DNA from: an uncultured virus (IMG/VR IMGVR_UViG_3300028590_000007) | Taxonomy: Duplodnaviria; Heunggongvirae; Uroviricota; Caudoviricetes | IMG/VR virus record: IMGVR_UViG_3300028590_000007 | Direction: 5' to 3' (one strand) | DNA length: 61,346 nt | In this document: positions 1 through 61,346 of the stretch, piece after piece | How positions within the stretch are numbered: position 1 is the first letter of the stretch | Layout: the number at the start of each line of letters is the position of its first letter | Translations under genes and position numbers: made by a program | The notes under the pieces: model-generated | Database searches by the model: none | The model's input: the letters and a program-made list of their open reading frames with translations, nothing else | Told to the model about the DNA's origin: nothing

Positions 1-540
1 AGGAACAGCACTTCTGCAATATCCAGCTAGTTCGGCGGAAGCTCTCGTGAAGATAGCTTCGGCGTGTCGTAGGGCACCGGCATCGTCATCAGCGTTGAAC
101 CATACTTGTTGTTCCCTTAGGTCACAAGTCCATCGACCTCCCTTACCTGCGAAACCGGTGTCATCATGGAAGATATCCTTGGCATAGATAGTAAGCAGAT
201 CATAGCGACCCAGTCCGAACGAGTAACTTCCGAACTGAATGTGGTCCATATAAGAGGATCTCACATGAGTGCGCGTGAAACTCGCATTATTGACGGCCAT
301 CCCTCTCCATAATCTCGGGAATGGATAAGTAAGTGAGGTTGGTAGCGGATACTGCTTGTCCTCCTCACTTACGCGTAGAAAGTCCAAGATATCGAAGTTG
401 TTGGTTGTCGCTGCACCTCCGATAACGTAATTATATTTGATACTGTAATTCCCGCCGGTAGCGTACAGAAACGTAGCTCGCAGGGATATGGTGAAGCCAC
501 AAGAAGCAACAACTGTGGTGACAAAGTTTATTGGTTGCAT
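1..540 (-). CDS. hypothetical protein, partial (runs off the window's left edge); probable paralog of 540..1175
   Basis: Not in ORF track. ATG at 540 overlaps the upstream TAA (TAATG); open for 180 codons (MQPINFVTTVV...RHAEAIFTRASAELAGYCRSAVP). Confidence 0.8.
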   Translation of the reverse strand, partial: MQPINFVTTVVASCGFTISLRATFLYATGGNYSIKYNYVIGGAATTNNFDILDFLRVSEEDKQYPLPTSLTYPFPRLWRGMAVNNASFTRTHVRSSYMDHIQFGSYSFGLGRYDLLTIYAKDIFHDDTGFAGKGGRWTCDLREQQVWFNADDDAGALRHAEAIFTRASAELAGYCRSAVP

Positions 541-1175
541 TATATGAAAATGTATTCCTCGGTTACTGGTTCCATTACGGCTGCGGTATAAGGTGCGCTT
601 GCGGCGAGCACTCCATTGGCTATGTGCCCCTCGACAAGGTCATCTCCGAGAGATGACTCGAAGGTCCAGGTCGAGTCAGGAAATGCTCTTCCTAATAGAC
701 GGAACATAAGTGTGGCTGATAGAGCCAAGCGAAACGCCTGTTCAGCATGTTCGGTCGAGTACATCTCCCTTGTCGTACCGCCCCAATCACTGTCGCCGGG
801 TAGCCATATGTCTCCATAGTGCCAGCTATTGAAGTGCAGTGTGGACTGTATTCTTGCGTAGTAAGTCCGCTCCCTCGTCTGTTCGTACTTAGGAGACAGA
901 TCTTTATGCCTGAGAGCGATCATCTCTTCGCCGAACAGATTAAACTTATTCATACCCCAGCGACCGGAGTCGTCGCCGCCATCGTTTGTTATACCGTCGG
1001 GTAGACTGCAGCTCTTGATGGAGGTAAGTACCGCACGCCATGCTGCGTAACGACCTTCATTAGAGGGTGGAAGACCTTTCACCTCCAGCGAACAGCTGGG
1101 CGAATTCACTGATCCTCGGGTGTACCGTAGGATGAGTGGATGCTTGTCGGAGAATATTTCGATTTCCTGATACAT
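540..1175 (-). CDS. hypothetical protein with C-terminal EPVTEEYIFI tag
   Basis: 211 aa ORF; C-terminus matches genes at 48046-50853. Confidence 0.85.
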   Translation of the reverse strand: MYQEIEIFSDKHPLILRYTRGSVNSPSCSLEVKGLPPSNEGRYAAWRAVLTSIKSCSLPDGITNDGGDDSGRWGMNKFNLFGEEMIALRHKDLSPKYEQTRERTYYARIQSTLHFNSWHYGDIWLPGDSDWGGTTREMYSTEHAEQAFRLALSATLMFRLLGRAFPDSTWTFESSLGDDLVEGHIANGVLAASAPYTAAVMEPVTEEYIFI

Positions 1176-1180
1176 GTGTA

Positions 1181-1354
1181 TTACAGATGGAACTTGTCGC
1201 GGAACTGCCTCATGTAGATAGCGTTCTTATTGGCAGGCTTGGCTCCGCGCTTCTTGGTTTTGTGTATAGTTGCGTCAGCTTCCTCAATGGGTGGCTCGTT
1301 GAATGGAGGCTTCAGACCAATGTGGTAACTTGCGCAGGGGATGAAAAAGCTCAT
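1181..1354 (-). CDS. small hypothetical protein (57 aa)
   Basis: Read manually: MSFFIPCASYHIG...RQFRDKFHL; fills the gap between terminator and next gene. Confidence 0.6.
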   Translation of the reverse strand: MSFFIPCASYHIGLKPPFNEPPIEEADATIHKTKKRGAKPANKNAIYMRQFRDKFHL

Positions 1355-1361
1355 GATAGCT

Positions 1362-1405
1362 AAAAAGAAAAGGCACGCACAAAAGGAAGACCTAATGTGC
1401 GTGCC
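1362..1405 (-). terminator. Rho-independent terminator
   Basis: ggcacgcaca/tgtgcgtgcc stem followed by a U-rich tract on the minus strand. Confidence 0.7.
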
Positions 1406-1412
1406 GGGATTA

Positions 1413-1802
1413 TCAAACGGTCATAGGCTCCATCGGGCGGGAGGACGTGATAAGGGTACTCCCGTGTTCCGATAATTCCAGTGGGAAGGTAAGCGAACGC
1501 GTTGACATGAGATGCTTGCCTCGGATGGTGATATGGTCCAGCTCTTCGTAAGCCGCCAGTTTACAGTCCGATTCAAATATCATATAACGGTCCTTCTTCC
1601 ACTTACGTAGCTTGTCATGGATCTGGTCCACACAAGAGTACTTCAGTTTCCCACAGTCGTTGACCACGTCGCGAAACCTGATTCTTTCCGTCCTCAGATC
1701 GTTCAGAGTCAGGACAAGAAATGCGGTACGGCGACGATGTCGTTTCTTTCTAGAGTTCCTGCGGAGTTTTCCTTTTATCTTTGCGATCAGGGCGGCAATC
1801 AT
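1413..1802 (-). CDS. hypothetical basic protein
   Basis: 129 aa ORF, packed against neighbours. Confidence 0.7.
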   Translation of the reverse strand: MIAALIAKIKGKLRRNSRKKRHRRRTAFLVLTLNDLRTERIRFRDVVNDCGKLKYSCVDQIHDKLRKWKKDRYMIFESDCKLAAYEELDHITIRGKHLMSTRSLTFPLELSEHGSTLITSSRPMEPMTV

Positions 1803-1805
1803 AAG

Positions 1806-2393
1806 TTAGTGGGCGATAGGGTTGAGAGCGCGTGAGGTAACTGAAAAGACGGTTCTTTCCAGAGCGTTAACCACGATGTTGAAGTTTGCGGTCAACACCT
1901 TGACACATCCATTGGGACCAGTACGGAACTCAGTGCCAAGGTAACGGCATTCCAAGAGTTCGTTCTTGATGGCTCGCAAACAGCTGCAACGCTGCTTTGC
2001 GTTGAACACGTTCTCATCCAGAATCGCAGGATCAGTCTGCATAAGCTCGGTGACCAGATCGTCCGGGATGGTGAGGTAGGACAGGTCGTAGGTCTGGTCA
2101 TACCGGAAGTCCGACAGGCTGTGGGACTTCATCTCGTGCGAAGTATCCTCGAACTTGTAAACCACCAAGTTCTGCCAGAAGCACATATCGGGTTCATCCT
2201 TCTTGAAGGCAGCCCGGAAGATGTCCATCTTGGTACCAGCAACGTGGATGGCCCCTGCGAATTCGTCCTTTTTGACTTTCAGCTGTCTCTGCTTTCCGTC
2301 TTTGCCGACGTATTCGTAAAGCCAGTGTACTTCGATGGTTTTGGCAGGCGGTTTGGAACCAGTGGTGGTGAGGGCAAGTTGTTGTTGCGACAT
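1806..2393 (-). CDS. hypothetical protein
   Basis: 195 aa ORF in a tight gene run. Confidence 0.8.
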   Translation of the reverse strand: MSQQQLALTTTGSKPPAKTIEVHWLYEYVGKDGKQRQLKVKKDEFAGAIHVAGTKMDIFRAAFKKDEPDMCFWQNLVVYKFEDTSHEMKSHSLSDFRYDQTYDLSYLTIPDDLVTELMQTDPAILDENVFNAKQRCSCLRAIKNELLECRYLGTEFRTGPNGCVKVLTANFNIVVNALERTVFSVTSRALNPIAH

Positions 2394-2395
2394 GG

Positions 2396-3238
2396 TTATC
2401 GTTCGAGGAAGGTTAGAGTGCTGTTGTAGTCAAACTCGGAGGGACTGAATTTGACCGTTTTCATTGAGTGTCCACGCTGGTAAGCAACCCCGTGGACAAC
2501 ATCCAAGTTGATTGTATTGGATGCGCGAAATTCTTTTGGGCGGCTTTGATCGGTAACATTCCGCATATTCATGTGGATCTTTCTGTTACCGGAATTGTCG
2601 AGGAGACGGGAGGTCCAGTTGCGCACGTCAGTTGCTTCCATCTTGGGGGACAGGTGGAAGTGCTCGACGCGGATGCTCTTCATTTGCTCAAGGTGGTGCG
2701 CATTCCGAAGGATTGGAATGGTACCGCCGAAAATGACAGAGGGAATATAGTTGTCAGTCAGGAGGTGCAGGCGAATATCCGGAGGGGAGAATTCTCGGTA
2801 GCCGTACTCCACGGTCAGGCTACCCATCTGTCCCAGACAGTGTATCGTCTGCAACGTCTTGAGGGTATTGCGATCAGCCAGTGCGGTGGAATCGATGACA
2901 AAGTCAGGGTAGAGATCGAAACTTTGACAGTACTCGGACAGCAGGTAGAGGCGGTCAGCGTTTGCGACACCGAACGATACCTGTGATCCCGGAGGTAGGG
3001 ATGACAGTACGCGAACGATGTCTTCGTTGGTTGCAGATTTTCTGCCATCTGCAGTGGCTTCAATAGGTGTGCGCCAGCGATTGCGGCTAATGGGGATCGA
3101 GTCGATGGTGAGATCATACTCTAATGGGTTCGTAGGTTCGCCTGTCTTTGCAACAGGAGCAAACAACTCGCGCACGGCGTTGTCATTTGTACGAACACAC
3201 ATCATGTCCCCATTCCTAAAGAATGTTGTTTTCTTCAC
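2396..3238 (-). CDS. hypothetical protein
   Basis: 280 aa ORF; GTG start overlaps the upstream TGA. Confidence 0.8.
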   Translation of the reverse strand: MKKTTFFRNGDMMCVRTNDNAVRELFAPVAKTGEPTNPLEYDLTIDSIPISRNRWRTPIEATADGRKSATNEDIVRVLSSLPPGSQVSFGVANADRLYLLSEYCQSFDLYPDFVIDSTALADRNTLKTLQTIHCLGQMGSLTVEYGYREFSPPDIRLHLLTDNYIPSVIFGGTIPILRNAHHLEQMKSIRVEHFHLSPKMEATDVRNWTSRLLDNSGNRKIHMNMRNVTDQSRPKEFRASNTINLDVVHGVAYQRGHSMKTVKFSPSEFDYNSTLTFLER

Positions 3239-4005
3239 GGTTTGATGATTATAGACGGTGAGGTAATTTCGGTTAGAGATTCACGATCCACAACGCGGAA
3301 GTGCGTATTGTTGTGCTTCGTGTAGAAGTCCGTATGATAGTGACCTGCAATCCATATATCAGGATTCCAATAGTCCAAGGCGCTGTTTAAACGCTGGGCA
3401 TTGGTCTCGATCTGTCCGATGACGTACGGGTCTTTCAGCATCTTCTGAATCAGCTCGGTCTGTGCGCCGGTCATCTTCAGTTTGGTGTCCACCATGTGCT
3501 CAACAACCTTGGGCAAACAGTGGGCGATGACGATCTGAGCTTTCTTCTTGAGCCTGAAACCCGGTGTTACGGGCCTTGTGAGTTCCAGATCTGGGTACCA
3601 AGAGTAACCGGGAGTGAGGTATTCGTAGTTGAGAGAGACACCGCCGCCGATGGCTACGATGTTGGTGTTCTGAATACGCAGCTCCGTGTAATCAGGAAGG
3701 AGCATTACGTTTCCTTCCCGCTGTGCTTCATTGAAGAAGTAAGGATTGTCGTGGTTACCTCGGATGATCTTCAGGTAGATACCTGCCGGGGTGATGATCT
3801 TATTGACGTCTTGGAGCCAAGCTCGGAGAGTACCCTTACTTATTCCGATAAGGTTGATGTCTCCGACGTGGAATATGGTGCTTCCTTTGGGCACTAATCC
3901 GCGTTCGACTATTTCGGTCAGCATCGAGCATACTTTTTCGGTGCTGTGGGTGTCTCCTAGTGCGAATAAGGAGGGGGATCTCGTGTCGGTAGGTGTTTGC
4001 TGCAT
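3235..4005 (-). CDS. calcineurin-like metallophosphoesterase
   Basis: Motifs GDTH, GDIN, RGNHD, HCLP, GHYH; start reassigned to ATG 4005, downstream of the terminator. Confidence 0.9.
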   Translation of the reverse strand: MQQTPTDTRSPSLFALGDTHSTEKVCSMLTEIVERGLVPKGSTIFHVGDINLIGISKGTLRAWLQDVNKIITPAGIYLKIIRGNHDNPYFFNEAQREGNVMLLPDYTELRIQNTNIVAIGGGVSLNYEYLTPGYSWYPDLELTRPVTPGFRLKKKAQIVIAHCLPKVVEHMVDTKLKMTGAQTELIQKMLKDPYVIGQIETNAQRLNSALDYWNPDIWIAGHYHTDFYTKHNNTHFRVVDRESLTEITSPSIIIKP

Positions 4006-4030
4006 ACAGGATGAATACGTAGTGCATGGT

Positions 4031-4068
4031 AAAAGAAAGACGCCCGCAGGTTTCCCCACGGGCGTCTT
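4031..4068 (-). terminator. Rho-independent terminator
   Basis: aagacgcccg/cgggcgtctt stem plus U-tract. Confidence 0.75.
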
Positions 4069-4086
4069 GGTTATTGGTTGCCTGAA

Positions 4087-4812
4087 TCAGACAGGGACAG
4101 TAGCGTTTTTCTCACGCCACTTGGCTGCCCGTTCTTCGCGTTCGGCTTGCCGTTGTTCAGGAGTTTTGAGTTCCTTCGCGGCTTTCGGCTCGGACGTGTG
4201 TTTGACGCGGTTCGCTTGGAGCTGGCGCATCGCTTTCTTGGGGAAGTGGCGCAGGTACTCCATGATCCGCTCATGGGAGGGCGCAGGGCACGCTTCCCAC
4301 ACCGAAAGAGGGATCACCGCAACCGGATCGTTTTCCAGCGCGACCTTGATACCCTCCTTCTTGCAGTACCGGTCGTTCATGGCGCAGGTTGACATGAAGA
4401 TTGCGATATGAGTCGCGTTCTCCATGGTCACCAAGGTCATACCACCGGAATGACACACTTGAAGGGAAGAGTCCTCCTTGCGTGCTTCCCGAATGTAGAC
4501 GATAGGCACGTAGTCATCCGTGAATGCCACCGTGGTACCTTTCGCGTAATCCACCGGTGCCTTGCCCGGATTGAGCATACACACCGGGCCGTCCAGCATC
4601 CGGGACATGTACCGGAGGTGGTGGCGACGTTGGCGATTGGTTTCCTGTCGGCAGGTTACTTTTTCCTCATCGCTGAGATCGTAACCGAAACGGGTGTTGT
4701 CCAGCAGCGGAGTAACCCATGCGATGACGTCTGCGATGTTCGAGTCGTCTGCAGCCGGTGCGGAAATGTCCGTCGGGGCAGATGATTTTTCGTTGGTTTG
4801 GTTCTGGTCCAT
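4087..4812 (-). CDS. hypothetical protein
   Basis: 241 aa ORF. Confidence 0.8.
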   Translation of the reverse strand: MDQNQTNEKSSAPTDISAPAADDSNIADVIAWVTPLLDNTRFGYDLSDEEKVTCRQETNRQRRHHLRYMSRMLDGPVCMLNPGKAPVDYAKGTTVAFTDDYVPIVYIREARKEDSSLQVCHSGGMTLVTMENATHIAIFMSTCAMNDRYCKKEGIKVALENDPVAVIPLSVWEACPAPSHERIMEYLRHFPKKAMRQLQANRVKHTSEPKAAKELKTPEQRQAEREERAAKWREKNATVPV

Positions 4813-4896
4813 ATTAGGGATTAGTGAAGATCGAGGTTAACAACTTACCTGATCTGCTTTGTTAGTATATGCCTGTATGCCAGAAAATTTCAGAAA

Positions 4897-5697
4897 TCAG
4901 CCTGCGTACTCGTGGTTACCTGCAGTACCGTCGTGGATGAACGGGATATCATCCTCCGAAGACTTACCTTTGAGGTTCTTCAGAGGGATGTCATCGTCTT
5001 CGTCATCGGTGTCGTCGTCTGGCGGTCCAGCATCGACGTCGATATCCACGCAGTTGAAGAGGTCTTCCGCGATGTGATGGTTGATCTCCATCACCATTCC
5101 GTACCAGTCTTCCTCGCGGTTCGCAGGATCAATGATACGCTGCCACCACGAAATGGGGAGACCTCCGCACATTTCGATGTTGTGTTCTTCGAGGTATTCG
5201 TTGACGAATTGGTACAGCTTGTTCCAGAGTGGAGGGTTGCGAGTAGCGATGTCTTCGGAGGAAGAGTAGTCCTCGAACAGTTCGCGGATATCCAACGAAC
5301 CAGAGTGACGGACAGTGTCTGTGTCGGACCAGATCTCGCCTTCTCCATCGTAGGCGGTGACGTGCCACACAGCGCCTTCTGTGACTTCTTCTTCAGACGG
5401 GTTCGAATCGCCATGATCGTAGACAGTACCATCGGTGCGTTGACGGTGACGCATCGTTTTGACAGTCTGACCAGCTCCCGGCTCCTTGGAGTTGTGGTTG
5501 ACGTTCTGATATAGACCTGCAAAGCAAGCGGCTACTTCCTTCAAGCCTGACCCTACAGCAGATAGGGCTTTGCGTGAGGCCGTATCCGGGTCCTTTGCGA
5601 AAGTGTGTACGAGTTTGTATTCCGCCGCTTTCGTATCGCGATCAATCAAGCAGATCACGAACGTATACGGGCAGAAGTCGGATTTGAATTGCGACAT
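4897..5697 (-). CDS. hypothetical acidic protein
   Basis: 266 aa ORF with Asp-rich tail. Confidence 0.8.
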   Translation of the reverse strand: MSQFKSDFCPYTFVICLIDRDTKAAEYKLVHTFAKDPDTASRKALSAVGSGLKEVAACFAGLYQNVNHNSKEPGAGQTVKTMRHRQRTDGTVYDHGDSNPSEEEVTEGAVWHVTAYDGEGEIWSDTDTVRHSGSLDIRELFEDYSSSEDIATRNPPLWNKLYQFVNEYLEEHNIEMCGGLPISWWQRIIDPANREEDWYGMVMEINHHIAEDLFNCVDIDVDAGPPDDDTDDEDDDIPLKNLKGKSSEDDIPFIHDGTAGNHEYAG

Positions 5698-5918
5698 TGT
5701 GGGTGAATTTGAACGACTATCTAGCTAACGCAATCCCACTACAAAAGGGGTGGGTTCATGGGACGTAGTTCTATTCTTCCGGTCTAAAACCGGGACTTAT
5801 TCAGGGGAATAAGGTTTCTGGTCAGGACATAAGTCTGGCCAGTAATAATGCACCAATTAAGATGAAGCACAGTGTGAACATCTAAAACTATGTGGGAGGG
5901 TGAGAGATATTATTCTCT

Positions 5919-5934
5919 CAAACTTATATAGCAC
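5919..5934 (-). promoter_or_regulatory. candidate promoter element GCTATATAAGTTTG
   Basis: Same core at 15037-15045 and 25650-25658, each at the start of an intergenic region preceding a gene. Confidence 0.4.
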
Positions 5935-5961
5935 TAGCGTCTGCATTATTGCAGACGAGGC

Positions 5962-7881
5962 TTATCTATGTTTCCTGTTCCTTACTTCGTCCAAGTCCAG
6001 CTTACCCGCAAGGATGTCTTCCATCTCTTGTCGCTTTAATCCAAGCAAATGCCGGATTGATTCTGCAAACGCAGGATTAGGGATGCGGAAGGGGAGGGTG
6101 ATCTTGCCCCATCCGTTATTACCCACAATCGCAGGGTCGAATAACCCTCCAGTGACAGGTGCCATGTTGTTCAGATTGAGAAGTTCCCCTTTCTGAATCT
6201 CGATGGCGTTCTTGTCATCCACGTCTTTGTCAGTGGTAGGAGCAAGGCGCAGAATACCTTTACCAACATTACGAGGAGTAATACCGGCACCTACCATTGT
6301 GTTCATAGTCTTGTCCCATGAGAAAGGGACGCCCGGTTTAGCAGGAGTCAATCCCATACGCAGTGCTCTCCAGTACTCATCGTTTTGTTGACCGCGAAGA
6401 GTAATACCTTCCCTCAGGTTATTGTAGGCACCAGAGGAGAGCATAACGTTGGACTCCAGTCCGGAAAGTCGTTTGGAACCACCGCCTTCTCCCGAACCTT
6501 TCGCAGGTTGACGGAACAAGTCGTAGCCACCCTGACCGCGAGAAGAAGCCTTACTCGACGAGGTATGGTGAAGTTTGAGCATGTAGGCGTTACCTACAAG
6601 CACAGGGTTCTCAAGAAATTGATTGGTCTCTGGATCGAAGATTTCCTCTTCGTCAGGGATTCCCGCTTCTTCCAGTTTTTGAAGAACGGTTTCGTACCAC
6701 TTCTCGCCGGGTTTGGTGAATCCGGGAAGTTTGATGGGCTTACCTTGAGCGGCAGCCACCTTACCCAACATGATCTCGTACAACAGGGAGTTGTTGGTAC
6801 GCGATGGAATGGAAAGAGGATTAAGAAGAACATCCAAAGGCTGACCATCCTTGGTGCGTGGCATCTTCTCATCAGGGATCACAAGGGATACGGTACCCTT
6901 CTGACCAGTACGGTAGACAACCTTGTCACCCTCTTTGGTAGGGGCGTAGGCTTTGGTAACCACTTTGACACCTTTGGGTGTGTGGAAAACATCAACAACT
7001 TCAGCAGGATACTCTTCTTCCCAGACGGACGAAGAATCACCACGTGCCTGAGACATCGTTTTCGTGAGCTTGCCGACGTTTACACCGGCAGACGAAATAA
7101 CACGAGGTCTGGTGGAAAGAATGATAGGATCGCCGGGGTCTAGGATCTGACCTTTCTGAACAACTCCACGTTCATCCAGTTTAGCGAGTTGTTTCTTGTG
7201 GAACTTCTCAGGGAACAGGGAGCGGAAATGACCAAGGCCACCCTTGATGTCCCGGTCATACTCCTGTTCGTGTGTCTCCATGTGTTCGCTGACCATATTG
7301 TCTGCGAAACCTTTACGAAGGACGATAGCGTCGTCCATGGAGTAACCTTTATATGGAACCACAGCCACACGGGTATTCATTCCCATCGCCGCTGTGCCGT
7401 TGTCGTCCGTATAGTTGGACGTAGCCAGCAGACCTCCTGCAGTGAACTTGTCTCCTACCTTTACCTTGGAAGTGTTATGGATACCAGACTTACGGTTGAA
7501 GCTCTGGTTATTGTAGATTGCTCGTTTCTTTTTCTCTCCAGTGGCGTTCTTGTAATGAATGTAATCAGGCGTGACTTCAGTCACCTCGCCATCTTCATCC
7601 GCAAACACAGCTCCCAGATCTTTACCGAGCTTTTCATCGAAGGAGAACCCACCATCGTCGGTGGTATCAAGGTTCTGCACCCATGGAGCTTCACGGTTGC
7701 GTAACGGCATAGCTTGGTTGTCGAATCGAGCGCCGTAGAATAGACGCGGACCCTGAACACCAGACTGAATAGGAATATGATTGATGTGAGTACCAAACAG
7801 ATTCTCGTGAGAGATCAATTCGTAATCAATTTCATCATCATCAAAGTCCTGAATCTTACCGTTCCTGTAACCTACCGGCAT
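5962..7881 (-). CDS. multisubunit RNA polymerase: beta C-terminal half fused to beta-prime N-terminal fragment
   Basis: Beta motifs GARFDNQAMPL, PYKGYSMDDAI, GDKVVYRTGQKG, MPRTKDGQPLDVLLNPLSIPSR, YMLKLHH, RQPAKG..GGSKRLSGLE; last ~95 aa (LRLAP..GELLN..PVTGGLFDPAIVG..GKITLP) resemble the beta-prime N-terminus. Confidence 0.93.
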   Translation of the reverse strand: MPVGYRNGKIQDFDDDEIDYELISHENLFGTHINHIPIQSGVQGPRLFYGARFDNQAMPLRNREAPWVQNLDTTDDGGFSFDEKLGKDLGAVFADEDGEVTEVTPDYIHYKNATGEKKKRAIYNNQSFNRKSGIHNTSKVKVGDKFTAGGLLATSNYTDDNGTAAMGMNTRVAVVPYKGYSMDDAIVLRKGFADNMVSEHMETHEQEYDRDIKGGLGHFRSLFPEKFHKKQLAKLDERGVVQKGQILDPGDPIILSTRPRVISSAGVNVGKLTKTMSQARGDSSSVWEEEYPAEVVDVFHTPKGVKVVTKAYAPTKEGDKVVYRTGQKGTVSLVIPDEKMPRTKDGQPLDVLLNPLSIPSRTNNSLLYEIMLGKVAAAQGKPIKLPGFTKPGEKWYETVLQKLEEAGIPDEEEIFDPETNQFLENPVLVGNAYMLKLHHTSSSKASSRGQGGYDLFRQPAKGSGEGGGSKRLSGLESNVMLSSGAYNNLREGITLRGQQNDEYWRALRMGLTPAKPGVPFSWDKTMNTMVGAGITPRNVGKGILRLAPTTDKDVDDKNAIEIQKGELLNLNNMAPVTGGLFDPAIVGNNGWGKITLPFRIPNPAFAESIRHLLGLKRQEMEDILAGKLDLDEVRNRKHR

Positions 7882-7887
7882 AACTAA

Positions 7888-9747
7888 TTAATATGGAATG
7901 TAGTTATTGCTACCCGGTTGTCCCGGAGATTGCAAGAAACTATTAAGCAAGCCAGTTGCTCTGTTGATCCAAGGCACTTGGGGCGGCTCGTGTTCCATGA
8001 ACTGAGCTTCAGCGGAAGGTGTGGCAGGCATCAAGTGTCTGCGAACCTGCGTGGCGTAATTGTGCATCGTGGAACCATAAGGGGTACTACGAAGATTTAT
8101 GGGAGTTTGAATGCCCTTCTGACCTTGGGCGCCTACGCGGTTACCGATTCTAGCCGTTTGGATGTTCAGCTGACGAGGACCCATACCGTTGATGGCGTCT
8201 TGCTGAGGCTGCATGGAAGCAGACTTCACAGCATCAAGTGTCTTGCGAATACGATCCATCGAACTGCCAAGATTGATGGAGCCAAGGATGGGATCTTTCT
8301 TACCATCACCTGCACCGGATTTCCCAGCCAGCTTCTGCGCTTCTTGATTGATCTTGAGGTTGATGTTCTCTTCCTGCAGTTTATCCAGCTTAGACTGCAA
8401 ACTATCGGTGTCTACTTGCCCTGCGGCACCGCCGGCAGTTGCAAGAGGCGAGTTTGCCATGGAGGCAGGGGTACCCGGAGGGAGCGTAGCAGGATCAACT
8501 GCGTTGTTAGCAGGAGCACCAGCACGCATATTAGGATCATAAGCAGGCATAGTCGTAGCTGCTTTCTTCACATTGAGCTTGTCGATCTCGCCAGACAGCA
8601 TGTTCATCTTTGTTTGTTCGCGTTTATGCACAGCCTTGCGTTTTTCTTCGGCTTCCAGTTGAGCTTGCTTCTGGGCTTCCATTTGCTCCTCTTGTTGGAG
8701 CTTGGCTGCCTCTTGCTGCTCTGACCATTGTTGCTTACGTTCGCCGGATTCGGTACGAAGTTGGCGACGAACGTCCTTACCGACATTACGTTGGATAGCG
8801 CCGGAGATAGGGATCTGTTCCTTCAGAGGGATACGCAGCTTGGTCTCGATGTCTCCGGGCTTACGTGTAGGAAGCGTCACAGACATGTCTCCAAGGTCTT
8901 CAGTCTTCTTACTGGACCTCCACTGGGCAATAGCAGTACCGAGGGCACCAAGGGCACCTACGCCTGCAGCAACACCCAATCCAGCTTTCATACCGGGGGA
9001 CATACCTTCTTTCGGAGAAGAGACCGCTTTATTGATGTTGGGAATGTCCAACTGACTCAGCTTTTCATTACCCTTGAGTAGAAGATCCTTAGCAGGTATA
9101 GCAAGACCAGCAGCGACACCCTCAGCAGGACCAATACCTTTCCACACGCTACCAGCAGCAGCGCCGAAACCAGCATTGGTTGCCATCAGGTGACGACGAT
9201 GAGGGTCAGCCATCGCGTTGGAAAAGTTTTCAATAGGTCCCTTGCCTTCTCCATAGGTAGCATAGTCAAGAGCGGGACCGCCAGCAAGGGCACCTCCTGC
9301 CAAGTGGGTAAGCCAGCTCATGACCTTCCCCTTATCTGCAGCTTTCTTTACGACATACGGGATATGCAAGGCGTCTGCGAGGTGCTCAGACTCTTTGTTA
9401 CCTTCAACAATGAGAGCCTTAACCTTATCCACAGAAGCACTCTTGATATGCAGCATCTTGCTGACAGCTTCCTTAGCCTTACCGCAACCACGATGCTCAG
9501 GGAGAAGTCCAATGGTGTAGTAACCTACTTTCACCATACCTTCCTTGCGTTCTTGCCATCCCACAAACCCCGCAGGAGACTTGTCGGAGGCCGAACGAAT
9601 CATGTAGATGTCATCATGGGAATCAATGTTCAGACCATATGGCCACTTCCATGGAGCCTCGTCGTAGATAGTCTTGAGAACACCTTCGAGGATAGTACGG
9701 GAACTGGTGTCTGAAGCAGACTTGGAAAACGATTCAACCAGATACAT
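7888..9747 (-). CDS. GNAT acetyltransferase domain fused to Gly/Ala-rich, K-x-A-motif-containing putative virion protein
   Basis: AGFVGW...GYYTIGLLPEHRGCGKAKEAV...IVEGNKESEHL is a GNAT acetyl-CoA-binding signature; downstream hydrophobic Gly/Ala segments and coiled coil. Confidence 0.7.
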   Translation of the reverse strand: MYLVESFSKSASDTSSRTILEGVLKTIYDEAPWKWPYGLNIDSHDDIYMIRSASDKSPAGFVGWQERKEGMVKVGYYTIGLLPEHRGCGKAKEAVSKMLHIKSASVDKVKALIVEGNKESEHLADALHIPYVVKKAADKGKVMSWLTHLAGGALAGGPALDYATYGEGKGPIENFSNAMADPHRRHLMATNAGFGAAAGSVWKGIGPAEGVAAGLAIPAKDLLLKGNEKLSQLDIPNINKAVSSPKEGMSPGMKAGLGVAAGVGALGALGTAIAQWRSSKKTEDLGDMSVTLPTRKPGDIETKLRIPLKEQIPISGAIQRNVGKDVRRQLRTESGERKQQWSEQQEAAKLQQEEQMEAQKQAQLEAEEKRKAVHKREQTKMNMLSGEIDKLNVKKAATTMPAYDPNMRAGAPANNAVDPATLPPGTPASMANSPLATAGGAAGQVDTDSLQSKLDKLQEENINLKINQEAQKLAGKSGAGDGKKDPILGSINLGSSMDRIRKTLDAVKSASMQPQQDAINGMGPRQLNIQTARIGNRVGAQGQKGIQTPINLRSTPYGSTMHNYATQVRRHLMPATPSAEAQFMEHEPPQVPWINRATGLLNSFLQSPGQPGSNNYIPY

Positions 9748-9784
9748 AGGACCCTTGTATCTTACTACCTTTCTGCCTTATTTG

Positions 9785-9830
9785 AAATAAAAAAGAAAAG
9801 ACTACCCCACCGGAAAGGCAGGGTAGTCTT
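9785..9830 (-). terminator. Rho-independent terminator
   Basis: aagactaccc/gggtagtctt stem plus long U-tract. Confidence 0.8.
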
Positions 9831-9849
9831 GATGATACCATCCCAGAAA

Positions 9850-11520
9850 TTAATCGAACTGGTTGATGTGATACTCGGTGATCGTGTCGGTGGTGGTAAC
9901 ACGCACACGAATACCGTGCCCATCGTTCATACAGAGACCAGAAGCAGAACCAAGGGTAGGTCCTTCCATCTTGAGAGTCCTTGAAAGGGCCTCGATGGAC
10001 TTGCGCACTTCGTGGTACTCGGATTTCAACATCTCAGGGAAAATGCATCCCGTAGGCTGTTGAGTATCCTGTGCTCCATCGAGAATGAACAAGGCAAACT
10101 GAGGATGATGGCTGAAGGCGGATTCATCGTTCCAGTGGGCTGGGTTCAGCGAAATCGCATTGACCTTCTTCCACGTTTGTCCGCGCAGTTTCCATTGGGA
10201 GGCTGCGGTAGGGGCGGTGTAGGTATAGTAAGAGAAGGGGTTGCGTTTTTCATGGTTATCCCACTGTAAGATAGGTTCGGCCTTCGAAAGCGATGCCGTA
10301 ACAAACGACATGAAGTATCCTTGGAACGGAATGTATGCTTCGATACTGACGGCGGTGGGCAGCACAGTGCGGCGGAAACGAGTCCACGTAATGTTGGTAC
10401 TACCGTGCACAGCACGAGGTGTGCGGGGGTTCGGTGGGGTTTGCTTGGTAGCAACCTTTCCAAACAATCCCGAGGTAGGGTTATTCGTGGGTTTGGTTGT
10501 GTTGGGTAGGACAGAGGGAGTCCACACCGTCCTGATTTCGTTCAGTTTTGCAAAGCGCCGACGGAAAGCCCCTGCAGCTCCGAGCTTGGTGACGATCTCT
10601 TCGGCTCGCTTGACGTTCTGAGCACCGGGAGGAGTCGATGGACGATTGAACTTGGTTGGATCAAGCCGGTCCCTCATGATGTTCTGGATGTGCTTCAGAG
10701 TGCTACCCTTTTGCACTTCCTCCAGAAGGTTCCCCGCAGCATTGCTCTTGATGTGATTGAAACCAGCAGGAGCCTGCGCCGAGCGCAACCACAGGAACCG
10801 ATCACGTTTACGGGCTGTAGTTCTGTACAACTCATCGTGCAGGTTCTTGAACCACTCGATCTGACCTTGGATCTTCTCTGCGCGGAACAGTTTGTCTGCT
10901 GAAGCGATGTTGTTAGCCGTGGTAGCCTCAGCGCGAGTGAAGGTTGCCAAAGCCGATTTGAGGATACGGAACTCTTCCTTGCTCGCAGCATGCATCTGTT
11001 CGGCACTCTTGGTGAGACCTTTGTAGATGAGGTGAGAAGGAGGGGAAACCGCCATGTGCTGCCAGTCACCGGTTTTGGCGTCTCCCCACTCCTTGTCGGC
11101 GGAGTAGAAGACACCACTGATGGTACCGCTCTCGACGTACTTCTTCATCGCCCGAACAGACTCAACGGTCTCGCCGGGTACACCATCCAGATTTCCCCAC
11201 ATAACGGAACGCAGGTTGAGGGTTTCCGGGTCAATGGTCACGAGGTTACCGTAGCGTTCGACGAAACGTCGGCAAGAATCGCAGCGATGCTCGGCGCGTG
11301 CTTGTTCGTTGTCCACGTGATGCAGGAAGGTCTTGTGCAGATCGACGCCTGAAGAAGGCGTGACCGTGAACAGGATAGTGCCTTTGTCAGCGACAGCTTC
11401 GGCAAATGCTTTGCGTTGTCGCTTCAGGAAGTTGTGATATGGACGAGAGTCCTTATCAGTGCGAATTGCAGGTATAGCGGTCAGTGAAACCGCTGCAGGG
11501 GGTTGTGTCTTTTTAGCCAT
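9850..11520 (-). CDS. conserved phage hypothetical protein (HxCxxCRxF motif)
   Basis: 556 aa ORF; EHRCDSCRRF, RRFAKL and WDxxEKRNPFSYY motifs recalled from uncharacterised phage proteins. Confidence 0.8.
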   Translation of the reverse strand: MAKKTQPPAAVSLTAIPAIRTDKDSRPYHNFLKRQRKAFAEAVADKGTILFTVTPSSGVDLHKTFLHHVDNEQARAEHRCDSCRRFVERYGNLVTIDPETLNLRSVMWGNLDGVPGETVESVRAMKKYVESGTISGVFYSADKEWGDAKTGDWQHMAVSPPSHLIYKGLTKSAEQMHAASKEEFRILKSALATFTRAEATTANNIASADKLFRAEKIQGQIEWFKNLHDELYRTTARKRDRFLWLRSAQAPAGFNHIKSNAAGNLLEEVQKGSTLKHIQNIMRDRLDPTKFNRPSTPPGAQNVKRAEEIVTKLGAAGAFRRRFAKLNEIRTVWTPSVLPNTTKPTNNPTSGLFGKVATKQTPPNPRTPRAVHGSTNITWTRFRRTVLPTAVSIEAYIPFQGYFMSFVTASLSKAEPILQWDNHEKRNPFSYYTYTAPTAASQWKLRGQTWKKVNAISLNPAHWNDESAFSHHPQFALFILDGAQDTQQPTGCIFPEMLKSEYHEVRKSIEALSRTLKMEGPTLGSASGLCMNDGHGIRVRVTTTDTITEYHINQFD

Positions 11521-11717
11521 TGTGATAGGCGTGTCAGTGTGTTTTGGTGTCTTTGTTTGTGAAGTTCAGCAGCTCTAGCAATGATAGCCTCATCACTAAG
11601 GATCTGCAGCTCAAGCCAACGAGCGAAGCCAGCGTCAACGATTTCCCGTGGACGCCCTTTGACTATTCGGACCTCTGCCTTTGCATTGGTCAGAGGAGTG
11701 TTAAGCTCCGAATTCAT
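11481..11717 (-). CDS. hypothetical protein
   Basis: 78 aa ORF overlapping both neighbours slightly. Confidence 0.65.
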   Translation of the reverse strand: MNSELNTPLTNAKAEVRIVKGRPREIVDAGFARWLELQILSDEAIIARAAELHKQRHQNTLTRLSQWLKRHNPLQRFH

Positions 11718-12297
11718 GTACTATTTTCCTTTCCACCATGTCGAGCACATGCCCCCAGTCGAATTCATGAGTCGACAGAGCGTAGCTGTGCACGTCCTTA
11801 CCGTCTAGATCTCGAAGACCTGTGGGACGCGTTTCGTCACGGAAGTAGGTCATAGCTTCTTCCAGACTGTCGGTCGCTCCACGGAAATCTTCCAGACCGC
11901 CGCCCGGGTAGTAGCTAGGTCCTGCGAATACCCAGAACCTTCCCATAGGAATTGCATTGAGAGGAGGGTTGGTCAGTACGGGGGTAGACAGTGCGTTGGG
12001 AGGAACAATTAGCTTTTCCTTTAATTCCTGCACCATCTTGTGAACAGAGGCCAAGGTGATGGGAGGCTTAAGGGAGACATACACCTGCTCACTGTCCTTG
12101 AGAATATGTCCTCCATCTAGAGGTGCTCCACCAGATGCAGCAGAAACGATCAACTCACTGGTTTCCGGTAACCCAAAGTCTTCCCGGAATTCACGGTTGG
12201 ATTTCAGACGATCCACACTCCAACCCGGATCAATCCAGTAATCGTGGTTGATGCCGTTTACTGCGACTTTGATCTTGTTACGTTTGACGACGCTCAT
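11701..12297 (-). CDS. Ubl (beta-grasp) domain fused to a YYPxGG phage domain
   Basis: N-terminal KIKVAVNGINHDYWIDPG..L.SNREFREDFGLP aligns with the Ubl units at 20482-20931; ATG 12297 is ATGA-coupled to the upstream gene. Confidence 0.75.
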   Translation of the reverse strand: MSVVKRNKIKVAVNGINHDYWIDPGWSVDRLKSNREFREDFGLPETSELIVSAASGGAPLDGGHILKDSEQVYVSLKPPITLASVHKMVQELKEKLIVPPNALSTPVLTNPPLNAIPMGRFWVFAGPSYYPGGGLEDFRGATDSLEEAMTYFRDETRPTGLRDLDGKDVHSYALSTHEFDWGHVLDMVERKIVHEFGA

Positions 12298-12467
12298 AGC
12301 CGTTGTTTTTTCCAGATTCCACAATGTTGGCAACGAAGGTGTACTTCGAAACCACATGGCATGGTATGGGATGTTTCGTTGTAGATGTTGATGCTACTCT
12401 TTGTTTCCCACTGATGTTTGCACCCTTTGAAGGTGCCTATAAGTAGCCTGTATAGTAGACCTAACAT
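12294..12467 (-). CDS. small Zn-finger protein (57 aa, CxHxW...CxxCG)
   Basis: Read manually: MLGLLYRLLIGTFKGCKHQW...RCQHCGIWKKQRL. Confidence 0.7.
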   Translation of the reverse strand: MLGLLYRLLIGTFKGCKHQWETKSSINIYNETSHTMPCGFEVHLRCQHCGIWKKQRL

Positions 12468-12472
12468 AAGAG

Positions 12473-12547
12473 TGGTACCCCGTCTAGGAATCGAACCTAG
12501 ATCTACCGCTTAGAAGGCGGCTGCTCGATCCATTGAGCTAACGGGGC
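12473..12547 (-). tRNA. tRNA-Arg(UCU)
   Basis: GCCCCGT/ACGGGGT acceptor stem, TAGCTCAATGGA D-arm, anticodon loop CTTCTAA, GGTTCGATTCC T-arm, encoded CCA. Confidence 0.96.
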
Positions 12548-12556
12548 TGAAGTGGG

Positions 12557-13819
12557 TTAGAACGCTTGGTACATCCGTTTACCGGAACGCTTCGAAGGGG
12601 TGAGCCTCAGGGTGGAGCCGTCGACATGCGTAATAAGAACCGAGGAGTCCGTATTGCGGATGATGCTGGCGATCTCACGGTTATACCAAGTGAGGGAACG
12701 GCTGTAGCTGCCTACGCGTGCATTGGGGTTATCCTCGTCCGTGTCATCAGTTTCAGCACGAAGGTACTGAACGTTGATGTAGTCGTCTTCATCAGGACCG
12801 AATTGCTGGAACGGAGAGGCAAACGACGCTTTGTAGAAAGCTGGAACTTCTTTGATATACTTCAGAAGTTTCTCGTCGACACTATCAAGGGCAGAAGCAA
12901 TACCGTAACGCTTGGAGTTGCGGACGATATTGCGGATGGAGTAAGCGTAAGCAGCCGCGTGCTTGTCCTTCTCCTCCAGCTCGACGAAGTTATCGACCAG
13001 AGCAAGAACCGAAGTGCGCAGCTCGGCATCGAATTCAACACTCTCGTCGCTCTCGACATTGAGGAACGAAAGGAACTCCGAAGGAGGTTCATTGAACATC
13101 TTGGCTTCATTGATGATCGCCATCAGGGAGTCCAGCGACAAACCGAAGATAGTCTCGGCCGCCTTGATAACCGCATCCCGAAGATCACCCTCTGGGATCT
13201 GGTCACAGATGACAGCACGGAAAACGTCCTGACTGAGGGCGTCGTAACGCTTGTGGTAACGAACACGCCCCGGACGACTGTTGATGAAGGTGTTGACGTT
13301 CGGGTCGTTCGAGGTGAGGACGAACAAGTGGGCAGTCGAAGAAGTACCGTCAAGAAGCGTGAGAAGATGAGCGGAATCCTCCTCGCTGTAGATCTTCTCG
13401 AACTCGTCCATGATGACGACGCATTTGACAGGGATCTTCTGTAGGAAGTCCGAGAACTCTGAACCTTTGAAGAACGAGTTGATAAGCAGGACGGGCGACT
13501 TGGACTTGAGTCCGATCATCTTGGCGGCGACAGACTTGCCCGCACCCGATTTGCCACTGAGGAGAACGCCGATACCACGTTCAAGTTTGTGCCAAGCGGC
13601 GAGAGCGCGGTCAACGAACTTGTCGTCTTCACCGTAGATCTTTTTCGGAAGTTCGAGATCTTCTTTGATTTTCAGGTAGAAACCACTCATGTCGGCTGCG
13701 ACTTCATACACGCCGACTGGGAGACCCTTGACGGGAGTGGATGCGCCATTGGTAAAACGAACTTCATTACCATTGGTGACGGAGTAAATGGGCGCTACAG
13801 TTGTTGTTTTTTCGGACAT
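12557..13819 (-). CDS. AAA+ ATPase (single AAA module)
   Basis: Walker A GKSGAGKS, Walker B VVIMDEFEK, LLTLLDG, TSN sensor, SRPGR Arg finger; start reassigned to ATG 13819. Confidence 0.92.
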   Translation of the reverse strand: MSEKTTTVAPIYSVTNGNEVRFTNGASTPVKGLPVGVYEVAADMSGFYLKIKEDLELPKKIYGEDDKFVDRALAAWHKLERGIGVLLSGKSGAGKSVAAKMIGLKSKSPVLLINSFFKGSEFSDFLQKIPVKCVVIMDEFEKIYSEEDSAHLLTLLDGTSSTAHLFVLTSNDPNVNTFINSRPGRVRYHKRYDALSQDVFRAVICDQIPEGDLRDAVIKAAETIFGLSLDSLMAIINEAKMFNEPPSEFLSFLNVESDESVEFDAELRTSVLALVDNFVELEEKDKHAAAYAYSIRNIVRNSKRYGIASALDSVDEKLLKYIKEVPAFYKASFASPFQQFGPDEDDYINVQYLRAETDDTDEDNPNARVGSYSRSLTWYNREIASIIRNTDSSVLITHVDGSTLRLTPSKRSGKRMYQAF

Positions 13820-13835
13820 ATTGGGTGCTGAGAGG

Positions 13836-13895
13836 AAATAAAAAAATAGAAAGGTGAAATGGAGGAGTGCCGCCATGCCGACACCCCTCCATCTC
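13836..13895 (-). terminator. Rho-independent terminator
   Basis: atggaggggtgtcg/cggcactcctccat stem followed by ttcacctttctattttttt. Confidence 0.8.
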
Positions 13896-14207
13896 GTACG
13901 GTCTTGCAACCAACAGCAAGGAAACCCGTATCGCGTAAGCAGAACCGTTGCTCACTGGTTACGAGTTTCGAAGACAACCACATTGGAGGTTGACGCTAGG
14001 GTGACTTCTACCTTGCACTTACCATTAGGCAGATGCTTATACCTTATACCTGAAATTAGTAACCACGGCAGGGCGTGTTAACTCCTGCTATCCTCTCCTG
14101 ACAACCGATGGCCCGGTTTAAGAGGATCACCTGTTTGAGGCAGGTGGTTCGACACTTACGAACTTCGAGGTTTAACCAACAGACGACCCACCAAGGTCGA
14201 CTGAAGA

Positions 14208-14996
14208 TTAGCCCGGACGATTGGCTTGGGCGTGGCGGCGGCTGTTTGCAGCAGCACGCATGGCCTCGACGGTTTCTCGGCACATTTCTTTGTGCTCTTC
14301 CGAGTGTCGGGTCCAGTAGCCACCACCGCTGCCTGCGTGGATGATCTGCTTGGCGTAGGCTTCCCGTTCTTCAACGGAATTGCCGTGACCAGCAGCGATA
14401 TGATCCACCCAAAGGACACCGGCATGCTGCAGCTTCTGCATGACCTGAATGTGCCCATCGGAACCGTTGCCAAAACTTGCGACCGCGTATGGTGTGATCG
14501 GTTTTGGTTGTTGGTCCCAGCGTCCGAATGATGCCGTCAACGAAGAGGAGGAAGCACGCTCGAACTTGCGTTCAAAGTAGGAAACGGCGAGAGCCAGATC
14601 CGTACCGCGTTTCTCCATTTCCTCAGGGGTAAGCAGCTGATAACAGACCCGCATGATCGTGGCGTTCTCAGGCCACTCACTCACGGGCAGGTCCTTTTCA
14701 CGACCTTTGTACTTGCGCATATCTCCGCTACCCATCACTTTGATAATATGCATCTCGCGTTCGATAGGCATACTAATAAATTTCGGGTGCAGAATTCCAT
14801 CTTTGACCCCACCGAAGAGTTCGATGGCACCGACGAGGCCACGGCGGACAGGGTAGAACCCGGTCAGGCGTACATTGACTTTGGATTGCTCAACCATTGG
14901 CGGGTTGAGTTCTCCGAAAAGTCCTTGATGGATGGCTTTGACGGATGCCTCGGTTTCGTGAGGTGCTGCAGGGGTTTCGTTCTTATGGTCGGACAT
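14208..14996 (-). CDS. hypothetical protein
   Basis: 262 aa ORF. Confidence 0.8.
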   Translation of the reverse strand: MSDHKNETPAAPHETEASVKAIHQGLFGELNPPMVEQSKVNVRLTGFYPVRRGLVGAIELFGGVKDGILHPKFISMPIEREMHIIKVMGSGDMRKYKGREKDLPVSEWPENATIMRVCYQLLTPEEMEKRGTDLALAVSYFERKFERASSSSLTASFGRWDQQPKPITPYAVASFGNGSDGHIQVMQKLQHAGVLWVDHIAAGHGNSVEEREAYAKQIIHAGSGGGYWTRHSEEHKEMCRETVEAMRAAANSRRHAQANRPG

Positions 14997-15031
14997 GGTA
15001 TGCTGTGTGTGAGAAAGAGTGTATCTCTTTC

Positions 15032-15047
15032 CAAATTTATATAGCGC
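15032..15047 (-). promoter_or_regulatory. candidate promoter element GCTATATAAATTTG
   Basis: Near-identical to 5919-5934; 40 nt upstream of ATG 14996. Confidence 0.4.
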
Positions 15048-15065
15048 AAAATCAGGGGGTATTGC

Positions 15066-15102
15066 GGAAGGGGTTACGGTGCGCCAAACCGTAGCCCCTT
15101 CC
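15066..15102 (-). terminator. strong hairpin, probable terminator of the Ubl operon
   Basis: ggaaggggttacggt/accgtagccccttcc inverted repeat downstream of the last operon gene; weak U-tract. Confidence 0.5.
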
Positions 15103-15126
15103 TTGAATTATGCCAGAATGCCGATG

Positions 15127-15300
15127 TTATACCTTTGCGAGCTGTGCGAGACGCTTGTCACGCTCCCGTGCAATCCGACGTTTCGACTTTGCGGAGACGA
15201 ATTCGTAGGTTTTGACTTTGGCGAAGATAGCCTCCACTTCTGCGGGGGTACTTGCTTCTTGGATTTGCTTGCGGGTGCTCTTTGAATGGGTGTTGGACAT
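15127..15300 (-). CDS. small basic helical protein (57 aa)
   Basis: Read manually: MSNTHSKSTRKQIQEAST...RERDKRLAQLAKV. Confidence 0.7.
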   Translation of the reverse strand: MSNTHSKSTRKQIQEASTPAEVEAIFAKVKTYEFVSAKSKRRIARERDKRLAQLAKV

Positions 15301-15341
15301 GAGTCAGGAATGTAAGGGTCAGTTATGTATGGAAGACAAAA

Positions 15342-17006
15342 TCACAGGCTTTGAAGGTACTGCCCGATGGCAGCTGCATTCTTGCCCATGATCGGACTGT
15401 TCTTCGTGTCGTACATTACCGTTTGCTGGATGAAGCGGAGAGCTTCTTCAGCGCCTTTGCGGAGATGCTTGTTCTCAGAATCGGAATGCAGCGTAAGCAT
15501 GCGGTCGATCATGAGACGAGATTGATCTGAAGGCTTATTCAGCTGCGGCAGACTGTTGAGGGTCATTGCAATGTCCTTGTGGGTAGCGACACCCACTTCT
15601 GGAAGAACATTGATCATGTGCTGCAAACCAGAGATGGCTTCGTAACGCGACAGGGAAAAGCGCGACGACACTTCGAGGAAGAGGTGTGGAATCTTCCAGT
15701 CGGCGGAATTGATAGCTTCGTTGTTGTCAACGTCGGTATCAATAGTCGTCGCCGAATCTGTTCCAATAGGCTTCCCATTGCGAGTAATCATCGATTCCGA
15801 GATCCCCGTCACGATAGTCTTTGGGCGAGCGGGCACGCCACCCGCGCCTCCGGAAGGATAGGATGAACCATGACCACTGTAAGTCGTTCCTCCACTATAG
15901 CGACCACCTTGGCCTCCTCCGTAGTAGTTGCCACCACCATGATGGCTGGAATAGTTTGACTTTACTTCGGTGATACAGTCTTTCCACTCTTCGGGGAAGC
16001 CCTCGTCCTTGATGTGGGTTACCCAGTGCAACGACAGCTTCTCGCGGACTTCCGCAGGAAGGGAGGCATCCCAACCGGGAACTGCGATGATGTGACCGAA
16101 GTCCTTCACCGGTACCAGCTCGGAGTTCGCAGGCAGAACGCGGTTACCTTGGTTGTCATACTCCGCAGACATCTTCACCCGGATACGGGCATGGATGTCG
16201 ATAGGATACACAGCCATCTTGCCGACGGTGATATGGAAGCCCTGCTTGGTCGTCTCGTCGTCCTTGTCGGTCGCAGAGTCGAAAGCGCCCATATGAACGT
16301 GGTTGTGGGTTGTACCGTGCCAGTCACCGGAGTTGACGCCAAACTGCTCACGCAGCTTTGCGAACACTTCAAGGTTCTCCTCGGTCTCGTAATCCACCTT
16401 GACCGTCATTGCTCCACGTGTGATGCGCTGATGGAATGGGAAGTGGATGTATGCACCAGCCTCAGTGAGAAGGTGCGAGATGTGGGTCTCGGCGTTGTAG
16501 GTCTTGACCGACCAGATGTGGTACGCCACGATCTGTTTCCAGTCGTCGTACGTGATCTTCGGAGCGAGGATCTTCAGCTCCGGAGCTGCTGATTCCATGT
16601 TGAAACCAGCCGGTGGCGTTTCAGTCCACCCACGGAAGAACCTGTTTTCACGCGGAGCATAGAGCTTGCTGCCGCTGATCCGCAGACCACCTGCAGGCAT
16701 TGCGACCTGTACGTACCGTGGATCCTCTTCTTCTGGGGCTGGTTCGGACGTAACAGTGATTACCGGTTGCTTGGCAACTGCAGCCGTTGAGGCTCCTGCT
16801 GTCGGCGGTACCATCGGGTTGACGCGCACTGGTTCTTCCGGGTTACTGAGGTCTGCGTTGGCAATGGCTTCGTCAACAGTTCGATTGGTGTTGTTACCCT
16901 TACCTCCTCCGCGAGGACCACCTTGGTTCCGTTTGGACTTGTCGATGGTCTGGCCTTGCCCGCCCTTTCGGTTGGACCCTCCTTTGTTGTGATTGGTTTT
17001 GGCCAT
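15342..17006 (-). CDS. JAB/JAMM metallopeptidase (deubiquitinase-like) with disordered flanks
   Basis: Upstream Glu (NAETH) and GTTHNHVHMGAFDSATDKDDE...GFHITVG = E...HxH-x7-S-xx-D; start reassigned to ATG 17006. Confidence 0.88.
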   Translation of the reverse strand: MAKTNHNKGGSNRKGGQGQTIDKSKRNQGGPRGGGKGNNTNRTVDEAIANADLSNPEEPVRVNPMVPPTAGASTAAVAKQPVITVTSEPAPEEEDPRYVQVAMPAGGLRISGSKLYAPRENRFFRGWTETPPAGFNMESAAPELKILAPKITYDDWKQIVAYHIWSVKTYNAETHISHLLTEAGAYIHFPFHQRITRGAMTVKVDYETEENLEVFAKLREQFGVNSGDWHGTTHNHVHMGAFDSATDKDDETTKQGFHITVGKMAVYPIDIHARIRVKMSAEYDNQGNRVLPANSELVPVKDFGHIIAVPGWDASLPAEVREKLSLHWVTHIKDEGFPEEWKDCITEVKSNYSSHHGGGNYYGGGQGGRYSGGTTYSGHGSSYPSGGAGGVPARPKTIVTGISESMITRNGKPIGTDSATTIDTDVDNNEAINSADWKIPHLFLEVSSRFSLSRYEAISGLQHMINVLPEVGVATHKDIAMTLNSLPQLNKPSDQSRLMIDRMLTLHSDSENKHLRKGAEEALRFIQQTVMYDTKNSPIMGKNAAAIGQYLQSL

Positions 17007-17010
17007 GGTA

Positions 17011-18441
17011 TTAGATGAACTGCGGAGTAAGCTGATCGGGTTTGAAGGTATTGATTGCCAGAATTTTGCTATGAGCTTTCTCAAAGGCTACGATAGGTTG
17101 AGGATCTTTCGGATGTGCGGCAGCTGCAAATTCCGCGAAATGCTTCGCAGCAGTTGCATCACGCAGGTGTATCCCTGCATGAGAGTTGTCACCAGTAGCA
17201 CTGATGGTCGAGGTGAATGACGTGGGACTCACGTTCTTGGAAGTGTGCGTAGGGAAGTACATCACACCATAGAAGAACGGGCCGTCGATCCACTGATTGA
17301 AGAACTCCTGTGCGTAACCCCAGAGGGCTTCGGCGTTCAGGATGTCTCCGGGCATCTTGTTGATCGCAGTACTGTTTTGAGCCGTGAGGATCGAAAGCTG
17401 ATACGAACTGTCATACGGAGCACGTTGAACGCTGCGAATCCTGATGGCACCACGAGTAGTACCCTCTTGGGAGAGAGGGCCGCCCAGCATCTTCTCGATA
17501 CCGACGCGTGTGGCTTCTTGGAAAGTCGCAGCACCACCTGCAGAGGGTACAACGAGGTACGATACCGACAGCGAGACCATCTTGGGCTTGAACGCAGGTG
17601 CGTCCCAGATGGACCGCGCCATGTTCTTGTTGATAGTCATCTGTGAAACACCGCCTCCAACATCCCCAAACAGAGTGGAGAGACGCTGAGAACCAGCGAT
17701 GGAGTGAGTGATACCAGCGAGAGGTGAGTTCTCGAAGATGAAGATCGGACGCAGCAGGGCGACGATAAACTTCCGTGAATCCGCCGGACCATAGTAGACA
17801 CCGTTGGTAACAGGGATGGTTGCCTGAATGCAGTCAGCGATAGCCATCTTGGTCTCGCTGTTGCGGAGGGCCAGAATATGAGAGATATCCTGCAGAATGT
17901 GGGCTGGAGCACCCAGACGAGCGCGACCTTGGTCACCCCCACCTGTACTGGCAGAATTCTTCAGCATTCGCAGCATGTTCTTGTTAGCGTCCTCCTTTCT
18001 ACGCAAGAACGAGAATTTTGGAGATTCGTAAACTTCCATGAGATCTTTGTGGGTGATCTCATCGAACTTCGTATTCATGAATGCGGCAGCAGCTGGTTCC
18101 CAGCTTTGCTGAATCATGCGGGCGACAACCTTGGAACGGAAGTCAGCGCCGTAGGCAGTAGGCTCTGGGACAAACGCAGGGATGTCTGCAAGGGGAATAC
18201 CTTGGATGGCGTCGGTAGTCGAGGTAGTCCACGTGCCGCTGCTGAAGGTCAGGAGACGAACAGGCGACCCACTAGAACCGACGATTGTCGAGGTTACCGG
18301 GGGAGTCGGGATCGAGAACTGCCAAGCTGGAGCTGGAGTGGCTGGAGGTGGCGGAGTTTCGACTGCTGCAGCGGCTGGGGCCTTGTCCTTTTTGGCTGCA
18401 GTTTTGGTTACCCTCTTGGTGGCTTTCTTGGTAGTACTCAC
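17011..18441 (-). CDS. hypothetical protein inside the Ubl operon
   Basis: 476 aa; start overlaps the E1 stop; Lys/Pro/Ala-rich N-terminal arm. Confidence 0.85.
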   Translation of the reverse strand: MSTTKKATKRVTKTAAKKDKAPAAAAVETPPPPATPAPAWQFSIPTPPVTSTIVGSSGSPVRLLTFSSGTWTTSTTDAIQGIPLADIPAFVPEPTAYGADFRSKVVARMIQQSWEPAAAAFMNTKFDEITHKDLMEVYESPKFSFLRRKEDANKNMLRMLKNSASTGGGDQGRARLGAPAHILQDISHILALRNSETKMAIADCIQATIPVTNGVYYGPADSRKFIVALLRPIFIFENSPLAGITHSIAGSQRLSTLFGDVGGGVSQMTINKNMARSIWDAPAFKPKMVSLSVSYLVVPSAGGAATFQEATRVGIEKMLGGPLSQEGTTRGAIRIRSVQRAPYDSSYQLSILTAQNSTAINKMPGDILNAEALWGYAQEFFNQWIDGPFFYGVMYFPTHTSKNVSPTSFTSTISATGDNSHAGIHLRDATAAKHFAEFAAAAHPKDPQPIVAFEKAHSKILAINTFKPDQLTPQFI

Positions 18442-19157
18442 GTCAGTTTCACTTCAGTTGCTTCTTCATGCACTTCCGCTTTCGGGGCTTCCATTGGAAT
18501 ATCCTTGAAGCGGACACTGGTGACACCGTTGCGGGTGCCCTTGATTTCTGCTGGCACATTCTCCAGACTTGCGCAACGCTGCAGAGCATTGAACAGCCAG
18601 AGCATGAAGCTACCAGCGTTGTGGTTGGCAATCGGCAGTTGAGGTGCTGACTCGATTGCTTCGACGGTATTGCAGCTTTCGCCGGGGCCACGACCATCAG
18701 GGACGATGTTGTGGCGCACGTATGGGTCGCGATAGGTATCACCCCATTCCGGTATGAATAGGTATGCCTCGGGGTCTTCTTCTTCATTGGCACCCCAGAT
18801 GATCGGGATGTCCATGCGTTCCGCGATCTTTTTCGCGTAGCAGCGTGCGTCGTGGTTGTCGACAGCCACGAACAGAATCTTGACATCGTCAGGAAGCTCG
18901 GTCATGTCGGAGATATAGGTCTCCATGCATGTGATCTTCTTGTCGGTGAACTTATCGTACATCGAGGCGTAGACTTTCGCCTTGTTTTCCGAGTCACCAA
19001 AGTGTGCGCCGATTTGACGAAGAGTATTCTTCTTCTCAAACTTGTCGCCATCGATGAGGAGCAGGTTGTGCGTCATCATGAGGGCGGGCAGGATGTGGGA
19101 GGTGACTCCTCCACAACCGATAATGGCGATTGTATCAAAGGATCGTTCGATCTTCAT
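18438..19157 (-). CDS. E1/ThiF-family adenylyltransferase (Ubl-activating enzyme)
   Basis: IIGCGGVTS, IDGDKFEKKNTLRQ, NKA, AVDNHDAR; candidate catalytic Cys in GESC followed by PQLPIAN; no CxxC Zn sites. Confidence 0.93.
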   Translation of the reverse strand: MKIERSFDTIAIIGCGGVTSHILPALMMTHNLLLIDGDKFEKKNTLRQIGAHFGDSENKAKVYASMYDKFTDKKITCMETYISDMTELPDDVKILFVAVDNHDARCYAKKIAERMDIPIIWGANEEEDPEAYLFIPEWGDTYRDPYVRHNIVPDGRGPGESCNTVEAIESAPQLPIANHNAGSFMLWLFNALQRCASLENVPAEIKGTRNGVTSVRFKDIPMEAPKAEVHEEATEVKLT

Positions 19158-19166
19158 GAGTGGGTG

Positions 19167-19382
19167 TTACAGAGACTTGGACTGGTAGGTGGGGTTGTGT
19201 TTAGCAAAGATATCCCCGAGGATGCGGAGAGTTTTGCTAGGGATTTTGGGTGCTGGTTTCGGAGTCGTGAACTCCGTGATTCCTGCGGACAGGATATCAG
19301 CTGCGGCTTTGTCAGTGGGGGCTGCGCGGGCTTTAGCTGCTAGTGCGAGGAAGAAATCCCCGTCTTTTTTCTTAGCTGCCAT
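19167..19382 (-). CDS. small hypothetical protein inside the Ubl operon
   Basis: 71 aa ORF filling the E2-E1 gap. Confidence 0.7.
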   Translation of the reverse strand: MAAKKKDGDFFLALAAKARAAPTDKAAADILSAGITEFTTPKPAPKIPSKTLRILGDIFAKHNPTYQSKSL

Positions 19383-19385
19383 TTA

Positions 19386-20336
19386 TCAATCCCAGATAGG
19401 AGGGAGGGTTGCGGTGACCGTGCGAGCAATGGTTTTGGGGAACACAATGTGTAGATAGGGAGCAAGATCCCCTTCGTCAGCAATGCGTACTTCAGCGGTC
19501 ATACCTGTCATCGTCTTGGAGACATCGAGGTTACCGGGAGATTCTTCGAGGTCGATGAAGACGTCGTTGAGACCGCGTGGTCCGAAAGCACCACGGGAAA
19601 CCTGCGGGGACATACAGATGCGCCCGTCGTCGAAGATGTTATAAAGCGGAGGCTGATACAGGCGCTTGGTGGACTGCTCGACCATGTAGATGTACTGGGA
19701 GACATATCCCGGTTCACTGCGAGAACCAGCCTGCTCGGGATGGCTCTGACGTTGAACGAACATCACTTTGTCAAAGCCACACTCCTTGGCATTGATCGCG
19801 CACTTCCAGTTCATGGAGTTCTGGTTGAGATAGTGTCTGGAGTACTCCAGACCACCGCGATCCATATTGCTGGTGTATGGCTTGAACTTGATGGTTTTCG
19901 AAGCACCATCCCAGTAAGGAACAAATGCACCGTTCCAAGTGCAGTAGTCCATGATCCAGATCTGCCAGATTTCACCGGCACGTTTCCACATCGACCATTT
20001 GATGTCTTGTGCGACACCATCCACCTGAACCATCCGTTCAGTGGCCCTCATGATAGGTTCGAATGTGTCGCCACCAGTGATGTGCGAAGCGGCGATCTGT
20101 TCCACTTCCTCAATGGTGATTTTGGCAAGGGTGAACTCACCGGGTTTGACCGATGGCATGAAGGCCATCATTGACGTTGCTGGTTTGTCCACTCCGATCA
20201 CGAAACTACTCGCAGCAGGACGCTGGATAGCTTCATAAACGATTGCATCGCCAGCAGGCGGTGCAGGTGGCGGACCTCCAGCGATATCAGCTGCGACTGC
20301 GGCAGCTTCTTCTTGTGGGGCAGCGGTTGCGCTCAT
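19386..20336 (-). CDS. prokaryotic E2-like (UBC fold) protein
   Basis: LYQPPLYNIFDDGRICMS...SPGNLDV resembles the P-x-x-N-[IV]-x-x-DG-x-IC catalytic signature of prokaryotic E2 family D (PRTRC protein B type). Confidence 0.8.
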   Translation of the reverse strand: MSATAAPQEEAAAVAADIAGGPPPAPPAGDAIVYEAIQRPAASSFVIGVDKPATSMMAFMPSVKPGEFTLAKITIEEVEQIAASHITGGDTFEPIMRATERMVQVDGVAQDIKWSMWKRAGEIWQIWIMDYCTWNGAFVPYWDGASKTIKFKPYTSNMDRGGLEYSRHYLNQNSMNWKCAINAKECGFDKVMFVQRQSHPEQAGSRSEPGYVSQYIYMVEQSTKRLYQPPLYNIFDDGRICMSPQVSRGAFGPRGLNDVFIDLEESPGNLDVSKTMTGMTAEVRIADEGDLAPYLHIVFPKTIARTVTATLPPIWD

Positions 20337-20351
20337 TTAGGGTGTTGTAGA

Positions 20352-20398
20352 TAAAAACAAAGAAAGAGGGGTGACACACGTTTCCGCATGTCACCCCC
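20352..20398 (-). terminator. Rho-independent terminator between Ubl and E2 genes
   Basis: GGGGTGACATGCG-GAAA-CGTGTGTCACCCC followed by TCTTTCTTTGTTTTT. Confidence 0.85.
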
Positions 20399-20481
20399 GC
20401 AGTTTGTTGCCACCTCCGATATGGACTATCAAAGGTAGCCCGTGAGTGAGGTTCAGTCTTCCCGAACCTCACTCTGGATAA

Positions 20482-20931
20482 TTATGCCAATGCCTTGGAC
20501 GAGGCGACGGTTTGGACAGTGATGACATCACCGGCCGAAAGCGTCACGTTGGATTCAGAGCCGTTGACGAACACGCGGATGTTCGAAGGAAGAGCGAAGT
20601 CCTCCTTGAACTGACGGTCGTTTTGAAGCGTAGAGGTGGTGGTGCCGTACGGGACGTAGAAGTCGCTGCGGTTGCCATTGACATGGACAATCACTTTGAC
20701 ACGTGCAGCTGCCTTGGACGAGGCAACGGTTTGCACTTCGACGATGTCCGAAGCGGCGAGTCGCTTGTCCGCAGTAGAACCGTTAACGATAATACGGATG
20801 TTCGAAGGAAGAGCGAAGTCCTCCTTGAACTGCCGATCACTGGCGAGAGCCGAGGCGTAGGTACCGGTTGGAACCCACCAGGTGTTGGTATTGCCGTTGA
20901 TTTTGACTGCGATTTTGATGCGAGCTGCCAT
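20482..20931 (-). CDS. tandem di-ubiquitin-like (beta-grasp) precursor protein
   Basis: 149 aa = Met + 2 x 73 aa gapless units + LA; beta-grasp pattern; each unit ends VQTVASSKA; first gene of the E2/E1/JAB cluster; start reassigned to ATG 20931. Confidence 0.85.
   Translation of the reverse strand: MAARIKIAVKINGNTNTWWVPTGTYASALASDRQFKEDFALPSNIRIIVNGSTADKRLAASDIVEVQTVASSKAAARVKVIVHVNGNRSDFYVPYGTTTSTLQNDRQFKEDFALPSNIRVFVNGSESNVTLSAGDVITVQTVASSKALA
20491..20928 (-). repeat. 219-bp tandem coding repeat (2 units)
   Basis: Identical block cggatgttcgaaggaagagcgaagtcctccttgaactg recurs about 219 nt apart (near 20577 and 20796). Confidence 0.95.
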
Positions 20932-21080
20932 ATAGGTGGTTGTGTCTGTGTAGTGTGGTGTGCTCCTTGGAGCGGTATATATACAGACGCTCTCCCCTAC
21001 AGGAGATGTTTTTAAAATGCCAACCACATGATGCCGAAAGTAATCCTAGAGGATTAAGTGCTTACGCACTCTATAGCAGC

Positions 21081-21527
21081 TTAGGCAGCAACCTTTGGAG
21101 TAAGGTCGATGAACTGAGCGGCGGCGCCAATTCCATGGCTGGTGATGATTTCGCGAACACGTCGCTTGCCGCTAATGGAGAGACCGCGAACGGGGTTCCA
21201 GTAGTAGCCAGTGTCGTGTAGCTGCGTCAGATCCCGGAGGAATCCAACGGGAAGGTCTGCGACGGCGTGGTGCAGGTAGTGGCGGTATCGAGGCGACAGC
21301 AACGATTCAGCACCAAGACCTGAGCCATTCACACCGTCGGCCAACATCTGCTCAACGTCGGCGAATCGTCCAAGAGCGCAACACTCACCCTTCAGGTTGA
21401 AGAGTTTGTTAGGCACCCGACGCTTGGTATCCGCACCGTAATGCGAGATGGTGTCGTCGAGGGCATGCGCCATACGATGGGATTGAGGAATTTCGGAGCT
21501 GTAGCAAGGGGCGAGATTTAGAGCCAT
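21081..21527 (-). CDS. hypothetical protein
   Basis: 148 aa ORF (CCALGR, LTQLHD motifs). Confidence 0.8.
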   Translation of the reverse strand: MALNLAPCYSSEIPQSHRMAHALDDTISHYGADTKRRVPNKLFNLKGECCALGRFADVEQMLADGVNGSGLGAESLLSPRYRHYLHHAVADLPVGFLRDLTQLHDTGYYWNPVRGLSISGKRRVREIITSHGIGAAAQFIDLTPKVAA

Positions 21528-21652
21528 TCTCTTTTATTAGGTGATGGGGTTGTTACATCACCAGATGGACCCCGGAACTGTCCTTCTGATGTCTCCGACC
21601 AAAGGCACTGATCGTGACGATAATATACCTGAATACCACAAGAAGGGTTATC

Positions 21653-21856
21653 TTAACCGAGGCTCAGCGTATAGCACACAACTCGGTAATTCGCAGGGTT
21701 GCGATTGTAGCGGCTCTTCTCTTGTCGAGCGAGGCTACGGGTCGGTTGTACGGACGCAATGGTACCGTTGTCTTTACGTAGAACAGCCCAGAGACGTTCT
21801 GGCTCTGGCAGGTTGTAGATAGTACCTTCTTGTTTTTTGATGCTAGTGCTTTGCAT
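21653..21856 (-). CDS. small hypothetical protein
   Basis: 67 aa ORF starting 4 nt after the upstream stop. Confidence 0.6.
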   Translation of the reverse strand: MQSTSIKKQEGTIYNLPEPERLWAVLRKDNGTIASVQPTRSLARQEKSRYNRNPANYRVVCYTLSLG

Positions 21857-21859
21857 TGT

Positions 21860-22642
21860 TTATGTTCCCAGTAACTCACACTGTCTCTCGAACGGGAGTG
21901 TCGAGAAAAGTGTGAAACCAGTTCCCATCGCTTCCACGGCTCGTGCCGCTTCAGACCCCGCTACTTGTCCTGACCGTAGCGGTTGGGCGAAACTTTTATC
22001 GGTGGTCCGGAAAATCAGACCGTGCGGATCGAACGGAAGTCCGATGTCATCCGCCTCCTTTTTGGAGAAGACGACCTTGCTGAAACGCAAATCGTGATCT
22101 TGGATCAGTTTGATCTGCGTACTTTCAGTAGACGCAACCAGAGAGAAATTGAGTGGGACCTTATCCCGGTTGTTCACCCAGTAGCCGAGGCTAGTAGTCT
22201 GGGCGTGGAACTTGACCTCAGGATGTTCGGATGCTGCTTTCATCCAAGCCTTGAAGTAGTTCTCTGAAAAGAAGTCGCCCGAATAATGGACGATCATTTC
22301 CTTTGCATCCTTGGGGATGTTATTGCTGATGATGCCAGCCATCTCATCAACCGAGTCTCCTGCTGCAGCGAGCACTGCATAGTTCCTCTGGCGTCGATTG
22401 TAGATGTGGGGCGCCAGTTCCATGACGGCGCTATAGCACGTAAACCTTTCACCTGACTCTAGTGCAAGGGTGGACACGATCTCTCCCTCTAGGCGCTGAC
22501 TGTGCACCTTGGAGAGAGAACCTACGCCGCGATATGGACAGGTCCAGCCAGCGGGTAGGGAGAAGGTCAGGACATTTTTATCGACGTATGGTGCTCCAGC
22601 TTCAAAGAAGAGGCTATCGTCGCACAGGGTGAGATCAATCAT
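21860..22642 (-). CDS. GP88-like phage protein (degenerate radical-SAM-like)
   Basis: FSLPAGWTCP...CYSA...HYSGDFFSENYFKAW...PEVKFHAQT...PLNFSLVAS pattern. Confidence 0.7.
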   Translation of the reverse strand: MIDLTLCDDSLFFEAGAPYVDKNVLTFSLPAGWTCPYRGVGSLSKVHSQRLEGEIVSTLALESGERFTCYSAVMELAPHIYNRRQRNYAVLAAAGDSVDEMAGIISNNIPKDAKEMIVHYSGDFFSENYFKAWMKAASEHPEVKFHAQTTSLGYWVNNRDKVPLNFSLVASTESTQIKLIQDHDLRFSKVVFSKKEADDIGLPFDPHGLIFRTTDKSFAQPLRSGQVAGSEAARAVEAMGTGFTLFSTLPFERQCELLGT

Positions 22643-22905
22643 GTGGTGAGAATAAAACTAGCTACGTACCCACGAACATGTGGTGGGCAGGCTTCCAGTC
22701 TTGGATATATCACCAATGAAGATTTGTCGTTTGCCGGTCGATAGAATACCACGGGAAGCTGCTGTTCCCTAAATGCCAAAAACGTCGAGGGGTTAACCTC
22801 GACGAGACGACAGTGTTCAGCGAGAGCATACCGACTACCCTCGCTTTTAACAAACTCTTCAATCTCTCGGTTAGAGATCTTGTTCGAGAATAATTTCCGT
22901 TTCAC
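22639..22905 (-). CDS. hypothetical protein
   Basis: 88 aa ORF, ATGA-coupled to the next gene. Confidence 0.65.
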   Translation of the reverse strand: MKRKLFSNKISNREIEEFVKSEGSRYALAEHCRLVEVNPSTFLAFREQQLPVVFYRPANDKSSLVIYPRLEACPPHVRGYVASFILTT

Positions 22906-23104
22906 TTCCGGCGTTGGTGATCAGCGCAACGAACTCCATGTCTTTCGTTCGGTCGGCTGCATATTCGTCGGTAAGGTCCTCCTGAATCTCTTTAATGAAC
23001 TTAGCCTCGGATGTGTTGTACACACGGGTGACCGAGATGTATTGCTCATCGTCTACGAGGTAGTCAGGGAGACGGAAGATTGCTGTCGCTTTTTTGGTCA
23101 TCAC
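22871..23104 (-). CDS. hypothetical protein
   Basis: 77 aa acidic ORF. Confidence 0.65.
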   Translation of the reverse strand: MMTKKATAIFRLPDYLVDDEQYISVTRVYNTSEAKFIKEIQEDLTDEYAADRTKDMEFVALITNAGSETEIILEQDL

Positions 23105-23202
23105 TTAAAAAGGATTAACCAATGGGCGTAGACACATTGTTGTGACATATATGTTTACGCTCATTAGTATATAACACAAATACGCTTTTTTTGCCTATTT
23201 GC

Positions 23203-23655
23203 TTATGGTTGGATTACGCGTGCTTTTGGACCGTAAACTCGTTCGATGTATTTGACACCGTCACGAGCAAGGTCGCGGTTGGTAATGATCAGATGACCAT
23301 CTTCACCAATGGCAACCGCTTTGCGTTTCTTGAGTGCTTCGCGGGCACGTGCGGTTTCACGAGGAGAGTTCGAGTGCTTGAGGATAAGCTCATCAGGCGT
23401 GGTCGGATCTTCAATGGTTTCAGCTGCGTAAACTTCGAGGGCAACTTCGTGAACCTTTGCAGCTTTAGCGGCATCTTCCTGCGAGGGAGCTTCCAGTTGC
23501 TTAGCTGCTTCTGCTTGTACCTGATCTAGCAGAGCTTGGATTTCGATATCTTCCTGAATACGCGCAGTAGCTTCTGCAATGATATCAAGTTCTGTAACCT
23601 TCTCAGCCTTTGGCTTTCGGGTACGCTTTTTCTTAGGGGTGCTGTCTTCGGACAT
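23203..23655 (-). CDS. hypothetical protein
   Basis: 150 aa from ATG 23655. Confidence 0.75.
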   Translation of the reverse strand: MSEDSTPKKKRTRKPKAEKVTELDIIAEATARIQEDIEIQALLDQVQAEAAKQLEAPSQEDAAKAAKVHEVALEVYAAETIEDPTTPDELILKHSNSPRETARAREALKKRKAVAIGEDGHLIITNRDLARDGVKYIERVYGPKARVIQP

Positions 23656-23686
23656 AGGCCGTGTATCGTTTATTTTTGGAAATGTG

Positions 23687-24166
23687 TCAACTATGTTTTT
23701 TACGCTTAGTGTCAGAGATTCCAAAAATCTCTTGTCCTATAACCATGAAGGCAGCCGGATCTTGAGGTTCCCCCACGAAATAGTGTGGGAGTTTCTTGGC
23801 TGATTTCCAGAACTCTGCGTAGTCCTCGTCGTCGATCTTAACGCTATGCGACTCAGCTTGTTTGTTACCCTGAGCGTCGATGATCTTGCTTGCCCTGATC
23901 TGCGGGTACTGCATACGTACAGTTTCACTCTGACGCCATTTTTGCCAAATGCTGAACGCAAGCGGACCGGCATGGGACTCATTGTCCGCGTACACAAAAA
24001 CACCATCGTATCCTTGCTCAGACGCAGACTCGTCAACGGGAAGTCGAACGTAGAATGGCAGCATTGCTCGTTCTACGGTAGTGCCTCCGCCTTTCATCCT
24101 AAACCTCGCCAGCTTACGTTTACACGCAGTGGCAGTCATTCCTTTAATCTCAATATTACCGGGCAT
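23687..24166 (-). CDS. hypothetical protein
   Basis: 159 aa from ATG 24166, just after the upstream stop. Confidence 0.75.
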   Translation of the reverse strand: MPGNIEIKGMTATACKRKLARFRMKGGGTTVERAMLPFYVRLPVDESASEQGYDGVFVYADNESHAGPLAFSIWQKWRQSETVRMQYPQIRASKIIDAQGNKQAESHSVKIDDEDYAEFWKSAKKLPHYFVGEPQDPAAFMVIGQEIFGISDTKRKKHS

Positions 24167-24167
24167 A

Positions 24168-25136
24168 TTAGTCTTCCTTTTCTTTGTCGAAATAGTCCTC
24201 ATCCTCATCATCGTCCACGTCGTTATCGCGGTCTTTCAGGATGGTGTCGATGATGCTGCTTCCAAAGTCTTCGTCATCATCATCCTCATCGTCTTCATCA
24301 AGTCCACCTCCTTGGACCATAGCTTGGAACAATCCGAATGAGGCACGTTCGTCGTCTTCATCCTCATCAAAGTCCTGCGGTTGGGCAGCAGCAGCGTCCG
24401 TACGTGGGACAAAGTCCTGTGCAATGAAGTAAGATTCGAGCTTCTGGTCGGACAGAGCTGAGTTAAGCAGGACGTTTACGATATCCACAGGAATACCGTC
24501 TCCGTACTTGTGGTCCGCGTCTTCGTAAATCAGGCGGTCAAAGTCGAGAGTAAGCTTGGTGCCTTTAGGGAGCTTACCGTACTTACGCTGAAGAGTGACT
24601 TTCGTAGGGGTTCCTTGGTAGAAGTCAATCCGACCAGACGGTAGTAGGCTGATTCCACTGTTGTCGCCTTCATCACGCGAAAGGAAAGTCATGGACTGCA
24701 CAATGGGTACGACTTCCTTGTTAAGGGTATCGAAAAGCAGTATAAAATAAAGTTTGGCGAGTTGTTTGGAAGCACAGCCCTTGACCAACACTCCATTGGC
24801 GGCAAGTTGCTCTTCTTCAATGAACTCTTCCCCTTCTGGGATCAGTTCCGCAGATCCGTGGATGGTGAGACATCCCGGGGTAATGGAGATGTTATGCATG
24901 ATGGTCTTGACGATCTCAAGACGTGAGGTTTTCTTTCGTTCTAGGAAAGTCGCGATAGCCTCATTGGCGTAAAGATCAGGCAGTTCCTTTTCGACGATGG
25001 CTCTGAGAATATCGTTCTCAGGAAGTCCTTGATCGTCAATGGCAACTAAAAAAGAACTCAACGCTGGGACCAGTTCCGCGAGCTGTCGCATCGCGGGGTC
25101 TAGGAAGAGTTTGGAGGCAGGGTCGTTGCGTTTCAT
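24168..25136 (-). CDS. hypothetical protein with highly acidic C-terminal tail
   Basis: 322 aa; Asp/Glu runs in the last 70 aa. Confidence 0.85.
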   Translation of the reverse strand: MKRNDPASKLFLDPAMRQLAELVPALSSFLVAIDDQGLPENDILRAIVEKELPDLYANEAIATFLERKKTSRLEIVKTIMHNISITPGCLTIHGSAELIPEGEEFIEEEQLAANGVLVKGCASKQLAKLYFILLFDTLNKEVVPIVQSMTFLSRDEGDNSGISLLPSGRIDFYQGTPTKVTLQRKYGKLPKGTKLTLDFDRLIYEDADHKYGDGIPVDIVNVLLNSALSDQKLESYFIAQDFVPRTDAAAAQPQDFDEDEDDERASFGLFQAMVQGGGLDEDDEDDDDEDFGSSIIDTILKDRDNDVDDDEDEDYFDKEKED

Positions 25137-25182
25137 TTGCGTCGACCCTACCTCCTAGTCATTCTTTGTCAAAGGAAAAGTT

Positions 25183-25512
25183 TCAGATTCCTGCGAATTC
25201 TGTAATCTGATCCAGACGTTCCGTATCCCGCTCAGTGAGACCGACAATCGCGGTCCCTTTAAGCAGTCTGATAGGAATAGTTTCACGAACACCTTTCACT
25301 TCCACCACCAGCGTCGTACTACCGACGAGAGTTGCTGGAAGGTCCGGAATGACCGCGTCAATTGGCGCGTCACCCGACATAATCTTCAACTTGCCATCCA
25401 CCACTCGATACTCCGGTGAAGGAGCGGCTGACGAGGGAGGCGGCTGGGGCTTTTGTGGTTCTGCGTCCACGTGGAGCTTACCACCAACGATTTTATGGGA
25501 TGGAGTCTTCAT
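25183..25512 (-). CDS. hypothetical protein with internal repeat (HKIVGGKLHV / YRVVDGKLKI)
   Basis: 109 aa ORF. Confidence 0.7.
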   Translation of the reverse strand: MKTPSHKIVGGKLHVDAEPQKPQPPPSSAAPSPEYRVVDGKLKIMSGDAPIDAVIPDLPATLVGSTTLVVEVKGVRETIPIRLLKGTAIVGLTERDTERLDQITEFAGI

Positions 25513-25649
25513 ACTGGCTTGGCTGTGTGTAACTTATATTGTTGCAAGTACTTGCGAGACCTGCTTTGCGTGCAACATACCGGGACTGATAATGAATGCC
25601 TTAGGGATATTAAAATATTCCCCTGCAGTAGTCTTGCAAGTATTCACTA

Positions 25650-26285
25650 TTATATAGCCCAGACATCATCGAAGTTGCCGGGTCTCAGAATGAACTTTCT
25701 GATCCGACCGATACCAGATCCGTATTCAACCATACGTCTGATGTTTTCCACAAGGGGAAGCTTGGGAAAAGTCTCAAACAGGTGAACAGAGGGATCCAGT
25801 GTGACGATATCCAGATGGATGGCGGTGATCTCTTCCTTGTCGTCCAGCTCCACATGGATGTGCTTGCCCACTTTGACACGCGCAGGGGCGGAGCTATCCT
25901 CGAAGCGGGTGGTATCTCCGGTAATAGCCGCCCATCCAGCTGCACTCGGATTGTCGAGAGCCTTGATCAGGAACTCTTCATACTTGGTACCTATGGAGCG
26001 AGAGGAGGAATAGACATCCTCTTCATCGGCATCCATAAGGGCGGTGTTCTTACCCTCACGGGAGGAGTACCCGTTATCCGTAAAGTCAGGAACAGTTTCC
26101 CTAAGCAGAGTATAAGGGTCCTGCAGGCAGAGCTGCAAGGCCCGTAGATGCATCACCGGATAGGAATCTTCCGGAAACTGCAGAGTGTAATTTTTCACTA
26201 CTCCACCTGATTTGACGTAGCCATTCAGCTGAAAGCTTTTATGGCTGGACTCAAGGTCGAGTAGTAGGTCTAGTGTTTTTTGCAT
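25650..26285 (-). CDS. hypothetical protein
   Basis: 211 aa ORF. Confidence 0.8.
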   Translation of the reverse strand: MQKTLDLLLDLESSHKSFQLNGYVKSGGVVKNYTLQFPEDSYPVMHLRALQLCLQDPYTLLRETVPDFTDNGYSSREGKNTALMDADEEDVYSSSRSIGTKYEEFLIKALDNPSAAGWAAITGDTTRFEDSSAPARVKVGKHIHVELDDKEEITAIHLDIVTLDPSVHLFETFPKLPLVENIRRMVEYGSGIGRIRKFILRPGNFDDVWAI

Positions 26286-26469
26286 GTATGTGTGAACGCG
26301 GTTTAAATACGGCCTCGGTAATCAATAAGACTAACCAGACCGCCAGAAATATAAGTGGGAGACTTGATGGTGGGGCACCTAGTACCATCATGAATAGATT
26401 GACTAAACTGATGACTACAAGACAGTAGCCAGCGGTTTTGCGTAGTGTTACCAAATGTCTGAATGTCAT
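26251..26469 (-). CDS. small two-TM membrane protein
   Basis: Two hydrophobic stretches; ATG 26469. Confidence 0.65.
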   Translation of the reverse strand: MTFRHLVTLRKTAGYCLVVISLVNLFMMVLGAPPSSLPLIFLAVWLVLLITEAVFKPRSHIHAKNTRPTTRP

Positions 26470-26474
26470 GTTTT

Positions 26475-26585
26475 CTAGGGGTTGAATATTATCTGAAGTA
26501 TAGCGGAAGCTGTTCGACTGCACGCATACACCTGCACACATACAGCGACAACTATGATGTACTTGATTATAGAGCGGGTACTCAA
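26475..26585 (-). CDS. possible 36-aa hydrophobic peptide (TTG start, TAG stop)
   Basis: TTG overlaps the upstream TGA; MSTRSIIKYIIVVAVCVQVYAC...; fills the gap between two membrane-protein genes. Confidence 0.35.
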   Translation of the reverse strand: MSTRSIIKYIIVVAVCVQVYACSRTASAILQIIFNP

Positions 26586-26752
26586 GCCGTTGTGTAACCC
26601 ATAATGATGACGATAAGGATGACCGTAGTTACGGCACTCCATGCTCCTGCTCTAGTGGAGGACAACTGGAAAATGAGAGCCGATAAAAGAAGAGCACCTA
26701 CAATGCTCATAATTGCCCAGTCCTTGTCGGTAAGTTGTATGTCAACTGTCAT
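26582..26752 (-). CDS. small two-TM membrane protein
   Basis: 56 aa from ATG 26752 with two hydrophobic helices. Confidence 0.65.
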   Translation of the reverse strand: MTVDIQLTDKDWAIMSIVGALLLSALIFQLSSTRAGAWSAVTTVILIVIIMGYTTA

Positions 26753-26768
26753 AAAAAGGAAACCCGGG

Positions 26769-27263
26769 TTATCCCCGGGTCTTTTTGGTTTTCTTTTCTT
26801 GTGGTAGTCTTTTGTACCCTTTGCTTTCGAGTACACTTGCTATGGCTTCCAAGTCCCGCACCAGACGCGGAAGGTACAGCGGCTGCTTGTACTTATAGAG
26901 AAACATCTTGTGCTTCATCTTAAAGACAGCATCCTGCATACCCTTCGCGTCCACTACAGTATGCTTAGAAGTGATTGGAGAATCCTTGGCCTTACGTTTG
27001 GGACCAAAGATGAAGTCGCCTTTGTAGAGGATTTCCCTTCGCAGGACATTGTCAGTATCCCGGAAGGATTCTTGTAACAGGAACTTAGGTTGTAATTCGA
27101 ACGTATCCCTGCCGAAATTATCACGAAGAAACTTGTATACCTTCATTTCGTGCTTGGAGTCGAATACCACGCCATCTTCCGTACGAGCTTCCTTGGCAGA
27201 CACGATAATGCGGCTGCCTCGTTTTTCTCTTCCGAAAGGATTGACTCCTGTTTCCTCTGACAT
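26769..27263 (-). CDS. DUF1064-like PD-(D/E)XK endonuclease
   Basis: DGVVFDSKHE, ELQPKFLLQESF, YKGDF, VVDAKG, KHKMFLYKY. Confidence 0.85.
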   Translation of the reverse strand: MSEETGVNPFGREKRGSRIIVSAKEARTEDGVVFDSKHEMKVYKFLRDNFGRDTFELQPKFLLQESFRDTDNVLRREILYKGDFIFGPKRKAKDSPITSKHTVVDAKGMQDAVFKMKHKMFLYKYKQPLYLPRLVRDLEAIASVLESKGYKRLPQEKKTKKTRG

Positions 27264-27294
27264 GTACGTCTACATACCAGTTACATGGAGAGTG

Positions 27295-27504
27295 TCAACT
27301 CTTTGTAGCAACTTCCAAATCAGTTACCCCAATAATTTCTATTCCTAGGAGATTACCTTTGTTGTCAGCATCTACGACAACCGTAACGCCGTCTACAGAG
27401 GTGAACGACTTGGACATACGCACACCTTCGTAACCTTCGGCAACATGCATATAGATCATGCCGCCTTGCTTGGGGCTTATTTCTACTTTCAGTTTTTTGG
27501 CCAT
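27295..27504 (-). CDS. DUF2283-like protein
   Basis: IYMHV...VVVDADNKGNLLGIEII. Confidence 0.7.
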   Translation of the reverse strand: MAKKLKVEISPKQGGMIYMHVAEGYEGVRMSKSFTSVDGVTVVVDADNKGNLLGIEIIGVTDLEVATKS

Positions 27505-28013
27505 GTGTTATAGGGATGATTAACTAAATAGGCATTGGAGTAGCGGATATCTTCGGATACTTCAACAGTGGTCCATGAAGGGATTTCGATATCCTCGTCT
27601 TCGGATTCCAGCTCCACCTCGACCAGTTTGAGTTGTGAGTTCTCGTCCTCGAAAACATCAAGCTCCCAGACCTTACCCCCGAAAGGGATACGCAGTCTCT
27701 TTTTGCTGAGACATTTGACCTTAGGATCTACCAGTAGCTGCTCGGCCTTTTCGATAGGGATTTCCGTTTCGATTTCTTCGCGAGTGATCTTGGAGTCGGT
27801 GGGAGTCTTGATCGTCAGCACAGACTTTGTGTCGTTTTCAACACGGACCCTTACGGTGACATTGGAGGTACCAGTATTGATGTAACCCTGCCTGATGTTT
27901 GTGAAATCCTTCAGCATAACCTTGGGACGCATATTGTCCTCCAGCCAGCTTGCGAGTGCGTCCTCATCTACGAGGAACTTTCTTTCGATTTCTTTTTTGC
28001 TAATGGTGCTCAT
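27489..28013 (-). CDS. CYTH-domain triphosphate tunnel metalloenzyme
   Basis: EIERKFLV, IRQGY, VRVR, LTIK, REEIE, WELDVF, VEVEL, EVSEDIRYSN. Confidence 0.93.
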   Translation of the reverse strand: MSTISKKEIERKFLVDEDALASWLEDNMRPKVMLKDFTNIRQGYINTGTSNVTVRVRVENDTKSVLTIKTPTDSKITREEIETEIPIEKAEQLLVDPKVKCLSKKRLRIPFGGKVWELDVFEDENSQLKLVEVELESEDEDIEIPSWTTVEVSEDIRYSNAYLVNHPYNTWPKN

Positions 28014-28021
28014 AGGGGTAT

Positions 28022-28067
28022 AAAAGAAAACCTCCCCAATTACGCATTGTTAAGAGGCGGGGGAGGT
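28022..28067 (-). terminator. Rho-independent terminator ending the virion gene block
   Basis: acctcccc/ggggaggt stem plus U-tract. Confidence 0.6.
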
Positions 28068-28089
28068 ATGATTGAAGTTGTAAGTTAGT

Positions 28090-29388
28090 TTACAGTTTCT
28101 TGTCAAACATCTGATCTATTTCGTCAGTGGTTTGACCGTGAACCTGTTTGGCAGGAGTTTTTTGCATCTCCTTGCCGATGAGGAATTCCATCAGCTTGTG
28201 AGGGGAGAATTCATTGAATCCATCCTCGTCTGAAAGGGGTTCCTTGTCTTCCGCATCATCCTCGTCGTCGTCACCAAGTACTCCGTTGAGGGTGGAATGC
28301 ATATCGCTTGCTCCAATGGCAGCAGCGATTTTAAGAAGCGCAACCTTGTCGGTCTCAGGCAGTTCAGCAGCAACCTTCACATAGGTAGGGCAGCTGTCTG
28401 CGTATTCTGCCGCTGCGATCTGAGCGGTAATAGGGAGCAGGACATCACTCTTACTAAGAAGACAGACGGACATCTTGCGAGCCGCTGGAGTGATCTCTTG
28501 ATCCGAAGCACCCTTGATCAAATCGAACGCAGTACCAACACCAAGGTTAGCGACGTTGTCCTCAATCTCGGAAATGCGACCTTCAGCAACAGCATATACA
28601 AGGTCAGGAAGGAATGAAGCAGACTTAGCCATTCCCAATACTATATCACACAGAATGACTACCCCTTGCCTGAGGTCTTCTTCAGTAGTGGTAAAGTCCA
28701 CCTCAGAGGCGTACTTGGTAGTCTCCTCTTCTTGTGGGGCTGGTTTGCCAATAGCGATAGGGTTCTCCTGATCGATTGGACGCCCGTCACGGGTGTAGCG
28801 AACGCGAAGGGATTTAGGCTTACCGAGAGCATCTCCCAGTTTAGTGGCCTTGCTTCCCGGAAAGTAATGATTAAGGGCCTTGTTGGTCACGACGCCAGAC
28901 GCAATGCCAGCGAGCAAGGTGAGGGCAACAGGCGAAGAGGTAAGTAGTTCCGGAACACTAACAGGTTTACGGGAAGCATCAACAGCGGCAGCAGTCTTAA
29001 CAGCCCCGGGTTCGTTGACGAGCTTGTCCCAGTAGACTTTCTGCGCGTCGTCGAGATCAGACTGAAGGCTTTTCTTCTTAACTTTCTGGTACAGTTTGCG
29101 ACCCAGCATGTATGCAGCCAGAGCAGAAGTGATACCAGTAGCTGCAGCAGCTCCAGTACCAATAACAGAAGCTTGTTTGTCCAGAGGAACGTCAACGTAC
29201 ATCACATTGTCGTCATAACCAGTATCCTTCTCCCGGTCAGCTTTCTGCTTGAGGTATTGGATATAGTTCATTGCTGACGTGAGGGCAGCAACACCAAGAC
29301 CGGCAGTAGCACCGGCGCCAGCAAAGGTTTTCACCAAATGCTTGGTACGAGGAGAGAATGCGCTATTAGTAGGAGCAGGAGCGGTCAT
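28090..29388 (-). CDS. putative virion protein with Gly/Ala-rich hydrophobic segments and K-x-A motifs
   Basis: 432 aa; downstream of the portal-like gene; KQAS, KTAA, KYAS, KSAS, KVAA, KIAA. Confidence 0.6.
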   Translation of the reverse strand: MTAPAPTNSAFSPRTKHLVKTFAGAGATAGLGVAALTSAMNYIQYLKQKADREKDTGYDDNVMYVDVPLDKQASVIGTGAAAATGITSALAAYMLGRKLYQKVKKKSLQSDLDDAQKVYWDKLVNEPGAVKTAAAVDASRKPVSVPELLTSSPVALTLLAGIASGVVTNKALNHYFPGSKATKLGDALGKPKSLRVRYTRDGRPIDQENPIAIGKPAPQEEETTKYASEVDFTTTEEDLRQGVVILCDIVLGMAKSASFLPDLVYAVAEGRISEIEDNVANLGVGTAFDLIKGASDQEITPAARKMSVCLLSKSDVLLPITAQIAAAEYADSCPTYVKVAAELPETDKVALLKIAAAIGASDMHSTLNGVLGDDDEDDAEDKEPLSDEDGFNEFSPHKLMEFLIGKEMQKTPAKQVHGQTTDEIDQMFDKKL

Positions 29389-29390
29389 GG

Positions 29391-29888
29391 TTAAAGTACA
29401 TTAAACTTTTTGTACTGAATAGACTGATATTGGAATAATACCTTGAAAGTCCCTTCAACGGTAGAAAATTCTGTCTTGTTGCGTAGGACTCGGATGCTAG
29501 GGGAACCGAGAGGCAACGTAAGGCTCATCAACCTGTCATACTCTTCCTGATGTTCCTGTTTGCACAGATCGAACACACGGGTATGGATCGACCCAAACTT
29601 AAGTGTGTCAGGCGCGGATAGAGCTTGGTCAGGGATGGAAGGCTTATCGTCAAAACGATCTGGCACCTTAGGAAGCACAGGAGCCGTAGCTTCCGATGGG
29701 CCTTTCGGTTCTTCCTCCTCTGGTTCAGGCGTCGGGATTGTTACACCACCTGCGGCTTCAAACTCACCTTGTTCCGCAGCAGCACCGGGGATGTAGTCCT
29801 CGTACTTGGCATCCTCCAACTCATCAACTTCAACCGAGAAATCCTTTTCGTTATCCTCGTCGAAGGGAATCACATTATCATCTGACAT
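29391..29888 (-). CDS. hypothetical acidic protein (virion block)
   Basis: 165 aa ORF. Confidence 0.8.
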   Translation of the reverse strand: MSDDNVIPFDEDNEKDFSVEVDELEDAKYEDYIPGAAAEQGEFEAAGGVTIPTPEPEEEEPKGPSEATAPVLPKVPDRFDDKPSIPDQALSAPDTLKFGSIHTRVFDLCKQEHQEEYDRLMSLTLPLGSPSIRVLRNKTEFSTVEGTFKVLFQYQSIQYKKFNVL

Positions 29889-29890
29889 GC

Positions 29891-30526
29891 TTAGTAAGAT
29901 GCAGCAAAACTCTTAACATCCGCAAGAGATTTATGCCGCTTGTTGCGCATATCTTCTTCCAGCAGTTTCCGCATACGGTCGTATTCAGAGATCTTCGTCT
30001 TGAGCTTCTCGTTCTCGATGTCGTCGTCTTCGTTGATCTGACGATTCATACCCCAGTAAAGACCTCCACCAACTGCACCAGTGGTTACACCGGCAGCTAC
30101 GAGGGCTTTCATGAGGGAAGGGGAGTAAGTGACAGCACGGCCTGCAAGACCCGTAGCAAGCCCCTGTAGGCCCGGAGCGGCGCTCTTCTCAAATGAAGCG
30201 TCATGCTCTGCCATGCGGGCTTCTTCCGCTGCGACAATACGGCTAAAGTGGGGATCCAGAAGTTCAACCATTTCCTCGGACCAGTCGGTCTGCGAAGCGA
30301 GTTTCTTCATAAGGAAGTACTCTTGGCTAACACCTTCACTCTTGAGAAGGCTTTCCGCAATACCGTTGGCACAGCTACGATACAAACCTACAGCAGCCTC
30401 TTTGATCATAGGATCCTTGGACTCCACATTGAAGGCTTCCATTTCACCTAGAGTAACAAGAGGATCACGCCCAAGAGCGACAAGGCCGATGGTTTTACCG
30501 ATTTCTCTGAACGATTGTGTATTCAT
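29891..30526 (-). CDS. putative virion protein with K-x-A motifs
   Basis: 211 aa; KEAA, KLAS, KSAA followed by a Gly-rich hydrophobic helix. Confidence 0.6.
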   Translation of the reverse strand: MNTQSFREIGKTIGLVALGRDPLVTLGEMEAFNVESKDPMIKEAAVGLYRSCANGIAESLLKSEGVSQEYFLMKKLASQTDWSEEMVELLDPHFSRIVAAEEARMAEHDASFEKSAAPGLQGLATGLAGRAVTYSPSLMKALVAAGVTTGAVGGGLYWGMNRQINEDDDIENEKLKTKISEYDRMRKLLEEDMRNKRHKSLADVKSFAASY

Positions 30527-31302
30527 TAGTATGGACGGACGTACTGTCCGAAAGCGTTAACTTTTGATTGATTGGAATTGTAGCCAACGACGCCACCTAT
30601 GATAGCACCCGCCAAGGGCATAAGCAAACCTTTTGCAGACAGGAACCTACCCACAGCAGCACCCAGAGCAGCACCGATGAGACCGCTTACTCCGCGAGAC
30701 AAACTGTTGGCTTCGCTATTGGACAAACGACGAACACCTGCGATGAGAGCCTGCTTCTCAGTGATAGACAAAGAGCCATTACGCTCGATGTCACGGATAA
30801 GATCGTAGGCACTACCGGACTTGGTCATCTGGTTGCGTTGATAGTGATTATAAGCAAGAGCACCTCCACCCACAAGAGCGCCCAGTAGTCCTGCTTTCCA
30901 GTTACCACCTTCTTCAGCTTTATTGCCTGCATAGGCTGCCAGAGAGTTATTGGAGTACTGTTTGCTCTTCAGGTACTGGTTAAGGAGAGCACCCCCAATC
31001 AGCCCTACACCTGCTCCGAGCGCAATAGGTTTAGCATAACCAGAGTCCATGGTGGTGTCGAAACCACGCAGCATGTTACCAAACTGCGGTCGAACCATGT
31101 CCCCAATTTTAGTACCCCACGAATTCTTATTAGCATCAAAGCGATCATAGGAATCGCGTGCTGCGCTATAAGGATTGGCTTGCTGATAATTGCGATCAAA
31201 CGTCGCAGCAAACTGTTTGTCTGTCAGACTGTTGTAGACATCTGGCGGAATATCAGTTTGCCCAACCATCTGTGAGCGCATTTGTGGGGTATACTGCTGC
31301 AT
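30526..31302 (-). CDS. putative virion protein with glycine-zipper segments
   Basis: 258 aa; GAGVGLIGGAL, GLLGALVGGGAL, GLIGAALGAAVG, GAIIGGVVG. Confidence 0.6.
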   Translation of the reverse strand: MQQYTPQMRSQMVGQTDIPPDVYNSLTDKQFAATFDRNYQQANPYSAARDSYDRFDANKNSWGTKIGDMVRPQFGNMLRGFDTTMDSGYAKPIALGAGVGLIGGALLNQYLKSKQYSNNSLAAYAGNKAEEGGNWKAGLLGALVGGGALAYNHYQRNQMTKSGSAYDLIRDIERNGSLSITEKQALIAGVRRLSNSEANSLSRGVSGLIGAALGAAVGRFLSAKGLLMPLAGAIIGGVVGYNSNQSKVNAFGQYVRPY

Positions 31303-31508
31303 TAGTACGTCTGACGGTATTGATCAGAGTCTACCTCAGATCCGTGTCCAGTACCAGCAATTACGTTGTCTCCGGTCCAGCCGGGGTCCTTGGGAGGATC
31401 AGGCTGAGGACCGTTCTTACCGTTTTCCGATATACCGCCAATCTTGTCCCCTTCGATGCCGAGGACCTTCTTGCGGATCTCTTTGATTTGATGAATGCGA
31501 GGGTTCAT
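31302..31508 (-). CDS. small hypothetical protein (68 aa)
   Basis: ATG 31508 overlaps the portal-like TAA; its stop overlaps the next ATG. Confidence 0.7.
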   Translation of the reverse strand: MNPRIHQIKEIRKKVLGIEGDKIGGISENGKNGPQPDPPKDPGWTGDNVIAGTGHGSEVDSDQYRQTY

Positions 31509-33358
31509 TATTGTTGAGGAGGTGCGCCAGCGCCACCTTGTGCGGCGATCTGACCAGCTTGTTGTCTGCCCATGGACTCGCCTTGAGAACGATACTTCTC
31601 CATGAGTTGTTTCGCAAGAGCATGGATGTTCGGCTTGGTTGCCTCGACATTCGCCATATCCTTCTGGCGCTCGCCTTCTTCCATATTGAGCCACTTCTGC
31701 GCGAGTTGATCGGCTTCCTGCCATTGCTGATCGGGAGTACCTCCACCGCCTGCAGCACCAGCTTGACCCGGAGCACCTGCCCCAGCAGCTCCGACAGCCT
31801 GACCGAGACTTGCAGCTTCCTGTTGCTTCTGAAGCTCGGCTTGAGCCTCCTGAGCAGCAAGGTTGAACTCGGTGTCTTCTTGGAGACGCTGACGGTAGGC
31901 TTGGACGGGGTCCTTGATACCGAGAGATTTGAGGAAGTGCTCGCGTGGAAATTCTCCACCAGCCATAAGCTGCATCTCGATGTTCCGTTTTTCGACATCG
32001 TCTGCAATGGTTGGGGTTTGCATTTCGATCTCCATAGGAGGAAGACCAAGGAAGTCACGGGTACGGTTGGTCACCCATTTAACGAACTTGTTGAAGTTAT
32101 GATAAACGAAATGGAAGGACCGCTCGAAGACACGGACTGCGATGGGGAAATTTTGATACTGCAGCGTACCATGGAACAGCTCAGCAGGGTAACCCACAGA
32201 GTTGAGGATGGTATTCATCTGCAGCTCCATGAGATCTTTAGGAACTAGCTCCTTACCGTTACCGGAAAGCTCGCTGTAGTTCGTCTGGAAAGGAATAGCG
32301 AACACACTGTCCTGCTCCTCGCGCCACTTATGGACAACACCTTTCATGTGCTGCATCCACTGTGCGGAGTTCTGCATGAACATAGGGTCAATGTCACCTC
32401 CCGAACCAGAACCAAAGCCGGGGGAAACAAGACGCAACGGAACCATGTAGTCACGAGCGAGCGTTTCGTCGATCTTACGGTAGACTTGGAGTTGGTGTAG
32501 CTCCCGATAATGGGCAATAGGATTTGGAATACCAAGTCCCTTCTTGGAGATACCAGTAATCGATGGTCGGGTGAACATAAAGACGTGACCTTCGTTGAAA
32601 CGGAAGTCGCCTTTCTCTGCAATCACCTGCAGCATCTTCTTATGAGTCTGGTTGATCTCGAAGATGTCGTTATTTTGGATCGCTTGTTTGAACTCAGGAT
32701 CGAATTGATAAACAACTTCGGTCTTCTTGGACATGGTTCCATAGTTGACCCGGCAGTAACGCGGATCAAGCATCACAAGCGAGATACCTTTCTTATCCTT
32801 GGAGAACTTGTCGATGAATTCGAACTCGACGGTATCAGCTTCCTTCCAAGAGCGACCTTGCGCCACCTGCTTTGGATCAGGAGCGGTAAAGGTGCATTTC
32901 TGCCAGTTGTATTTGAGCAGCTCGCGAGGAATGATACTGATGTTGTAATACTTCGGCTTACCGGGGACGCGAACATCCTTGAGGTACCGATGGAATGGGA
33001 AGTTAATACGAACAAAGCCAACACCGTATGCTGACCAGTCGTCTCCCAAGTTTTGTTGTGTCTGGAAAATATCCAGATCATCCACTAGAAACTGACGCCA
33101 TTCGTCCTGCTCTTCTGGAGAGCCTTTTTTACCAATGAAACCAACGTCCGTGATAAAGTGAGAGATGACCCGACGAGACGCTTCAGCGTACTGTCCCGTC
33201 AGGTTGTAAAGGTAAGCGCAGAAATCCAACGACGATCTATAGTCTGTCGGGAATGTCTCATTACTGTAGAGTAGGAACGGGTTGGTATGACCCTTCCCAC
33301 CGCTACGAGGGGAGCTAAACTGCTTGTTATTCCCGATAGGGATCGCATTGGAATTCAT
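31508..33358 (-). CDS. putative portal protein
   Basis: 616 aa; portal-like layout (DDWSAYGVGF, LDPRY, GIPNPI, SVGYPAELFHG) with Gln/Gly/Ala-rich C-terminal extension. Confidence 0.6.
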   Translation of the reverse strand: MNSNAIPIGNNKQFSSPRSGGKGHTNPFLLYSNETFPTDYRSSLDFCAYLYNLTGQYAEASRRVISHFITDVGFIGKKGSPEEQDEWRQFLVDDLDIFQTQQNLGDDWSAYGVGFVRINFPFHRYLKDVRVPGKPKYYNISIIPRELLKYNWQKCTFTAPDPKQVAQGRSWKEADTVEFEFIDKFSKDKKGISLVMLDPRYCRVNYGTMSKKTEVVYQFDPEFKQAIQNNDIFEINQTHKKMLQVIAEKGDFRFNEGHVFMFTRPSITGISKKGLGIPNPIAHYRELHQLQVYRKIDETLARDYMVPLRLVSPGFGSGSGGDIDPMFMQNSAQWMQHMKGVVHKWREEQDSVFAIPFQTNYSELSGNGKELVPKDLMELQMNTILNSVGYPAELFHGTLQYQNFPIAVRVFERSFHFVYHNFNKFVKWVTNRTRDFLGLPPMEIEMQTPTIADDVEKRNIEMQLMAGGEFPREHFLKSLGIKDPVQAYRQRLQEDTEFNLAAQEAQAELQKQQEAASLGQAVGAAGAGAPGQAGAAGGGGTPDQQWQEADQLAQKWLNMEEGERQKDMANVEATKPNIHALAKQLMEKYRSQGESMGRQQAGQIAAQGGAGAPPQQ

Positions 33359-33363
33359 TTAAT

Positions 33364-33534
33364 TCACTTACTGTCTTTAATCTCTTTATCTGAGATGTCG
33401 ATTTCCGGAAGGTCTTTGATGACCTTGGCAGCCTTGGTTAGACAAGGCTCGCCGTTGACGATAGTCGTACAAGTTTTACCAGTTTCAGAGCAGGGCGATA
33501 TCCCTTCTTCTACTACAGCTTTCTTGACAAACAT
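33364..33534 (-). CDS. small Cys-containing protein (56 aa)
   Basis: Read manually: MFVKKAVVEEGISPCSETGKTC...DKEIKDSK; fills the gap upstream of the portal-like gene. Confidence 0.65.
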   Translation of the reverse strand: MFVKKAVVEEGISPCSETGKTCTTIVNGEPCLTKAAKVIKDLPEIDISDKEIKDSK

Positions 33535-33538
33535 GTGA

Positions 33539-34123
33539 TTATTTTATCAGAAACAATTGAATTTGAAATGGAAATTTATCCACCGCGACCTTCCCCATGA
33601 ACAAACATTCATAGGTACTGGATTCAGGAGTACCGGTCATAACTGTCACCTCCACGCCGGGGTCTAGTTCCACTTCGGTAAGGGACTTGGAAGGAGTCAT
33701 TATGACAATATTACTACCGTCTTCCGACACCCGCATCTGCGACGACTTCAGAAAGATGCTGAATTTATCGATCTTCAGTCGGATAGGGCCTGTCTCGTTA
33801 GAGTACAAACTTGAGGCCCATTCCAGAACCGCAGAAGCATCCGCTGGATGGTTTCTGGCAAATTTCATCGCAGCATCAGACAGCCCCGGCAAGGGCTGCT
33901 TGGCTGCTACTTTCTCCGCCATCTTTTCCGACGCTTTATGCAGATCCGAAAGGAAGTCAGTGTTGATGAATGCCATGGCCTTCTCCGTACCTGATTCAGG
34001 TTCCTTACGTTCGGGTTTAAAAGTGGCAGCTTCAAGACCGTCCATAAGCATGAGGGTCTTAGCTTTAAAACTTTCAGGAGTCTTGTCAGACCCTGTATCA
34101 GGAATCGGTCCTTTGTGTGGCAT
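33539..34123 (-). CDS. hypothetical protein
   Basis: 194 aa; TAATG-coupled to the ligase. Confidence 0.8.
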   Translation of the reverse strand: MPHKGPIPDTGSDKTPESFKAKTLMLMDGLEAATFKPERKEPESGTEKAMAFINTDFLSDLHKASEKMAEKVAAKQPLPGLSDAAMKFARNHPADASAVLEWASSLYSNETGPIRLKIDKFSIFLKSSQMRVSEDGSNIVIMTPSKSLTEVELDPGVEVTVMTGTPESSTYECLFMGKVAVDKFPFQIQLFLIK

Positions 34124-35235
34124 TATTCTTTGTCGCGAATCGCTTTCCAGTTGGGGAACCTTAGCTTACCATCCTTAGTATAGCCTTGGAACTTAACTGT
34201 TGCCATCTTGCCGATGTACTTGTCTTTGTCAATCCACAATTGACGGTTAAGTTCATCCGTACCAGTAGGCCCGGCTTCGGATGTAGTACCGTCTTCTAGT
34301 CTGACAATCCATTTGCCTACGCGGTCGGCGAATTTACCGACACCCGCTTCCACACCGACAACCTCGAACTCTTTGTCGATGAACGTCTTTACTTTGAGCA
34401 GATGCTTGGTGCGTCCGAACTGGTAACCCTGTTCACCCCACCGAACCATGGTGCCCTCGTAGCCGTTGCTTACGAATACCCGGTCCCAATCCTCCATGTC
34501 TCCTACGTGATCGACCTTGTACTGAGGAAGTAAGATGATTTGCTCATACTCCGAATGTTCCCGCATATCCTTCAGGATGGATCGCATATCGTATAGACGA
34601 GATTCAAAGTTCTCTGAAAGATTGATATCAAACATGTGGAACTCCAGAATCTTTGCCCGCTCAATGTCTTCAGCTGTGGCGTCAGGTTGCTTCGCCAGAC
34701 TAATGAGCTTATTGAAGTCATCCTTCAGCACATGAGCATACAGTTCTCCGTCAAAGATTAGTTTATCATTCTTAGGGTCGCTGTAGATGTGTTTCTGGAA
34801 TGGTTCAAAGATGTGCGGACATGTGATGATGGGTTTGTTACCACGTGACCACATACCATCCTTGTTGATGAGACATCGCATACCATCCAGCTTAGGAGAG
34901 ACGAACGCCGGGTATACTACCTTGGATTCGTAATCTGGGAACTCATGCGCGAGCGTACACTCAAACATTACTTCCTTGGTTTCAGGATCATCAACATACC
35001 CTTTATCCCTTTTCTTTTGTACCTTGGACTTTGCCTCCGCGATAGCTTGCGCCTCGCCTGTCGTAGCGTTCTTCTTGCCTACGTGTTTCGGAGTGCAGGT
35101 GGTCCATACATTGGTCGTCAGTTTGAATCCGACGTAACCTTCGGTAACACGGAACTTATCTCCTTCAACTTCGATAGACCATTGCTGGGTTTTCTTGGCT
35201 TTAGGGTTGTACTTGTACAGTGTTGCTATAATCAT
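34123..35235 (-). CDS. lig: ATP-dependent DNA ligase with N-terminal WGR-like domain
   Basis: SPKLDGMRC (motif I), FDGELY, FHMFDI, GYEGTMVR, LLKVK, TVKFQ, LRFP. Confidence 0.95.
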   Translation of the reverse strand: MIIATLYKYNPKAKKTQQWSIEVEGDKFRVTEGYVGFKLTTNVWTTCTPKHVGKKNATTGEAQAIAEAKSKVQKKRDKGYVDDPETKEVMFECTLAHEFPDYESKVVYPAFVSPKLDGMRCLINKDGMWSRGNKPIITCPHIFEPFQKHIYSDPKNDKLIFDGELYAHVLKDDFNKLISLAKQPDATAEDIERAKILEFHMFDINLSENFESRLYDMRSILKDMREHSEYEQIILLPQYKVDHVGDMEDWDRVFVSNGYEGTMVRWGEQGYQFGRTKHLLKVKTFIDKEFEVVGVEAGVGKFADRVGKWIVRLEDGTTSEAGPTGTDELNRQLWIDKDKYIGKMATVKFQGYTKDGKLRFPNWKAIRDKE

Positions 35236-35915
35236 TTTCTTTTACTGGTAAATCGGGACGCCATCATTTCAAGCGCCCCGATCTCTTCCTTGTTAGCGTT
35301 ACGCCACTTCTTGTCCAGTAATACGGACATCCGTACCAACTCTATGAAAGCTTTCCTTCCCATAAGGAAGTCACCTTCCACTTCATTGTGATTGGATATA
35401 AGAGTGGCCCTAGGTGATTCTTTGTAATGACTAAATTCCGTACGGAACATGTGCATCCCTGAGCTGGAATACACATGAACCGCCAGAACCATTACTCCGC
35501 CCAACACCTTGGAACGAAGTTCAGTATCAAATCCATTGCGTGTCATTGCCTCCTGATAAAGAGAAGCCACTTCCACCATCAAACCATTTGCGGGAATACG
35601 TAATCCCGATGAGACATATCCTTTGTAGAAGGGGAGGATGAGGTCTAGTTTTTGATATGGTTTGGCGATGGCGAGGTTCTCCGTATCATTGGGAGAAATG
35701 TAATCCGTAGGATCGATACCTAGTCGTTCGCAGATTTCCACCACACGAACGACTGGTATTCTAGTTATGCATTTCTTCCAACGGAACCAAGTGGTCCTGT
35801 CAGTTCCAACCGCCTTTAGAAGAGTATCTGCTTTCTGTTCCATGTCCGGATGAAGGCGTGTTTCCAGATCTTGGACAAACTTCTTCTGCGGTTCTTGTGA
35901 CAGGTACTTAGCCAT
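35232..35915 (-). CDS. XRE-like helix-turn-helix protein
   Basis: TLLKAVGTDRTTWFRWKK...IPVVRVVEICERLGID. Confidence 0.65.
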   Translation of the reverse strand: MAKYLSQEPQKKFVQDLETRLHPDMEQKADTLLKAVGTDRTTWFRWKKCITRIPVVRVVEICERLGIDPTDYISPNDTENLAIAKPYQKLDLILPFYKGYVSSGLRIPANGLMVEVASLYQEAMTRNGFDTELRSKVLGGVMVLAVHVYSSSGMHMFRTEFSHYKESPRATLISNHNEVEGDFLMGRKAFIELVRMSVLLDKKWRNANKEEIGALEMMASRFTSKRK

Positions 35916-35951
35916 ACTTGGTTCTTACACGAACTGACGGATTAGGCCAGC

Positions 35952-36404
35952 TTAATAATACTGAGGAAAGGTTCCCGGGTCCGACCATTTGTCGGCCTCA
36001 GGTTTGTACGGAGGGGTGTCGTACTTACCCTGCTCTTCAATACGTTTCTGGATGTCTTTCGCAATCTTATCCAGAGGCATTGCAGGTACAGCAGGTTTAG
36101 GAGGAGGCATGTACCCCAACCCGTAAGCTTCCTGAGAAACTTTGATATGAGCAGGCCACGATTTGAAGGGACCGGGGTTTAGTTCCCCCTGCAACCTACG
36201 GATTTCTTCCTTCAGGTTCTTGATCTTGATTTGCTGTTCAAGCTCACGCCGCTGGGCTTCCAAATCACGGATCTCCTCCTCGTAGTTCCGACGGCCTTGC
36301 CGTTCCTTGGCGTTGTCTATGAGGTCTTGTTTAAAGTGATCCATAATACCGTTACAGGTCAGTGGTGGTAGTTGTTTTTGGCTCATTTGCTTTTGCGTAA
36401 TCAT
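35952..36404 (-). CDS. hypothetical coiled-coil protein (start uncertain)
   Basis: Up to 150 aa with a heptad-rich centre. Confidence 0.7.
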   Translation of the reverse strand: MITQKQMSQKQLPPLTCNGIMDHFKQDLIDNAKERQGRRNYEEEIRDLEAQRRELEQQIKIKNLKEEIRRLQGELNPGPFKSWPAHIKVSQEAYGLGYMPPPKPAVPAMPLDKIAKDIQKRIEEQGKYDTPPYKPEADKWSDPGTFPQYY

Positions 36405-36984
36405 CCAATGCTTTATGCATTACTTCGTAACTCCCTGCGTCGATTGCAAGGAAATGCATCGCTTGGGAGTAGGCGTCATCCACTGCTTCATGGTGCACAC
36501 CATAGCGTTGCATTTTCAATCCTTTTGCAATAGGCAGATTCTTGATGGTGCGGTAACACCTGCTGTTCCATCTTCCCCACGGACGTTCGAGCTTTGCAGC
36601 CGCGTATGCCGTGTCGAGTAGAACATTGTCAAAGTCTGCTCCGTTTCCCCAGACTTTGACCTGACCACCCAGACGTTTCTGAGCAGTACCGATCCAGTCA
36701 GAGAACTTAGTCAGTCCCTCACGGAGAGGTACGCTATCTTTCTTGAACTGGGCTTGGGCGTCCTTGGATTGTGAAATCCACCATAGAACCGTCGACACGT
36801 CCATCTTGAGACCATGGGTCGCTGCTTCTTCAGGATTTATGTATACCGAGAACTCCGAGTAAACGCCGAGCTTTGGTGCGAATGCCACGGCGCCAATTGC
36901 TGTGACAATCGACCCCGGACCGTTGCCCAGAGTCTCAATGTCCAGCATGACATTTGTTTCCTTTTCTCCTAGTAGTATATTCAA
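36352..36984 (-). CDS. DEDD-family 3'-5' exonuclease
   Basis: MLDIETLG, WGNGADFDN, RCYRT, HEAVDDA. Confidence 0.92.
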   Translation of the reverse strand: MNILLGEKETNVMLDIETLGNGPGSIVTAIGAVAFAPKLGVYSEFSVYINPEEAATHGLKMDVSTVLWWISQSKDAQAQFKKDSVPLREGLTKFSDWIGTAQKRLGGQVKVWGNGADFDNVLLDTAYAAAKLERPWGRWNSRCYRTIKNLPIAKGLKMQRYGVHHEAVDDAYSQAMHFLAIDAGSYEVMHKALDDYAKANEPKTTTTTDL

Positions 36985-37346
36985 GCCAGTTCCAGTTCGA
37001 TTTCTTTCTTAACGGTCTCAAGGGCTGCTTCCACTTGTTCCAAACTGATGAAACCACGGCTGGGATCGACTTGATCCTCATCAATGGATTTATTCAGATA
37101 CTTGAGGATTTTGTCGATCTTCCGTTTCTGCAGTTCCGGTTTGATATCCGGTACCAGTCCCAGCTCATTCAGAACAGCCATGACCACCCATAGGTCTCCG
37201 AACTCGTACGTAACGCGTTCGCCATTGGTTAGGTCTTGTCCTGATTGAACTTCCTCAGTACCAAAGCGCATAGCCTTGGAACATCGTTGCCCGATTTCGC
37301 AGCATTCTTCAGCTGCTTGATTTAGTAGTGCTTGTTCAAGTGTCAT
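36981..37346 (-). CDS. MazG-like NTP pyrophosphohydrolase
   Basis: AAEECCEIGQRCSKAMRFG...EFGDL. Confidence 0.8.
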   Translation of the reverse strand: MTLEQALLNQAAEECCEIGQRCSKAMRFGTEEVQSGQDLTNGERVTYEFGDLWVVMAVLNELGLVPDIKPELQKRKIDKILKYLNKSIDEDQVDPSRGFISLEQVEAALETVKKEIELELA

Positions 37347-37662
37347 TCTTTTTCGATTCTATAATATCCCCGTCTGATTGTTCCAAGATCATGTCTATCT
37401 CCGCAGCCACTAGTGCTGCAGCCTTGACCAGATCCCGTAAACGATCTGCTCCTCTCGCTGGTTTCCAGTATTTATCTTCCCAAGGCCATAGCTCGGATTG
37501 CTTGATATGGGTCTCATTGGGACCATGTACATAGTGGTCCAGATAGCACATTGCTGCGTCCACCATCTCAGTACCTTCGTATTCGTCACTAGTATAGCCA
37601 AGTATTTCAACCTGACGCTGACGTTCCGCTGCTATCAATTTTATGCCTCTGGATTCACTCAT
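37336..37662 (-). CDS. conserved phage hypothetical protein
   Basis: IAAERQRQ...WPW...WKP...RDLVKAAALVAAEID family. Confidence 0.8.
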   Translation of the reverse strand: MSESRGIKLIAAERQRQVEILGYTSDEYEGTEMVDAAMCYLDHYVHGPNETHIKQSELWPWEDKYWKPARGADRLRDLVKAAALVAAEIDMILEQSDGDIIESKKNDT

Positions 37663-38081
37663 TTCTCAAATGCGTCAGGGATACCGAGGGCAGTGGCGAT
37701 CTTTTCCCAGTCCACGTAGTACCTGTTGATACCACGCTCGTCTTTTGTATCAAAGATTACTGGTCCTGCCACATTCGTATCGTCGATATGGTAGTGACTG
37801 AAAGCTTTCGGGCTGGAGGTCCAGTGATGCTGCTGGGGGTTCTTGTTAACAGCCCATAGCGGGATGTTGTTTTTCTTGTACCATTCAATGGGCCCATCGA
37901 GGTGCTTACCACTTCGCATGGTCCATAGGATAATCTTACCGCCTTCTTCTACAATACGTCTAAGCACGGGTGCCGCACCGATGTCGTCTCCCAGATCAGG
38001 GAAACGATGTTTGGTGCACGTACCATCGAAGTCGACAGTAAAGATTTCCCCTTCAAATTTCTTTTTGGGTGTGTCTGTCAT
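37659..38081 (-). CDS. HAD-family phosphatase
   Basis: VDFDGT, ILWTMRSG, SPK, HIDD. Confidence 0.88.
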   Translation of the reverse strand: MTDTPKKKFEGEIFTVDFDGTCTKHRFPDLGDDIGAAPVLRRIVEEGGKIILWTMRSGKHLDGPIEWYKKNNIPLWAVNKNPQQHHWTSSPKAFSHYHIDDTNVAGPVIFDTKDERGINRYYVDWEKIATALGIPDAFEK

Positions 38082-38121
38082 AAAAACAAAGAACCCCGGC
38101 TACCCGTAGGCAGCCGGGGTC
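38082..38121 (-). terminator. Rho-independent terminator
   Basis: accccggct/agccggggt stem plus tctttgttttt directly abutting ATG 38081. Confidence 0.75.
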
Positions 38122-38134
38122 TCAAAGGTTAAGT

Positions 38135-38347
38135 TCAGGAATCTTCTTTACCAATCAAGACGTTGTAGGTCTCGTTCAGATTAGATTCACGTTGTGCGTC
38201 GAGGGTTTGATACCTGTCGTACAATTCGGAAACTCGGTCTTCTGCAACTCCTGCAGTGTGAAGTGCGGTCGTAAAAGCCAGACCTTTGATTTCTCGAATG
38301 CGGTCAGCATCAATCTCGTTGGCGCTCTTGTTCAATTCAGTGGACAT
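38135..38347 (-). CDS. small protein with N-terminal K-x-A motif
   Basis: 70 aa; a perfect TATAAT lies about 14 nt upstream. Confidence 0.75.
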   Translation of the reverse strand: MSTELNKSANEIDADRIREIKGLAFTTALHTAGVAEDRVSELYDRYQTLDAQRESNLNETYNVLIGKEDS

Positions 38348-38389
38348 GCATATGATTTATTATACGCGTGCCCGTTTGTCTATAAAAAA

Positions 38390-38782
38390 TTACAGAGCAG
38401 TCTCAGTCACAGTACCACTCTTCATGGTATGGACGATACTCTCATTAATTTCGTATGCTCCAGTGATAATGAAATCAACATCTGGAAATGCGTTGCGGAT
38501 ATTCTCTGCAACTTCGGTAAACCAATGGGCAAACCTCGCATACACTGCGGTCTCCGGCATGGATGGAGCAACCCAAGCCGTATGGTACTCATAAACGTCC
38601 TCTTGCTCATCGTCGACAGGTTCAGCTTTGATGTAGAAAGTTATCTGTTTCTTCGATGATACGCGGTGTTCGAGTCGGTCCTTTGTGGTGACCTCCCCGT
38701 CGATATAGGCGCACTGGTATTCAGTGAGTCCTTCTGCCTTAGTTTCTTCCTTCTTGGTCTCTGGTTCAGATGTCTGAGTCAT
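38390..38782 (-). CDS. hypothetical protein
   Basis: 130 aa ORF. Confidence 0.75.
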   Translation of the reverse strand: MTQTSEPETKKEETKAEGLTEYQCAYIDGEVTTKDRLEHRVSSKKQITFYIKAEPVDDEQEDVYEYHTAWVAPSMPETAVYARFAHWFTEVAENIRNAFPDVDFIITGAYEINESIVHTMKSGTVTETAL

Positions 38783-39110
38783 TTAATGCGGTGTTGATTT
38801 GTTTTACTAGAGGAACGCCCTGTACGTTGTAAGCAGTCAGATCGATGGTTCGCTTGGTGTTAGAAATGGACGAGTAGGAATACTCAACCTGCAAATCCAC
38901 AACCATGCTTGTGAATTCCTTTGTTCGGCTGATACCTGCTACCCATTCTTTGAACTTCCTACGAATGTCTTCGGTACTTGTAGCTCCCGGAAACAGATGG
39001 TCGGTAGTTCCTGTGAATATCTTCGTGTTGTTATAGAATAGAAGGACTGAGAAGGTGGCCTTCTTGTATCCTTTGTTTTCTACAAAACTGTCAACTGCGT
39101 CTGCGGTCAT
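38766..39110 (-). CDS. hypothetical protein
   Basis: 114 aa ORF, ATGA-coupled. Confidence 0.75.
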   Translation of the reverse strand: MTADAVDSFVENKGYKKATFSVLLFYNNTKIFTGTTDHLFPGATSTEDIRRKFKEWVAGISRTKEFTSMVVDLQVEYSYSSISNTKRTIDLTAYNVQGVPLVKQINTALNDSDI

Positions 39111-39658
39111 ACGATCTCAAAGCCAATCTCCAGTGGGGCTGGAGCAGCCAATGGGGTTTTAGGACGGACCGACTCCAGAAGCTTGTCGATTGCTTTCAGA
39201 GACTTGGCGTCGGTCAGTAGATGCTGGATTTGCTCCGCCTCACCGTCCAATGCTTCCTTGATCTTAAGCTGTATCTGCTTGGGATTCCATTGAGGCAGCT
39301 TGTTAGTGAGATCAACGATCTGCTTCTGCAGCTTATCAACACGCTCCCCTGCTGGGATCGGTTTCAATGCGATCAGGTAACCCTTGTTTGTGTTCGTGCT
39401 GAAGTTGTAGTTATTCTGGATAGATTGCACCAGCGTAACCCTTTCGCTGGATAGATACTCCTTGGCGTCTGCCTCGGCAGCCGCCATCAGCTGTCCACGC
39501 AATGCCGCGATTTGGGTGGAGGCCGCGTCGTATTCCCTTTTAAATTCCTCCTGTGCACGCTGGAACATGGCCTTTGCAACCACCGTACGGGACGGGGTTG
39601 GTTCCATGTTCTTTGGGATGATTGCAGCCTCTTGTTTAGTGACGATTCGTTTTGCCAT
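39107..39658 (-). CDS. hypothetical protein
   Basis: 183 aa ORF. Confidence 0.8.
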   Translation of the reverse strand: MAKRIVTKQEAAIIPKNMEPTPSRTVVAKAMFQRAQEEFKREYDAASTQIAALRGQLMAAAEADAKEYLSSERVTLVQSIQNNYNFSTNTNKGYLIALKPIPAGERVDKLQKQIVDLTNKLPQWNPKQIQLKIKEALDGEAEQIQHLLTDAKSLKAIDKLLESVRPKTPLAAPAPLEIGFEIV

Positions 39659-39693
39659 GTTGCTCTTTGAAATGTCAGAGCAACCACGTTGGA

Positions 39694-40467
39694 TTACTCT
39701 GGAAGTTTGACTACCTTGCCGTCTAGATCGGCAGGGCTTCTATATTCCAGTTTACCGGTTCTCCTGTTACGGAAGAGCTGGTAAAGACGTCCATCACTAC
39801 CAAACTTGGTTCCCCATGTAAGACGGGTGTCAATACCCGCACGTGAGGATTCAGGGCCAGAGAGGTTGTCAATAAACCCGAAGGAGCTGGCATGGACCGC
39901 CTGCATTTCAGGAGTGATCGATTCGTCACTGGCAATACCACCGGGACCCATCTGGGTGATCCGGCGTGCAGACTCAATGAGCTGCATCGGGTTAATCTCC
40001 TCCAGAGGGGAAGACAGTGGGTTGTTTACCAACTGCTTCTCCGTATATTCGTCAAACGCAAGGGGTCCCAAGACAGACAGATTCTTTCTGTGGGCTGCCA
40101 TACGCAGCAGTCTTTTACGGACTTGACCTGCATCCGTGCGAATACGTTGTGAGAGGAGTTTGTCCGTGGTGAAGACTTTCTTGAAGGCTTGACTGTCCCG
40201 TTCATCGGTGTCAGCAAGCCCTCGGTTGACCGCTAGGAGCTTCTCGGTAGCCGCAAGGATACCGTTGATACCGACAGGCACATACGGCTCTTGGTCGGCG
40301 TCATAATCGTAGTCGTTGGCGCGTTCTATAGGCTTCTCTGATTTCTCAAGAGTAGTCTTAATCGCTGCAGGTGGTTGCGGGGGACTTACGGGTTCCGGCA
40401 CGTAAGCGTTCTTCTGCATATCGACTCTGTCAGCGAGCCAACTTTTGAATTTGTTTTTAGAGTCCAT
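39694..40467 (-). CDS. RNA polymerase beta subunit, middle (fork/rifampicin-pocket) fragment
   Basis: SSPLEEINPMQLIESARRITQMGPGGI...VHASSFGFID...PES..AGI matches RpoB SQFMDQxNPLSE.THKRR.SALGPGG...VH.THYGR.CPIETPEG.NIGL. Confidence 0.9.
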   Translation of the reverse strand: MDSKNKFKSWLADRVDMQKNAYVPEPVSPPQPPAAIKTTLEKSEKPIERANDYDYDADQEPYVPVGINGILAATEKLLAVNRGLADTDERDSQAFKKVFTTDKLLSQRIRTDAGQVRKRLLRMAAHRKNLSVLGPLAFDEYTEKQLVNNPLSSPLEEINPMQLIESARRITQMGPGGIASDESITPEMQAVHASSFGFIDNLSGPESSRAGIDTRLTWGTKFGSDGRLYQLFRNRRTGKLEYRSPADLDGKVVKLPE

Positions 40468-41915
40468 TAACGGTCAAGGTATGAAATCAGTCTCTCGAAG
40501 TCTGTATCGACATCTCCAGTAGTCCAGAACTCATCCGCGTTTTCCAGATAGTTCATGACAACAGCAGTGTTCACACTATGGGCACCGGACTTGAGCAGGT
40601 GATATTTAAGCTCCTGCTTCTGCTTGTACTCCTCCATGGCTTTTGCAACCTCTTCACGTCGGGTGGGTTGTTCTATCAGCTTGAGAGGGTCAATAGCCCA
40701 GTTTTTGAGAGCAAAGGCGCGACGAGGAGTAGGCTTCCGTTTGAAAACCTCACCATGTCGCTGCTTGAAGCTCTTCCAGCGTTTGATCTGTCTGTCATCA
40801 TCAGGTGTTCTCTTACCATTCGAGTAACCTTGATACCACGAAATCCACCCTTTGGGATCACTTCCTTCAGGGAACCAACGTTCAGGCCAGTGTTCCATAC
40901 TGGCAAGACGAGGGGTGTCCTCTGAGAAGATCTGGTCGTATGACTCTCCCATTTCTTCACCGGATAGATCAGGATTAAACTCACTGGAGGCGGACTTAAT
41001 TACCTCAGGTATTTCCAAGTCGGGGAGGAAGTCCATTTTTTCCAGCTCTTGGTCCATCACTTTCCTTGCGGTTTCTTTCGCTTCCCATTGTTGTCTCCAC
41101 GATGCGGACTTTGTGCGGTCAAACATGTTGGGAAGATTGCGGCTGGCAACCTTCTCGTGGATCATGGCGCGATTGAGTGCTTGGTTGATCAGTTCTACTT
41201 TCTCCTCGCGATTGGCTGTCGGGGGACGCATGAAACGAGGTACAAGCCTTTCGTAGGCTTTGTCGAACACGCGGGAATCGTATTTTGATCTGTTGGCTTC
41301 GACGATGTCTGCTCCCCACATCTCCTCCAATTGCTTGTCGGGAATGCCCATGTCTTTCAACAGGGAGTACATGTGTAGGTTGGAGTTATGCACGGCAAGA
41401 CGGTACTGCGCGGAATTGGGTTCGAAGTGAATACGGAAGGTATTCCCTGAACCGGGCCGTACGTTGAACTGAGTCTCGTAGTTACCGTTCTTTTGCTGAC
41501 GTGTATAAACTCCGGGAAGGAGGCGGGATTGTGCGAGCGAGATGTATTCGTTGCCGTTGTGGATGAACGTACCCCTGTTCGTGAGGTAGGGAGTACGCAT
41601 TAGGGTGGTTTTCTTTTGGTCGAGAAGATCGCCTGTCTTCTCGTCGAACAACTTGATGTTACCCCGGAGACGGCGCCCAAGGAAACGGTTGCTCATCAAT
41701 GCCTTCTTCTGTTCCGGAATGTCGTACTCATCCGGGTCGACATATTCCAGACCATCAAGTTCCATCCGCACACCTCCGTACGACTGGGGGAAAGATCTCT
41801 GCATCGCATCCATCGTTTGGGTATAGATGTCGTTGCGCAGGGTTTTGAAATCCGACGGGTCTCTGAGGGTGACTCCTTCAGGGATAGTCGGCTCTTCTTT
41901 CTTAGGTCCAGTCAT
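40467..41915 (-). CDS. RNA polymerase beta subunit N-terminal fragment with fused C-terminal DPxGW domain
   Basis: TPYLTNRGTFIHNGNEYISLAQSRLLPGVY matches RpoB IPLMT..GTFIING.ERV.VSQ..RSPGV. Confidence 0.88.
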   Translation of the reverse strand: MTGPKKEEPTIPEGVTLRDPSDFKTLRNDIYTQTMDAMQRSFPQSYGGVRMELDGLEYVDPDEYDIPEQKKALMSNRFLGRRLRGNIKLFDEKTGDLLDQKKTTLMRTPYLTNRGTFIHNGNEYISLAQSRLLPGVYTRQQKNGNYETQFNVRPGSGNTFRIHFEPNSAQYRLAVHNSNLHMYSLLKDMGIPDKQLEEMWGADIVEANRSKYDSRVFDKAYERLVPRFMRPPTANREEKVELINQALNRAMIHEKVASRNLPNMFDRTKSASWRQQWEAKETARKVMDQELEKMDFLPDLEIPEVIKSASSEFNPDLSGEEMGESYDQIFSEDTPRLASMEHWPERWFPEGSDPKGWISWYQGYSNGKRTPDDDRQIKRWKSFKQRHGEVFKRKPTPRRAFALKNWAIDPLKLIEQPTRREEVAKAMEEYKQKQELKYHLLKSGAHSVNTAVVMNYLENADEFWTTGDVDTDFERLISYLDR

Positions 41916-41943
41916 ACAAAGGTAGTTTAGCAGTTAGAGCAGG

Positions 41944-42246
41944 TTAATCAACAACCGTGTAGCCAAATTGAAGCTGTAACCACGAGGACAACACATGCAT
42001 GCAGCGTGGGTTGTGCGGGCTATCCTCGAAATAATGGACGAGTTTGAACTCACTCTGCTCAGGGTAGAACTGAACATACCACACGTCAGATATTTTGTAC
42101 AAACCCTTACCCCTGTAACCAGCCTTCACGTAGTGACGTCCCATAAGGACATACGCTATGTTGGCTACGATAGCTTCCTTGTCCTTCTTAAGGGTGGCTT
42201 TCAGGCTAGAAGGTATGGCGAAGCGTGCGTCTTCTAGTCGTGTCAC
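41944..42246 (-). CDS. hypothetical protein
   Basis: GTG 42246 overlaps the NADAR TGA. Confidence 0.6.
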   Translation of the reverse strand: MTRLEDARFAIPSSLKATLKKDKEAIVANIAYVLMGRHYVKAGYRGKGLYKISDVWYVQFYPEQSEFKLVHYFEDSPHNPRCMHVLSSWLQLQFGYTVVD

Positions 42247-42791
42247 AAAGGGACAGCACCTTCTACCAGTTTCAGCTGGAGTTCGGTTCGCACCTCCATC
42301 CAGAGATTGCCAAGGACATTTTTGCCATCCTTCTTTATACCCCATCCCCAGAAAGGATCACGCCATGAGTTTTCGATAAGAGGTCGGTCTTCCGTTTGCA
42401 TCAGCTTCCGGTAGACGTATTCGTGTTGCTCCACCTTGGCTTGCAAGATGCGCTTCATGATGTGGACTCTTACCTCATACCAATCCTCACGCTGAAGATG
42501 CTTATGATTTTGTGCGATCTGATATGCCTCGTGGGCTGAACGGGACCGTTTGATCAGATCTCGAACATGGAACTCACCCGGGAATTTCTCCCAGTGATAC
42601 GCATGCTCTGAAGTGTCGAAGTCCCAGTCTTCCCATATAAGACGGAAGGATGAGAAGTTTGATAGTGGATAGAACTCGCGTTCATAGAAGAACACAGGGT
42701 CCTTGTTAGTGGGGGAATGGTCCTCCACTTCTCCTGCTTTCTTGAACATCTCGTTCTCCGCAGCCTGAAAAAGCGAATCGAACTTATCCAT
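42243..42791 (-). CDS. NADAR (YbiA-like) family protein
   Basis: LSNFS, TSEHAYHWEKF, REDW, MKRILQAK, LIENSWRDPFWG, GKNVLGNLWMEVR. Confidence 0.93.
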   Translation of the reverse strand: MDKFDSLFQAAENEMFKKAGEVEDHSPTNKDPVFFYEREFYPLSNFSSFRLIWEDWDFDTSEHAYHWEKFPGEFHVRDLIKRSRSAHEAYQIAQNHKHLQREDWYEVRVHIMKRILQAKVEQHEYVYRKLMQTEDRPLIENSWRDPFWGWGIKKDGKNVLGNLWMEVRTELQLKLVEGAVPL

Positions 42792-43005
42792 TCTGCAGTG
42801 CTCCTACCATGGTTCCTTCCCATTCAGGATGCCCACATGCTTGTGCAAGTGAAGCTGACATCTTATAGGGTGTAAAGCTGGTTGAGGGTTCTGGGGAGGT
42901 CAGGTTCTCCAGCTTCTGCTCCGCCTTCAGTCGGCAGTGTTCGCAGCTCTCCTCCGACTTGATGATCATCTTGAGTTCTTCCTTCTTCTTGGTTTTCTTG
43001 GACAT
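42784..43005 (-). CDS. small hypothetical protein (CxxC)
   Basis: 73 aa ORF; overlaps the next upstream ORF. Confidence 0.5.
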   Translation of the reverse strand: MSKKTKKKEELKMIIKSEESCEHCRLKAEQKLENLTSPEPSTSFTPYKMSASLAQACGHPEWEGTMVGALQNG

Positions 43006-43183
43006 TGCTTGGTATTGGTAAGTGTTCTAAATATTCAAGTACTTGTTGTGCTACCACGTAGATGTAATCCTCATCCTGCGTGATATCTTCGTCCGTCTGT
43101 CTCATTTCTTCACGAAAGAAATCCCGTTCTTCCATGATGACGTGGTTACACAGGCGGACGACTTTACTGAAAAGGTTATCCAT
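42863..43183 (-). CDS. hypothetical protein
   Basis: ATG 43183 overlaps the end of thyX. Confidence 0.55.
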   Translation of the reverse strand: MDNLFSKVVRLCNHVIMEERDFFREEMRQTDEDITQDEDYIYVVAQQVLEYLEHLPIPSNVQENQEEGRTQDDHQVGGELRTLPTEGGAEAGEPDLPRTLNQLYTL

Positions 43184-44000
43184 GGACCGTATTATGTGGG
43201 ATGGTCTGTCTCCATTGCAGGAACGACCAATCGAAGTTGCCTGAAAACTTACCCATGAAGTTCCCACTTTCCAGCCCGTTGAGGACCTGCGCCTGATGCT
43301 CCGTAGGGGAAGCATGCACAGGACGAGATACTACGAGCTGCTGATAGATCTTGTCTGCAGTGGCTTGCGAATCGTTTGCTGTCCTGTACGACACTTGTGC
43401 GCACAGGGATGCGGACATCTTCAGGTTGTCCTCAGTACCTTCCTTGGAGTCGACATATGGGATATGCCATTCTCCGATCTGAAGGAGCTGTGGATCGGAA
43501 TTGTCCAACGCGATACGCATCATATGTGCGAGGTACTTGATTTCCGGTTGCGCGTCTTTGTGATCGCGCAGAGCAAAGAAGTTGTTCCAGTCTGTAGCTG
43601 TTACAACAACCTTGATGTTTTGGTATGGCTCCAGAATACGGTTTACGTTCTGTTTGTGCGCACCAGTGACTTTGGACAGAATCCAAGCCTTGATACACGC
43701 ATCCTTGGCGTAAAGTTTCCAAAGCCATTTTGCTACTCTGAGCCGCCAACCTGTCAGTTCCTCGCCAGCTGACATACCTTTCTTGTTCTTTCCCCAGTAA
43801 ACAAACTCGCTTGGGTTGTTCCAAACGTGATTGATCATTTTCTCAATGGGGATAGCTCTCGAACTGGCACTATTGCGGGAGAACTTTCGGTGGGTCAGGA
43901 ACTCGGCATGTATGAATCGTTGGTATTCGATCTCGAATGTGACGATCTCCTTTCCGCTCACAGCAGACTTACTGTGTTTGATGATTTTAACTTTGGTCAT
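43176..44000 (-). CDS. thyX: flavin-dependent thymidylate synthase
   Basis: RFIHAEFLTHRKFSRNSASSRAIP, HKQNVNRILEP, FFALRDHKDAQPEI, HASPTEH. Confidence 0.92.
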   Translation of the reverse strand: MTKVKIIKHSKSAVSGKEIVTFEIEYQRFIHAEFLTHRKFSRNSASSRAIPIEKMINHVWNNPSEFVYWGKNKKGMSAGEELTGWRLRVAKWLWKLYAKDACIKAWILSKVTGAHKQNVNRILEPYQNIKVVVTATDWNNFFALRDHKDAQPEIKYLAHMMRIALDNSDPQLLQIGEWHIPYVDSKEGTEDNLKMSASLCAQVSYRTANDSQATADKIYQQLVVSRPVHASPTEHQAQVLNGLESGNFMGKFSGNFDWSFLQWRQTIPHNTVHG

Positions 44001-44038
44001 AAATGAAAAAGGGGAGGATTATTAGTCCTCCCCTTTTT
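44001..44038. terminator. bidirectional-type terminator hairpin
   Basis: aaaaaggggagga-ttattag-tcctccccttttt. Confidence 0.75.
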
Positions 44039-44049
44039 GTTAACAGTAT

Positions 44050-44658
44050 TTATCGACGGATGTAAACCCGGCTTCCGTGGATCTCAGTGACCCGATAGTT
44101 TCCTGACGGGACTGAGAGTTCGGTACCAGATTCAACCGTATCGGCTTTGTCCAGTTGTGAGACGATGCGATCAAAGTCGTCACCGTTCAGACCCAGCGGG
44201 ATTGCCGGGACCTCGGACTCGTTTTGCAGCTTACGCCACGGGACTTCATAGGAACCGTCCTTGGAGTAGACAAGTTCCAGCACGTTTTGTTCACCTGCAG
44301 CTTCAGGAGAATTCCGTGCCGATGTATAGAAGCCACCGGGAACACATGAGATGGCGTGGACGAACTCCTCGCCTTTCTTACCGCTTACGTACACGTAGAA
44401 TTGTCGACCAACCAGATTGGCCCAACCACCTACGGGGAGGGTGTTCGGATCGTTACCGGGGTGATAACCATATGCCTTGCGAAACACTTCCGCAGTACAT
44501 GGTCGGGTCCAGCGACGGGTACCTGTACCTCCAACGACAAGATAGGAGATGGAGTATTTTTTAACTCCATCCTCGTCTTCCGTTACGTTAGGGTGCGACA
44601 ACCGTGCTGCTTTAACACGCCGGTAGTCACTCAGTTTGCTCTTTTTCAGTTCACTCAT
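44050..44658 (-). CDS. hypothetical protein
   Basis: 202 aa ORF. Confidence 0.8.
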   Translation of the reverse strand: MSELKKSKLSDYRRVKAARLSHPNVTEDEDGVKKYSISYLVVGGTGTRRWTRPCTAEVFRKAYGYHPGNDPNTLPVGGWANLVGRQFYVYVSGKKGEEFVHAISCVPGGFYTSARNSPEAAGEQNVLELVYSKDGSYEVPWRKLQNESEVPAIPLGLNGDDFDRIVSQLDKADTVESGTELSVPSGNYRVTEIHGSRVYIRR

Positions 44659-45131
44659 TAATCAGTTTTCTTTTGTTGGGTAGAAGGAATGTGATACGGG
44701 AGATTGTTCTTTTTGTAAAACAAAATCTGCTCGATGATAGGCGCTGAGCCTGCATCTGAACACTGGGGACAACCTGCTGTGTGGTAGTACTTTCCTCGGA
44801 GAATCCTGAACCCATGATCCCCCTTTTGTTCTTCAATATGCCACCAGATCTCCTTGCACTTCACGCAGCACAGATGCGCATACTCCGGTGAGGCATCCCT
44901 CTCGCAGCTTTTGCATATGTTGCTGATAGCTTGTGGTATTACCCCTGTGTGTACGAGGGGCATTTCGGTGATTGGTTTCTTGTATCCACACGCACACCTG
45001 ATGGTAGGAATATGCGCGATTGGAGGTGTTGCCTCCTTGTCCAATACCTCATAGATCTCCTCAGGCGTAAGATCACGCTTCAGAATAGCTTCGTATTGCT
45101 TTTTCTTATCTTTGTCTTCCTCTGAGGACAT
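44658..45131 (-). CDS. Cys-rich putative Zn-binding protein
   Basis: CAC, CKSC, CVKC, CPQC. Confidence 0.75.
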   Translation of the reverse strand: MSSEEDKDKKKQYEAILKRDLTPEEIYEVLDKEATPPIAHIPTIRCACGYKKPITEMPLVHTGVIPQAISNICKSCERDASPEYAHLCCVKCKEIWWHIEEQKGDHGFRILRGKYYHTAGCPQCSDAGSAPIIEQILFYKKNNLPYHIPSTQQKKTD

Positions 45132-45174
45132 CCTAGAGTTCTATGTCCTTGTCACTGATGCGTCAATGACAAAA

Positions 45175-45687
45175 TCACCAGTCATAGTAGAAGGAGATGC
45201 ACTGGTTATCAATCGCCCACTCGTACAACTCTTTAGCAAGATCGTCAAACGGCAAGGACAGTTCGAGCATATAACTTTGCGGCGAAGCGCCGTATGTTTT
45301 TGCAGTGAATCTACCAATGCATATCTCCTCCTCCCCCTCGGTGCCACCATACGCTGTCTCCATCATGTCGTATAAGTCGACCAGTTGATGCCTCTCGACC
45401 CAGTCTCCTCTCTCAACAGGGAAAACATCTTCCGCCCGGCAGTAGGTATCTTTGGGCAACTGTAGATCTTCTTTTACCTTGGCTGCCCAAGCATTAACGC
45501 GTTCTTGCAATGGATGCTGTACATAAGATTTGGGAGACCAGCCTGAGAACTGGCTGAGGAGTTCCAGTTTCTCAAAATATGGTAAGTCACTGTTTTTAAT
45601 CTCAGCAACATTACCTGCTCGTATCAGCTTGATCCTATCCTCTCGACTTGAGAAGGAGGAATGTAGTTCTTTAAAAGATTGGCTCAT
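45175..45687 (-). CDS. hypothetical protein
   Basis: 170 aa ORF. Confidence 0.8.
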   Translation of the reverse strand: MSQSFKELHSSFSSREDRIKLIRAGNVAEIKNSDLPYFEKLELLSQFSGWSPKSYVQHPLQERVNAWAAKVKEDLQLPKDTYCRAEDVFPVERGDWVERHQLVDLYDMMETAYGGTEGEEEICIGRFTAKTYGASPQSYMLELSLPFDDLAKELYEWAIDNQCISFYYDW

Positions 45688-45979
45688 TGTTGTCTTCAGG
45701 ATATGGGTCCCAATATTCTTCTACGATCAGAGGTGCTTCGGGTATAGCATTCAGATCGTTTATTCGTTCGTTTGTACGAGGTTCAAACTCGTCGTCTCCG
45801 TCTAATACTTCCCCACTGCCGTCGTAACACTCCGGGTGCCAGTCTTGTTGCCAGAAGTCCCCGCCATCCACAAGAATGTGTTTCTTGTACCACAGCCCGG
45901 GCAGGATAGGTTCGCCACACCAGACGCAGCAACGAGAACGTTTTGTCCTATGTAGGCGCGTGCTTAATGTGTAACTCAT
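45671..45979 (-). CDS. Zn-finger protein (CxxC...HxxC)
   Basis: CVWCGEPILPG...WHPEC. Confidence 0.75.
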   Translation of the reverse strand: MSYTLSTRLHRTKRSRCCVWCGEPILPGLWYKKHILVDGGDFWQQDWHPECYDGSGEVLDGDDEFEPRTNERINDLNAIPEAPLIVEEYWDPYPEDNNEPIF

Positions 45980-46341
45980 TCCAGTGATAGAACGTACTTA
46001 CCGGATAAACGCCGCTTGCTGTAGTAAACAGACAAGGTGTTCTGTAACTGAATACGATTCCAGCTTTCCAGAGTTACGTTGAAGTAATCCTTGTATCCCT
46101 CAGGGGTGGACACCCATAAGTGATACGAAGGCGGGACATAATCCGTAGTAGGGATGTAGGTGTTGTTTCCTGCGTAGATAAGGTTGGTCGTGTAGTAACC
46201 GTCCGACCATGTCTTTTCGTAAACAGTACCTACCGTAGCCGTCTTAGGTAACGCCGCGTGTTCGTAGATCAACCCTCCAACCAGCAGTACGCCAGCAAAT
46301 ATCAGCGTTGGCCATAGGGGGCTTGTTTTGTAGTTCATCAT
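45976..46341 (-). CDS. membrane-anchored hypothetical protein
   Basis: N-terminal hydrophobic helix. Confidence 0.75.
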   Translation of the reverse strand: MMNYKTSPLWPTLIFAGVLLVGGLIYEHAALPKTATVGTVYEKTWSDGYYTTNLIYAGNNTYIPTTDYVPPSYHLWVSTPEGYKDYFNVTLESWNRIQLQNTLSVYYSKRRLSGKYVLSLE

Positions 46342-48029
46342 TTGCTCTCGCCGTTGTGTAGTTTGAAGATATGCTCCACGTAAGCATGCTTCTCCTTATC
46401 GGGAACCTCGAAGTAGTATTTCACTTCCTCCAGCTTCCGATACGAGTCGTCCCGCTTTTTCTTGAGCCTAGCAAAGTCGATCCTATCCAGTCCTCCCATA
46501 ATCTCCAAAGGAGCACGAGGAGGCGGTGGAACGAATGTAATCATACCGTCTTGAGTCCATTGCTTCAGCCACTTCTTTACCGAGGCTTGCGAAGTATACC
46601 CAAGCTTGTTTGACAGCCAGTCCAAGTCGATTTCAACTGCATTGTCGGAAGTGGCAACACCTCCTTCAGTAATTGCATCGAACCATTGAACCATCCTCTT
46701 GTCCGCTTTGTCTATCTTGTGGAACTTGATGAATGCGGTGGTGCTCTTTTCCTTGGAGCGTCTGATCACATTATCTGAGATCAGTGCTTGGGTAACGGAG
46801 TCGATCATAAAACCGGACACTCCTGAGTTCTTACCAATCGTCTTCCAGTCTGCGTCCACAAAGCCAGATCCGTCTGCCAACTCATCCAGAGCGTTGTACA
46901 TGGCAGTAATGTCTTCCATGGTGGGGTGAGCCATCCTCAAGAAGAAGTCCTGCGTACGTATTGAATCCGGGGACAGGAAGGAATGACACCAAGAGTCATT
47001 CCCATCACGTCCTGCACGTCCCAGTTGCTGCATACAGGCTTCGACTGAACCGGTGATGTCGCGCTCGAAAACGTGACGAACATTCGGTTTGTCGATACCC
47101 ATACCGAATGCGGATGTAGCGAAGATAATACGTGCCTTATCTTCCATCCACATATCTTGGTTGCTCCTCTTGAGAGCAGGGTCCATCTCCCCGTAGTAAT
47201 AGGTGATGGGTTCTTTGATGAAATTCTGTGCAGCGTAAAGAGTTTCCTCAAGTCGGGTGATCGTAGAGAAGTAGACGATACTCGAACCTTGGATTCTCTT
47301 CAGCTTCGAGAACAGTCTAAGGTTTGTCTCACCCTCGTCACATGTCTCACTGGACAGGTGTAGGTTGGTACGCCGAGGGTAATGTAGGACCTTTTCCGCT
47401 TTCCCCAATCCAAGGACCCAGCGGATGTCTTTTTCTACTTCCGGTGGCGCTGTAGCTGTGAAGGCTCCTACCACACGTGGATTGAGACGTTGAATAACAT
47501 CCCCCATAACCTTGTATGAAGGACGGAAGTTATCACACCATGAGCTAAGGCAGTGAGCCTCGTCTAGGAATATCGCGTCGGGCTTTCGTGAGTTGATGGC
47601 AGCCATGAAGATCTCATTTTCGAAGCGTTCCGGTGCTACGAAAAGGATACTGGTCTTACCATCCACCCACCGTTTCATTGCTTCCAGATTCTCACCCTCG
47701 GTTTGGGTGCTGGAGATCTGATCCGATGAGATACCTTTGTTCCAACATGATTTCACTTGATCACGCATAAGAGCCGTCAGAGGTGAAACCACAATACTGT
47801 GCCAACCGTGACACAGTGTGGGCGTAATGTAGCAGGCTGACTTACCCAGCGAAGTAGGCAAGATACAGACCGTGTCCATACACGCCAGCAAGTTCATAAC
47901 CACGCGGTCCTGACCCGCACGCAGTTTTTCAAAGCCAAGGATGGAAAGTACTTCAGGCAGCTTGTTAAGGCCATCTTGATACATCTCCAGATCAGGGATG
48001 CTTTTTCTTTCAGAGAATCTTTCTGCCAT
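46338..48029 (-). CDS. recQ: RecQ-family DNA helicase
   Basis: LPTSLGKS, VSPLTALMRDQV, FVAPER, DEAHCLSSW..FRPSY, TATA, ATSAFGMGIDKPNVR, QQLGRAGRDG. Confidence 0.95.
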   Translation of the reverse strand: MAERFSERKSIPDLEMYQDGLNKLPEVLSILGFEKLRAGQDRVVMNLLACMDTVCILPTSLGKSACYITPTLCHGWHSIVVSPLTALMRDQVKSCWNKGISSDQISSTQTEGENLEAMKRWVDGKTSILFVAPERFENEIFMAAINSRKPDAIFLDEAHCLSSWCDNFRPSYKVMGDVIQRLNPRVVGAFTATAPPEVEKDIRWVLGLGKAEKVLHYPRRTNLHLSSETCDEGETNLRLFSKLKRIQGSSIVYFSTITRLEETLYAAQNFIKEPITYYYGEMDPALKRSNQDMWMEDKARIIFATSAFGMGIDKPNVRHVFERDITGSVEACMQQLGRAGRDGNDSWCHSFLSPDSIRTQDFFLRMAHPTMEDITAMYNALDELADGSGFVDADWKTIGKNSGVSGFMIDSVTQALISDNVIRRSKEKSTTAFIKFHKIDKADKRMVQWFDAITEGGVATSDNAVEIDLDWLSNKLGYTSQASVKKWLKQWTQDGMITFVPPPPRAPLEIMGGLDRIDFARLKKKRDDSYRKLEEVKYYFEVPDKEKHAYVEHIFKLHNGESK

Positions 48030-48045
48030 TATTTGTTTGGTCTTA

Positions 48046-48468
48046 TTAGACGAAGACCCAGTCCTCGTCAATCACACTGGTGGTATACGATGGTTTTGGA
48101 TCAATGTAGTTACCCAAGAAATGTTTCCTAAATATAAGCATGTATACAGTGGACGTCGGCATGTGACTGGAGTTACTGGGACCGAGGAATCGCGCCCTGC
48201 CAGTAGCTTCGTCTAGCACAGTACACGCTCTGGAAATGTCTGCGTGGGGCATTACCCTGTTGAGGATTTTATCCGCCTCCGTCAGATTCCATTTAGGCAT
48301 ATTGTCCGGTGGAGGGTTTTTGGAGCTTGGTGCGAGTTTGTAAATCTCTTCCAAGGTTTCACATGCGTCCTCAGGTTCGAATTTATAGGTCCTTGAACCT
48401 GAAAGACTGTAGAGAGTTCCGATGCCTGCGTGATACAAAACTGGAATTAAAAGTGCTGACATACTCAT
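48046..48468 (-). CDS. hypothetical protein with divergent C-terminal tag (SVIDEDWVFV)
   Basis: ATG 48468 is ATGA-coupled to the upstream gene. Confidence 0.75.
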   Translation of the reverse strand: MSMSALLIPVLYHAGIGTLYSLSGSRTYKFEPEDACETLEEIYKLAPSSKNPPPDNMPKWNLTEADKILNRVMPHADISRACTVLDEATGRARFLGPSNSSHMPTSTVYMLIFRKHFLGNYIDPKPSYTTSVIDEDWVFV

Positions 48469-48884
48469 ACGAAAATATATTCTTCGGTTATTGGTTCGGT
48501 TGTTGGTTCTATTGTGGTGAAGTCGTTGCAGTGTCCTACGTCTTTCATCATAATGGCGAAAGCAAGGGCACCCCATGTAATACTCTGCGATCCTGCGGAA
48601 TTGAGATACATCTTCTTCATGGAAGCAGGCATATGGTCCTCTTCGAACTCCTTTGCAACCGCCAGTATATTTCCGGCATGCCCCCAAATATCGTAAGACA
48701 GATCCAGAATTTTATTCACGCACGCATTAATGTTCATGAGGACATCCTCTAGTGGAACAGTGTGCTTGTCAGGTTGAATGACTACTCCGTCTGGTTCTCT
48801 GGCTATGTGCGCAAATCCGGGGATGTACACATCAGTCCAGTGCCTCTTGGGTCTACCTTCTTTGGGCTTATGGTACGGTATCAT
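48465..48884 (-). CDS. MIPYH-family protein with C-terminal EPITEEYIFV tag
   Basis: 139 aa; paralog of 48881..49288. Confidence 0.85.
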   Translation of the reverse strand: MIPYHKPKEGRPKRHWTDVYIPGFAHIAREPDGVVIQPDKHTVPLEDVLMNINACVNKILDLSYDIWGHAGNILAVAKEFEEDHMPASMKKMYLNSAGSQSITWGALAFAIMMKDVGHCNDFTTIEPTTEPITEEYIFV

Positions 48885-49288
48885 ACGAATACGTATTCCT
48901 CGGTTACTGGTTCCAGAACAGAGGCAGTTATCACTGAATCACCTAAGTAACCATTATAATGCCCCGTAGCTTTTTCCATTATTTCCAAGGGTAAGATTGA
49001 CCAAATGGAACCTCTACTTGCCTCTATGTACTCAGGTGTAAGTACGCCTGAAGAATTAAAAGCACTGGAGGCATCTACGATTTGGCCTACAGTACCGTAG
49101 ACTGCGTAGAACAGGTCATGCATCTGCCCTGACTGGTGGCCGAGCGCCTCTACCACCTGTTTGATGGTTCCCGGTTCGGCTGGCTCTATCCTAATACCTT
49201 CCTTTTCGTAAATTACCTTACCGTAGTAAGGAATAGAGAAAGATGGGTAAGTGCGGTAGCTAGCAGATCTGCTGTGGTACGGTATCAT
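48881..49288 (-). CDS. MIPYH-family protein with C-terminal EPVTEEYVFV tag
   Basis: 135 aa; paralog of 48465..48884. Confidence 0.85.
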   Translation of the reverse strand: MIPYHSRSASYRTYPSFSIPYYGKVIYEKEGIRIEPAEPGTIKQVVEALGHQSGQMHDLFYAVYGTVGQIVDASSAFNSSGVLTPEYIEASRGSIWSILPLEIMEKATGHYNGYLGDSVITASVLEPVTEEYVFV

Positions 49289-49851
49289 ACGAATACATAT
49301 TCCTCGGTTATGGGTTCGGTGGGCGCGTCAAAGAATTCATCCGCAAAGAAAACACCGCAGATGCGCTTGCGAGTGTAAGCCACCATAGAGCTATCGAAGT
49401 GAGTAAATGTTCCCGCCTTTCTACGTAGATTAATCTCAACCTGATAAGCATGATAGTATGCGGTCATGATGTTGTCATGATGCACACTGGCGGTATCAAA
49501 TACCTTCCTGAACATCTTCTCCATAGCCCTTGTTTTCTTGGACATAGCGGAGATGCTGAGTGTAGACATTTCCTCTAACTTCAGGAACTCCGCCAGATAG
49601 GCTCTGTCTGGGTTCTTGGGAAGGGCCAGAAGTTCTGGAGGTGTGTAGACAGAGTCGTATTCCTCTTCCTCTTCATCCTCATCATACACGTCAAGCTCGT
49701 CATCATAATCGTCGTCTTCGTATTCCTCGGTATTGTCTTCGTCCATTGGTTCTTGGGTTGCTATTGTTGTGGTTGTCTCGCGATATGCCCAAGTGCCTTC
49801 CAACATTATCGTATCTTCTCTTCTGGTTAGGATTTCTAGCTCCATGGGCAT
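49285..49851 (-). CDS. acidic protein with C-terminal EPITEEYVFV tag
   Basis: 188 aa ORF. Confidence 0.85.
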   Translation of the reverse strand: MPMELEILTRREDTIMLEGTWAYRETTTTIATQEPMDEDNTEEYEDDDYDDELDVYDEDEEEEEYDSVYTPPELLALPKNPDRAYLAEFLKLEEMSTLSISAMSKKTRAMEKMFRKVFDTASVHHDNIMTAYYHAYQVEINLRRKAGTFTHFDSSMVAYTRKRICGVFFADEFFDAPTEPITEEYVFV

Positions 49852-49866
49852 ATTTGTTGTGGTTGT

Positions 49867-50853
49867 TTAGATGAAGGTCATTTCCTCATCGATAGGTTCG
49901 AGACACTTCGGATCTACCGAGGTGTCTACTGCTGCCTTTGCCTTTTTACCGAATACTTGGCCGTACAGATTCCTGTTACCTTCGCCGATGAGTGCGTCTC
50001 GTAGCACTGAATTCATCATCTCGTCTAAATTTCGCATGTAAGCCTCGCGGTCGCGATTGGCTTGTGCGAGTTCTTCATCGGTTGGTGCACGAACTTCACG
50101 AACCTGCACTCCAACCGGTCTACCGAAGCGATCCAGTTGGTACGTAGGAGCATAAGTGTGGTCGGTAGGTAATACTGTGTTAGCATTAACCGTAGCGCCC
50201 TCATTGTTCAAAGCTTCCGCAGCAGCTACGCCCGCATCGTACGCTTCTCGTGCTATACGATCTGCAGGAACAGCTACGAACGTAGGGGGTTCTGCAAACG
50301 TTGCTGGAGGGTAAGCATAGTGGTTAGTAGGTCGAATCCAGCCTCGTCCTTGCGTGGGAGGTGCAGGGACTGCAGGGGCACCCTCAGGTTCGTCCATAGC
50401 GCGTGCTGTCTGCTCTAATAACTCCTGCACCTCGTTCGTAACCCGCATAGCTTCCACATGTTGTCGCGCAATGCCTGCCCAGTTGACCGTTGTATGTCCC
50501 ACGGTTTCCGTCGTGACGGTTCCTCCGTTATTCACCGATACATTGTTACCATGGGCATCGTTGATATGGACGGCACCGCCCGCTGGGTATGTTACCCGCA
50601 GTGTATCGGTGTTACTCATCCACTCGACGGGCATCTGTGTTGTTGTCATGTAACGCTGATACAAGGCATCGTCCGTAGGGCTTGCATATACTTGGTACCC
50701 GGTTGCTGTGTTGTAATCAGCTGCAGTATGGGTATGGGCACGGAGTGCGCGACCTACCATTTGAATATCTTCATTCATATAACGTGTATACGTATTTTCT
50801 AAGTGCTTCCTGCGTATCAGTTTCTCCAGTGATGTCTTGCAGGAATTTGACAT
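49867..50853 (-). CDS. low-complexity protein with C-terminal EPIDEEMTFI tag (start uncertain)
   Basis: Up to 328 aa. Confidence 0.8.
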   Translation of the reverse strand: MSNSCKTSLEKLIRRKHLENTYTRYMNEDIQMVGRALRAHTHTAADYNTATGYQVYASPTDDALYQRYMTTTQMPVEWMSNTDTLRVTYPAGGAVHINDAHGNNVSVNNGGTVTTETVGHTTVNWAGIARQHVEAMRVTNEVQELLEQTARAMDEPEGAPAVPAPPTQGRGWIRPTNHYAYPPATFAEPPTFVAVPADRIAREAYDAGVAAAEALNNEGATVNANTVLPTDHTYAPTYQLDRFGRPVGVQVREVRAPTDEELAQANRDREAYMRNLDEMMNSVLRDALIGEGNRNLYGQVFGKKAKAAVDTSVDPKCLEPIDEEMTFI

Positions 50854-51289
50854 TCACGTTTTTCCGGTCCTCCATGCTGACCACGCGGGCATCAGGGAAG
50901 AACAGATTGGTTAAGTTGCATATGCGTATGTTTGTAGGCACGTAGAAGCTCTTGGTTCCGCTGACTATGTTGGCATGTTCCATAATCAAGCGTAAGACCT
51001 TCTCAGGATGTGCTGTACAAACTACCGCACTTTTGGATTCATCTGCTATCTGCTGTAACCATCCGGTTAGCTGACCTGCAATTAGAATCGAAAAGTCGAA
51101 GTAGTTGGTTTTCTTTACCACTTCGACCGTCTTGGGAACATAGGGTATCAAGGTCTTCACTCCTTCATACGACATGTCCATCACTTTGGCTAATGTAAGT
51201 CCATTACCCTCCCTGTACGCTTCGTACGCACAGAGAGGATAGAATGGTTCACCGCCAAGTGTGATTTCAGCGGTGTATATGGGGATCAT
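50771..51289 (-). CDS. hypothetical protein
   Basis: 172 aa ORF, TAATG-coupled. Confidence 0.75.
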   Translation of the reverse strand: MIPIYTAEITLGGEPFYPLCAYEAYREGNGLTLAKVMDMSYEGVKTLIPYVPKTVEVVKKTNYFDFSILIAGQLTGWLQQIADESKSAVVCTAHPEKVLRLIMEHANIVSGTKSFYVPTNIRICNLTNLFFPDARVVSMEDRKNVNVKFLQDITGETDTQEALRKYVYTLYE

Positions 51290-51528
51290 TATACTTCCTC
51301 GTCGGCAAGCAAGCCGCGATTGATCATCTCCTTTTGTAGGGCGAACATCCGGTGAAGCCTACGGGATTCAATCCTATAGGCGCTCTTCAGGTGATCATCC
51401 TCCATCTTGGAGACTTGTATGGTTCTTTCATCCTTGGTGCTCCATAGAACATCATCGGGATCACATCGCTTACAAGCTAGTCTTGCCAAACACATGGCAA
51501 ATCTGAATACAAAATTTTGACTTTTCAT
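51289..51528 (-). CDS. small conserved phage protein (WxTxD...MxDxHL)
   Basis: ATG 51528 follows a hairpin. Confidence 0.65.
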   Translation of the reverse strand: MKSQNFVFRFAMCLARLACKRCDPDDVLWSTKDERTIQVSKMEDDHLKSAYRIESRRLHRMFALQKEMINRGLLADEEV

Positions 51529-51604
51529 TTTTAACAGCAGAAAGGCCCCGGGGTTACCGGAGCCTTCCATCAGATCGTTAGATCCGTATATTTATCTTCC
51601 TTGT

Positions 51605-52075
51605 TTATAGCATCGCCAACCCGATACGACTCTTCTCATGAACGGAGTACCCTCTCGCAAGATTGGGATACTTCTTTCTGAGAACCTTGATCGTATCTCG
51701 GGTAACTAGAACGAGAGTGTAGGGGTTACGAATCTCGTAATGTACGTCTTTGTTATCATACGCATAACGCATGACCGGGTGCATAATAATGACGTCACCT
51801 TCTTTGAGACCTCTATTGGATACATTACCTATTACTGCCCGACCATGCTCCTCACCGAAGTGCATGTACAGGTCCAGACCTCGTGACATTTCGAGATCGA
51901 ATTCAGCAAGCGGTACTTTGGATGGAATATGGAAGTAGTCTTTGTCAGCACGACGTTCCGCAGGCGTCGACTTAGAAGTTACTTCGGTCAGTTTCTTGTT
52001 ATCCCAAGCTATGTCTGGCGATAAAGTCAGAAAATTAGCATAGCCTGTGAATGTCTCTTTAATCAGCTTTCGCAT
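51605..52075 (-). CDS. hypothetical protein
   Basis: 156 aa ORF. Confidence 0.75.
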   Translation of the reverse strand: MRKLIKETFTGYANFLTLSPDIAWDNKKLTEVTSKSTPAERRADKDYFHIPSKVPLAEFDLEMSRGLDLYMHFGEEHGRAVIGNVSNRGLKEGDVIIMHPVMRYAYDNKDVHYEIRNPYTLVLVTRDTIKVLRKKYPNLARGYSVHEKSRIGLAML

Positions 52076-52518
52076 ATAACATCGGCGGATGACGCCGTTC
52101 TATTCAAAAATGCATGTAGTGGATAAATATAGTATACCCCGTTTGTCGAGGGGTACGCTATCGAAGAGCAACCTTGTTTCAGGTCGATGTTCTCTCCGTC
52201 ATGTTCCTGTGGAACCAATATGAAGCCCGAGTGTCGAGGATGCATAAGAGGATCGAAGGCGATCAATGTTCGGTCTTCGTAAATCTCATGCCACTCATCG
52301 ATTACCTTGGAAGGTTTCGGACTCATCAACTCCTGAAACAGAGGAATCTTCTCCTCTACAAGAACCTTAACACTCAAGGCGGTGCTGAGAGGGTTGTCTT
52401 CCCTGTCATCAATTTCCTTGAATGCGTCATACAGATTATCCGAATAGATTTTGCCAACATACGGTTTGAGTCTTTGGATGATCTCCTTAGCCTCCCAAAT
52501 CCGAATCTGCTTCGCCAT
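52063..52518 (-). CDS. hypothetical protein
   Basis: 151 aa ORF. Confidence 0.75.
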   Translation of the reverse strand: MAKQIRIWEAKEIIQRLKPYVGKIYSDNLYDAFKEIDDREDNPLSTALSVKVLVEEKIPLFQELMSPKPSKVIDEWHEIYEDRTLIAFDPLMHPRHSGFILVPQEHDGENIDLKQGCSSIAYPSTNGVYYIYPLHAFLNRTASSADVICES

Positions 52519-53929
52519 TACTTACCTCCTGTGTTCCCCACTCATCTTCTTCTCCCCAGTCGTTGCCGTCCTGAAGAGATTCGCCAATGGAACCCTCAAT
52601 AGTCTCAAGTGGATCATGGTAGCCTTGAATCTTGAGATTCTTGGCTGTCTGGTCCAGTATATCCGTGTCGGCGTGCAGCGCCCTGTAGAACTCCGTGTAG
52701 GTTGCCCCTGTGAGTTCCAGTACTGGTGCGCTGATACGTCTCAACTTGATACTGCAGTCTATTGCCTTGTTTTCCGCCAACCATTCAGCGTTGTACCGAT
52801 CAAAGCGAATCACCCGGTCAAGGTAACCTTCGCTCTTATCAGATGCCGGAATATCGACGTACTTGTCGTTATGTAGGTCGTACTCGATCACACGGGACTC
52901 GGCGCCCCATGAGTTCTTATGCATACGTGCCCTGATTGTCTTACCAACGGTGTCTCCGCCAGAGTTCTTAACCAGACCCTTACGGGACAGTAGAATCTGC
53001 ATGGAGTCCAGCTGGTTGAATGCCTTACCACCCACCTTGGTGACGTTGAACAGGGCAGCAGCATCGGCGGCAAGCTGAGGACCGCCCTTACCAGACATGT
53101 CCACCTTGTCGTTTTGGTGCTGAATCAGAAACAACGTAACATTGTTTTCACCCAGAATGTACGGAAGTCGACGTACCATACGGTGGGCCGCTTTAGCGTG
53201 ACCCATGTTGGAGTGGTCGATGATGTCTTTCTGTTTGTCGCTCATGTTGTCTCCGAAGTCGTAGAAGCCCTGTGCCTCGTCTTGAGACATCAGCTTACCC
53301 CACGGGTCGATGACAGCGATGAGCGGGACATGCATAGGGATGGAAACCGAAGCCTTCCGACCTCCGGTTTGCTTACCTCGCATGACCTCAATCCAGTCGA
53401 TCAGCTTCTGATAACTCTCCACAACCGACCGTGCCGTGTCATAGTGAAGGGCCTTTACCAGTCGCTTGGCCATTGCTGGATTTGAATGCATGATACGAGC
53501 CACATGGTTTTTACGCAGGGGCTTGTTCTCACATTCTTGGTGATAAACAGGTGAACCGTTAAGAAGGGCTACGCCTTCCAGATAGTGCACCAAGGAACTT
53601 TTACCAGTACCTTCCGCACCGATAATCTCAATCAGACCGCCACTGGGGAAGCCCGGATTATCGAACAGGTACTTGAGAGGGAGGTCGTGGACAGGAATCA
53701 TTTCCCGTTCGACATCTCCGAATGATTTGAATTGTGTCGGTTTGTTCTTTCGGCGTGCGCTCAAGGTGTGAATCGTTTCCTGCACCTTTTCGCTAACCTC
53801 ATCCGCATGATCTAGGAAGCTGTATCCGTAAATAGATTCCGCTTTCTGAGCCGGTTTCTTTACAGCCTTGACTTCTTTAACTTCTTGAATTTCATCAGTT
53901 TGTGTGTCTTCTTTCTTCTTTCTTGCCAT
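52487..53929 (-). CDS. divergent RecA/UvsX-like recombinase
   Basis: GFPSGGLIEIIGAEGTGKSS (Walker A), IAVID (Walker B), LFLIQHQ, GGKAF, KN; lies next to SSB and polymerase genes. Confidence 0.85.
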   Translation of the reverse strand: MARKKKEDTQTDEIQEVKEVKAVKKPAQKAESIYGYSFLDHADEVSEKVQETIHTLSARRKNKPTQFKSFGDVEREMIPVHDLPLKYLFDNPGFPSGGLIEIIGAEGTGKSSLVHYLEGVALLNGSPVYHQECENKPLRKNHVARIMHSNPAMAKRLVKALHYDTARSVVESYQKLIDWIEVMRGKQTGGRKASVSIPMHVPLIAVIDPWGKLMSQDEAQGFYDFGDNMSDKQKDIIDHSNMGHAKAAHRMVRRLPYILGENNVTLFLIQHQNDKVDMSGKGGPQLAADAAALFNVTKVGGKAFNQLDSMQILLSRKGLVKNSGGDTVGKTIRARMHKNSWGAESRVIEYDLHNDKYVDIPASDKSEGYLDRVIRFDRYNAEWLAENKAIDCSIKLRRISAPVLELTGATYTEFYRALHADTDILDQTAKNLKIQGYHDPLETIEGSIGESLQDGNDWGEEDEWGTQEVSNGEADSDLGG

Positions 53930-53943
53930 ATTATACAGTTGTA

Positions 53944-53974
53944 GAGGAGGGGCAGTATAACACCGCCCCTCCTC
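53944..53974 (-). terminator. GC-rich hairpin after the SSB gene
   Basis: gaggaggggc/gcccctcctc stem; weak U-tract. Confidence 0.5.
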
Positions 53975-53981
53975 CGGTCAA

Positions 53982-55280
53982 TTATTCAACCGCTGCTTCT
54001 TTCTTCTTTTTGGCAAGGGTGAAGTACTGGACCATGGCTTGTGCGCCGAGATCACTGATTCGCCCATTGTCAAAAGCGTCCTGAAGTTCGGCAAAGGTTG
54101 CCTCTTCTTCATCCGTAAGTCCGGAGATAGTGGCTGCAACTTTGGTTGCCGTTTCCTTGGGTCCCTTGTCCGTTGCGTGGGACATAGGGATGTCGTCATC
54201 ATCATCCACAGGGGCGGAACTCTTGAATTGCGTTGGGGGTCTACGCGCCTCAGAGGCTTCCTGTACCGGTGGTTGTCGCTTGGTGGTGTCTTTGTATTGT
54301 GCCGTACGCTCTGGTACCTGCACATAGTCACCGCAAGCTTCTTTAATCAGTTCCACAGGTAGATCGGTTTCCTCAATGAGGTAAGTGACGATCTCATGTG
54401 CGGAAGGAATATACATGGTGTTCTCGAAGTCGAGGAACCGAGTACGGTTTACAAGTGCTTCAGGGGGAACCGCGATAGCTTCATGACCTTTGAGGAAGTC
54501 CTCTTGGGTACTGAAGATCATGGTGTTGGCTGGCTTGCCTGCGCCTTTGGCCGCGCCTACTGCTTTCTGCGTGGACCAAGCATTGAGACCAGTCTTTGGA
54601 TCAGTAACATCACCAAGGAGATAGTCAGGCCAGTTCGCGTCGTGGTATGCTGGGTTACCGCGAGGCCCTTTGTTAAGAGCATCTTGGATCAGCGAGAATC
54701 CACCTTGCGACAAACCAAGCAGGAAGTTCTGCGCGACTTGTTCTTCATCATCTTTCACCGTGTAGGTACCGAAGAAGTTACACAGACCGATCTTCTGAGG
54801 CATCGTCAGCAGACGTTTCTCACTTGAGTTGAAGACGGTGTGATAAGAGAGGTGTTTCCACTTCTCATCATTTCGGACCATATAGTTCATTCTATCCAGA
54901 GGATCGAAAGAGTCTGCTCGGGTTTCCGCGATACCAAGTGCTCGCTTGGTACGCGGCGAGAAGAAGCTCCGGTTCTCTGGACCCCAGAATCGATAAACTT
55001 CGAATTCTGCATAGTACCACCAGTTGAAATGCGGATGTCCCGAAGAGGAAATCGCTTCTGCATCTCGATACGGGAGGTACGAGGTTTGGAACGCTTCATC
55101 AGTAAGTGGTAGAGTGTGATCAAAGGCAGGAAGAATCCGACCTTCGACTTTGTTTTTCTCTGACGGGAAAACGATCTTCACATTCTCTTTCTTCGAGAAG
55201 ATTACTCTTCCTCCGAAAGTGGGATCGTTTTTGTTCACTTGCTTTTCAGGTTCTTCGCCGGGACGTGTACGAGGAGTCAT
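53982..55280 (-). CDS. putative single-stranded DNA-binding protein
   Basis: Between polymerase and recombinase; N-terminal GRILP and late DDDDDIPM acidic motif, as in gp32-like SSBs. Confidence 0.5.
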   Translation of the reverse strand: MTPRTRPGEEPEKQVNKNDPTFGGRVIFSKKENVKIVFPSEKNKVEGRILPAFDHTLPLTDEAFQTSYLPYRDAEAISSSGHPHFNWWYYAEFEVYRFWGPENRSFFSPRTKRALGIAETRADSFDPLDRMNYMVRNDEKWKHLSYHTVFNSSEKRLLTMPQKIGLCNFFGTYTVKDDEEQVAQNFLLGLSQGGFSLIQDALNKGPRGNPAYHDANWPDYLLGDVTDPKTGLNAWSTQKAVGAAKGAGKPANTMIFSTQEDFLKGHEAIAVPPEALVNRTRFLDFENTMYIPSAHEIVTYLIEETDLPVELIKEACGDYVQVPERTAQYKDTTKRQPPVQEASEARRPPTQFKSSAPVDDDDDIPMSHATDKGPKETATKVAATISGLTDEEEATFAELQDAFDNGRISDLGAQAMVQYFTLAKKKKEAAVE

Positions 55281-55294
55281 ATTTGCTTTATTAC

Positions 55295-58200
55295 TTACGT
55301 GGAGACAGTTGTCTCTTTTCTTGTTTTCTTGTTGATCACGGCTTCCGCCATGTTCTTCTTGTAATAACCGATCATCGCTTCCAGTTCGTCTTCAAGATGT
55401 TCAAGCTCCTTGGGAGTTGTTATCTCCTTCAAAGCCTCATCATCAAGCTTCCCTGACGACCATGAGCGGTTAATTTCAGTTTCAATAGGGTAATTGAGGT
55501 ATCTACCGTCGTAGTCCCAAACCACCTTCCTGAACATGAAAAGTTCATGTGCCTTCTGCCAAATGTTGACCTCCGCAATAGGACAGAGGGTCACAACAGC
55601 ATCATACAGTAGCACCATTGGTCGGCCTATCAAGCCTCTTGTGATGCCAAAATGCAAAAGATTCTGAGCAGCGATTGCAGACGTGGAGGCGACACTTTCC
55701 TGTAGAGGGGTGTTACGACATTCACGTCCCTGTGCGCTCATCAGGGCATCCCATACACGAGGGTCCATCGTTTTTCTGGAATGGGTCCCCAACCAGTGTC
55801 GAATACGACCTGAGGCAAGCCTGAGGTGGTCTTCTGACTTAGGCAGCTCCTGTTGCTCTTCCAGATACGCCGTTGCGACGGGCTGGCGTTCCTGTAGAGC
55901 ATCAAGGATACCCTGCCCGTCTCCGGGGTTGGGTTTGGCCCCTGTATCCGCTTCAATTTTGCGTTCAAGACTATTACCCGAGGCCCCGTATGCAGATGAG
56001 AAATTCCCCACCTTACCTGAGCCGTCACGGTCTTTCTTCTTATCCAACGCTTCCCGTGGTAACTTCTTGAACATCTCAGCGAGCGACCAGTGCAGGTCCT
56101 CCTTTCCGGGATGAACGATGTTACCGTTTTCATCACGAAGCAGATCGTCTTCAGTGATTTTCACCCATACAGTCGGTTCCTTTTCCTTACCTTTCTCTTT
56201 GGCTTCAGGGTAGGCTAGGATGTACTTATCAAATTGGTTTTCTTCGGGAATACCGCAATCCTTCTTATAGTTCAGACGGACCGGGTTCTTTTTCTTTTTG
56301 TCCGACTTAAGGAAGCCGAACTGTTTATCCGGGAGAGTGACCAGATCAATCAAGTTCTGATCTCCTGAGATGAATGCAAGTCCACGAATCTCAGCGGTCT
56401 CATAGTCTGATTCCACCATGAGCATACCCTCTGGAGCAGTGACTACCGAACGGATGGACGGCAGTGCTTTCTCCAGATAGATGTGCCAACGCTCAGGAAG
56501 TTCACCTTCCTTGTGCAGAGATTTGAACAGGGCTGCTACCCCTTCCTCGATACGCTTGTTCACGTACGACGGCCAGTTGAGGATGTTTGGTTTCCAACAA
56601 CGGTTACGGGCGGTTTCGGTTACAGAGGAGTTATAGTGCACCCTACCGTCTTTTGCGATCCAGTAGTGCAAACCATTCTCTTTAACCAACTCACCATCGT
56701 CATCATACTCTGCGGGTTTGAGGAACGCCTTTGCGGCGTTACCGACAGCATTGAAGTCCAACAGGAGGTTCAGAACCGGGTCCTTGTAGGTCACGGAGAA
56801 CATCTGCAGGGACTGTTTGTCCACGGAAGGTGCGTAGTTTTGTCTTACATCTTTGGGCAGGTTCTTGACCTTGCTCCAATCCATTGACGGGAACCCTTGT
56901 TCCTTTTTATTAGTACTTTTTACTGGTTCGTACTGCTTAATATCGAACAGCCACCGTCGCATCTGTTCCGGGGCGCGAATATTAAATTCAGGTGCGTTCA
57001 GGTAATGACCGTGAATGGCGATAGCATCGGATACATGATCCGTACCGAATGCTGCTTTGAGTTTGTCCAAACTAGGACCCTCAGGGTCGCTCATGTAATC
57101 ACACGCGAGCGCCAACCCTTCTTCTTCATCTCCGACTACCCGCTGGCAAACTTGTACAACCAAATGAGTGGCTTCTCTGGTCATGGTGACTTGGAATCTC
57201 TTCTCAAGTTCAACCTTGGCGAATTGGTACAAGTCACGCAGCTCATTGAGCTTCTCCATGTCCACAGGCAAACCTTCATAAGAGAAGTTGGTGAACACGT
57301 CGGTCGTGAAGGGATTAAAGATAGTTTCGTAGTACTGCGTCAGCTGTTGTCGCTCCATCTCTTGTACGAGGTATGGATAAGCTCGCATTACCACGTCAAC
57401 GTCCGCCATTGCATACGGTAGCAACAGATCGTCAGGGATGTCGGCATATCCATCGGAGTGACCCAGAGGATGTGTCTTCAACCATATGACGAGAGGCAGG
57501 TCATACCGACCCAAGTCCGTATACTTCAGAGCAAGATTGTCCAAACCGAGATCTGCGTGTTCGTTACAGCATTGCTGCGCGAACTCAGTGTCCAGAAGAC
57601 ACTTCTTATAGATCTCAAGGTTCAGCCACTTCTTCATCCATACGGCGTCCGCAGAATAATGGTGACCCAGATACTTTACCTCTTTTCTGTTCAACCAAGC
57701 ACCCAGCACCTGACCCACCTTTTCATAGGAAGCATCAAATACATAGTTACGTTGGTCGTCCATGAATCGAATGGCACATGCATGCCCTTCTTTCCAACAG
57801 AACTGGATGGTACGTAGGTTACCGTCGATAAAGTTGTTCCCACCCCACTCGCAGTCCACCGAGATGAGGGTGTGATTTTCTTGTGCCCACATAGTCACCA
57901 GATCCACAACTTGTTCAAGGTTGTTGATCACGTGATACGAGGTCTTCATGCGTTTGGTTTCGAAGCCACGTATGGAGTCATACATGTTTCGAATTTCAAA
58001 TAGATTGATCCTGAATTTCTCCACGTAGTCTGGACGTGAAGCAAGCAGGTGAACTGGGTCAAGGAGGATGAAGCGACAGTCATACTCCTTGTTATAGAAC
58101 CACCCCGCTTTGATGTCATCAGCTCGGTATTTGACCGGGCTGAAGAAATCAAATACCGCCTTACCGAGACATACGACTATCTTCGGTTTTACTTCCCTCA

Positions 58201-58642
58201 CTTCACTGTCGAAGGAGGGGGAGGCAAAGCGTAGCGAGGTGGCGTCTGGCTTCAAACGTTTAGCCTTTGGTAGAAGCCACTTACACATCGCAGTGAAGTA
58301 GCAGTCATCTAGGCTTATTCCCGATTGCTGGATGAGGTCCTTGAGGACGCTACCAGCGAGACACTTCATGTATTCCGGAGTTTCCTTGATCGGCTTCTCA
58401 TATCGTTCACCCTGCCGGTATTCAACCGCGTCCTCAGACAGTAGGGAGGGCATCACGAACATGATATCTGCAGGGCTTTTACCGTTCCCTGCTACATACA
58501 AAACTTCGTCTTTCCTGCGGGTCGTAGTAATCTTGGCAGGTGGTTCTTCCTCGAAGTTAGGTTGTGTCGGATTGTCAGGGACGTCTGTGCGTGGTCCCTG
58601 CTTCTTTTTTTGCTTTCTCTCAAAGTACTCGTTGAAATCCAT
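55295..58642 (-). CDS. family A DNA polymerase with N-terminal UDG-like and 3'-5' exonuclease domains
   Basis: Exo motifs VDCE, HYSAD, YAMAD; motif A DYETAEIR, motif B KVGNFSSAYG, NTPLQ, motif C LLYDAVV; N-terminal EVREVKPKIVVCLGKAV of UDG family 4 fold. Confidence 0.95.
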   Translation of the reverse strand: MDFNEYFERKQKKKQGPRTDVPDNPTQPNFEEEPPAKITTTRRKDEVLYVAGNGKSPADIMFVMPSLLSEDAVEYRQGERYEKPIKETPEYMKCLAGSVLKDLIQQSGISLDDCYFTAMCKWLLPKAKRLKPDATSLRFASPSFDSEVREVKPKIVVCLGKAVFDFFSPVKYRADDIKAGWFYNKEYDCRFILLDPVHLLASRPDYVEKFRINLFEIRNMYDSIRGFETKRMKTSYHVINNLEQVVDLVTMWAQENHTLISVDCEWGGNNFIDGNLRTIQFCWKEGHACAIRFMDDQRNYVFDASYEKVGQVLGAWLNRKEVKYLGHHYSADAVWMKKWLNLEIYKKCLLDTEFAQQCCNEHADLGLDNLALKYTDLGRYDLPLVIWLKTHPLGHSDGYADIPDDLLLPYAMADVDVVMRAYPYLVQEMERQQLTQYYETIFNPFTTDVFTNFSYEGLPVDMEKLNELRDLYQFAKVELEKRFQVTMTREATHLVVQVCQRVVGDEEEGLALACDYMSDPEGPSLDKLKAAFGTDHVSDAIAIHGHYLNAPEFNIRAPEQMRRWLFDIKQYEPVKSTNKKEQGFPSMDWSKVKNLPKDVRQNYAPSVDKQSLQMFSVTYKDPVLNLLLDFNAVGNAAKAFLKPAEYDDDGELVKENGLHYWIAKDGRVHYNSSVTETARNRCWKPNILNWPSYVNKRIEEGVAALFKSLHKEGELPERWHIYLEKALPSIRSVVTAPEGMLMVESDYETAEIRGLAFISGDQNLIDLVTLPDKQFGFLKSDKKKKNPVRLNYKKDCGIPEENQFDKYILAYPEAKEKGKEKEPTVWVKITEDDLLRDENGNIVHPGKEDLHWSLAEMFKKLPREALDKKKDRDGSGKVGNFSSAYGASGNSLERKIEADTGAKPNPGDGQGILDALQERQPVATAYLEEQQELPKSEDHLRLASGRIRHWLGTHSRKTMDPRVWDALMSAQGRECRNTPLQESVASTSAIAAQNLLHFGITRGLIGRPMVLLYDAVVTLCPIAEVNIWQKAHELFMFRKVVWDYDGRYLNYPIETEINRSWSSGKLDDEALKEITTPKELEHLEDELEAMIGYYKKNMAEAVINKKTRKETTVST

Positions 58643-58656
58643 ATGTGTCTATTTAA

Positions 58657-58938
58657 TCAAGAAGCTGACAAGTTAGGCGCCGGTGGTTGCTCTGACTTGT
58701 AGATAGGCTTACGTGAAATGGTCAGCCAGTCAATTACCGATTCCCATTTCCACGCTGTCTCATCGTCATCATAAACCTGTCGTTGAAATTTCTGGTATTT
58801 CTGAACCCTCTCAAATCGCTCCAACCACACTATGACGAGCCTACCGTCATCGTCATACAACCATCTGGGAAACAGAGCGAAGACATGCTGTGTGCGTGTG
58901 TCACCCAGTTTCGGGGGCTTCTTCAGGTGGAACTTCAT
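58657..58938 (-). CDS. hypothetical protein
   Basis: FALFP...VWLE motif; ATG 58938. Confidence 0.65.
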   Translation of the reverse strand: MKFHLKKPPKLGDTRTQHVFALFPRWLYDDDGRLVIVWLERFERVQKYQKFQRQVYDDDETAWKWESVIDWLTISRKPIYKSEQPPAPNLSAS

Positions 58939-59089
58939 CTTGTAAGGTGCGTGGCGCTTTGCGCTCGTGTACAACACCTTCTAGGAAGGCATAGTTGAAT
59001 GCGCTGATGACGATCTCACTAGGGATAGCGATACCGGCATCTTTCTTCCACTTTTCTAGGGCAGCTTCTGCTGCATGTTTAATCATCAT
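58901..59089 (-). CDS. small hypothetical protein
   Basis: ATG 59089 overlaps the end of the upstream gene. Confidence 0.55.
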   Translation of the reverse strand: MMIKHAAEAALEKWKKDAGIAIPSEIVISAFNYAFLEGVVHERKAPRTLQDEVPPEEAPETG

Positions 59090-59261
59090 CGTCTTCGTCG
59101 CCAAACTGTTCTGCATAGTCTTCTTTCGCGTAGTCGTACCCTTCCCAGTTATCAACTCCTGCGCCTTGTAGACAGAGCAGGAAATTTGAGTCACTGAGGA
59201 GAGACTTGTACTCTTCTTCACTAATAGTAACAGTTGCCGAGCTTAGTTTTTCTTTTGCCAT
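59079..59261 (-). CDS. small conserved phage protein (LxCLxxAGVDNWEGY)
   Basis: 60 aa with the recurrent phage motif GVDNWEGY. Confidence 0.8.
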   Translation of the reverse strand: MAKEKLSSATVTISEEEYKSLLSDSNFLLCLQGAGVDNWEGYDYAKEDYAEQFGDEDDDD

Positions 59262-59263
59262 AA

Positions 59264-59647
59264 TTAGAGTTTCATAACGCGGTGGCAGCGGAGGCCGTCG
59301 TCGCTCTTACGGAAAGAGAACTTGGTATCCGGATTGCGTTTGCTGAAGTATTGAGCTGCTGCCACACAGGCACGTCCTTCTGTAGTAGTGTAGTCTTCTC
59401 CTTCCATGAAGAAGCTGTCGCCAACTTGCATGTTGAGGAAAGGATACTGGTCCATCGAGGCGCGTTTGCGACGAGGGAAGGGGATACCTTTCTCGATCAC
59501 ATATTTCGAAGACGCCAACAGCACTCCGGTGTCTGCTTCGATTTTGCTGACACTGGTGGTGATCTTCGGATTCCGAACACCGCTGACGGTAGTGGTTTTG
59601 ATGGAAGTGAAGATTTCCGAGCTGGTTTTGATATTACGGGTACTCAT
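59264..59647 (-). CDS. conserved phage protein, putative DNA-binding
   Basis: IEKGIPFP...YPFLNMQVGDSF...FSFRK...GLRCHRV. Confidence 0.75.
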   Translation of the reverse strand: MSTRNIKTSSEIFTSIKTTTVSGVRNPKITTSVSKIEADTGVLLASSKYVIEKGIPFPRRKRASMDQYPFLNMQVGDSFFMEGEDYTTTEGRACVAAAQYFSKRNPDTKFSFRKSDDGLRCHRVMKL

Positions 59648-60846
59648 TTAGATTTAGGCCAATTATTTTTGATAATACTTTCACACTTTTTGTCGCTCAT
59701 TTCCCCGAAGTCTTTGTATTTGTCCGGTGGTGCAATGAGGACAACTTGTAGTCCAACACTAGACAGCATTTCAACTGCCTTGGTTACGCTGGCTTTACCA
59801 GTATCATCGTTATCCCGTGCATAGAACACGAGATCAGTCGACTCTTTGATCTTGGATGCTTGTACATAGGACACTGTGGGACCGCACATAGGGAGACCCT
59901 CAAAGCCGAATCTAGCGGCGTCTAGGGGTCCTTCTGTGAGTACTGCGTGCCTGTCTTTCCGTGGGATATCCTTAATATGTTCTATGTAAGGATCGTAGCC
60001 CATCCATATTCCAGACTTACTCTGCCCAGTACCATTTTTGTACTTGGATGGAGGCCATTTGAATTTGGCTGGTGTAAGTTCTGGTATGAAGTGAGGTTTT
60101 CCCGATTTACCTTTTCCAGTGGCTACCTTCACCATCTCGTGTTTGTACGGATGGTAATAGTAGATATTTCCTTCATCATCTTCCGCTTCGATCAACCTTG
60201 CCTGCCACCCTTTACGGATGCCATTCATGTAACCGAAGAAAACAACCCGACCCTGTGGAGTATCTTTCCAGTCCTTGATAAGGTATGGATAGTAGACTCC
60301 GTTTTCTGTTGTCGGCGTCAGTTCTGTTTTACAGAACGATGTACGAAACTTGTCGTACAGGAAACCAACATCGTATCCACGGTTTTCCAGATACCACCGG
60401 GCCATGTGGTCTGGTTTTAGATCCTTGAGAGGTATACACTCGCCGGGTCCAAACGGAAATTTGTTCCCATGCTCGTCCTCTTCAAGGATGTGTTCTTTAG
60501 ACGTGGAATTTAGAACGAACAAGGTGGTGCTAACCTTCTGTTTGAGTCGTGTAGACACGGGCGGCATACCTAGTAGGGTCTTACCCTTGTATCCGGTCCC
60601 TTCTTTCATACAGGTTGCAACCCATCCCTCTTCTTTCTCGCCGTCCATCTGAGACAACCATTCATCCAAACGGATGGCGAGGTGACGGCTGTTGAGTTCC
60701 TTGGACCCATCTTTGCGCAAGCACTCAGGGCATGGTATGTACAGGACACTACCGGAGCGTTCCTGTTTCATGTGACCATTACCATGAAGTCTGCACAGCG
60801 TGGATGCTAGGATCTTCAGCCGCTGTTGTCTCATGTTCTCGCTCAT
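59644..60846 (-). CDS. DnaG-like DNA primase
   Basis: N-terminal CPEC Zn knuckle, YLENRG, GWQAR, KYKN, TOPRIM LTEGPLDA and DNDDTG. Confidence 0.88.
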   Translation of the reverse strand: MSENMRQQRLKILASTLCRLHGNGHMKQERSGSVLYIPCPECLRKDGSKELNSRHLAIRLDEWLSQMDGEKEEGWVATCMKEGTGYKGKTLLGMPPVSTRLKQKVSTTLFVLNSTSKEHILEEDEHGNKFPFGPGECIPLKDLKPDHMARWYLENRGYDVGFLYDKFRTSFCKTELTPTTENGVYYPYLIKDWKDTPQGRVVFFGYMNGIRKGWQARLIEAEDDEGNIYYYHPYKHEMVKVATGKGKSGKPHFIPELTPAKFKWPPSKYKNGTGQSKSGIWMGYDPYIEHIKDIPRKDRHAVLTEGPLDAARFGFEGLPMCGPTVSYVQASKIKESTDLVFYARDNDDTGKASVTKAVEMLSSVGLQVVLIAPPDKYKDFGEMSDKKCESIIKNNWPKSK

Positions 60847-61046
60847 TAACTTCCGTTGTAAGAAATGCTGAAGCTATCAGGCGATCCCATCGAAGAGCTG
60901 TAGATGAAATTGTCACCTAGGGTGATTTCAGACAACTGCTGCTTGAGTTCTCGAATGGTTTCAGCCTGTTCATCAATGACGACCTGCATCCGCAAGATCG
61001 CGGACGTCTCGGTCTGTTCTGCTGTTTTAGGAGTAGTTTGGAACAT
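60846..61046 (-). CDS. small hypothetical protein
   Basis: 66 aa; TAATG-coupled to the primase. Confidence 0.65.
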   Translation of the reverse strand: MFQTTPKTAEQTETSAILRMQVVIDEQAETIRELKQQLSEITLGDNFIYSSSMGSPDSFSISYNGS

Positions 61047-61139
61047 GTATTTGTTGTGCTAGATAAAAACAATGACCACGGGTTTTGCCGACAGAGGGTT
61101 AGCCAACCCGGAGTATGCCTCTCCGGGTTGGCGTTGGCC

Positions 61140-61310
61140 TCACGCTCCCGCTTTGGAAGCGTTGAGGTATCTTGCGTGCTGGTTGGCAGCGTAAGCACCG
61201 GTTCTGTCGATTCTCCAAGCAGCGATCCCGTGTTTGCGGAGCTGCTTGTAGACTTCGTAAACGGTCTTTCCGGTGATTTCCATCGGGGCGCCGTTCACGT
61301 CTTGCGCCAT
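61140..61310 (-). CDS. small hypothetical protein
   Basis: 56 aa from ATG 61310, followed by a 12-bp hairpin at 61102-61132. Confidence 0.55.
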   Translation of the reverse strand: MAQDVNGAPMEITGKTVYEVYKQLRKHGIAAWRIDRTGAYAANQHARYLNASKAGA

Positions 61311-61346
61311 ATACTTCCCGGAGAAACGTTGCGATCCCACCTTTTT

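Follow-up and report, generated by a model that had tools for sequence, protein, structure and literature searches.

The operon described here is probably a phage-encoded cassette for conjugation and deconjugation of a ubiquitin-like protein (Ubl), inherited vertically in a clade of large soil phages. It was found in a window of 61,346 nucleotides (the whole stretch of DNA that was analysed) from the record IMGVR_UViG_3300028590_000007, a jumbo phage from soil whose genome of 212,352 bp is complete. A preliminary description had read the operon as a Ubl-conjugation kit of Ubl, E1, E2 and JAB. This reading is supported: E1, JAB and Ubl are backed by profile or fold evidence, and E2 in part.

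Operon layout and genomic setting

All seven open reading frames (ORFs) of the region are located on the minus strand. Read along this strand, six of them follow in the order di-Ubl, E2-like protein, 71-aa ORF, E1, 476-aa orphan and JAB/JAMM peptidase. Packing is tight: the E2 stop lies 3 nt before the start of the 71-aa ORF, whose stop is followed after 9 nt by the E1 start; the end of E1 and the GTG start of the 476-aa ORF share 4 nt, and 4 nt separate its own stop from the ATG of the JAB gene at 17006. The co-oriented, tightly packed six-gene operon proposed earlier is therefore borne out, with the ORFs where they had been placed and mostly short spacers. The sole long spacer, of 145 nt, separates the di-Ubl and E2 genes and holds a terminator-like hairpin (20367..20398, minus strand; a consensus match only), in which a 14-bp stem including eight G-C pairs precedes a T-rich tail. 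Judged from its sequence, the hairpin is a candidate attenuator, which would let the tag outnumber the enzymes. Downstream of the JAB gene lies a basic ORF of 57 aa (15127..15300, minus strand), for which family searches gave only a chance-level match (NCBIfam, E = 0.081).

The genome encodes an RNA polymerase and a DNA polymerase as well as ligase, primase and recombinase, and the kit indeed sits among replication and transcription genes of a large phage. The phage is lytic-looking. Searches of the complete 212-kb genome returned no match to ParB_N, SMODS (CD-NTase), rhodanese, PP-loop or cysteine desulfurase, in agreement with the claim that ParB, CD-NTase and sulfur-transfer genes are missing.

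Related phage loci

The synteny survey proposed in the preliminary description retrieved the same order, Ubl-E2-E1-mid-JAB, at four loci (L002, L004/L005 and L011), which represent three more distinct phage lineages and whose proteins are 26-37% identical to those of our phage. Flanking genes are common to this locus, L002 and L004, and the position of the cassette among replication and transcription genes is kept in relatives at this level of identity.

A rearranged form, E2-JAB-E1(-Ubl), occurs in other large phages, among them two cultured ones, Arash of Salmonella and D69 of Vibrio. E2_D-JAB-ThiF clusters are encoded by Arash (gp248c-gp246c, OQ632216) and by Vibrio phages D69, D181 and D148; in these clusters Prok-JAB scores over cut-off and ThiF is present, while the annotation calls the products hypothetical or structural proteins. 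Both the Arash-type E2-like protein (gp248c, Prok-E2_D-like; hhalign E = 3.1e-4) and the Arash-type JAB (hhalign E = 1.3e-4) are homologous to ours, whereas Arash and the Vibrio phages have their genes ordered E2-JAB-E1. A ThiS-like Ubl was found neither in the Arash record nor beside the D69 cluster. In the metagenomic Arash-type loci L012, L013 and L015 the Ubl ends in K-G and is placed after E1. The terms ThiF and ubiquitin have no occurrence in the text of the Arash paper.

The Ubl and its tails

The first gene (20482..20931, minus strand) encodes a tandem di-Ubl of 149 aa with ThiS/MoaD-like beta-grasp units at residues 1-75 and 76-149. As claimed before, it is a tandem repeat: the units are 61% identical (44/72 residues), and the repeat period is 219 nt. 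NCBIfam matches of the protein itself are all under cut-off (MoaD_arch E = 8.9e-5, ThiS 0.066, SAMP1 0.091), but the orthologues in L002 (28.5 bits) and L004 (23.9 bits) exceed the Pfam ThiS cut-off of 22.5. In the ESM Atlas, the protein has tandem ubiquitin-like proteins as structural neighbours (TM 0.58 across 136 residues). Together these orthologue matches and neighbours support two beta-grasp units, the fold that the preliminary description wanted checked.

All Ubls terminate in x-K-A or x-K-G, with one and the same tail on both repeats of a di-Ubl. In our phage both units end in VQTVASSKA, with two extra residues (LA) after the second. S-x-K-A is invariant at the ends of both units, and K-A or K-G stands at, or at most two residues from, the C-terminus in all eight distinct Ubl genes examined, being exactly terminal in five (L004/L005, L011, L012, L013 and L015). 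Tails are identical inside each di-Ubl and different among phages (VASSKA, ATSQKA, RTSSKA), which is expected if one enzyme reads both sites. The matched tails suggest, at sequence level, a polyubiquitin-like precursor. Against a conjugation cassette counts that the C-terminus is Lys-Ala, versus Gly or Gly-Gly in characterised Ubls.

The E1 and JAB enzymes

E1 (18438..19157, minus strand) is a single-domain ThiF/MoeB-type adenylating enzyme of 239 aa that passes Pfam ThiF with 52.9 bits (cut-off 28.1; E = 3.6e-14). The GxGG, NxxRQ and DN motifs and the candidate catalytic Cys that had been pointed out all hold: G14xG16G17, N44, R47, Q48, K59, D100, N101 and C162 (nt 18672-18674) are invariant in an alignment of four sequences, two of which are near-identical to each other. 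A profile of the four orthologues matches 34 PDB sequences, the best being MccB (1.8e-11) and ThiF-type 9egb (7.7e-11), followed by the SUMO E1 UBA2 (2.2e-6), BubCD (6e-5) and ThiF (8.5e-5); the alignment to ThiF ends at profile position 159, equal to ThiF 185. Assignment to the ThiF family of adenylating enzymes is thus supported, and the protein retains ATP-binding and Mg-binding residues plus the invariant Cys. MccB is a peptide-adenylating enzyme that does not perform protein conjugation, and its rank as top PDB match speaks against the cassette reading.

The JAB/JAMM (MPN+) metallopeptidase (554 aa; 15342..17006, minus strand) is identified by motif and by fold match. Its N-terminus is basic and disordered. 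An MPN core spans residues ~105-350 (nt 15957-16694), a linker rich in Gly, Tyr and Ser covers 352-433, and residues 435-553 form a helical domain at the C-terminus. The JAMM motif noted earlier, E173 and H234-x-H236-x7-S244-x2-D247 (nt 16266-16307 for H234 to D247), stood up well: with seven homologues found, it is invariant in 8/8 sequences, as are R119 and W156 in the N-terminal extension. Pfam Prok-JAB was matched by only two of the eight members (best E 0.057). The AF2 model averages a pLDDT of 61; in the core, most blocks of 10 residues score 70-91. Foldseek places 8tyx_B on top (E = 3.3e-4), and the VIA comparison with the PDB puts 8tyy_B (BilC) first (Z 11.4, rmsd 3.4, 148/162 aligned), followed by sst2 (10.2), PfJAMM1 (10.0), Cap3 (8.3) and Rpn11 (8.1). 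The model therefore supports an MPN fold nearest to BilC, the Bil deubiquitinase, with a complete JAMM motif.

The E2-like protein and the variable ORFs

The least certain of the four assignments is that of the 316-aa protein (19386..20336, minus strand) as a Prok-E2_D-like E2, which its sequence supports only in part. After an Ala/Pro-rich disordered N-terminus (residues 1-50), it carries P230-x-x-N233-x7-C241 (nt 19614-19649), with Cys241 as candidate catalytic residue. An exhaustive phmmer search found seven homologues. Residues N176, P230, N233, C241, N269, P293, P312 and W315 are invariant in 9/9 sequences that are 23-28% identical. The motif aligns with the active-site regions of Prok-E2_D (residues 222-242; E = 0.0023, 18.1 bits, cut-off 25) and PRTRC_B (NCBIfam, E = 0.018, under cut-off), and likewise with gp248c of Arash in the hhalign comparison; Prok-E2_D was matched by two of the nine family members only. 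Clusters part-labelled Prok-E2_D account for 19 of the protein's 30 feature neighbours in the ESM Atlas, where a Prok-E2_D cluster (TM 0.52) also heads the structural rows. Foldseek gave no match for the model at E <= 0.001, and the family profile matched no PDB sequence. In a wide fold search E2 enzymes, BubB included, made up 7 of 50 rows, the best of them (Z 3.0-3.7) on par with unrelated rows. Of the earlier E2 claim, the NIFDDGRIC motif thus stands, whereas fold searches gave no clear UBC match and profiles stayed under cut-off.

The 71-aa ORF (19167..19382, minus strand) has no family match and no detectably similar counterpart in related loci: in its slot L002 lacks an ORF of at least 50 aa, and L004 has an unrelated one of 52 aa. 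The slot between E1 and JAB is variable. Its 476-aa occupant (17011..18441, minus strand) has no family match and found only itself in a search of 5.8 billion proteins; elsewhere the slot holds unrelated proteins (306/307 aa in L002/L004, 257 aa in L011). It is a candidate specificity factor or substrate. That the middle protein is an orphan weighs against the cassette reading. No E3 or target was identifiable for the cassette.

Comparison with known systems

Operon class 6d, which we take to be the PRTRC cassettes of NCBIfam, has the same parts as our operon; all PRTRC models ran far under cut-off or gave no match on the operon proteins. Iyer, Burroughs and Aravind 2006 (PMC1779556) describe class 6d as a Ubl, a JAB with N-terminal extension, an E1-like protein, an E2-like protein without the HPN histidine and a fast-diverging extra protein. 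Both have five separate genes with a matching parts list, a conserved JAB extension whose Arg and Trp are invariant, and a rapidly diverging extra protein, and Prok-E2_D and PRTRC_B are the best family matches of the phage E2. Unlike class 6d, which resides on a bacterial mobile island and has a single-unit Ubl with C-terminal Gly, the phage cassette is carried by a jumbo phage and has a tandem Ubl ending in K-A; its E2-like protein lacks the invariant His after the catalytic Cys, and the genome lacks ParB.

According to PMC11601596 and PMC11601603, Bil (BilABCD) likewise has Ubl, E2, JAB and E1 as separate genes, and type I Bil Ubls have two beta-grasp domains, as in the phage di-Ubl. The matched tails of the phage units, however, suggest cleavage to monomers and not an ISG15-like di-domain tag. 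The nearest fold of the phage JAB is BilC (PDB 8tyx/8tyy). Bil differs in the IAD-AAD-CYS architecture of BilD, against a single E1 domain here, and in that it defends the host by tagging proteins of the phage, the system here being the phage's own. In Bub (type I/II; formerly 6E/DUF6527), again according to PMC11601596, Ubls contain between one and three beta-grasp domains and JAB cleaves the precursor, exposing the Ubl C-terminus. BubB and BubCD are among the weak or moderate structural or profile matches of the phage proteins. Bub employs fusions (Ubl-E2, JAB-E1 or E2-E1) and a serine protease of the DUF6527 family, and its intermediates are oxyesters (on serine), in contrast to the phage genes, which are separate and whose E1 and E2 both keep invariant cysteines; a family search found no DUF6527 among the operon's proteins.

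Alternative explanations

With the same chemistry, a phage-carried Bil-like defence would serve superinfection exclusion by tagging structural proteins of competing phages instead of host or own proteins, much as bacterial Bil tags a phage tail fibre. Defence systems often travel on mobile elements, and the nearest solved JAB relative belongs to an antiphage Bil operon. We nonetheless consider this unlikely: a constant genomic place among relatives of just 26-37% identity suggests long vertical inheritance and not a mobile defence island, PADLOC gave no defence-system match except weak E1 hits to CBASS E1-E2 models, no operon protein matched a regulator family (CapW and CapH/CapP were not sought by name), and E1 lacks the BilD architecture.

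Quite improbable is a partial or decayed kit, in which E1, JAB and Ubl are real and the 316-aa protein is no E2 or a non-catalytic E2-like adaptor, with direct E1-to-target transfer or MccB/PaaA-type adenylation in place of an E2 step. E2 scores below cut-off throughout and the presence of MccB and PaaA among the top PDB hits for the E1 profile fit this view. It is countered by the motif, whose N-to-C spacing equals that of the HPN...C loop of E2 enzymes and which also recurs in five of six E2 candidates examined in other phage loci, by the ESM Atlas neighbours pointing to Prok-E2_D and by the E2 enzymes among the wide fold-search rows. Still less credit goes to a sulfur-carrier pathway, where the ThiF-like enzyme adenylates a ThiS/MoaD-like carrier to yield a thiocarboxylate donor, e.g. 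for thiolation of nucleic acids or cofactors, and JAB merely exposes the carrier C-terminus, as it does in JAB-linked sulfur-carrier systems. MoaD, ThiS, SAMP1 and Pfam ThiS are indeed the tag's only family matches, and the short E1 has its Cys162 at about the position of ThiF Cys184. Known sulfur carriers end in Gly-Gly, however, and not in K-A or K-G; sulfur transfer has no role for a conserved E2-like protein whose Cys is invariant, the tandem of two units with matching tails fits better with a protein-tag precursor, and the complete genome lacks rhodanese, PP-loop thiolase and cysteine desulfurase, though host enzymes could serve.

Proposed mechanism and significance

From E1, JAB and Ubl, whose fold or family is shown, and from the conserved catalytic residues, the conserved gene order and the phage setting we infer chemical steps, processing sites and targets of the conjugation cassette as follows. 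The di-Ubl would be made in excess, with the hairpin attenuating read-through to the enzyme genes. JAB/JAMM would cut after S-x-K-A, both at the unit junction and at the C-terminal extension, freeing two Ubl units of ~72 residues each that end in Lys-Ala. E1 may then adenylate the C-terminal alanine and load the Ubl on Cys162, from where it would move to Cys241 of the E2 and on to lysine residues in target proteins. The protein of the E1/JAB slot, which diverges fast, could act as specificity factor or first substrate, and JAB might also reverse the tagging.

As to its role, our preferred guess is that the cassette modifies host proteins in take-over or counter-defence; alternatively, the phage's own proteins are tagged. 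A literature search found no paper describing this phage-encoded tagging cassette. The findings suggest that some large phages tag proteins themselves, using a kind of machinery so far described only as bacterial anti-phage defence.

Operon layout and genome setting

The window has its long ORFs exclusively on the minus strand, and seven co-oriented ORFs occupy the region between 20931 and 15127. In order these encode a 149-aa tandem-repeat protein (the ubiquitin-like di-Ubl; 20482-20931), a 316-aa E2-like protein (19386-20336), a 71-aa product (19167-19382), a 239-aa E1 (18438-19157), a 476-aa middle protein (17011-18441), a 554-aa JAB peptidase (15342-17006, ATG at 17006) and a 57-aa product (15127-15300). 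From the 316-aa to the 554-aa gene, neighbouring genes lie 3 nt apart, 9 nt apart, overlapping by 4 nt and 4 nt apart, in that order, which bears out the tightly packed gene order of the preliminary description. The sole long spacer (145 nt) follows the di-Ubl gene; a hairpin of terminator-like form (14-bp stem; 20398..20367, minus strand) lies within it and is a consensus match only.

In a 212,352-bp virus record that is complete according to CheckV, the window spans bases 75681-137026. PHROGs recognised in the window include an RNA polymerase beta-like protein, DNA ligase, thymidylate synthase, a helicase, a UvsX-like recombinase, DNA polymerase and primase, so the kit indeed sits amid core genes of a large phage. 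The window DNA polymerase shares at most 23% identity with each of ten matching GenBank phage records, and the operon DNA has no match among 50,697 phage records. According to the sequencing-run listing the stretch is present in eight runs, all soil metagenomes, with no RNA run among them.

Searches of the complete 212-kb genome gave no match to rhodanese, the PP-loop ATP_bind_3 family, Aminotran_5, ParB_N or SMODS; as a control, each of these five families was detected in 4 to 14 of 14 control genomes. The earlier claim that ParB, CD-NTase and sulfur-transfer genes are missing thus holds for these families over the whole genome. ThiF matched only once.

Some features outside the operon deserve mention. 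A tRNA-Arg gene (anticodon TCT; 12473-12547, minus strand) lies just downstream of an AAA ATPase gene (12557-13909, phrog_2376). This ATPase ORF, read at its longest, has in its 5' part a very strong hairpin (13856-13895, minus strand; 17-bp stem with 9 G-C pairs); the real start of the ORF is probably a later Met, and the hairpin may terminate the upstream transcription unit. Between the Ubl gene and a conserved 77-aa gene lie three genes (21081-22905, minus strand) that are absent there in the related loci L002 and L004. One of them encodes a GP88-family protein (21860-22642, Pfam E 4e-22).

Related clusters in other phages

JAB and E1 homologues served to locate related loci. A 42-kb IMG/VR contig (L002), the metagenome contigs L004/L005 and a 64-kb viral contig (L011) all carry Ubl, E2-like protein, E1, middle protein and JAB in this order, showing that related phages share the synteny. 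Two genes upstream of the operon are common to the window, L002 and L004, and in L004 the phage RNA polymerase beta gene lies downstream, as in the window. Because the proteins are 26-37% identical between loci, the cassette is old in this lineage.

A second order, consisting of an E2_D-like protein (sometimes within an 824-aa protein), JAB, E1 and an Ubl ending in K-G, is complete in the phage locus L012. Three more phage loci (L013-L015) show it in part: JAB adjoins E1 in all three, a K-G Ubl follows E1 in L013 and L015, and no E2 was recognised in any of them. The same order lacking a recognisable Ubl occurs in two cultured phages, Salmonella phage Arash (OQ632216) and Vibrio phage D69, and a further locus (L016) has the E1 only. 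Arash-like E2 proteins are present in 4 of the 50,697 phage records.

According to the Arash paper, mass spectrometry of phage preparations detected 116 proteins, gp246 and gp248 being two of them; the paper makes no mention of ThiF or ubiquitin. Since ribonucleotide reductases are also listed there, presence in this list indicates expression rather than virion location.

Several neighbouring features were observed in these loci. The RNA polymerase beta-like gene of L004 (12803-15748, plus strand) contains a LAGLIDADG domain (E 2.4e-7), which suggests an intein or homing-endonuclease insertion. In Vibrio phage D69 the E2_D-JAB-ThiF cluster has, about 3.4 kb upstream and on its own strand, an annotated host RecBCD nuclease inhibitor (1254-1595 of locus L009), a hint that the cluster resides in an anti-defence neighbourhood. 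L013 carries a second E1-like ORF (9163-10044, plus strand; HMM E 5.9e-8) on the same contig, 1.6 kb downstream of the first.

E1, JAB and the protein between them

The 239-aa E1 exceeds the gathering cut-off of Pfam ThiF (PF00899; 52.9 vs 28.1 bits, E 3.6e-14, residues 9-171). Residues G14, G16 and G17 (GxGG), N44, R47, Q48, K59, D100, N101 and C162 are invariant in 4/4 orthologues, two of which are near-identical. Both the ThiF identity and the motifs of the preliminary description, including the candidate catalytic Cys, are therefore confirmed. By analogy to MoeB/ThiF we take these residues to provide the nucleotide-binding loop, the Arg/Gln/Lys phosphate contacts and the Mg-binding Asp. 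A profile built from the four orthologues matched 34 PDB sequences, with MccB (1.8e-11) and ThiF-type 9egb (7.7e-11) as best matches; also among the best were SUMO E1 UBA2, TcdA, BubCD (6e-5), NEDD8 E1, ThiF (8.5e-5) and UBA5. The profile alignment to ThiF ends at profile position 159 (ThiF 185), and C162 presumably adjoins the position of ThiF Cys184. Single-sequence searches were less productive: an IMG/VR scan with the E1 protein returned no relatives, and tblastn gave Arash as the sole match. From PADLOC the E1 received only weak matches, to E1-E2 models (best E 2.3e-5).

The 554-aa protein is not recognised by the family libraries searched (Pfam, NCBIfam, PHROGs and PADLOC). Seven homologues were obtained, on contigs of up to 201 kb, and the JAMM zinc site (E173, H234, H236, S244 and D247; E-x(n)-H-x-H-x7-S-x2-D) is invariant in all eight proteins, as is an N-terminal block (R119, N121, F123, F124 and W156). 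Pfam Prok-JAB (PF14464) gave no match to the window protein and matched two of the eight family members (best E 0.057). The AlphaFold2 model has a mean pLDDT of 61, the core reaching mostly 70-91 by 10-residue block. Its best Foldseek match is 8tyx_B from a bacterial Ubl-deubiquitinase complex (E 3.3e-4), and the best match by VIA alignment is 8tyy_B (Z 11.4, rmsd 3.4, 148/162 aligned), followed by AMSH-like sst2 (4jxe_A; 10.2), Pyrococcus JAMM1 (5ld9_A; 10.0), Cap3 (8.3) and Rpn11 (8.1); eight chains score Z >= 8. Given these MPN structure matches together with the invariant JAMM motif, fold and active site are those of an MPN+ isopeptidase, in agreement with the JAB assignment made from the motif. 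A tblastn search with the JAB homologue P0007 found nothing, a genome-contig search found no JAB relative, and the family profile produced one chance match among PDB sequences.

The JAB core is flanked by a disordered basic N-terminus, a Gly/Tyr/Ser-rich linker (residues 352-433) and a helical C-terminal domain. The latter matches ATP-synthase OSCP-like bundles (Z about 7), which are probably generic matches. The linker (window 16005-15765) is of low complexity and keeps its composition, not its sequence, across the homologues P0003-P0009; it may be flexible or prone to self-association.

A word-index search with the 476-aa middle protein retrieved only the query itself. The proteins in this slot (476 aa in the window, 306/307 aa and 257 aa elsewhere) share no detectable similarity, and we considered whether they represent one fast-evolving family. 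The 476-aa protein, translationally coupled to E1 and JAB, is a candidate specificity factor or substrate; its fast change between phages is what a protein in contact with host factors might be expected to show.

The ubiquitin-like tag and its tail

The two units of the di-Ubl are 61% identical. No Pfam ThiS (PF02597) match was found for the window protein at E <= 0.1, and its NCBIfam matches (MoaD, ThiS and SAMP1) all fall below cut-off (MoaD_arch 22.9 vs 49.5 bits). The orthologues of L002 (28.5 bits) and L004 (23.9 bits) do pass the Pfam ThiS cut-off of 22.5 bits. ESM Atlas's own model of the di-Ubl (pLDDT 0.71) aligns to tandem Rad60-SLD/ubiquitin proteins with TM 0.58 and 0.51 over 118-136 residues (136 for the 0.58 alignment). 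Together these results support the beta-grasp fold that had been proposed for the repeat unit.

A C-terminal Gly-Gly is absent from the di-Ubl, whose tail reads S-x-K-A. This motif ends both units in 4/4 di-Ubls. K-A is the exact end of the ORF in the L004/L005 di-Ubls and in L011, whose Ubl is a single unit of 63 aa, and one (L002) or two (window) residues follow elsewhere. Unit tails are the same within each phage and different between phages (VASSKA, ATSQKA, RTSSKA). Ubl-like proteins of the second locus group end in x-K-G, exactly terminal in L012, L013 and L015 and followed by one residue in L014. From these patterns we infer that the mature Ubl ends in K-A or K-G, and that the di-Ubl would be a polyubiquitin-like precursor which JAB cuts at both sites.

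The Ubl-like protein that follows E1 in L013, a 150-kb viral contig (7638-8351, plus strand), has a different build: two Rho_N-like helical modules (E 7.6e-12) are fused ahead of a beta-grasp domain ending G-R-K-G. A similarly long N-terminal part is seen in L012.

The E2-like protein

The E2 assignment is the weakest link of the operon. Pfam Prok-E2_D (PF14460) matches the 316-aa protein below cut-off (18.1 vs 25 bits, E 0.0023) over residues 222-242 only, and the NCBIfam PRTRC_B match (E 0.018) covers just the same stretch; Prok-E2_D is matched by two of the nine family members. Exhaustive phmmer searching yielded seven homologues. Including the L002 orthologue, P230, N233, C241, N269, P293, P312 and W315 are invariant in 9/9 proteins at 23-28% identity, and the conserved Asn-to-Cys motif also occurs in five of the six E2 candidates of other phage loci. 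In the HPN...C loop of eukaryotic E2 enzymes the N-to-C spacing is 8, equal to the spacing here. The E2 claim of the preliminary description consequently stands in its N233/C241 motif, but not at the level of a Prok-E2_D match above cut-off.

Structural and profile comparisons give a mixed picture. Among 30 ESM Atlas feature neighbours, 19 are mostly viral clusters in which 14-26% of the members bear the Prok-E2_D label, and the top structural match is a Prok-E2_D cluster (TM 0.52 by the matched entry, 0.39 by query). With hhalign the family aligns to Arash gp248c (E 3.1e-4, probability 39%), and the alignment pairs up PxxN..C as well as SPxN.DL. The predicted model (pLDDT 68) contains a sheet far larger than a minimal UBC domain, and Foldseek found nothing in PDB at E <= 0.001. 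In a wide VIA search 7 of the 50 listed matches are E2 enzymes (1yf9_C 3.7, 1yrv_A 3.6, 8pmq_E 3.3, 1zuo_A 3.3, BubB 9eav_D 3.1, 6jb6_A 3.0 and 8pql_C 3.0); at Z 3.0-3.7 these listed E2 matches score no higher than unrelated ones, the top match (Z 4.2) being unrelated. A BFVD search produced two matches of significance, each to an uncharacterised protein from an uncultured phage. The fold therefore recurs in phages, though these matches give it no name.

The family profile matched none of the PDB sequences, tblastn with the E2-like protein found nothing, an IMG/VR scan with the single protein returned no relatives and the word-index search recovered only the query. PHROGs had no match for the Ubl, the E2-like protein, the 71-aa ORF, the 476-aa protein or the JAB. 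Overall, we regard it as likely that the 316-aa protein is a catalytic E2-like enzyme.

Comparison with known systems

[quoted passage not shown] In those sections, however, its E2-like protein has an absolutely conserved His after the Cys and its Ubl ends in a conserved Gly, whereas no His is invariant after C241 here and the window Ubl ends in K-A. Prok-E2_D and PRTRC are closest by family matches. PRTRC (TIGR03735-TIGR03742) nonetheless differs: PRTRC_B reaches 14.4 vs 131.45 bits and PRTRC_ThiF 17.2 vs 144.75, NCBIfam PRTRC_A, C, D, E and F gave no match to the operon proteins at E <= 0.1, and the ParB-family gene associated with PRTRC has no ParB_N counterpart in the complete record.

Bil is closest by JAB structure. 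[quoted passage not shown] Bub types I and II, according to PMC11601596, contain Ubl-E2 and JAB-E1 (or E2-E1) fusions and a DUF6527 protease; here all genes are separate and DUF6527 is unmatched among the 11 window proteins scanned. Type II CBASS has an E1-E2 fusion (Cap2, with Cap3) beside a CD-NTase, in contrast to the separate E1 and E2 and the SMODS-free genome found here. Since the operon lacks defining features of each of PRTRC, 6d, Bil, Bub and CBASS, it would work like these systems while belonging to none. In the literature searched, no paper describes an Ubl-E2-E1-JAB operon encoded by a phage. E1-like genes in Asgard-archaeal viruses are noted in a 2021 preprint.

Proposed pathway and its meaning

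The most likely mechanism is an Ubl conjugation cascade with thioester chemistry, each step of which we infer. JAB would mature the precursor at x-K-A, after which E1 would adenylate the C-terminal alanine of the Ubl and load it on Cys162. The Ubl would then move to Cys241 of the E2 and from there to target lysines, and JAB would also take it off again.

Other explanations were weighed beside this cascade. The operon could be an exclusion system carried by the phage, which we consider unlikely; in its favour, the JAB is structurally nearest to Bil, and against it, the genes are placed in the core region of the genome. A kit without a true E2 is decidedly unlikely; the invariant Asn and Cys and the E2 structures listed by VIA speak against it. 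That the di-Ubl is a sulfur carrier is very unlikely: its MoaD and ThiS matches speak for this, but the genome has no match to the sulfur-transfer families searched.

Returning to the conjugation cascade, we put forward a broader reading tentatively, namely that large phages own an Ubl tagging pathway which forms an undescribed, recurrent Ubl-E1-E2-JAB class. Its two gene orders would span at least nine phage lineages. The tag would be a polyubiquitin-like precursor, cut by JAB after a family-specific x-K-A or x-K-G and conjugated to host proteins for cell take-over or the disarming of defences, with the fast-evolving gene between E1 and JAB setting the target.

Many eukaryotic viruses manipulate ubiquitin. 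The novel points here would be ownership by the virus instead of the host, the precursor logic and the unusual tail. A Lys-Ala C-terminus combined with a polyprotein-like precursor is unusual Ubl chemistry, and digestion with trypsin would mark each modified lysine by a remnant of one alanine, a practical handle for proteomics. The related clusters in cultured phages (Arash and Vibrio phages D69/D181/D148) make the question testable.

What has been demonstrated to date for bacterial Ubl conjugation is its use by hosts to fight phages, in Bil and, through Cap2/Cap3, in CBASS. If large phages have long kept a complete kit in their core region, this picture would be reversed, with the virus as the tagger. 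Phage-owned tagging would thereby open a new layer of phage-host conflict.

What the first reader, a model, noticed from the sequence alone, without database searches (positions are those of the whole stretch)
20482..20931. Polyubiquitin-style precursor: two exact 73-aa units ending in Lys-Ala, capped by Leu-Ala
Seen: M|AARIKIAV...VQTVASSKA|AARVKVIV...VQTVASSKA|LA*. The units align without gaps or linker. Cleavage after SSKA would give two 73-aa monomers, both starting AAR and ending SSKA. DRQFKEDFALPSNIR and VQTVASSKA are identical in both while other surfaces diverge. Known: eukaryotic polyubiquitin genes are head-to-tail fusions with a short C-terminal cap that blocks conjugation until a peptidase removes it. 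Nearly all Ubls end in Gly, although some CBASS CD-NTases are conjugated through a terminal Ala. Inference: the JAB matures a capped precursor into two distinct Ala-terminated modifiers, a glycine-independent Ubl chemistry.
Basis: partly seen in the sequence, partly recalled or inferred. Interest (0 to 1): 0.86.

Follow-up and report, generated by a model that had tools for sequence, protein, structure and literature searches.

The report
Phage tandem ubiquitin-like tag precursor
A giant phage encodes two ubiquitin-like tags joined head to tail, each ending in lysine-alanine instead of the usual glycine, beside its own activating, conjugating and trimming enzymes, which points to a phage-run ubiquitin-style tagging system with unusual end chemistry.

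Summary
On the minus strand, 20931..20482 encodes M + two gap-free 73-aa units (45/73 identical, BLASTP 2e-34) + Leu-Ala. The AlphaFold2 model shows two beta-grasp domains; its best matches are ISG15 and linear di-ubiquitin. The window lies in a 212-kb jumbo phage. Downstream on the same strand are an E2 (conserved Cys241), a ThiF-type E1, a variable protein and a JAMM-motif protease.

Relatives have 1, 2 or 3 units. 24 of 25 units end Lys-Ala. All 9 internal junctions read KA|A. Caps vary from none to 14 residues.

Across 48 phage loci:
- 14 of 15 with the order Ubl-E2-E1-…-JAB have Lys-Ala ends, 10 of them uncapped.
- 14 of 14 with JAB directly before E1 have Lys-Gly ends.
- The E1 tree splits the two types on one branch (support 100/98).

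So Ala sits where the reactive Gly sits in sister systems. A related phage (L012) keeps QATSQKA on both of its 40%-identical units despite synonymous changes, and its junction and cap sites are identical (SQKA|A).

Cap removal and an Ala-terminal Ubl chemistry are well supported by comparison. Cleavage between the units, and the JAB as the protease, are likely but unproven. I rate this a new variant of a known kind, of high interest.

The parts
20482..20931 (-). Di-Ubl gene, 149 aa: Met, unit 1, unit 2, Leu-Ala cap, stop
   Evidence: Translation. AlphaFold2 model with two beta-grasp domains, pLDDT 78.5. Foldseek top hits are ISG15, linear di-ubiquitin and polyubiquitin, E 5e-8 to 1e-6. Family of homologues.
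20710..20928 (-). Unit 1 (residues 2-74), AARIKI...VQTVASSKA
   Evidence: HMM domain 1 of 2. Residues 72-74 have pLDDT < 50, a flexible tail and junction.
20491..20709 (-). Unit 2 (residues 75-147), AARVKV...VQTVASSKA
   Evidence: Weak NCBIfam MoaD match, 8.9e-5, below the cut-off.
20485..20490 (-). Cap codons Leu148-Ala149 after the conserved Lys-Ala
   Evidence: Caps in relatives vary: none, A, V, L, W, IA, NS, VIG, TEVLA, 14 aa.
20576..20613 (-). 38-nt exact repeat copy in unit 2 (codons QFKEDFALPSNI). Its partner is at 20795-20832 in unit 1.
   Evidence: Probability about 3e-5 from window codon usage. A gene-conversion patch or a nucleotide-level constraint; unresolved.
20337..20481 (-). 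Structured spacer after the Ubl stop: three hairpins, the last (20398..20367) terminator-like
   Evidence: 14-pair stem followed by a T-rich tail. (MFE -72.5 kcal/mol). L012 has a hairpin plus T-run at the same place.
19386..20336 (-). E2-like protein, 316 aa, with NIFDDGRIC motif and Cys241
   Evidence: Pfam Prok-E2_D 0.0023, below the cut-off. The Cys motif is conserved in 5 of 5 syntenic E2s. The L014 counterpart passes Prok-E2_D (5.1e-8, 33.3 bits against a cut-off of 25) and matches the window+L012 profile at 8e-7. Atlas leads point to Prok-E2_D.
19167..19382 (-). Small ORF, 71 aa, between E2 and E1; unknown
   Evidence: An 80-aa ORF holds the same slot in L014. Homology was not tested.
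18438..19157 (-). E1, 239 aa, a single ThiF-type adenylation domain. Has GCGG, DGDKFEKKNTLRQ, VDNHDAR and Cys162.
   Evidence: Pfam ThiF 3.6e-14. NCBIfam and PADLOC E1 matches. Invariant residues across 4 group-A E1s, including C162.
17011..18441 (-). Protein X, 476 aa, in the variable slot between E1 and JAB; unknown
   Evidence: No family match. The slot holds non-homologous proteins in the window, L012, L014 and L015.
15342..17006 (-). JAMM/JAB-motif protein, 554 aa from ATG 17006 (the ORF is open to 17084). Motif residues E173, H234, H236, S244, D247.
   Evidence: Motif. Invariant in 5 of 5 homologues. Relatives L019, L016 and L017 match Pfam Prok-JAB; L019 at 1.7e-7, 31.5 bits against a cut-off of 25. 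BLASTP links to those relatives. Atlas leads. The protein itself has no Pfam or PDB-profile hit, and the AlphaFold2 single-sequence model failed.
11701..12297 (-). 198-aa protein with a third Ubl-like domain at its N-terminus (no Lys-Ala end) and a phrog_1411 C-terminal domain. A possible Ubl-domain adaptor; membership in the system is not shown.
   Evidence: P0008.

Best explanation
The ORF is a real gene of a 212-kb jumbo phage. It encodes the modifier of a phage-borne ubiquitin-like conjugation module with the gene order Ubl, E2, small ORF, E1, variable protein, JAMM protease.

The modifier is made as a tandem precursor of two diverged beta-grasp units. Each unit ends in the family's invariant Lys-Ala, and the protein is closed by a two-residue cap (Leu-Ala).

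Proposed mechanism:
1. A Ubl-specific peptidase recognises the Ubl body plus the ...ASSKA tail and cuts after Ala. This is most likely the operon's JAMM enzyme.
2. The cut removes the cap. Because the internal junction offers the same nine P-side residues, the enzyme also splits the two units.
3. The result is two different 73-aa modifiers with a free C-terminal Ala.
4. The ThiF-type E1 adenylates that Ala, passes the modifier to Cys162 and then to the E2 (Cys241), and the modifier is joined to target proteins of the phage or host. The JAMM enzyme could also reverse this.

Shown here: the gene, the repeat, the predicted fold, the operon and its conservation, the Lys-Ala rule, and the Ala-for-Gly correspondence.

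Inferred: every enzymatic step, the internal cut, the identity of the protease, and the targets.

My odds: Ubl of a conjugation module with Ala as the reactive end, 0.8. Cap removal, 0.7. Internal cleavage into monomers, 0.55.
For: Fold. The AlphaFold2 model has two beta-grasp domains and flexible tails at residues 72-74 and 145-149. Foldseek top hits are ISG15, linear di-ubiquitin and polyubiquitin. The L012 orthologue passes Pfam ThiS (28.5 bits against a cut-off of 22.5).

Operon. E1 matches ThiF at 3.6e-14. The E2 Cys motif is conserved 5 of 5, and one counterpart passes Prok-E2_D. The JAMM motif is invariant 5 of 5, and relatives pass Prok-JAB. The same order occurs in L012, L014, L015 and 11 further IMG/VR loci.

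Lys-Ala rule.
- 24 of 25 units end Lys-Ala, and 9 of 9 junctions read KA|A.
- In the loci, 14 of 15 group-A Ubls end Lys-Ala.
- 14 of 14 group-B Ubls end Lys-Gly.
- E1s of the two types fall on either side of one branch, support 100/98, with 0 of 500 label shuffles as low.

Internal tail under selection.
- Units only 41-47% identical still keep Lys-Ala (P0009, P0011, P0027).
- L012's units are 40% identical yet share QATSQKA, with 3 of 7 codons changed synonymously, including Ser AGT/TCA. Its junction and cap site are both SQKA|A.
- A Gly-type di-Ubl (L035) keeps Lys-Gly on both units.
- P0009 and P0011 first units group together at 95/92, so two distinct units were kept through a divergence.

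Precedent from papers.
- The Bil JAB-type peptidase trims up to nine residues after the conserved Gly (PMC10557695, passages).
- The Bub JAB cuts a linear Ubl-E2 fusion after Gly (PMC11601596, Results part 1).
- Type II CBASS CD-NTases conserve a C-terminal Gly or Ala, and G432A still conjugates (PMC10449767, passages).
Against: - No experiment or read-out of cleavage exists. Everything is comparative.
- The window's own JAB and E2 fall below Pfam thresholds. The JAB model failed, pLDDT 32.8.
- In the window itself, the identical tail and the 38-nt block are identical at the nucleotide level too. They could reflect gene conversion rather than selection on the protein.
- Most units group by protein in the unit tree. 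Internal Lys-Ala could therefore partly be inherited from recent duplication or homogenisation.
- Known bacterial multi-domain Ubls (Bil, Bub) stay uncleaved between domains (PMC11601603 and PMC11601596, passages).
- Several caps themselves end in Ala (LA, IA, A), so an untrimmed end might also be usable.
- Exceptions to the rule exist: L055 ...TKQN and P0015 ...TKNA.
- Genomic context could be read for only 15 group-A loci. The 7 multi-unit database homologues come from contigs I could not fetch.
Confidence: 0.6

Rival explanations
1. An ISG15-, FAT10- or BilA-like di-Ubl. Only the C-terminal cap is trimmed, and the two domains stay joined and are conjugated as one 15-kDa modifier. The internal Lys-Ala is a relic of duplication kept by gene conversion.
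For: The best structural matches include ISG15. Bil and Bub Ubls with 2-3 beta-grasp domains are used whole (PMC11601603 and PMC11601596, passages). Units group by protein in the unit tree, and the window gene shows nucleotide-identical patches, both signs of homogenisation.
Against: - Internal tails are kept in units only 40-47% identical, and in L012 with synonymous changes.
- The junction has no linker, and in L012 it is identical to the cap site through P1'. A cap-trimming enzyme would have to be kept off it.
- The model shows no packed interface: pTM 0.43, junction pLDDT < 50.
- Single-unit forms serve the same operon type in 13 of 15 loci.
- Recalled from memory, not tested here: the N-terminal domains of ISG15 and FAT10 lack the terminal Gly-Gly motif.
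Confidence: 0.27
2. The processing is real, but another peptidase does it, from the host or elsewhere in the phage. The JAMM protein acts only as a deconjugating isopeptidase or on other substrates.
For: The JAMM gene lies 3.4 kb away, behind a terminator-like hairpin and four other genes. Ten of 15 group-A loci have uncapped single Ubls that need no maturation yet still keep the JAMM gene, so its conserved role cannot be cap removal alone.
Against: JAB/JAMM enzymes of Bil, Bub and CBASS do both jobs (papers read). No other peptidase was found in the operon.
Confidence: 0.15
3. Not a conjugated modifier. It would be a ThiS/MoaD-like sulfur carrier or a non-covalent adaptor, and the Lys-Ala tail is only structural.
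For: Weak MoaD and ThiS sequence matches. The E1 is a minimal ThiF/MoeB-like enzyme. The third paralogue, P0008, is a Ubl domain fused to another domain with no Lys-Ala end.
Against: An E2 with a conserved Cys and a JAMM protease travel with the Ubl in all 15 group-A loci, which sulfur-carrier systems do not need. Variable caps and precise head-to-tail arrays make sense only if the C-terminus must be freed. No sulfur-transfer genes such as a rhodanese or cysteine desulfurase turned up among the 25 neighbours scanned.
Confidence: 0.06

Closest known systems
Eukaryotic polyubiquitin precursors (UBI4/UBB/UBC type), and ubiquitin-RUB1/NEDD8 fusion precursors of plants (recalled from memory)
   Same: Head-to-tail units without linker. 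Every unit keeps the activation tail. A short variable C-terminal cap. Unit number varies between relatives (1-3 here). There are signs of concerted evolution between units. As in the plant Ub-RUB1 fusions, the two units here differ from each other (62% identical).
   Different: The tail is Ser-Lys-Ala, not Arg-Gly-Gly. The units are ThiS/MoaD-like in sequence. The predicted protease is a JAMM metalloenzyme rather than a cysteine DUB. The system is encoded by a phage. Cleavage has not been shown.
Bil (BilABCD) bacterial ISG15-like antiphage systems (PMC10557695; passages read)
   Same: Separate Ubl, E2, JAB-type peptidase and E1 genes. The Ubl is made with a non-conserved C-terminal extension that must be removed before the E1 can act. 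Some of the Ubls have two beta-grasp domains.
   Different: The Bil E1 is a large multi-domain protein (IAD-AAD-CYS); here it is a 239-aa single adenylation domain. Bil Ubls have a universally conserved Gly; here it is Ala. Bil is a bacterial defence system, whereas this one sits among replication genes of a phage. There are no PADLOC Bil hits, only weak Cap2-type E1 hits.
Bub / '6E polyUbl' operons (Iyer et al. 2006, PMC1779556, section 14 and passages; Ye et al., PMC11601596, Results part 1)
   Same: The Ubl has one to three beta-grasp repeats, already compared with polyubiquitin in 2006. A JAB peptidase cuts a linear fusion right after the Ubl's last residue.
   Different: Bub uses JAB-E1 or E2-E1 fusions, a DUF6527 protease and a Cys-less E2 that works through oxyesters. 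Only the last domain carries the reactive Gly, and the domains stay together. Here the enzymes are separate, both E1 and E2 keep a Cys, every unit carries the tail, and the end is Ala.
Type II CBASS Cap2/Cap3 with the CD-NTase as 'Ubl' (PMC10449767; passages)
   Same: This is the only described E1/E2/JAB system in which a C-terminal Ala is a natural alternative to Gly. The window's E1 gives weak PADLOC hits to Cap2-type E1-E2 proteins.
   Different: The conjugated protein there is an enzyme, not a beta-grasp Ubl. Cap2 is an E2-E1 fusion. It is a defence system of bacteria.
Sister phage modules found here (group B: JAB directly before E1, Ubl ending Lys-Gly)
   Same: Homologous E1, JAB and Ubl proteins in IMG/VR phage contigs. 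The same ...(A/S)G/S-x-Lys-(Gly/Ala) tail. One member (L035) is a di-Ubl with Lys-Gly on both units and a one-residue cap.
   Different: Terminal Gly instead of Ala. A different gene order. Many of their Ubls carry an N-terminal Rho_N-like domain. Their E1s lie on the other side of a branch with 100/98 support.

Membership tests
Ubiquitin-like beta-grasp proteins (ThiS/MoaD/ubiquitin superfamily) | beta-grasp fold | tested here: met
   The AlphaFold2 model has pLDDT 78.5 and two beta-beta-alpha-beta-beta units. Foldseek finds ISG15, di-ubiquitin and polyubiquitin at probability 1.0, E 5e-8 to 1e-6. This is a predicted model, not a solved structure.
Ubiquitin-like beta-grasp proteins (ThiS/MoaD/ubiquitin superfamily) | significant match to a curated ThiS/MoaD/ubiquitin sequence model | tested here: inconclusive
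   The window protein gets only NCBIfam MoaD 8.9e-5 (22.9 bits against a cut-off of 49.5) and no Pfam Ubl family. The L012 orthologue passes Pfam ThiS (28.5 against 22.5).
Ubiquitin-like beta-grasp proteins (ThiS/MoaD/ubiquitin superfamily) | C-terminal Gly (usually Gly-Gly) as the activated residue | tested here: not met
   The units end Lys-Ala in 24 of 25 units and 14 of 15 group-A loci. Sister phage systems end Lys-Gly, 14 of 14.
Polyubiquitin-type precursor | head-to-tail units without linker, each keeping the C-terminal tail | tested here: met
   9 of 9 junctions read KA|A, and 17 of 17 units of multi-unit proteins end Lys-Ala.
Polyubiquitin-type precursor | short non-conserved C-terminal cap, and unit number varying between relatives | tested here: met
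   The caps seen are none, A, V, L, W, IA, LA, NS, VIG, TEVLA and 14 aa. Unit numbers are 1, 2 and 3.
Polyubiquitin-type precursor | proteolytic release of monomers | not testable with these tools
   Supported only by inference: selection on internal tails and the flexible junction in the model.
Bil (BilABCD) | gene set of Ubl + E2 + JAB + E1 | tested here: met
Bil (BilABCD) | multi-domain E1 (inactive plus active adenylation domains and a Cys domain), as described in PMC11601596 | tested here: not met
   The E1 is 239 aa with one ThiF domain spanning residues 9-171.
Bil (BilABCD) | match to defence-system models | tested here: not met
   PADLOC gave only weak Cap2-type E1-E2 hits (2e-5 to 4e-3) for the E1 and nothing for the Ubl, E2 or JAB.
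Bub / 6E polyUbl | JAB-E1 or E2-E1 fusion, DUF6527 protease, and an E2 with Ser in place of Cys | tested here: not met
   The genes are separate. No DUF6527 was found among the 25 neighbours scanned. The E2 Cys is conserved in 5 of 5, and E1 Cys162 is invariant in 4 of 4.
JAMM/MPN+ metalloprotease (for the 554-aa protein) | E ... HxHx7SxxD zinc and catalytic motif | tested here: met
   E173, H234, H236, S244 and D247 are invariant in 5 of 5 homologues.
JAMM/MPN+ metalloprotease (for the 554-aa protein) | significant match to a JAB model, or the JAB fold | tested here: inconclusive
   No Pfam or PDB-profile hit for the protein or its 4 close homologues. The AlphaFold2 model is unusable. More distant syntenic relatives pass or approach Pfam Prok-JAB: L019 at 31.5 bits against 25, L016 at 23.7, L017 at 24.3. 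Atlas leads also point to Prok-JAB.
E2/UBC (Prok-E2_D) (for the 316-aa protein) | UBC-type active-site loop with catalytic Cys, and a match to an E2 model | tested here: inconclusive
   The window protein scores 18.1 bits against a cut-off of 25. The motif N-x3-4-G-x-(I/W/F)-C is conserved 5 of 5. The L014 counterpart passes (33.3 bits) and is linked to the window protein by BLASTP 1.3e-5 and profile 8e-7.

The most novel reading that the evidence does not exclude
A whole clade of phages runs its own ubiquitin-like tagging pathway whose modifier is activated through a C-terminal alanine. In some members, including this jumbo phage, the modifier is made as a true poly-Ubl polyprotein, and a JAMM enzyme cuts it into two non-identical tags. 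That would be a viral, glycine-independent counterpart of polyubiquitin. The two tags would give the phage two distinct marks for host or phage proteins during infection. A Ubl-domain protein and an AAA ATPase encoded nearby might act as readers of those marks.
Probability: 0.45. Interest if true: 0.88.

Novelty: new variant of a known kind. Interest (0 to 1): 0.8.

Why it matters
Ubiquitin-like conjugation in bacteria has so far been described as a defence against phages (Bil, Bub, type II CBASS), and its modifiers end in glycine. Here the same kind of machinery is carried by phages themselves, among replication genes. It forms a coherent clade of at least 15 loci whose modifier ends in alanine. 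The clade sits beside a sister clade of at least 14 loci that keeps glycine.

That gives a natural experiment on how an E1 pocket and a JAMM protease adapt to a bulkier terminal residue. It also gives a second, independent case of the polyubiquitin design: several modifiers from one translation product, with a removable cap.

If the targets are host defence or housekeeping proteins, this would be a new class of phage takeover or counter-defence tool. The proteins are small and soluble-looking, and the predictions can be tested directly in E. coli.

In six text searches I found no paper describing phage-encoded Ubl-E2-E1-JAB modules or Lys-Ala-terminated Ubls. The library lacks most subscription journals, so this does not prove that none exists.

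Tried and rejected
- Plus-strand reading of the interval gives an unrelated frame.
- Phage GenBank collection (INPHARED). No DNA match for 17000-23000. No tblastn match for the Ubl, E2 or JAB. The E1 found only Salmonella phage Arash.
- Word-based homologue search found only the protein itself, for both the Ubl and the E2.
- The search for related loci with the Ubl or with P0006 found nothing in viral contigs or in metagenome contigs. Alignment A2 was too diverse to search with.
- The hits L004-L009 and L010 were judged chance pattern hits. For L004-L009, an unrelated repeated element reads CQRQFREDFALPS in one frame and the matches are not Ubl-like. L010 matched only 14 residues and was not examined further.
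- I could not fetch genomic context for the seven multi-unit database homologues. The only hint is that P0005 (di-Ubl) and P0036 (JAB homologue) both have a longest contig of 30,694 bp.
- AlphaFold2 on the JAB domain without an alignment gave pLDDT 32.8, unusable.
- Complex prediction on E1 + unit 2 returned no verdict (score 0.00; controls not run). This is no evidence either way.
- Pfam and PDB-profile searches with the JAB family alignment found nothing. phmmer of the E1 against PDB found nothing.
- The X proteins in the slot between E1 and JAB show no detectable homology to each other.
- Earlier findings of this scan: none for this genome or sequence.
- I considered a prohead-protease site or an ssrA-like degron as the meaning of the ...KALA end. 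Neither explains uncapped Lys-Ala ends or the Gly-type sister systems, so I dropped both.
Full report
**Observation.** The interval 20482-20931 holds a gene on the minus strand; the plus-strand frame there is unrelated. From the ATG at 20931 it reads M, a 73-aa unit (AARIKI...VQTVASSKA), a second 73-aa unit (AARVKV...VQTVASSKA), then Leu-Ala and a stop.

- The units align without a gap. They share 45 of 73 residues and 145 of 219 bases, BLASTP E = 2e-34.
- The duplication is old and under purifying selection: dN 0.33, dS 0.98.
- One oddity: codons 33-44 form a 38-nt exact repeat. From the window's codon usage this has a probability of about 3e-5. The last five codons are also identical. Outside that block only 13 of 33 identical residues share a codon, against 10.8 expected.
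- So inside this one gene, some of the identity may come from gene conversion between the units.

**Setting.** The window is part of a 212,352-bp IMG/VR virus record. Almost all long ORFs run on the minus strand. Around the gene lie replication and nucleotide-metabolism genes:
- DNA polymerase, primase, UvsX-like recombinase, helicase, ligase, thymidylate synthase and exonuclease;
- an RNA polymerase beta-like subunit and a DUF1064 resolvase-like protein.

This is a jumbo phage, and the gene is not in a head or tail module.

**The operon.** Downstream of the di-Ubl on the same strand:
- A 145-nt spacer that folds into three hairpins. The last looks like a terminator.
- A 316-aa protein with the E2-type loop NIFDDGRIC (Cys241). 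It scores Pfam Prok-E2_D 0.0023, below the cut-off.
- A 71-aa ORF.
- A 239-aa ThiF-type E1 (Pfam 3.6e-14) with the nucleotide-binding and Mg motifs and Cys162.
- A 476-aa protein with no family match.
- A 554-aa protein with an exact JAMM motif, E173...H234-x-H236-x7-S244-x2-D247.

The window's own E2 and JAB are weak by sequence models, but transitive evidence is good.
- *JAB.* Its motif is invariant in 5 of 5 homologues. Syntenic relatives reach Pfam Prok-JAB; L019 scores 31.5 bits against a cut-off of 25.
- *E2.* The Cys loop is conserved in 5 of 5 syntenic proteins. The L014 counterpart passes Prok-E2_D (33.3 bits) and matches the window+L012 profile at 8e-7.
- *Atlas.* Look-alikes point the same way.

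**Fold.** An AlphaFold2 model built on seven di-Ubl sequences has pLDDT 78.5. It shows two beta-grasp units joined by a low-confidence junction (residues 72-74) and a low-confidence C-terminal tail (145-149). The pTM of 0.43 indicates no fixed packing of the two domains. Foldseek's best PDB matches are ISG15, linear di-ubiquitin, tandem Ubl domains and a polyubiquitin (E 5e-8 to 1e-6).

**The family.** A profile of the two units plus a third paralogue was searched against 1.84 billion representative proteins. It found 26 proteins at E <= 1e-3. I read 20 of them. The five not read are 658-1388-aa proteins with short partial matches. P0023 is low-complexity.

- Seven are multi-unit: six with two units and one with three.
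- Eight are single units with the same tail.
- Four lack the tail. These include the window's own paralogue P0008 and a Ubl-HicA fusion.
- In a unit-level alignment, 24 of 25 units end Lys-Ala (P0015 ends Lys-Asn-Ala). All 9 internal junctions read KA|A.
- The caps are LA, V, L, VIG, W, IA, L, NS, A and A, plus two Lys-rich tails. P0020 and P0025 end exactly at Lys-Ala, as does the fragment P0012.
- Identity between units within a protein ranges from 99% down to 41%.

**Genomic relatives.** Direct searches with the Ubl failed. Searching with the JAB family and then with E1 alignments gave 47 distinct IMG/VR contigs. I scanned them with HMMs built from the proteins above. With the window that makes 48 loci.

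- *Group A, 15 loci.* The order is Ubl-E2-E1-...-JAB. The Ubl ends Lys-Ala in 14 of 15. Ten are single and uncapped (L014, L015, L024, L026, L028-L033). Four are capped: the window (LA), L012 (A), L037 (TEVLA) and L038 (14 residues). The exception is L055 (...TKQN). Two are di-Ubls (the window and L012).
- *Five further loci.* They have E1 followed by JAB but are cut off upstream.
- *Group B, 14 loci.* The JAB lies directly before the E1. All 14 Ubls end Lys-Gly, three of them with one extra Cys. One (L035) is a di-Ubl: ...EAGTKG|AAGDT...EAGSKG|C.
- *Group C, 14 loci.* These have JAB and E1 but no detectable Ubl. Phage Arash is similar.
- Some loci are near-copies of each other. Seven exact E1 duplicates were dropped before tree building.
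- In a tree of 41 distinct E1s, the 13 Lys-Ala rows and 12 Lys-Gly rows fall on either side of one branch. Support is 100/98, and 0 of 500 label shuffles did as well.

L012 belongs to a distant relative of the window's phage, with 39.5% GC against 49.8%. Synteny extends over five more genes, at protein identities of 26-39%.

**What this says about the tail.** Ala stands exactly where sister systems have the canonical reactive Gly. The switch goes with a dedicated E1 clade. Natural proteins that stop at Lys-Ala show that this is the mature end. Variable extensions of 1-14 residues then only make sense as removable caps, as in Bil, where up to nine non-conserved residues follow the conserved Gly and block the E1 until removed (PMC10557695, passages). 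A natural Ala end is documented for type II CBASS CD-NTases, and a Gly-to-Ala mutant still conjugates (PMC10449767, passages).

**Is the precursor cut between the units?**

For:
- Internal tails are retained in units that have diverged to 41-47% identity.
- In L012 the two units are 40% identical yet share QATSQKA. Three of those seven codons are changed synonymously, one by a Ser AGT/TCA switch. This shows selection on the peptide rather than copying of DNA.
- In L012 the junction and the cap site are the same sequence through P1' (SQKA|A). An enzyme that trims the cap meets the same site inside.
- The junction has no linker and is predicted to be flexible.
- Single units serve the same operon type in 13 of 15 loci.
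- The design recurs in the Gly-type clade (L035).
- Arrays arose or were homogenised repeatedly. At least one pair of distinct units was kept through a divergence: the first units of P0009 and P0011 group together at 95/92.
- JAB enzymes are known to cut linear Ubl fusions after the last residue (BubCD on BubAB; PMC11601596, Results part 1).

Against:
- Nothing was measured.
- Most units group by protein, and the window gene shows nucleotide-identical patches. Homogenisation could therefore carry the internal tail along.
- The multi-domain Ubls of Bil and Bub are used whole.
- Ten group-A loci keep the JAB although their Ubl needs no maturation. The JAB's conserved job must therefore include something else, presumably deconjugation.

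I put internal cleavage at about 0.55, cap removal at 0.7, and an Ala-activated conjugated Ubl at 0.8.

**Comparison with known systems.** The gene set equals Bil, but it is not Bil. The E1 is a minimal single-domain enzyme, the end is not Gly, the host is a phage, and there are no PADLOC Bil hits.

It resembles the 6E/Bub 'polyUbl' idea of Iyer et al. 2006 (PMC1779556). However, it lacks the fusions, the DUF6527 protein and the Cys-less enzymes of Bub.

The closest analogy in logic is eukaryotic polyubiquitin. For two unlike units, the analogy is the plant ubiquitin-RUB1 fusions. Both comparisons are recalled from memory.

Six text searches found no description of such phage modules. I did not test it.

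**Verdict.** It is a new variant of a known kind of system, and its predictions can be tested directly.

Noticed in passing
window 11701-12297 (-) and 12557-13909 (-): A 198-aa protein has a third Ubl-like domain at its N-terminus (35% identical to the units, no Lys-Ala end) fused to a phrog_1411 domain. It lies directly downstream of an AAA ATPase (phrog_2376; Pfam AAA 1.7e-6). The pair might act as a Ubl-domain adaptor with an unfoldase.
   Followed up: partly
window 20576-20613 and 20795-20832 (-): A 38-nt exact repeat lies inside the two otherwise synonymously saturated units. It covers QFKEDFALPSNI and contains AAGGAGG. It is either a gene-conversion patch or a nucleotide-level constraint.
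   Followed up: partly
window 15342-17006 (-): The JAMM protein has a Lys/Gly-rich N-terminus. After the catalytic domain it has a Gly/Ser/Tyr-rich low-complexity stretch, and comparable stretches occur in its homologues P0035-P0038.
   Followed up: no
window 17011-18441 (-); L012 8967-9887; L014 7167-7946; L015 8925-9698: The slot between E1 and JAB is always filled, but by proteins with no detectable similarity to each other (476, 306, 259 and 257 aa). They could be specificity factors or targets.
   Followed up: partly
L016, L017, L039, L041, L043, L050 (group-B loci): Lys-Gly-ended phage Ubls carry an N-terminal Rho_N-like domain (L017: Pfam Rho_N 7.6e-12). They follow JAB-E1 directly, and no clear E2 was seen there.
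   Followed up: partly
L035 3327-3842 (IMG/VR contig of 175 kb): A Gly-type di-Ubl. Both units end ...EAG(T/S)KG, the junction reads KG|AAG, and the cap is one Cys. The gene order is Ubl-E2-JAB-E1.
   Followed up: partly
L011 (Salmonella phage Arash OQ632216, gp248c-gp246c) and 14 IMG/VR loci (L020, L052, L054, L056-L066): These carry distantly related E2-JAB-E1 or JAB...E1 modules in phages, with no detectable Ubl of this family. What they conjugate is open.
   Followed up: partly
L055 4611-4832; protein P0015: Two exceptions to the Lys-Ala end...ANTKQN, in a locus with the group-A gene order, and ...ASTKNA.
   Followed up: no
protein P0019: A family Ubl domain is fused to a HicA toxin-antitoxin domain (Pfam HicA_toxin 1.1e-15).
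   Followed up: no
L004-L009 (JGI metagenome contigs): A repeated element in one frame reads CQRQFREDFALPS... and mimics the Ubl's most conserved motif. I judged these chance pattern hits.
   Followed up: partly

Follow-up and report, generated by a model that had tools for sequence, protein, structure and literature searches.

To our knowledge, terminal address peptides in phage biology are known mainly from the N-terminal capsid-targeting sequence (CTS) of phage T4, and the protease of phage HK97 is also said to carry a C-terminal prohead-targeting signal. Class II PDZ ligands, HbYX motifs and ssrA degrons depend on a free C-terminus and have a hydrophobic-x-hydrophobic or hydrophobic-aromatic-x end. 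In the C-terminus of SSB (SSB-Ct), which is of the ..D-D-D-I-P-F type, acidic residues precede an aromatic at the chain end. As described in PMC7411985, the CTS of the T4 proteins IPI-III and Alt is a terminal peptide that docks unrelated proteins to the prohead core, and a C-terminal segment of gp245, the prohead protease of phage SPN3US, is needed for prohead incorporation. The cargo-loading peptide of encapsulins, according to PMC7925596 and PMC8346489, is short and C-terminal, and is sufficient to address diverse cargo to a shell of the HK97 fold.

Here we describe a C-terminal tail carried by 12 proteins (T00–T11) of an uncultured soil jumbo phage (G000; genome 212,352 bp), and we compare this phage with its closest available relative (G001). 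Like the CTS, the tail is a short portable terminal peptide common to unrelated proteins of one phage. In contrast to the CTS, which sits at the N-terminus and is cleaved off by the prohead protease, the tail was C-terminal in 12/12 carriers, and its genes lie outside the head module. The prohead-protease signal has been described for one protein per phage, whereas a dozen unrelated proteins bear the tail here. Encapsulin cargo peptides resemble the tail in being short, C-terminal and found on diverse carriers, but they have another consensus, their cargo genes sit beside the shell gene, and they are cellular, not viral. The tails of SSB, T7 gp2.5 and the T4 clamp-binding proteins likewise carry, at the very C-terminus, acidic residues ahead of hydrophobic or aromatic ones, and in those systems a partner's pocket reads them. 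In those systems, however, one hub or the DNA enzymes are tagged; here the carriers are orphans, the last residue is aliphatic with the aromatic penultimate, and the tail of the sister phage is basic. Class II PDZ ligands, HbYX motifs and ssrA degrons would share with the tail a dependence on a free C-terminus, and their hydrophobic terminal pattern is similar, yet the ten conserved positions in G000 exceed those motifs. Literature searches for such shared tags turned up no report of one, and a separate search returned work on encapsulin and P22 cargo.

Tagged genes in the window

The window, which is the whole stretch of 61,346 nucleotides analysed, contains six minus-strand ORFs whose last ten residues fit the pattern [ES][PV][IV][TD]E[ED][YWM]xF[IV]. 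The stops of these ORFs start at 540, 48046, 48465, 48881, 49285 and 49867. The pattern was absent from all other six-frame window ORFs of at least 40 aa. An earlier note on this DNA had reported five consecutive tagged genes and one more 47 kb away, and all six ORF ends were recovered. The relevant features are as follows.

1..540, minus strand: N-terminal 180 aa of T00 (256 aa in full, genome 75450-76220), with the degenerate tail ..E-E-D-V-T-D-W-E-F-V; its C-terminus lies 230 nt beyond the window edge
540..1175, minus strand: T01, 211 aa, ending E-P-V-T-E-E-Y-I-F-I; its TAA stop overlaps the T00 start (TAATG)
15.3-21.0 kb: ubiquitin-like conjugation set (ThiF-like E1, E2-like protein, JAMM protein)
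46341..48029, minus strand: untagged RecQ-like DEAD/Helicase_C helicase, the context gene directly downstream of the tagged cluster
48046..48468, minus strand: T02, about 140 aa, ending S-V-I-D-E-D-W-V-F-V
48465..48884, minus strand: T03, 139 aa, MIPYH N-terminus, ending E-P-I-T-E-E-Y-I-F-V; paralogue of T04
48881..49288, minus strand: T04, 135 aa, MIPYH N-terminus, ending E-P-V-T-E-E-Y-V-F-V
49285..49851, minus strand: T05, 188 aa, ending E-P-I-T-E-E-Y-V-F-V
49867..50778, minus strand: T06, 303 aa, ending E-P-I-D-E-E-M-T-F-I

The most likely start of T02 is 48468, which overlaps the preceding gene's stop as ATGA and gives 140 aa. The start of T06 is most likely 50778, which yields the 303-aa form found as a protein-collection entry (328 aa if read from 50853). 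The middle of T05 was very acidic (net charge −27, pI 4.3). The mixture of TAA and TGA stops that the earlier note had remarked on was seen, and each of the four TGA stops overlaps the start codon of the following gene as ATGA. The RecQ-like helicase starts 18 nt downstream of T02 and is kept in relatives, with 48% identity in G001.

Across the whole 212,352-bp genome, 11 ORFs ended in [DE][DE][YWMF]x[FW][IV], and T00, with its degenerate D-W-E-F-V, was the twelfth; that is, 12 of about 299 genes end in [DE]x0-1[YWFM]x[FW][IV]-stop. Chance would give 0.0034 such C-termini among the 298 called genes, as compared with 10 observed (Poisson P(≥10) = 6e-32); the called set contained 10 because the greedy gene caller dropped the overlapping gene at 48465-48884. 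Every occurrence of the tag in the called proteome was terminal and none was internal. Among 3,845 six-frame stop-to-stop ORFs of at least 30 aa, a looser pattern matched exactly the 12 tags, all in the coding frame.

All 12 tails had I or V as the last residue and never an aromatic. All 12 also contained a hydrophobic-x-acidic triplet before the aromatic (E in 11 tails, D in T00), which we take to be the form of the T4 prohead-protease site. The class II PDZ pattern fitted 10 of the 12 tails, the position −2 being T in T06 and E in T00. The stretch that precedes the tail was mildly enriched in P, T and A (P+T+S+A+G 0.39 vs 0.33 in the proteome). Tagged genes sit among replication and recombination genes or beside TerL, outside the structural module; no structural-module protein has the tail, and the candidate protease/scaffold proteins also end otherwise. 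The family-A polymerase, ligase, helicases, primase and recombinase of G000 are untagged.

Carriers and their relationships

We compared the carriers by BLASTP with the last 12 residues trimmed. Only T03 and T04 paired (E 6e-10), apart from weak matches inside the second cluster, T08–T11. Among the carriers in the window, the MIPYH proteins were the only pair that BLASTP matched upstream of the tag, as had been noticed earlier, and MIPYH was also the only N-terminal peptide found in common among carriers. Comparison of the carrier groups by hhalign gave a probability of at most 1.8% in 28/28 pairs. To judge from these sequence searches, the 12 carriers, which range from 135 to 643 aa, form eight groups that have no detectable homology outside the tail.

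No Pfam or PHROGs family was found for any of the 12 carriers, and this includes Pfam OB folds above the cut-off. A word search of 5.8 billion proteins matched T06 to nothing but itself, and T06, T07 and a profile of T08–T11 gave self-matches only in collections of 5.8e9 and 1.84e9 proteins. T07 was absent from five relatives, and the ESM Atlas has no model or usable match for it. The paralogues T08–T11 have G-rich turn motifs in common, and T09 in its Atlas model (pTM 0.80) resembles beta-helix proteins, bactofilin among them (TM 0.62). An AF2 model of T09 made with four paralogues had a mean pLDDT of 46.6, too low to read whether the tail is free. Contigs from a further soil sequencing run contained identical pieces of the cluster, with no variants at the tags. 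The carriers are fast-evolving orphan accessory proteins.

Selection on the tail

In the last six codons of the tagged genes, codon positions 1/2/3 differed at 0.235/0.242/0.624, whereas codons −20 to −11 of the same genes differed at 0.70/0.69/0.71. Identical tail residues used different codons in 47% of pairs, as compared with 56% expected from genome codon usage. Selection on the tail thus acts at the peptide level, because third positions are almost as free as unconstrained sequence (0.62 vs 0.71). Together with the terminal-only occurrence of the tag, these differences bear out the earlier view that both the peptide and its terminal position are selected.

It could be argued that the conserved 30 nt are a DNA or RNA signal, such as a ribosome site for the next gene, a recombination site or a terminator, with the peptide arising as a by-product. 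In favour of such a signal, a distance of 0-18 nt separates the stop from the start of the next gene in 10 of the 11 tags examined (T01–T11), and the E-E codons are GAGGAA in six tags. However, differences at third positions (0.62) far exceed those at first and second positions (0.24), the spacing to the next start varies, and T08 has no gene downstream. The phage showed no Shine-Dalgarno use, with an SD-like 4-mer in 32/223 genes and G-poor leaders; past the stop, conservation was seen between the two MIPYH paralogues only. We consider a nucleic-acid element close to refuted. A search of intergenic 8-mers for promoters gave no usable motif.

The carriers, then, are not all paralogues by BLASTP or hhalign, and conservation is not confined to the nucleotides, so the portable C-terminal label under selection that the earlier note had described stands.

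A different tail in the closest relative

Relative G001, whose TerL is 50% identical to that of G000, is syntenic with G000 and is 77% complete, with 242 called genes. (Contigs in Logan, ENA and JGI encode TerL relatives at 53-64% identity, JGI contigs at 63% among them; the comparison covered G001.) G001 lacked the G000 tail and instead had its own, ..N-[HL]-x-K-[VIT]-x-[IL]-T-[LI], on 34/242 called genes. The pattern was found at 30 C-termini vs 0.045 expected, and at five internal sites vs 8.8 expected. Codon positions 1/2/3 of this tail differed at 0.35/0.27/0.62 vs 0.70/0.68/0.66, the same signature as in G000, when 11 of the 34 were taken as representatives. Basic and aliphatic where the G000 tail is acidic and aromatic, the G001 tail has no hydrophobic-x-E site.

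The carriers in G001 fall into 9-10 unrelated groups, and one family resembles a short tandem repeat. A scan of 24 of the 34 gave no Pfam family above the cut-off and recognised no beta-helix family. Some tagged arrays occupy the same islands in the two phages; for example, both have them directly upstream of the orthologous DEAD helicase. Tagged genes of G001 also adjoin UvsX, primase and SbcD. In five more distant relatives, conserved tails were found within single paralogue arrays only, and it follows that conservation of tails within diverging paralogues is common in the clade.

Single-protein scans of viral contigs with TerL or RecQ yielded no relative with the tag, and a DNA pattern for P-[IV]-T-E-E-Y-[IV]-F-[IV]-stop had no match in viral contigs. 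A shorter tail pattern hit eight loci in metagenome contigs. Two of these (L058 and L060) were the phage's own record, and the other six, which lay in stop-to-stop ORFs 13-27 aa long, were rejected as matches by chance. Genome contigs yielded only distant relatives (30-39% identical), and GenBank phages were at most 21% identical in TerL and 26% in polymerase.

Discussion

Our data suggest that the tail is a phage-specific address or docking label, a general reading to which we give a probability of about 0.75 on the strength of the gene and protein comparisons. The tail behaves as such a label because 12 otherwise unrelated proteins share it, and because the closest relative uses a different peptide likewise. 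It presents an acidic run and then four mostly hydrophobic residues ending aromatic-x-[F/W]-[I/V], with a free carboxylate. All tagged proteins would bind one common reader through the tail, and the hydrophobic tip and chain end may either occupy a pocket or extend a sheet by one strand. The earlier note had proposed a portable label that docks cargo onto one receptor, with capsid loading, protease delivery and a host hub as candidate uses; the label, the unrelated carriers and the selection held up, but no reader was found. A search by phyletic pattern returned 19 genes present in G000 and G001 only, none of them compelling as a reader.

The preferred use of the label would be to bring cargo into the prohead so that it is delivered along with the DNA, on the model of the T4 N-terminal CTS, the encapsulin cargo peptides and the signal at the C-terminus of the SPN3US protease. 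Head loading specifically seems to us somewhat unlikely, and the best explanation as a whole, in which accessory proteins dock through a C-terminal motif specific to the genome and head loading is preferred, is offered tentatively. In favour of docking and head loading, we counted the hydrophobic-x-acidic triplet in all 12 tails and the published precedents for terminal head-targeting signals. Counted against head loading were the 34 small tagged proteins of G001, which would make a large head cargo, the location of the tagged genes outside the structural module, and the lack of hydrophobic-x-E in the G001 tail. The missing reader, the mild P/T/A enrichment, and the restriction of distant-relative tails to paralogue families were counted against docking and head loading alike. 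The major capsid protein of G000 was not identified; candidate A7 of the head module (483 aa; AF2 pLDDT 41.9) looks like a protease or scaffold.

Other explanations assign the tail to an enzyme. A hydrophobic C-terminus could act as a degron or timer, marking accessory proteins for a host protease or a phage AAA ATPase and thereby keeping their action brief. In E. coli, non-polar residues at the C-terminus destabilise proteins, and ClpX recognises signals located there; moreover, the G000 genes include two for AAA ATPases of the classic clade (PF00004; closest solved relatives VAT, Cdc48 and Bcs1), one of which (genome 156818-158203) lies directly upstream of the T11–T08 cluster. Yet a generic hydrophobic degron would not need as many as ten conserved positions. 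For the adjacent ATPase, BLASTP found no orthologue in G001, where the syntenic place lacks it too, and it was unmatched in 4/5 further relatives; the other ATPase has no match in G001 (77% complete), which nevertheless has 34 tagged genes. A Pfam scan of 200 non-tagged phage proteins found no protease domain, and none of the PDZ, proteasome-like or Clp/Lon type. We therefore regard a degron as improbable. As a candidate reader, the adjacent ATPase was rejected, since it is not conserved where the tails are. Alternatively, the carboxylate might be adenylated by the phage's ThiF-like E1 (PF00899, E 3.6e-14) and the carrier conjugated by the E2-like protein, much as bacterial cGAS is conjugated by Cap2. 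Beside the E1-like gene, in the same window, are a weak Prok-E2_D match, an exact JAMM motif (by eye) and a tandem ThiS/MoaD-like ORF; E1-like enzymes require a free C-terminus, and strict terminal position is the main feature of the tag. But the set has its own ubiquitin-like candidate, and the last residue at E1 sites is usually small, whereas the tails end in I or V. The ThiF protein was also absent from the available 77% of G001 and from 8/9 further relatives, leaving G006 as the sole match of 10. When a dimer of the ThiF-like E1, together with ATP and Mg, was paired in a complex prediction with the C-terminal 45 residues of T04, the outcome gave no answer (score 0.00, mark 0.32). The tail as an E1 substrate is very improbable, and we would say the same of a private, rapidly re-coded address that the ubiquitin-like set would read via the carboxylate, with carriers covalently attached to phage or host targets and sister phages swapping the code wholesale.

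The setting of the genes invites a further reading, in which the tail would hold accessory factors on a protein of DNA metabolism, from phage or host, in the manner of the tails of SSB, T7 gp2.5 and T4 clamp-binding proteins. Tagged genes stand immediately upstream of the RecQ-like and DEAD helicases, those of G001 have the neighbours named above, and the acidic run with an aromatic near the chain end recalls SSB-Ct. In contrast to those systems, the tail ends in I or V in 12/12 carriers, none of which has a Pfam OB fold, the G001 tail is basic, the DNA enzymes themselves are untagged, and Pfam and PHROGs revealed no clamp family. Docking to a replisome or recombination hub thus appears improbable as well. 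A conserved 432-aa protein beside the polymerase, whose alignment consensus has (by eye) a stretch rich in Pro and Ala ahead of a conserved segment at the C-terminus, was tried as a hidden clamp and rejected, having no PDB relative. The tails might instead plug into sockets on a polymer or lattice of bactofilin-like T08–T11 and so bring the remaining carriers together in a single body; such co-assembly would fit the Atlas model of T09, the G-rich turns and the strand-like four-residue hydrophobic tips. Polymerisation of T08–T11 is purely hypothetical, however, the AF2 model of T09 is poor, and the G001 carriers scanned include no beta-helix family, so that we see only a slim chance of co-assembly. 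An equally slim chance attaches to descent of all carriers from one gene, with the tail as its slowest-evolving piece and possibly the last strand of a common fold. T03/T04 and T08–T11 are indeed paralogues, and tandem families in relatives keep near-invariant C-termini while the rest falls to 22-40% identity. Against common descent are the hhalign result, the spread of lengths, and the contrast between one group that is beta-helix-like by model and another carrier with a long, very acidic segment; the G001 tail also occurs on the short-tandem-repeat-like family among its unrelated groups. Even if descent were shared, conservation of the tail would still need a reason.

Returning to the docking label, if each tail has one reader, the tag would define a functional class for proteins that are beyond homology annotation. 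The two tags with their readers would then form a natural orthogonal pair for loading or co-localising foreign proteins, and the two phages would provide a clean case of tag and reader changing together. Each of these sister jumbo phages has its own C-terminal peptide, which labels a large set of accessory proteins that are orphans and otherwise unrelated.

Phage genome and gene content

The window corresponds to bases 75,681–137,026 of the virus record (G000; 212,352 bp, GC 0.50), estimated by CheckV to be 100% complete. Gene calling (greedy longest ORFs, ≥45 aa) yielded 298 genes, which together span 95% of the genome; the minus strand carries 247. Searches against PHROGs and Pfam identified split multisubunit RNA polymerase pieces with a sigma-like factor; a family-A DNA polymerase, primase, and DnaB-like, RecQ-like and DEAD helicases; a UvsX-like recombinase, SbcCD, ligase and TerL; a thymidylate synthase (phrog_85; Thy1/ThyX family in Pfam); and an accessory set of NAD-salvage enzymes, three NADAR proteins, an Apyc1-like hydrolase and two classic AAA ATPases. 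In the same searches most structural genes had no match, and neither chimallin nor tubulin was seen. The nearest GenBank phages shared at most 26% identity in the polymerase and 21% in TerL; soil metagenome runs contained pieces of the phage. Leaders were G-poor and lacked Shine-Dalgarno motifs, an SD-like 4-mer lying upstream of 32 of 223 genes. The following genes are likely counter-defence content:

window 42246–42791; genome 67664–68233 and 73009–73494: three NADAR-domain proteins
genome 32431–37075 and 158200–159108: NAD-salvage pair (nicotinamide phosphoribosyltransferase and ribose-phosphate pyrophosphokinase) and Apyc1-like protein, metallo-beta-lactamase fold

The RNA polymerase beta-prime-like piece contains an intein (Hint plus LAGLIDADG homing endonuclease; genome 4721–8137, L006:4724–8137), and LAGLIDADG or intein domains also occur in several TerL homologues of relatives. 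Outside the window (genome 23508–27465, L007:6511–10465), three paralogues of ~210 aa begin M-K-R-R-x-F-(x)-x-G, resembling a Tat (twin-arginine) export signal; they had no Pfam or PHROG match.

A common C-terminal tail on twelve proteins

Twelve G000 proteins (T00–T11, the carriers) share a C-terminal peptide, here called the tail:

genome 75450–76855 (window 1–1175): T00 and T01, adjacent
window 48046–50778: T02–T06, clustered
genome 141541–143472: T07, 643-aa form
genome 153498–156621: T08–T11, with an AAA ATPase gene on one side and TerL, convergent, on the other

The earlier note had reported six window genes ending in this peptide, and all six ORF ends proved real and correctly placed. 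A pattern search across the genome recovered 11 ORFs ending [DE][DE][YWMF]x[FW][IV]; the twelfth tail has the deviating form ..D-W-E-F-V. Proteome composition predicts 0.0034 such C-termini and 0.78 occurrences at any position, versus 10 in the called gene set (which omits T03, discarded by the gene caller for overlap), every one terminal. A looser pattern, applied to 3,845 six-frame ORFs of ≥30 aa, matched only the twelve tails, always in the coding frame. Directly before the aromatic residue, all 12 tails carry hydrophobic-x-acidic (E in 11). The observation of the tail itself is solid. Literature searches on tags common to several phage proteins brought up no paper that describes such tails; a further search turned up work on encapsulin and P22 cargo.

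Selection acts on the amino acids and the terminal position of the tail. Over the last six codons of the 12 tails, pairwise differences were 0.235, 0.242 and 0.624 at codon positions 1, 2 and 3; at codons −20 to −11 they were 0.705, 0.685 and 0.712. Identical tail residues used different codons in 47% of pairs, versus 56% expected from genome codon usage. Of the 11 tags examined (T01–T11), 10 have the next gene starting 0–18 nt downstream, often as an ATGA or TAATG overlap. Constraint on the peptide and its position is further indicated by the variable spacing to the next start, by T08, which has no downstream gene, and by the lack of Shine-Dalgarno use. Beyond the tail stop codons there was no conservation, except at the start of the paralogues T03 and T04 (N-terminus MIPYH).

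Carriers were compared after removal of their last 12 residues. BLASTP linked T03 with T04 (E 6e-10), the only pair among the six genes first described. T08–T11 were weakly linked to one another (E 0.003–0.5), and their alignment showed common glycine-rich turn motifs. Among the eight resulting groups, hhalign gave a probability of at most 1.8% in all 28 pairs. Carriers range from 135 to 643 aa; none of the 12 had a Pfam or PHROG family match, T08 giving one sub-threshold match to MinC_C. Searches of two protein collections (5.8 and 1.84 billion) matched T06, T07 and a T08–T11 profile only to themselves, the T06 and profile searches depending on shared 5-residue words. A long run of acidic residues marks T05 (net charge −27). 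An ESM Atlas model of T09 (pTM 0.80) resembled bactofilin and other beta-helix proteins (TM 0.62); a separate AF2 model (mean pLDDT 46.6) was too poor to judge whether the tail is free.

A different tail in the closest relative

A search with TerL gave 74 homologues, at up to 64% identity, most of them on large uncultured contigs. The G000 tail was absent from 40 related viral loci found by TerL alignment (all ≤50% identity). DNA patterns for the tail had no match in viral contigs; in metagenome contigs they returned the phage's own record (L058, L060) and six chance matches in ORFs of 13–27 aa.

Six relatives were examined in full alongside G000, seven genomes altogether. The nearest relative available, G001 (150 kb, 77% complete, GC 0.39, TerL 50% identical), is strongly syntenic with G000 and has a dissimilar tail of its own, ..N-[HL]-x-K-[VIT]-x-[IL]-T-[LI], on 34 of 242 called genes. 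Its pattern occurred at 30 C-termini versus 0.045 expected, and at 5 internal sites versus 8.8 expected. Codon-position differences (11 representatives of the 34) were 0.35/0.27/0.62 in the tail versus 0.70/0.68/0.66, repeating the signature of the G000 tails. The 32 carriers caught by a stricter pattern formed nine BLAST clusters; hhalign gave 9–10 groups, with one of 55 pairs reaching ≥50% probability, and none of 24 carriers scanned had a Pfam match above cut-off. Some tagged arrays share syntenic islands with G000 tags: the orthologous DEAD helicase is immediately preceded by T07 in G000 and by a four-gene tagged array in G001. Others adjoin UvsX, primase and SbcD.

No multi-family tail was found in the five more distant relatives (G002, G003, G006, G007, G008; TerL 33–39% identical), where only single tandem paralogue families keep their C-termini well; multi-family tails thus occur in two of the seven genomes.

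Some repeated families were seen alongside. Thirteen small G001 proteins (71–116 aa; L069:6303–7827, L071:2667–3905 and others) consist of 2–4 short aromatic/glycine-rich tandem repeats, MORN/YwqK-like by eye without Pfam support. All begin M-T-L-A-Q-Q-N and carry the G001 tail, and repeat copy number differs between neighbours. G008 has thirteen tandem genes of 60–80 aa ending ..L-I-K-[SA]-[YH]-D-T (L119:2628–4471 and L119:12661–13971, entry coordinates), with a 261-aa protein of the same tail cluster elsewhere, and G006 has seven copies of a ~160-aa family ending ..Y-T-W-E-[EGA]; each set is one paralogue family whose C-termini hardly vary.

Candidate readers of the tail

The two AAA ATPases are of the Cdc48/VAT/Bcs1 kind, one encoded directly upstream of T11–T08; no BCS1_N domain was found. 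Iyer et al. 2021 suggested for jumbo phages that their Bcs1-like ATPases translocate folded proteins into heads (PMC7824862). We rejected the ATPase beside T11–T08 as the tail's common receptor, or reader: BLASTP found no G001 orthologue at the syntenic place or in the rest of the 77%-complete contig, and four of five further relatives had no match.

A ubiquitin-like conjugation set lies within the window:

15345–21027, minus: entire set
within 15345–21027, minus: 554-aa protein, exact H-x-H-x7-S-x2-D JAMM motif by eye, no Pfam match
18441–19157, minus: ThiF/E1-like protein (PF00899, E 3.6e-14)
19389–20336, minus: 316-aa E2-like protein, sub-threshold Prok-E2_D match
20485–21027, minus: 181-aa ORF, two ~72-aa ThiS/MoaD-like repeats, no GG end; in its place the called gene set wrongly contains the plus-strand ORF

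Because E1 enzymes act on free C-termini, this set is mechanistically attractive as the reader; it is unlikely to be so, since it has its own ubiquitin-like candidate and ThiF is scarce among relatives (one of 10 searched; none in the 77%-complete G001 contig).

A further candidate is a conserved protein with the UvsX-like recombinase on one side and the DNA polymerase on the other:

window 53985–55280: 432-aa protein; alignment consensus conserved over the N-terminal ~310 aa and again in a C-terminal segment, with a Pro/Ala-rich stretch between

It had no PDB relative and may be the phage single-strand-binding protein. Nineteen genes are restricted to G000 and G001, and none stands out as reader.

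Function of the tail

The tail behaves much as a terminal targeting or docking peptide would, and it was assigned to none of the known families compared. Unlike the T4 capsid targeting sequence (CTS), it is C-terminal; it differs from SSB-Ct and clamp-binding tails in its aliphatic last residue and orphan carriers. A Pfam scan of 200 non-tagged phage proteins found no PDZ, Clp/Lon or proteasome-like domains.

As for its use, we tentatively favour loading of the carriers into the prohead via the tail, although this is less likely than not. In its favour, the T4 protease site is of the hydrophobic-x-acidic type, the form present in every G000 tail; the SPN3US motif is AXE. Short terminal peptides that direct unrelated proteins to the head are known from phages, among them the T4 CTS and, at the C-terminus of its protease, a signal in SPN3US (PMC7411985); encapsulin cargo peptides act similarly (PMC7925596, PMC8346489). 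Dozens of ejection proteins occur inside giant phage heads (PMC7411985, PMC10052503). Against head loading, the tagged genes have replication genes, not head genes, as neighbours, the tail is absent from head-module proteins, the G001 tail lacks the hydrophobic-x-acidic site, and 34 cargo species would be many.

Strict terminal placement, occurrence on unrelated orphans, selection on amino acids and wholesale replacement in the sister phage are together as expected of a short linear docking motif whose reader co-evolves; to this general reading we assign a probability of roughly three in four. The contrast between the G000 and G001 tails is informative.
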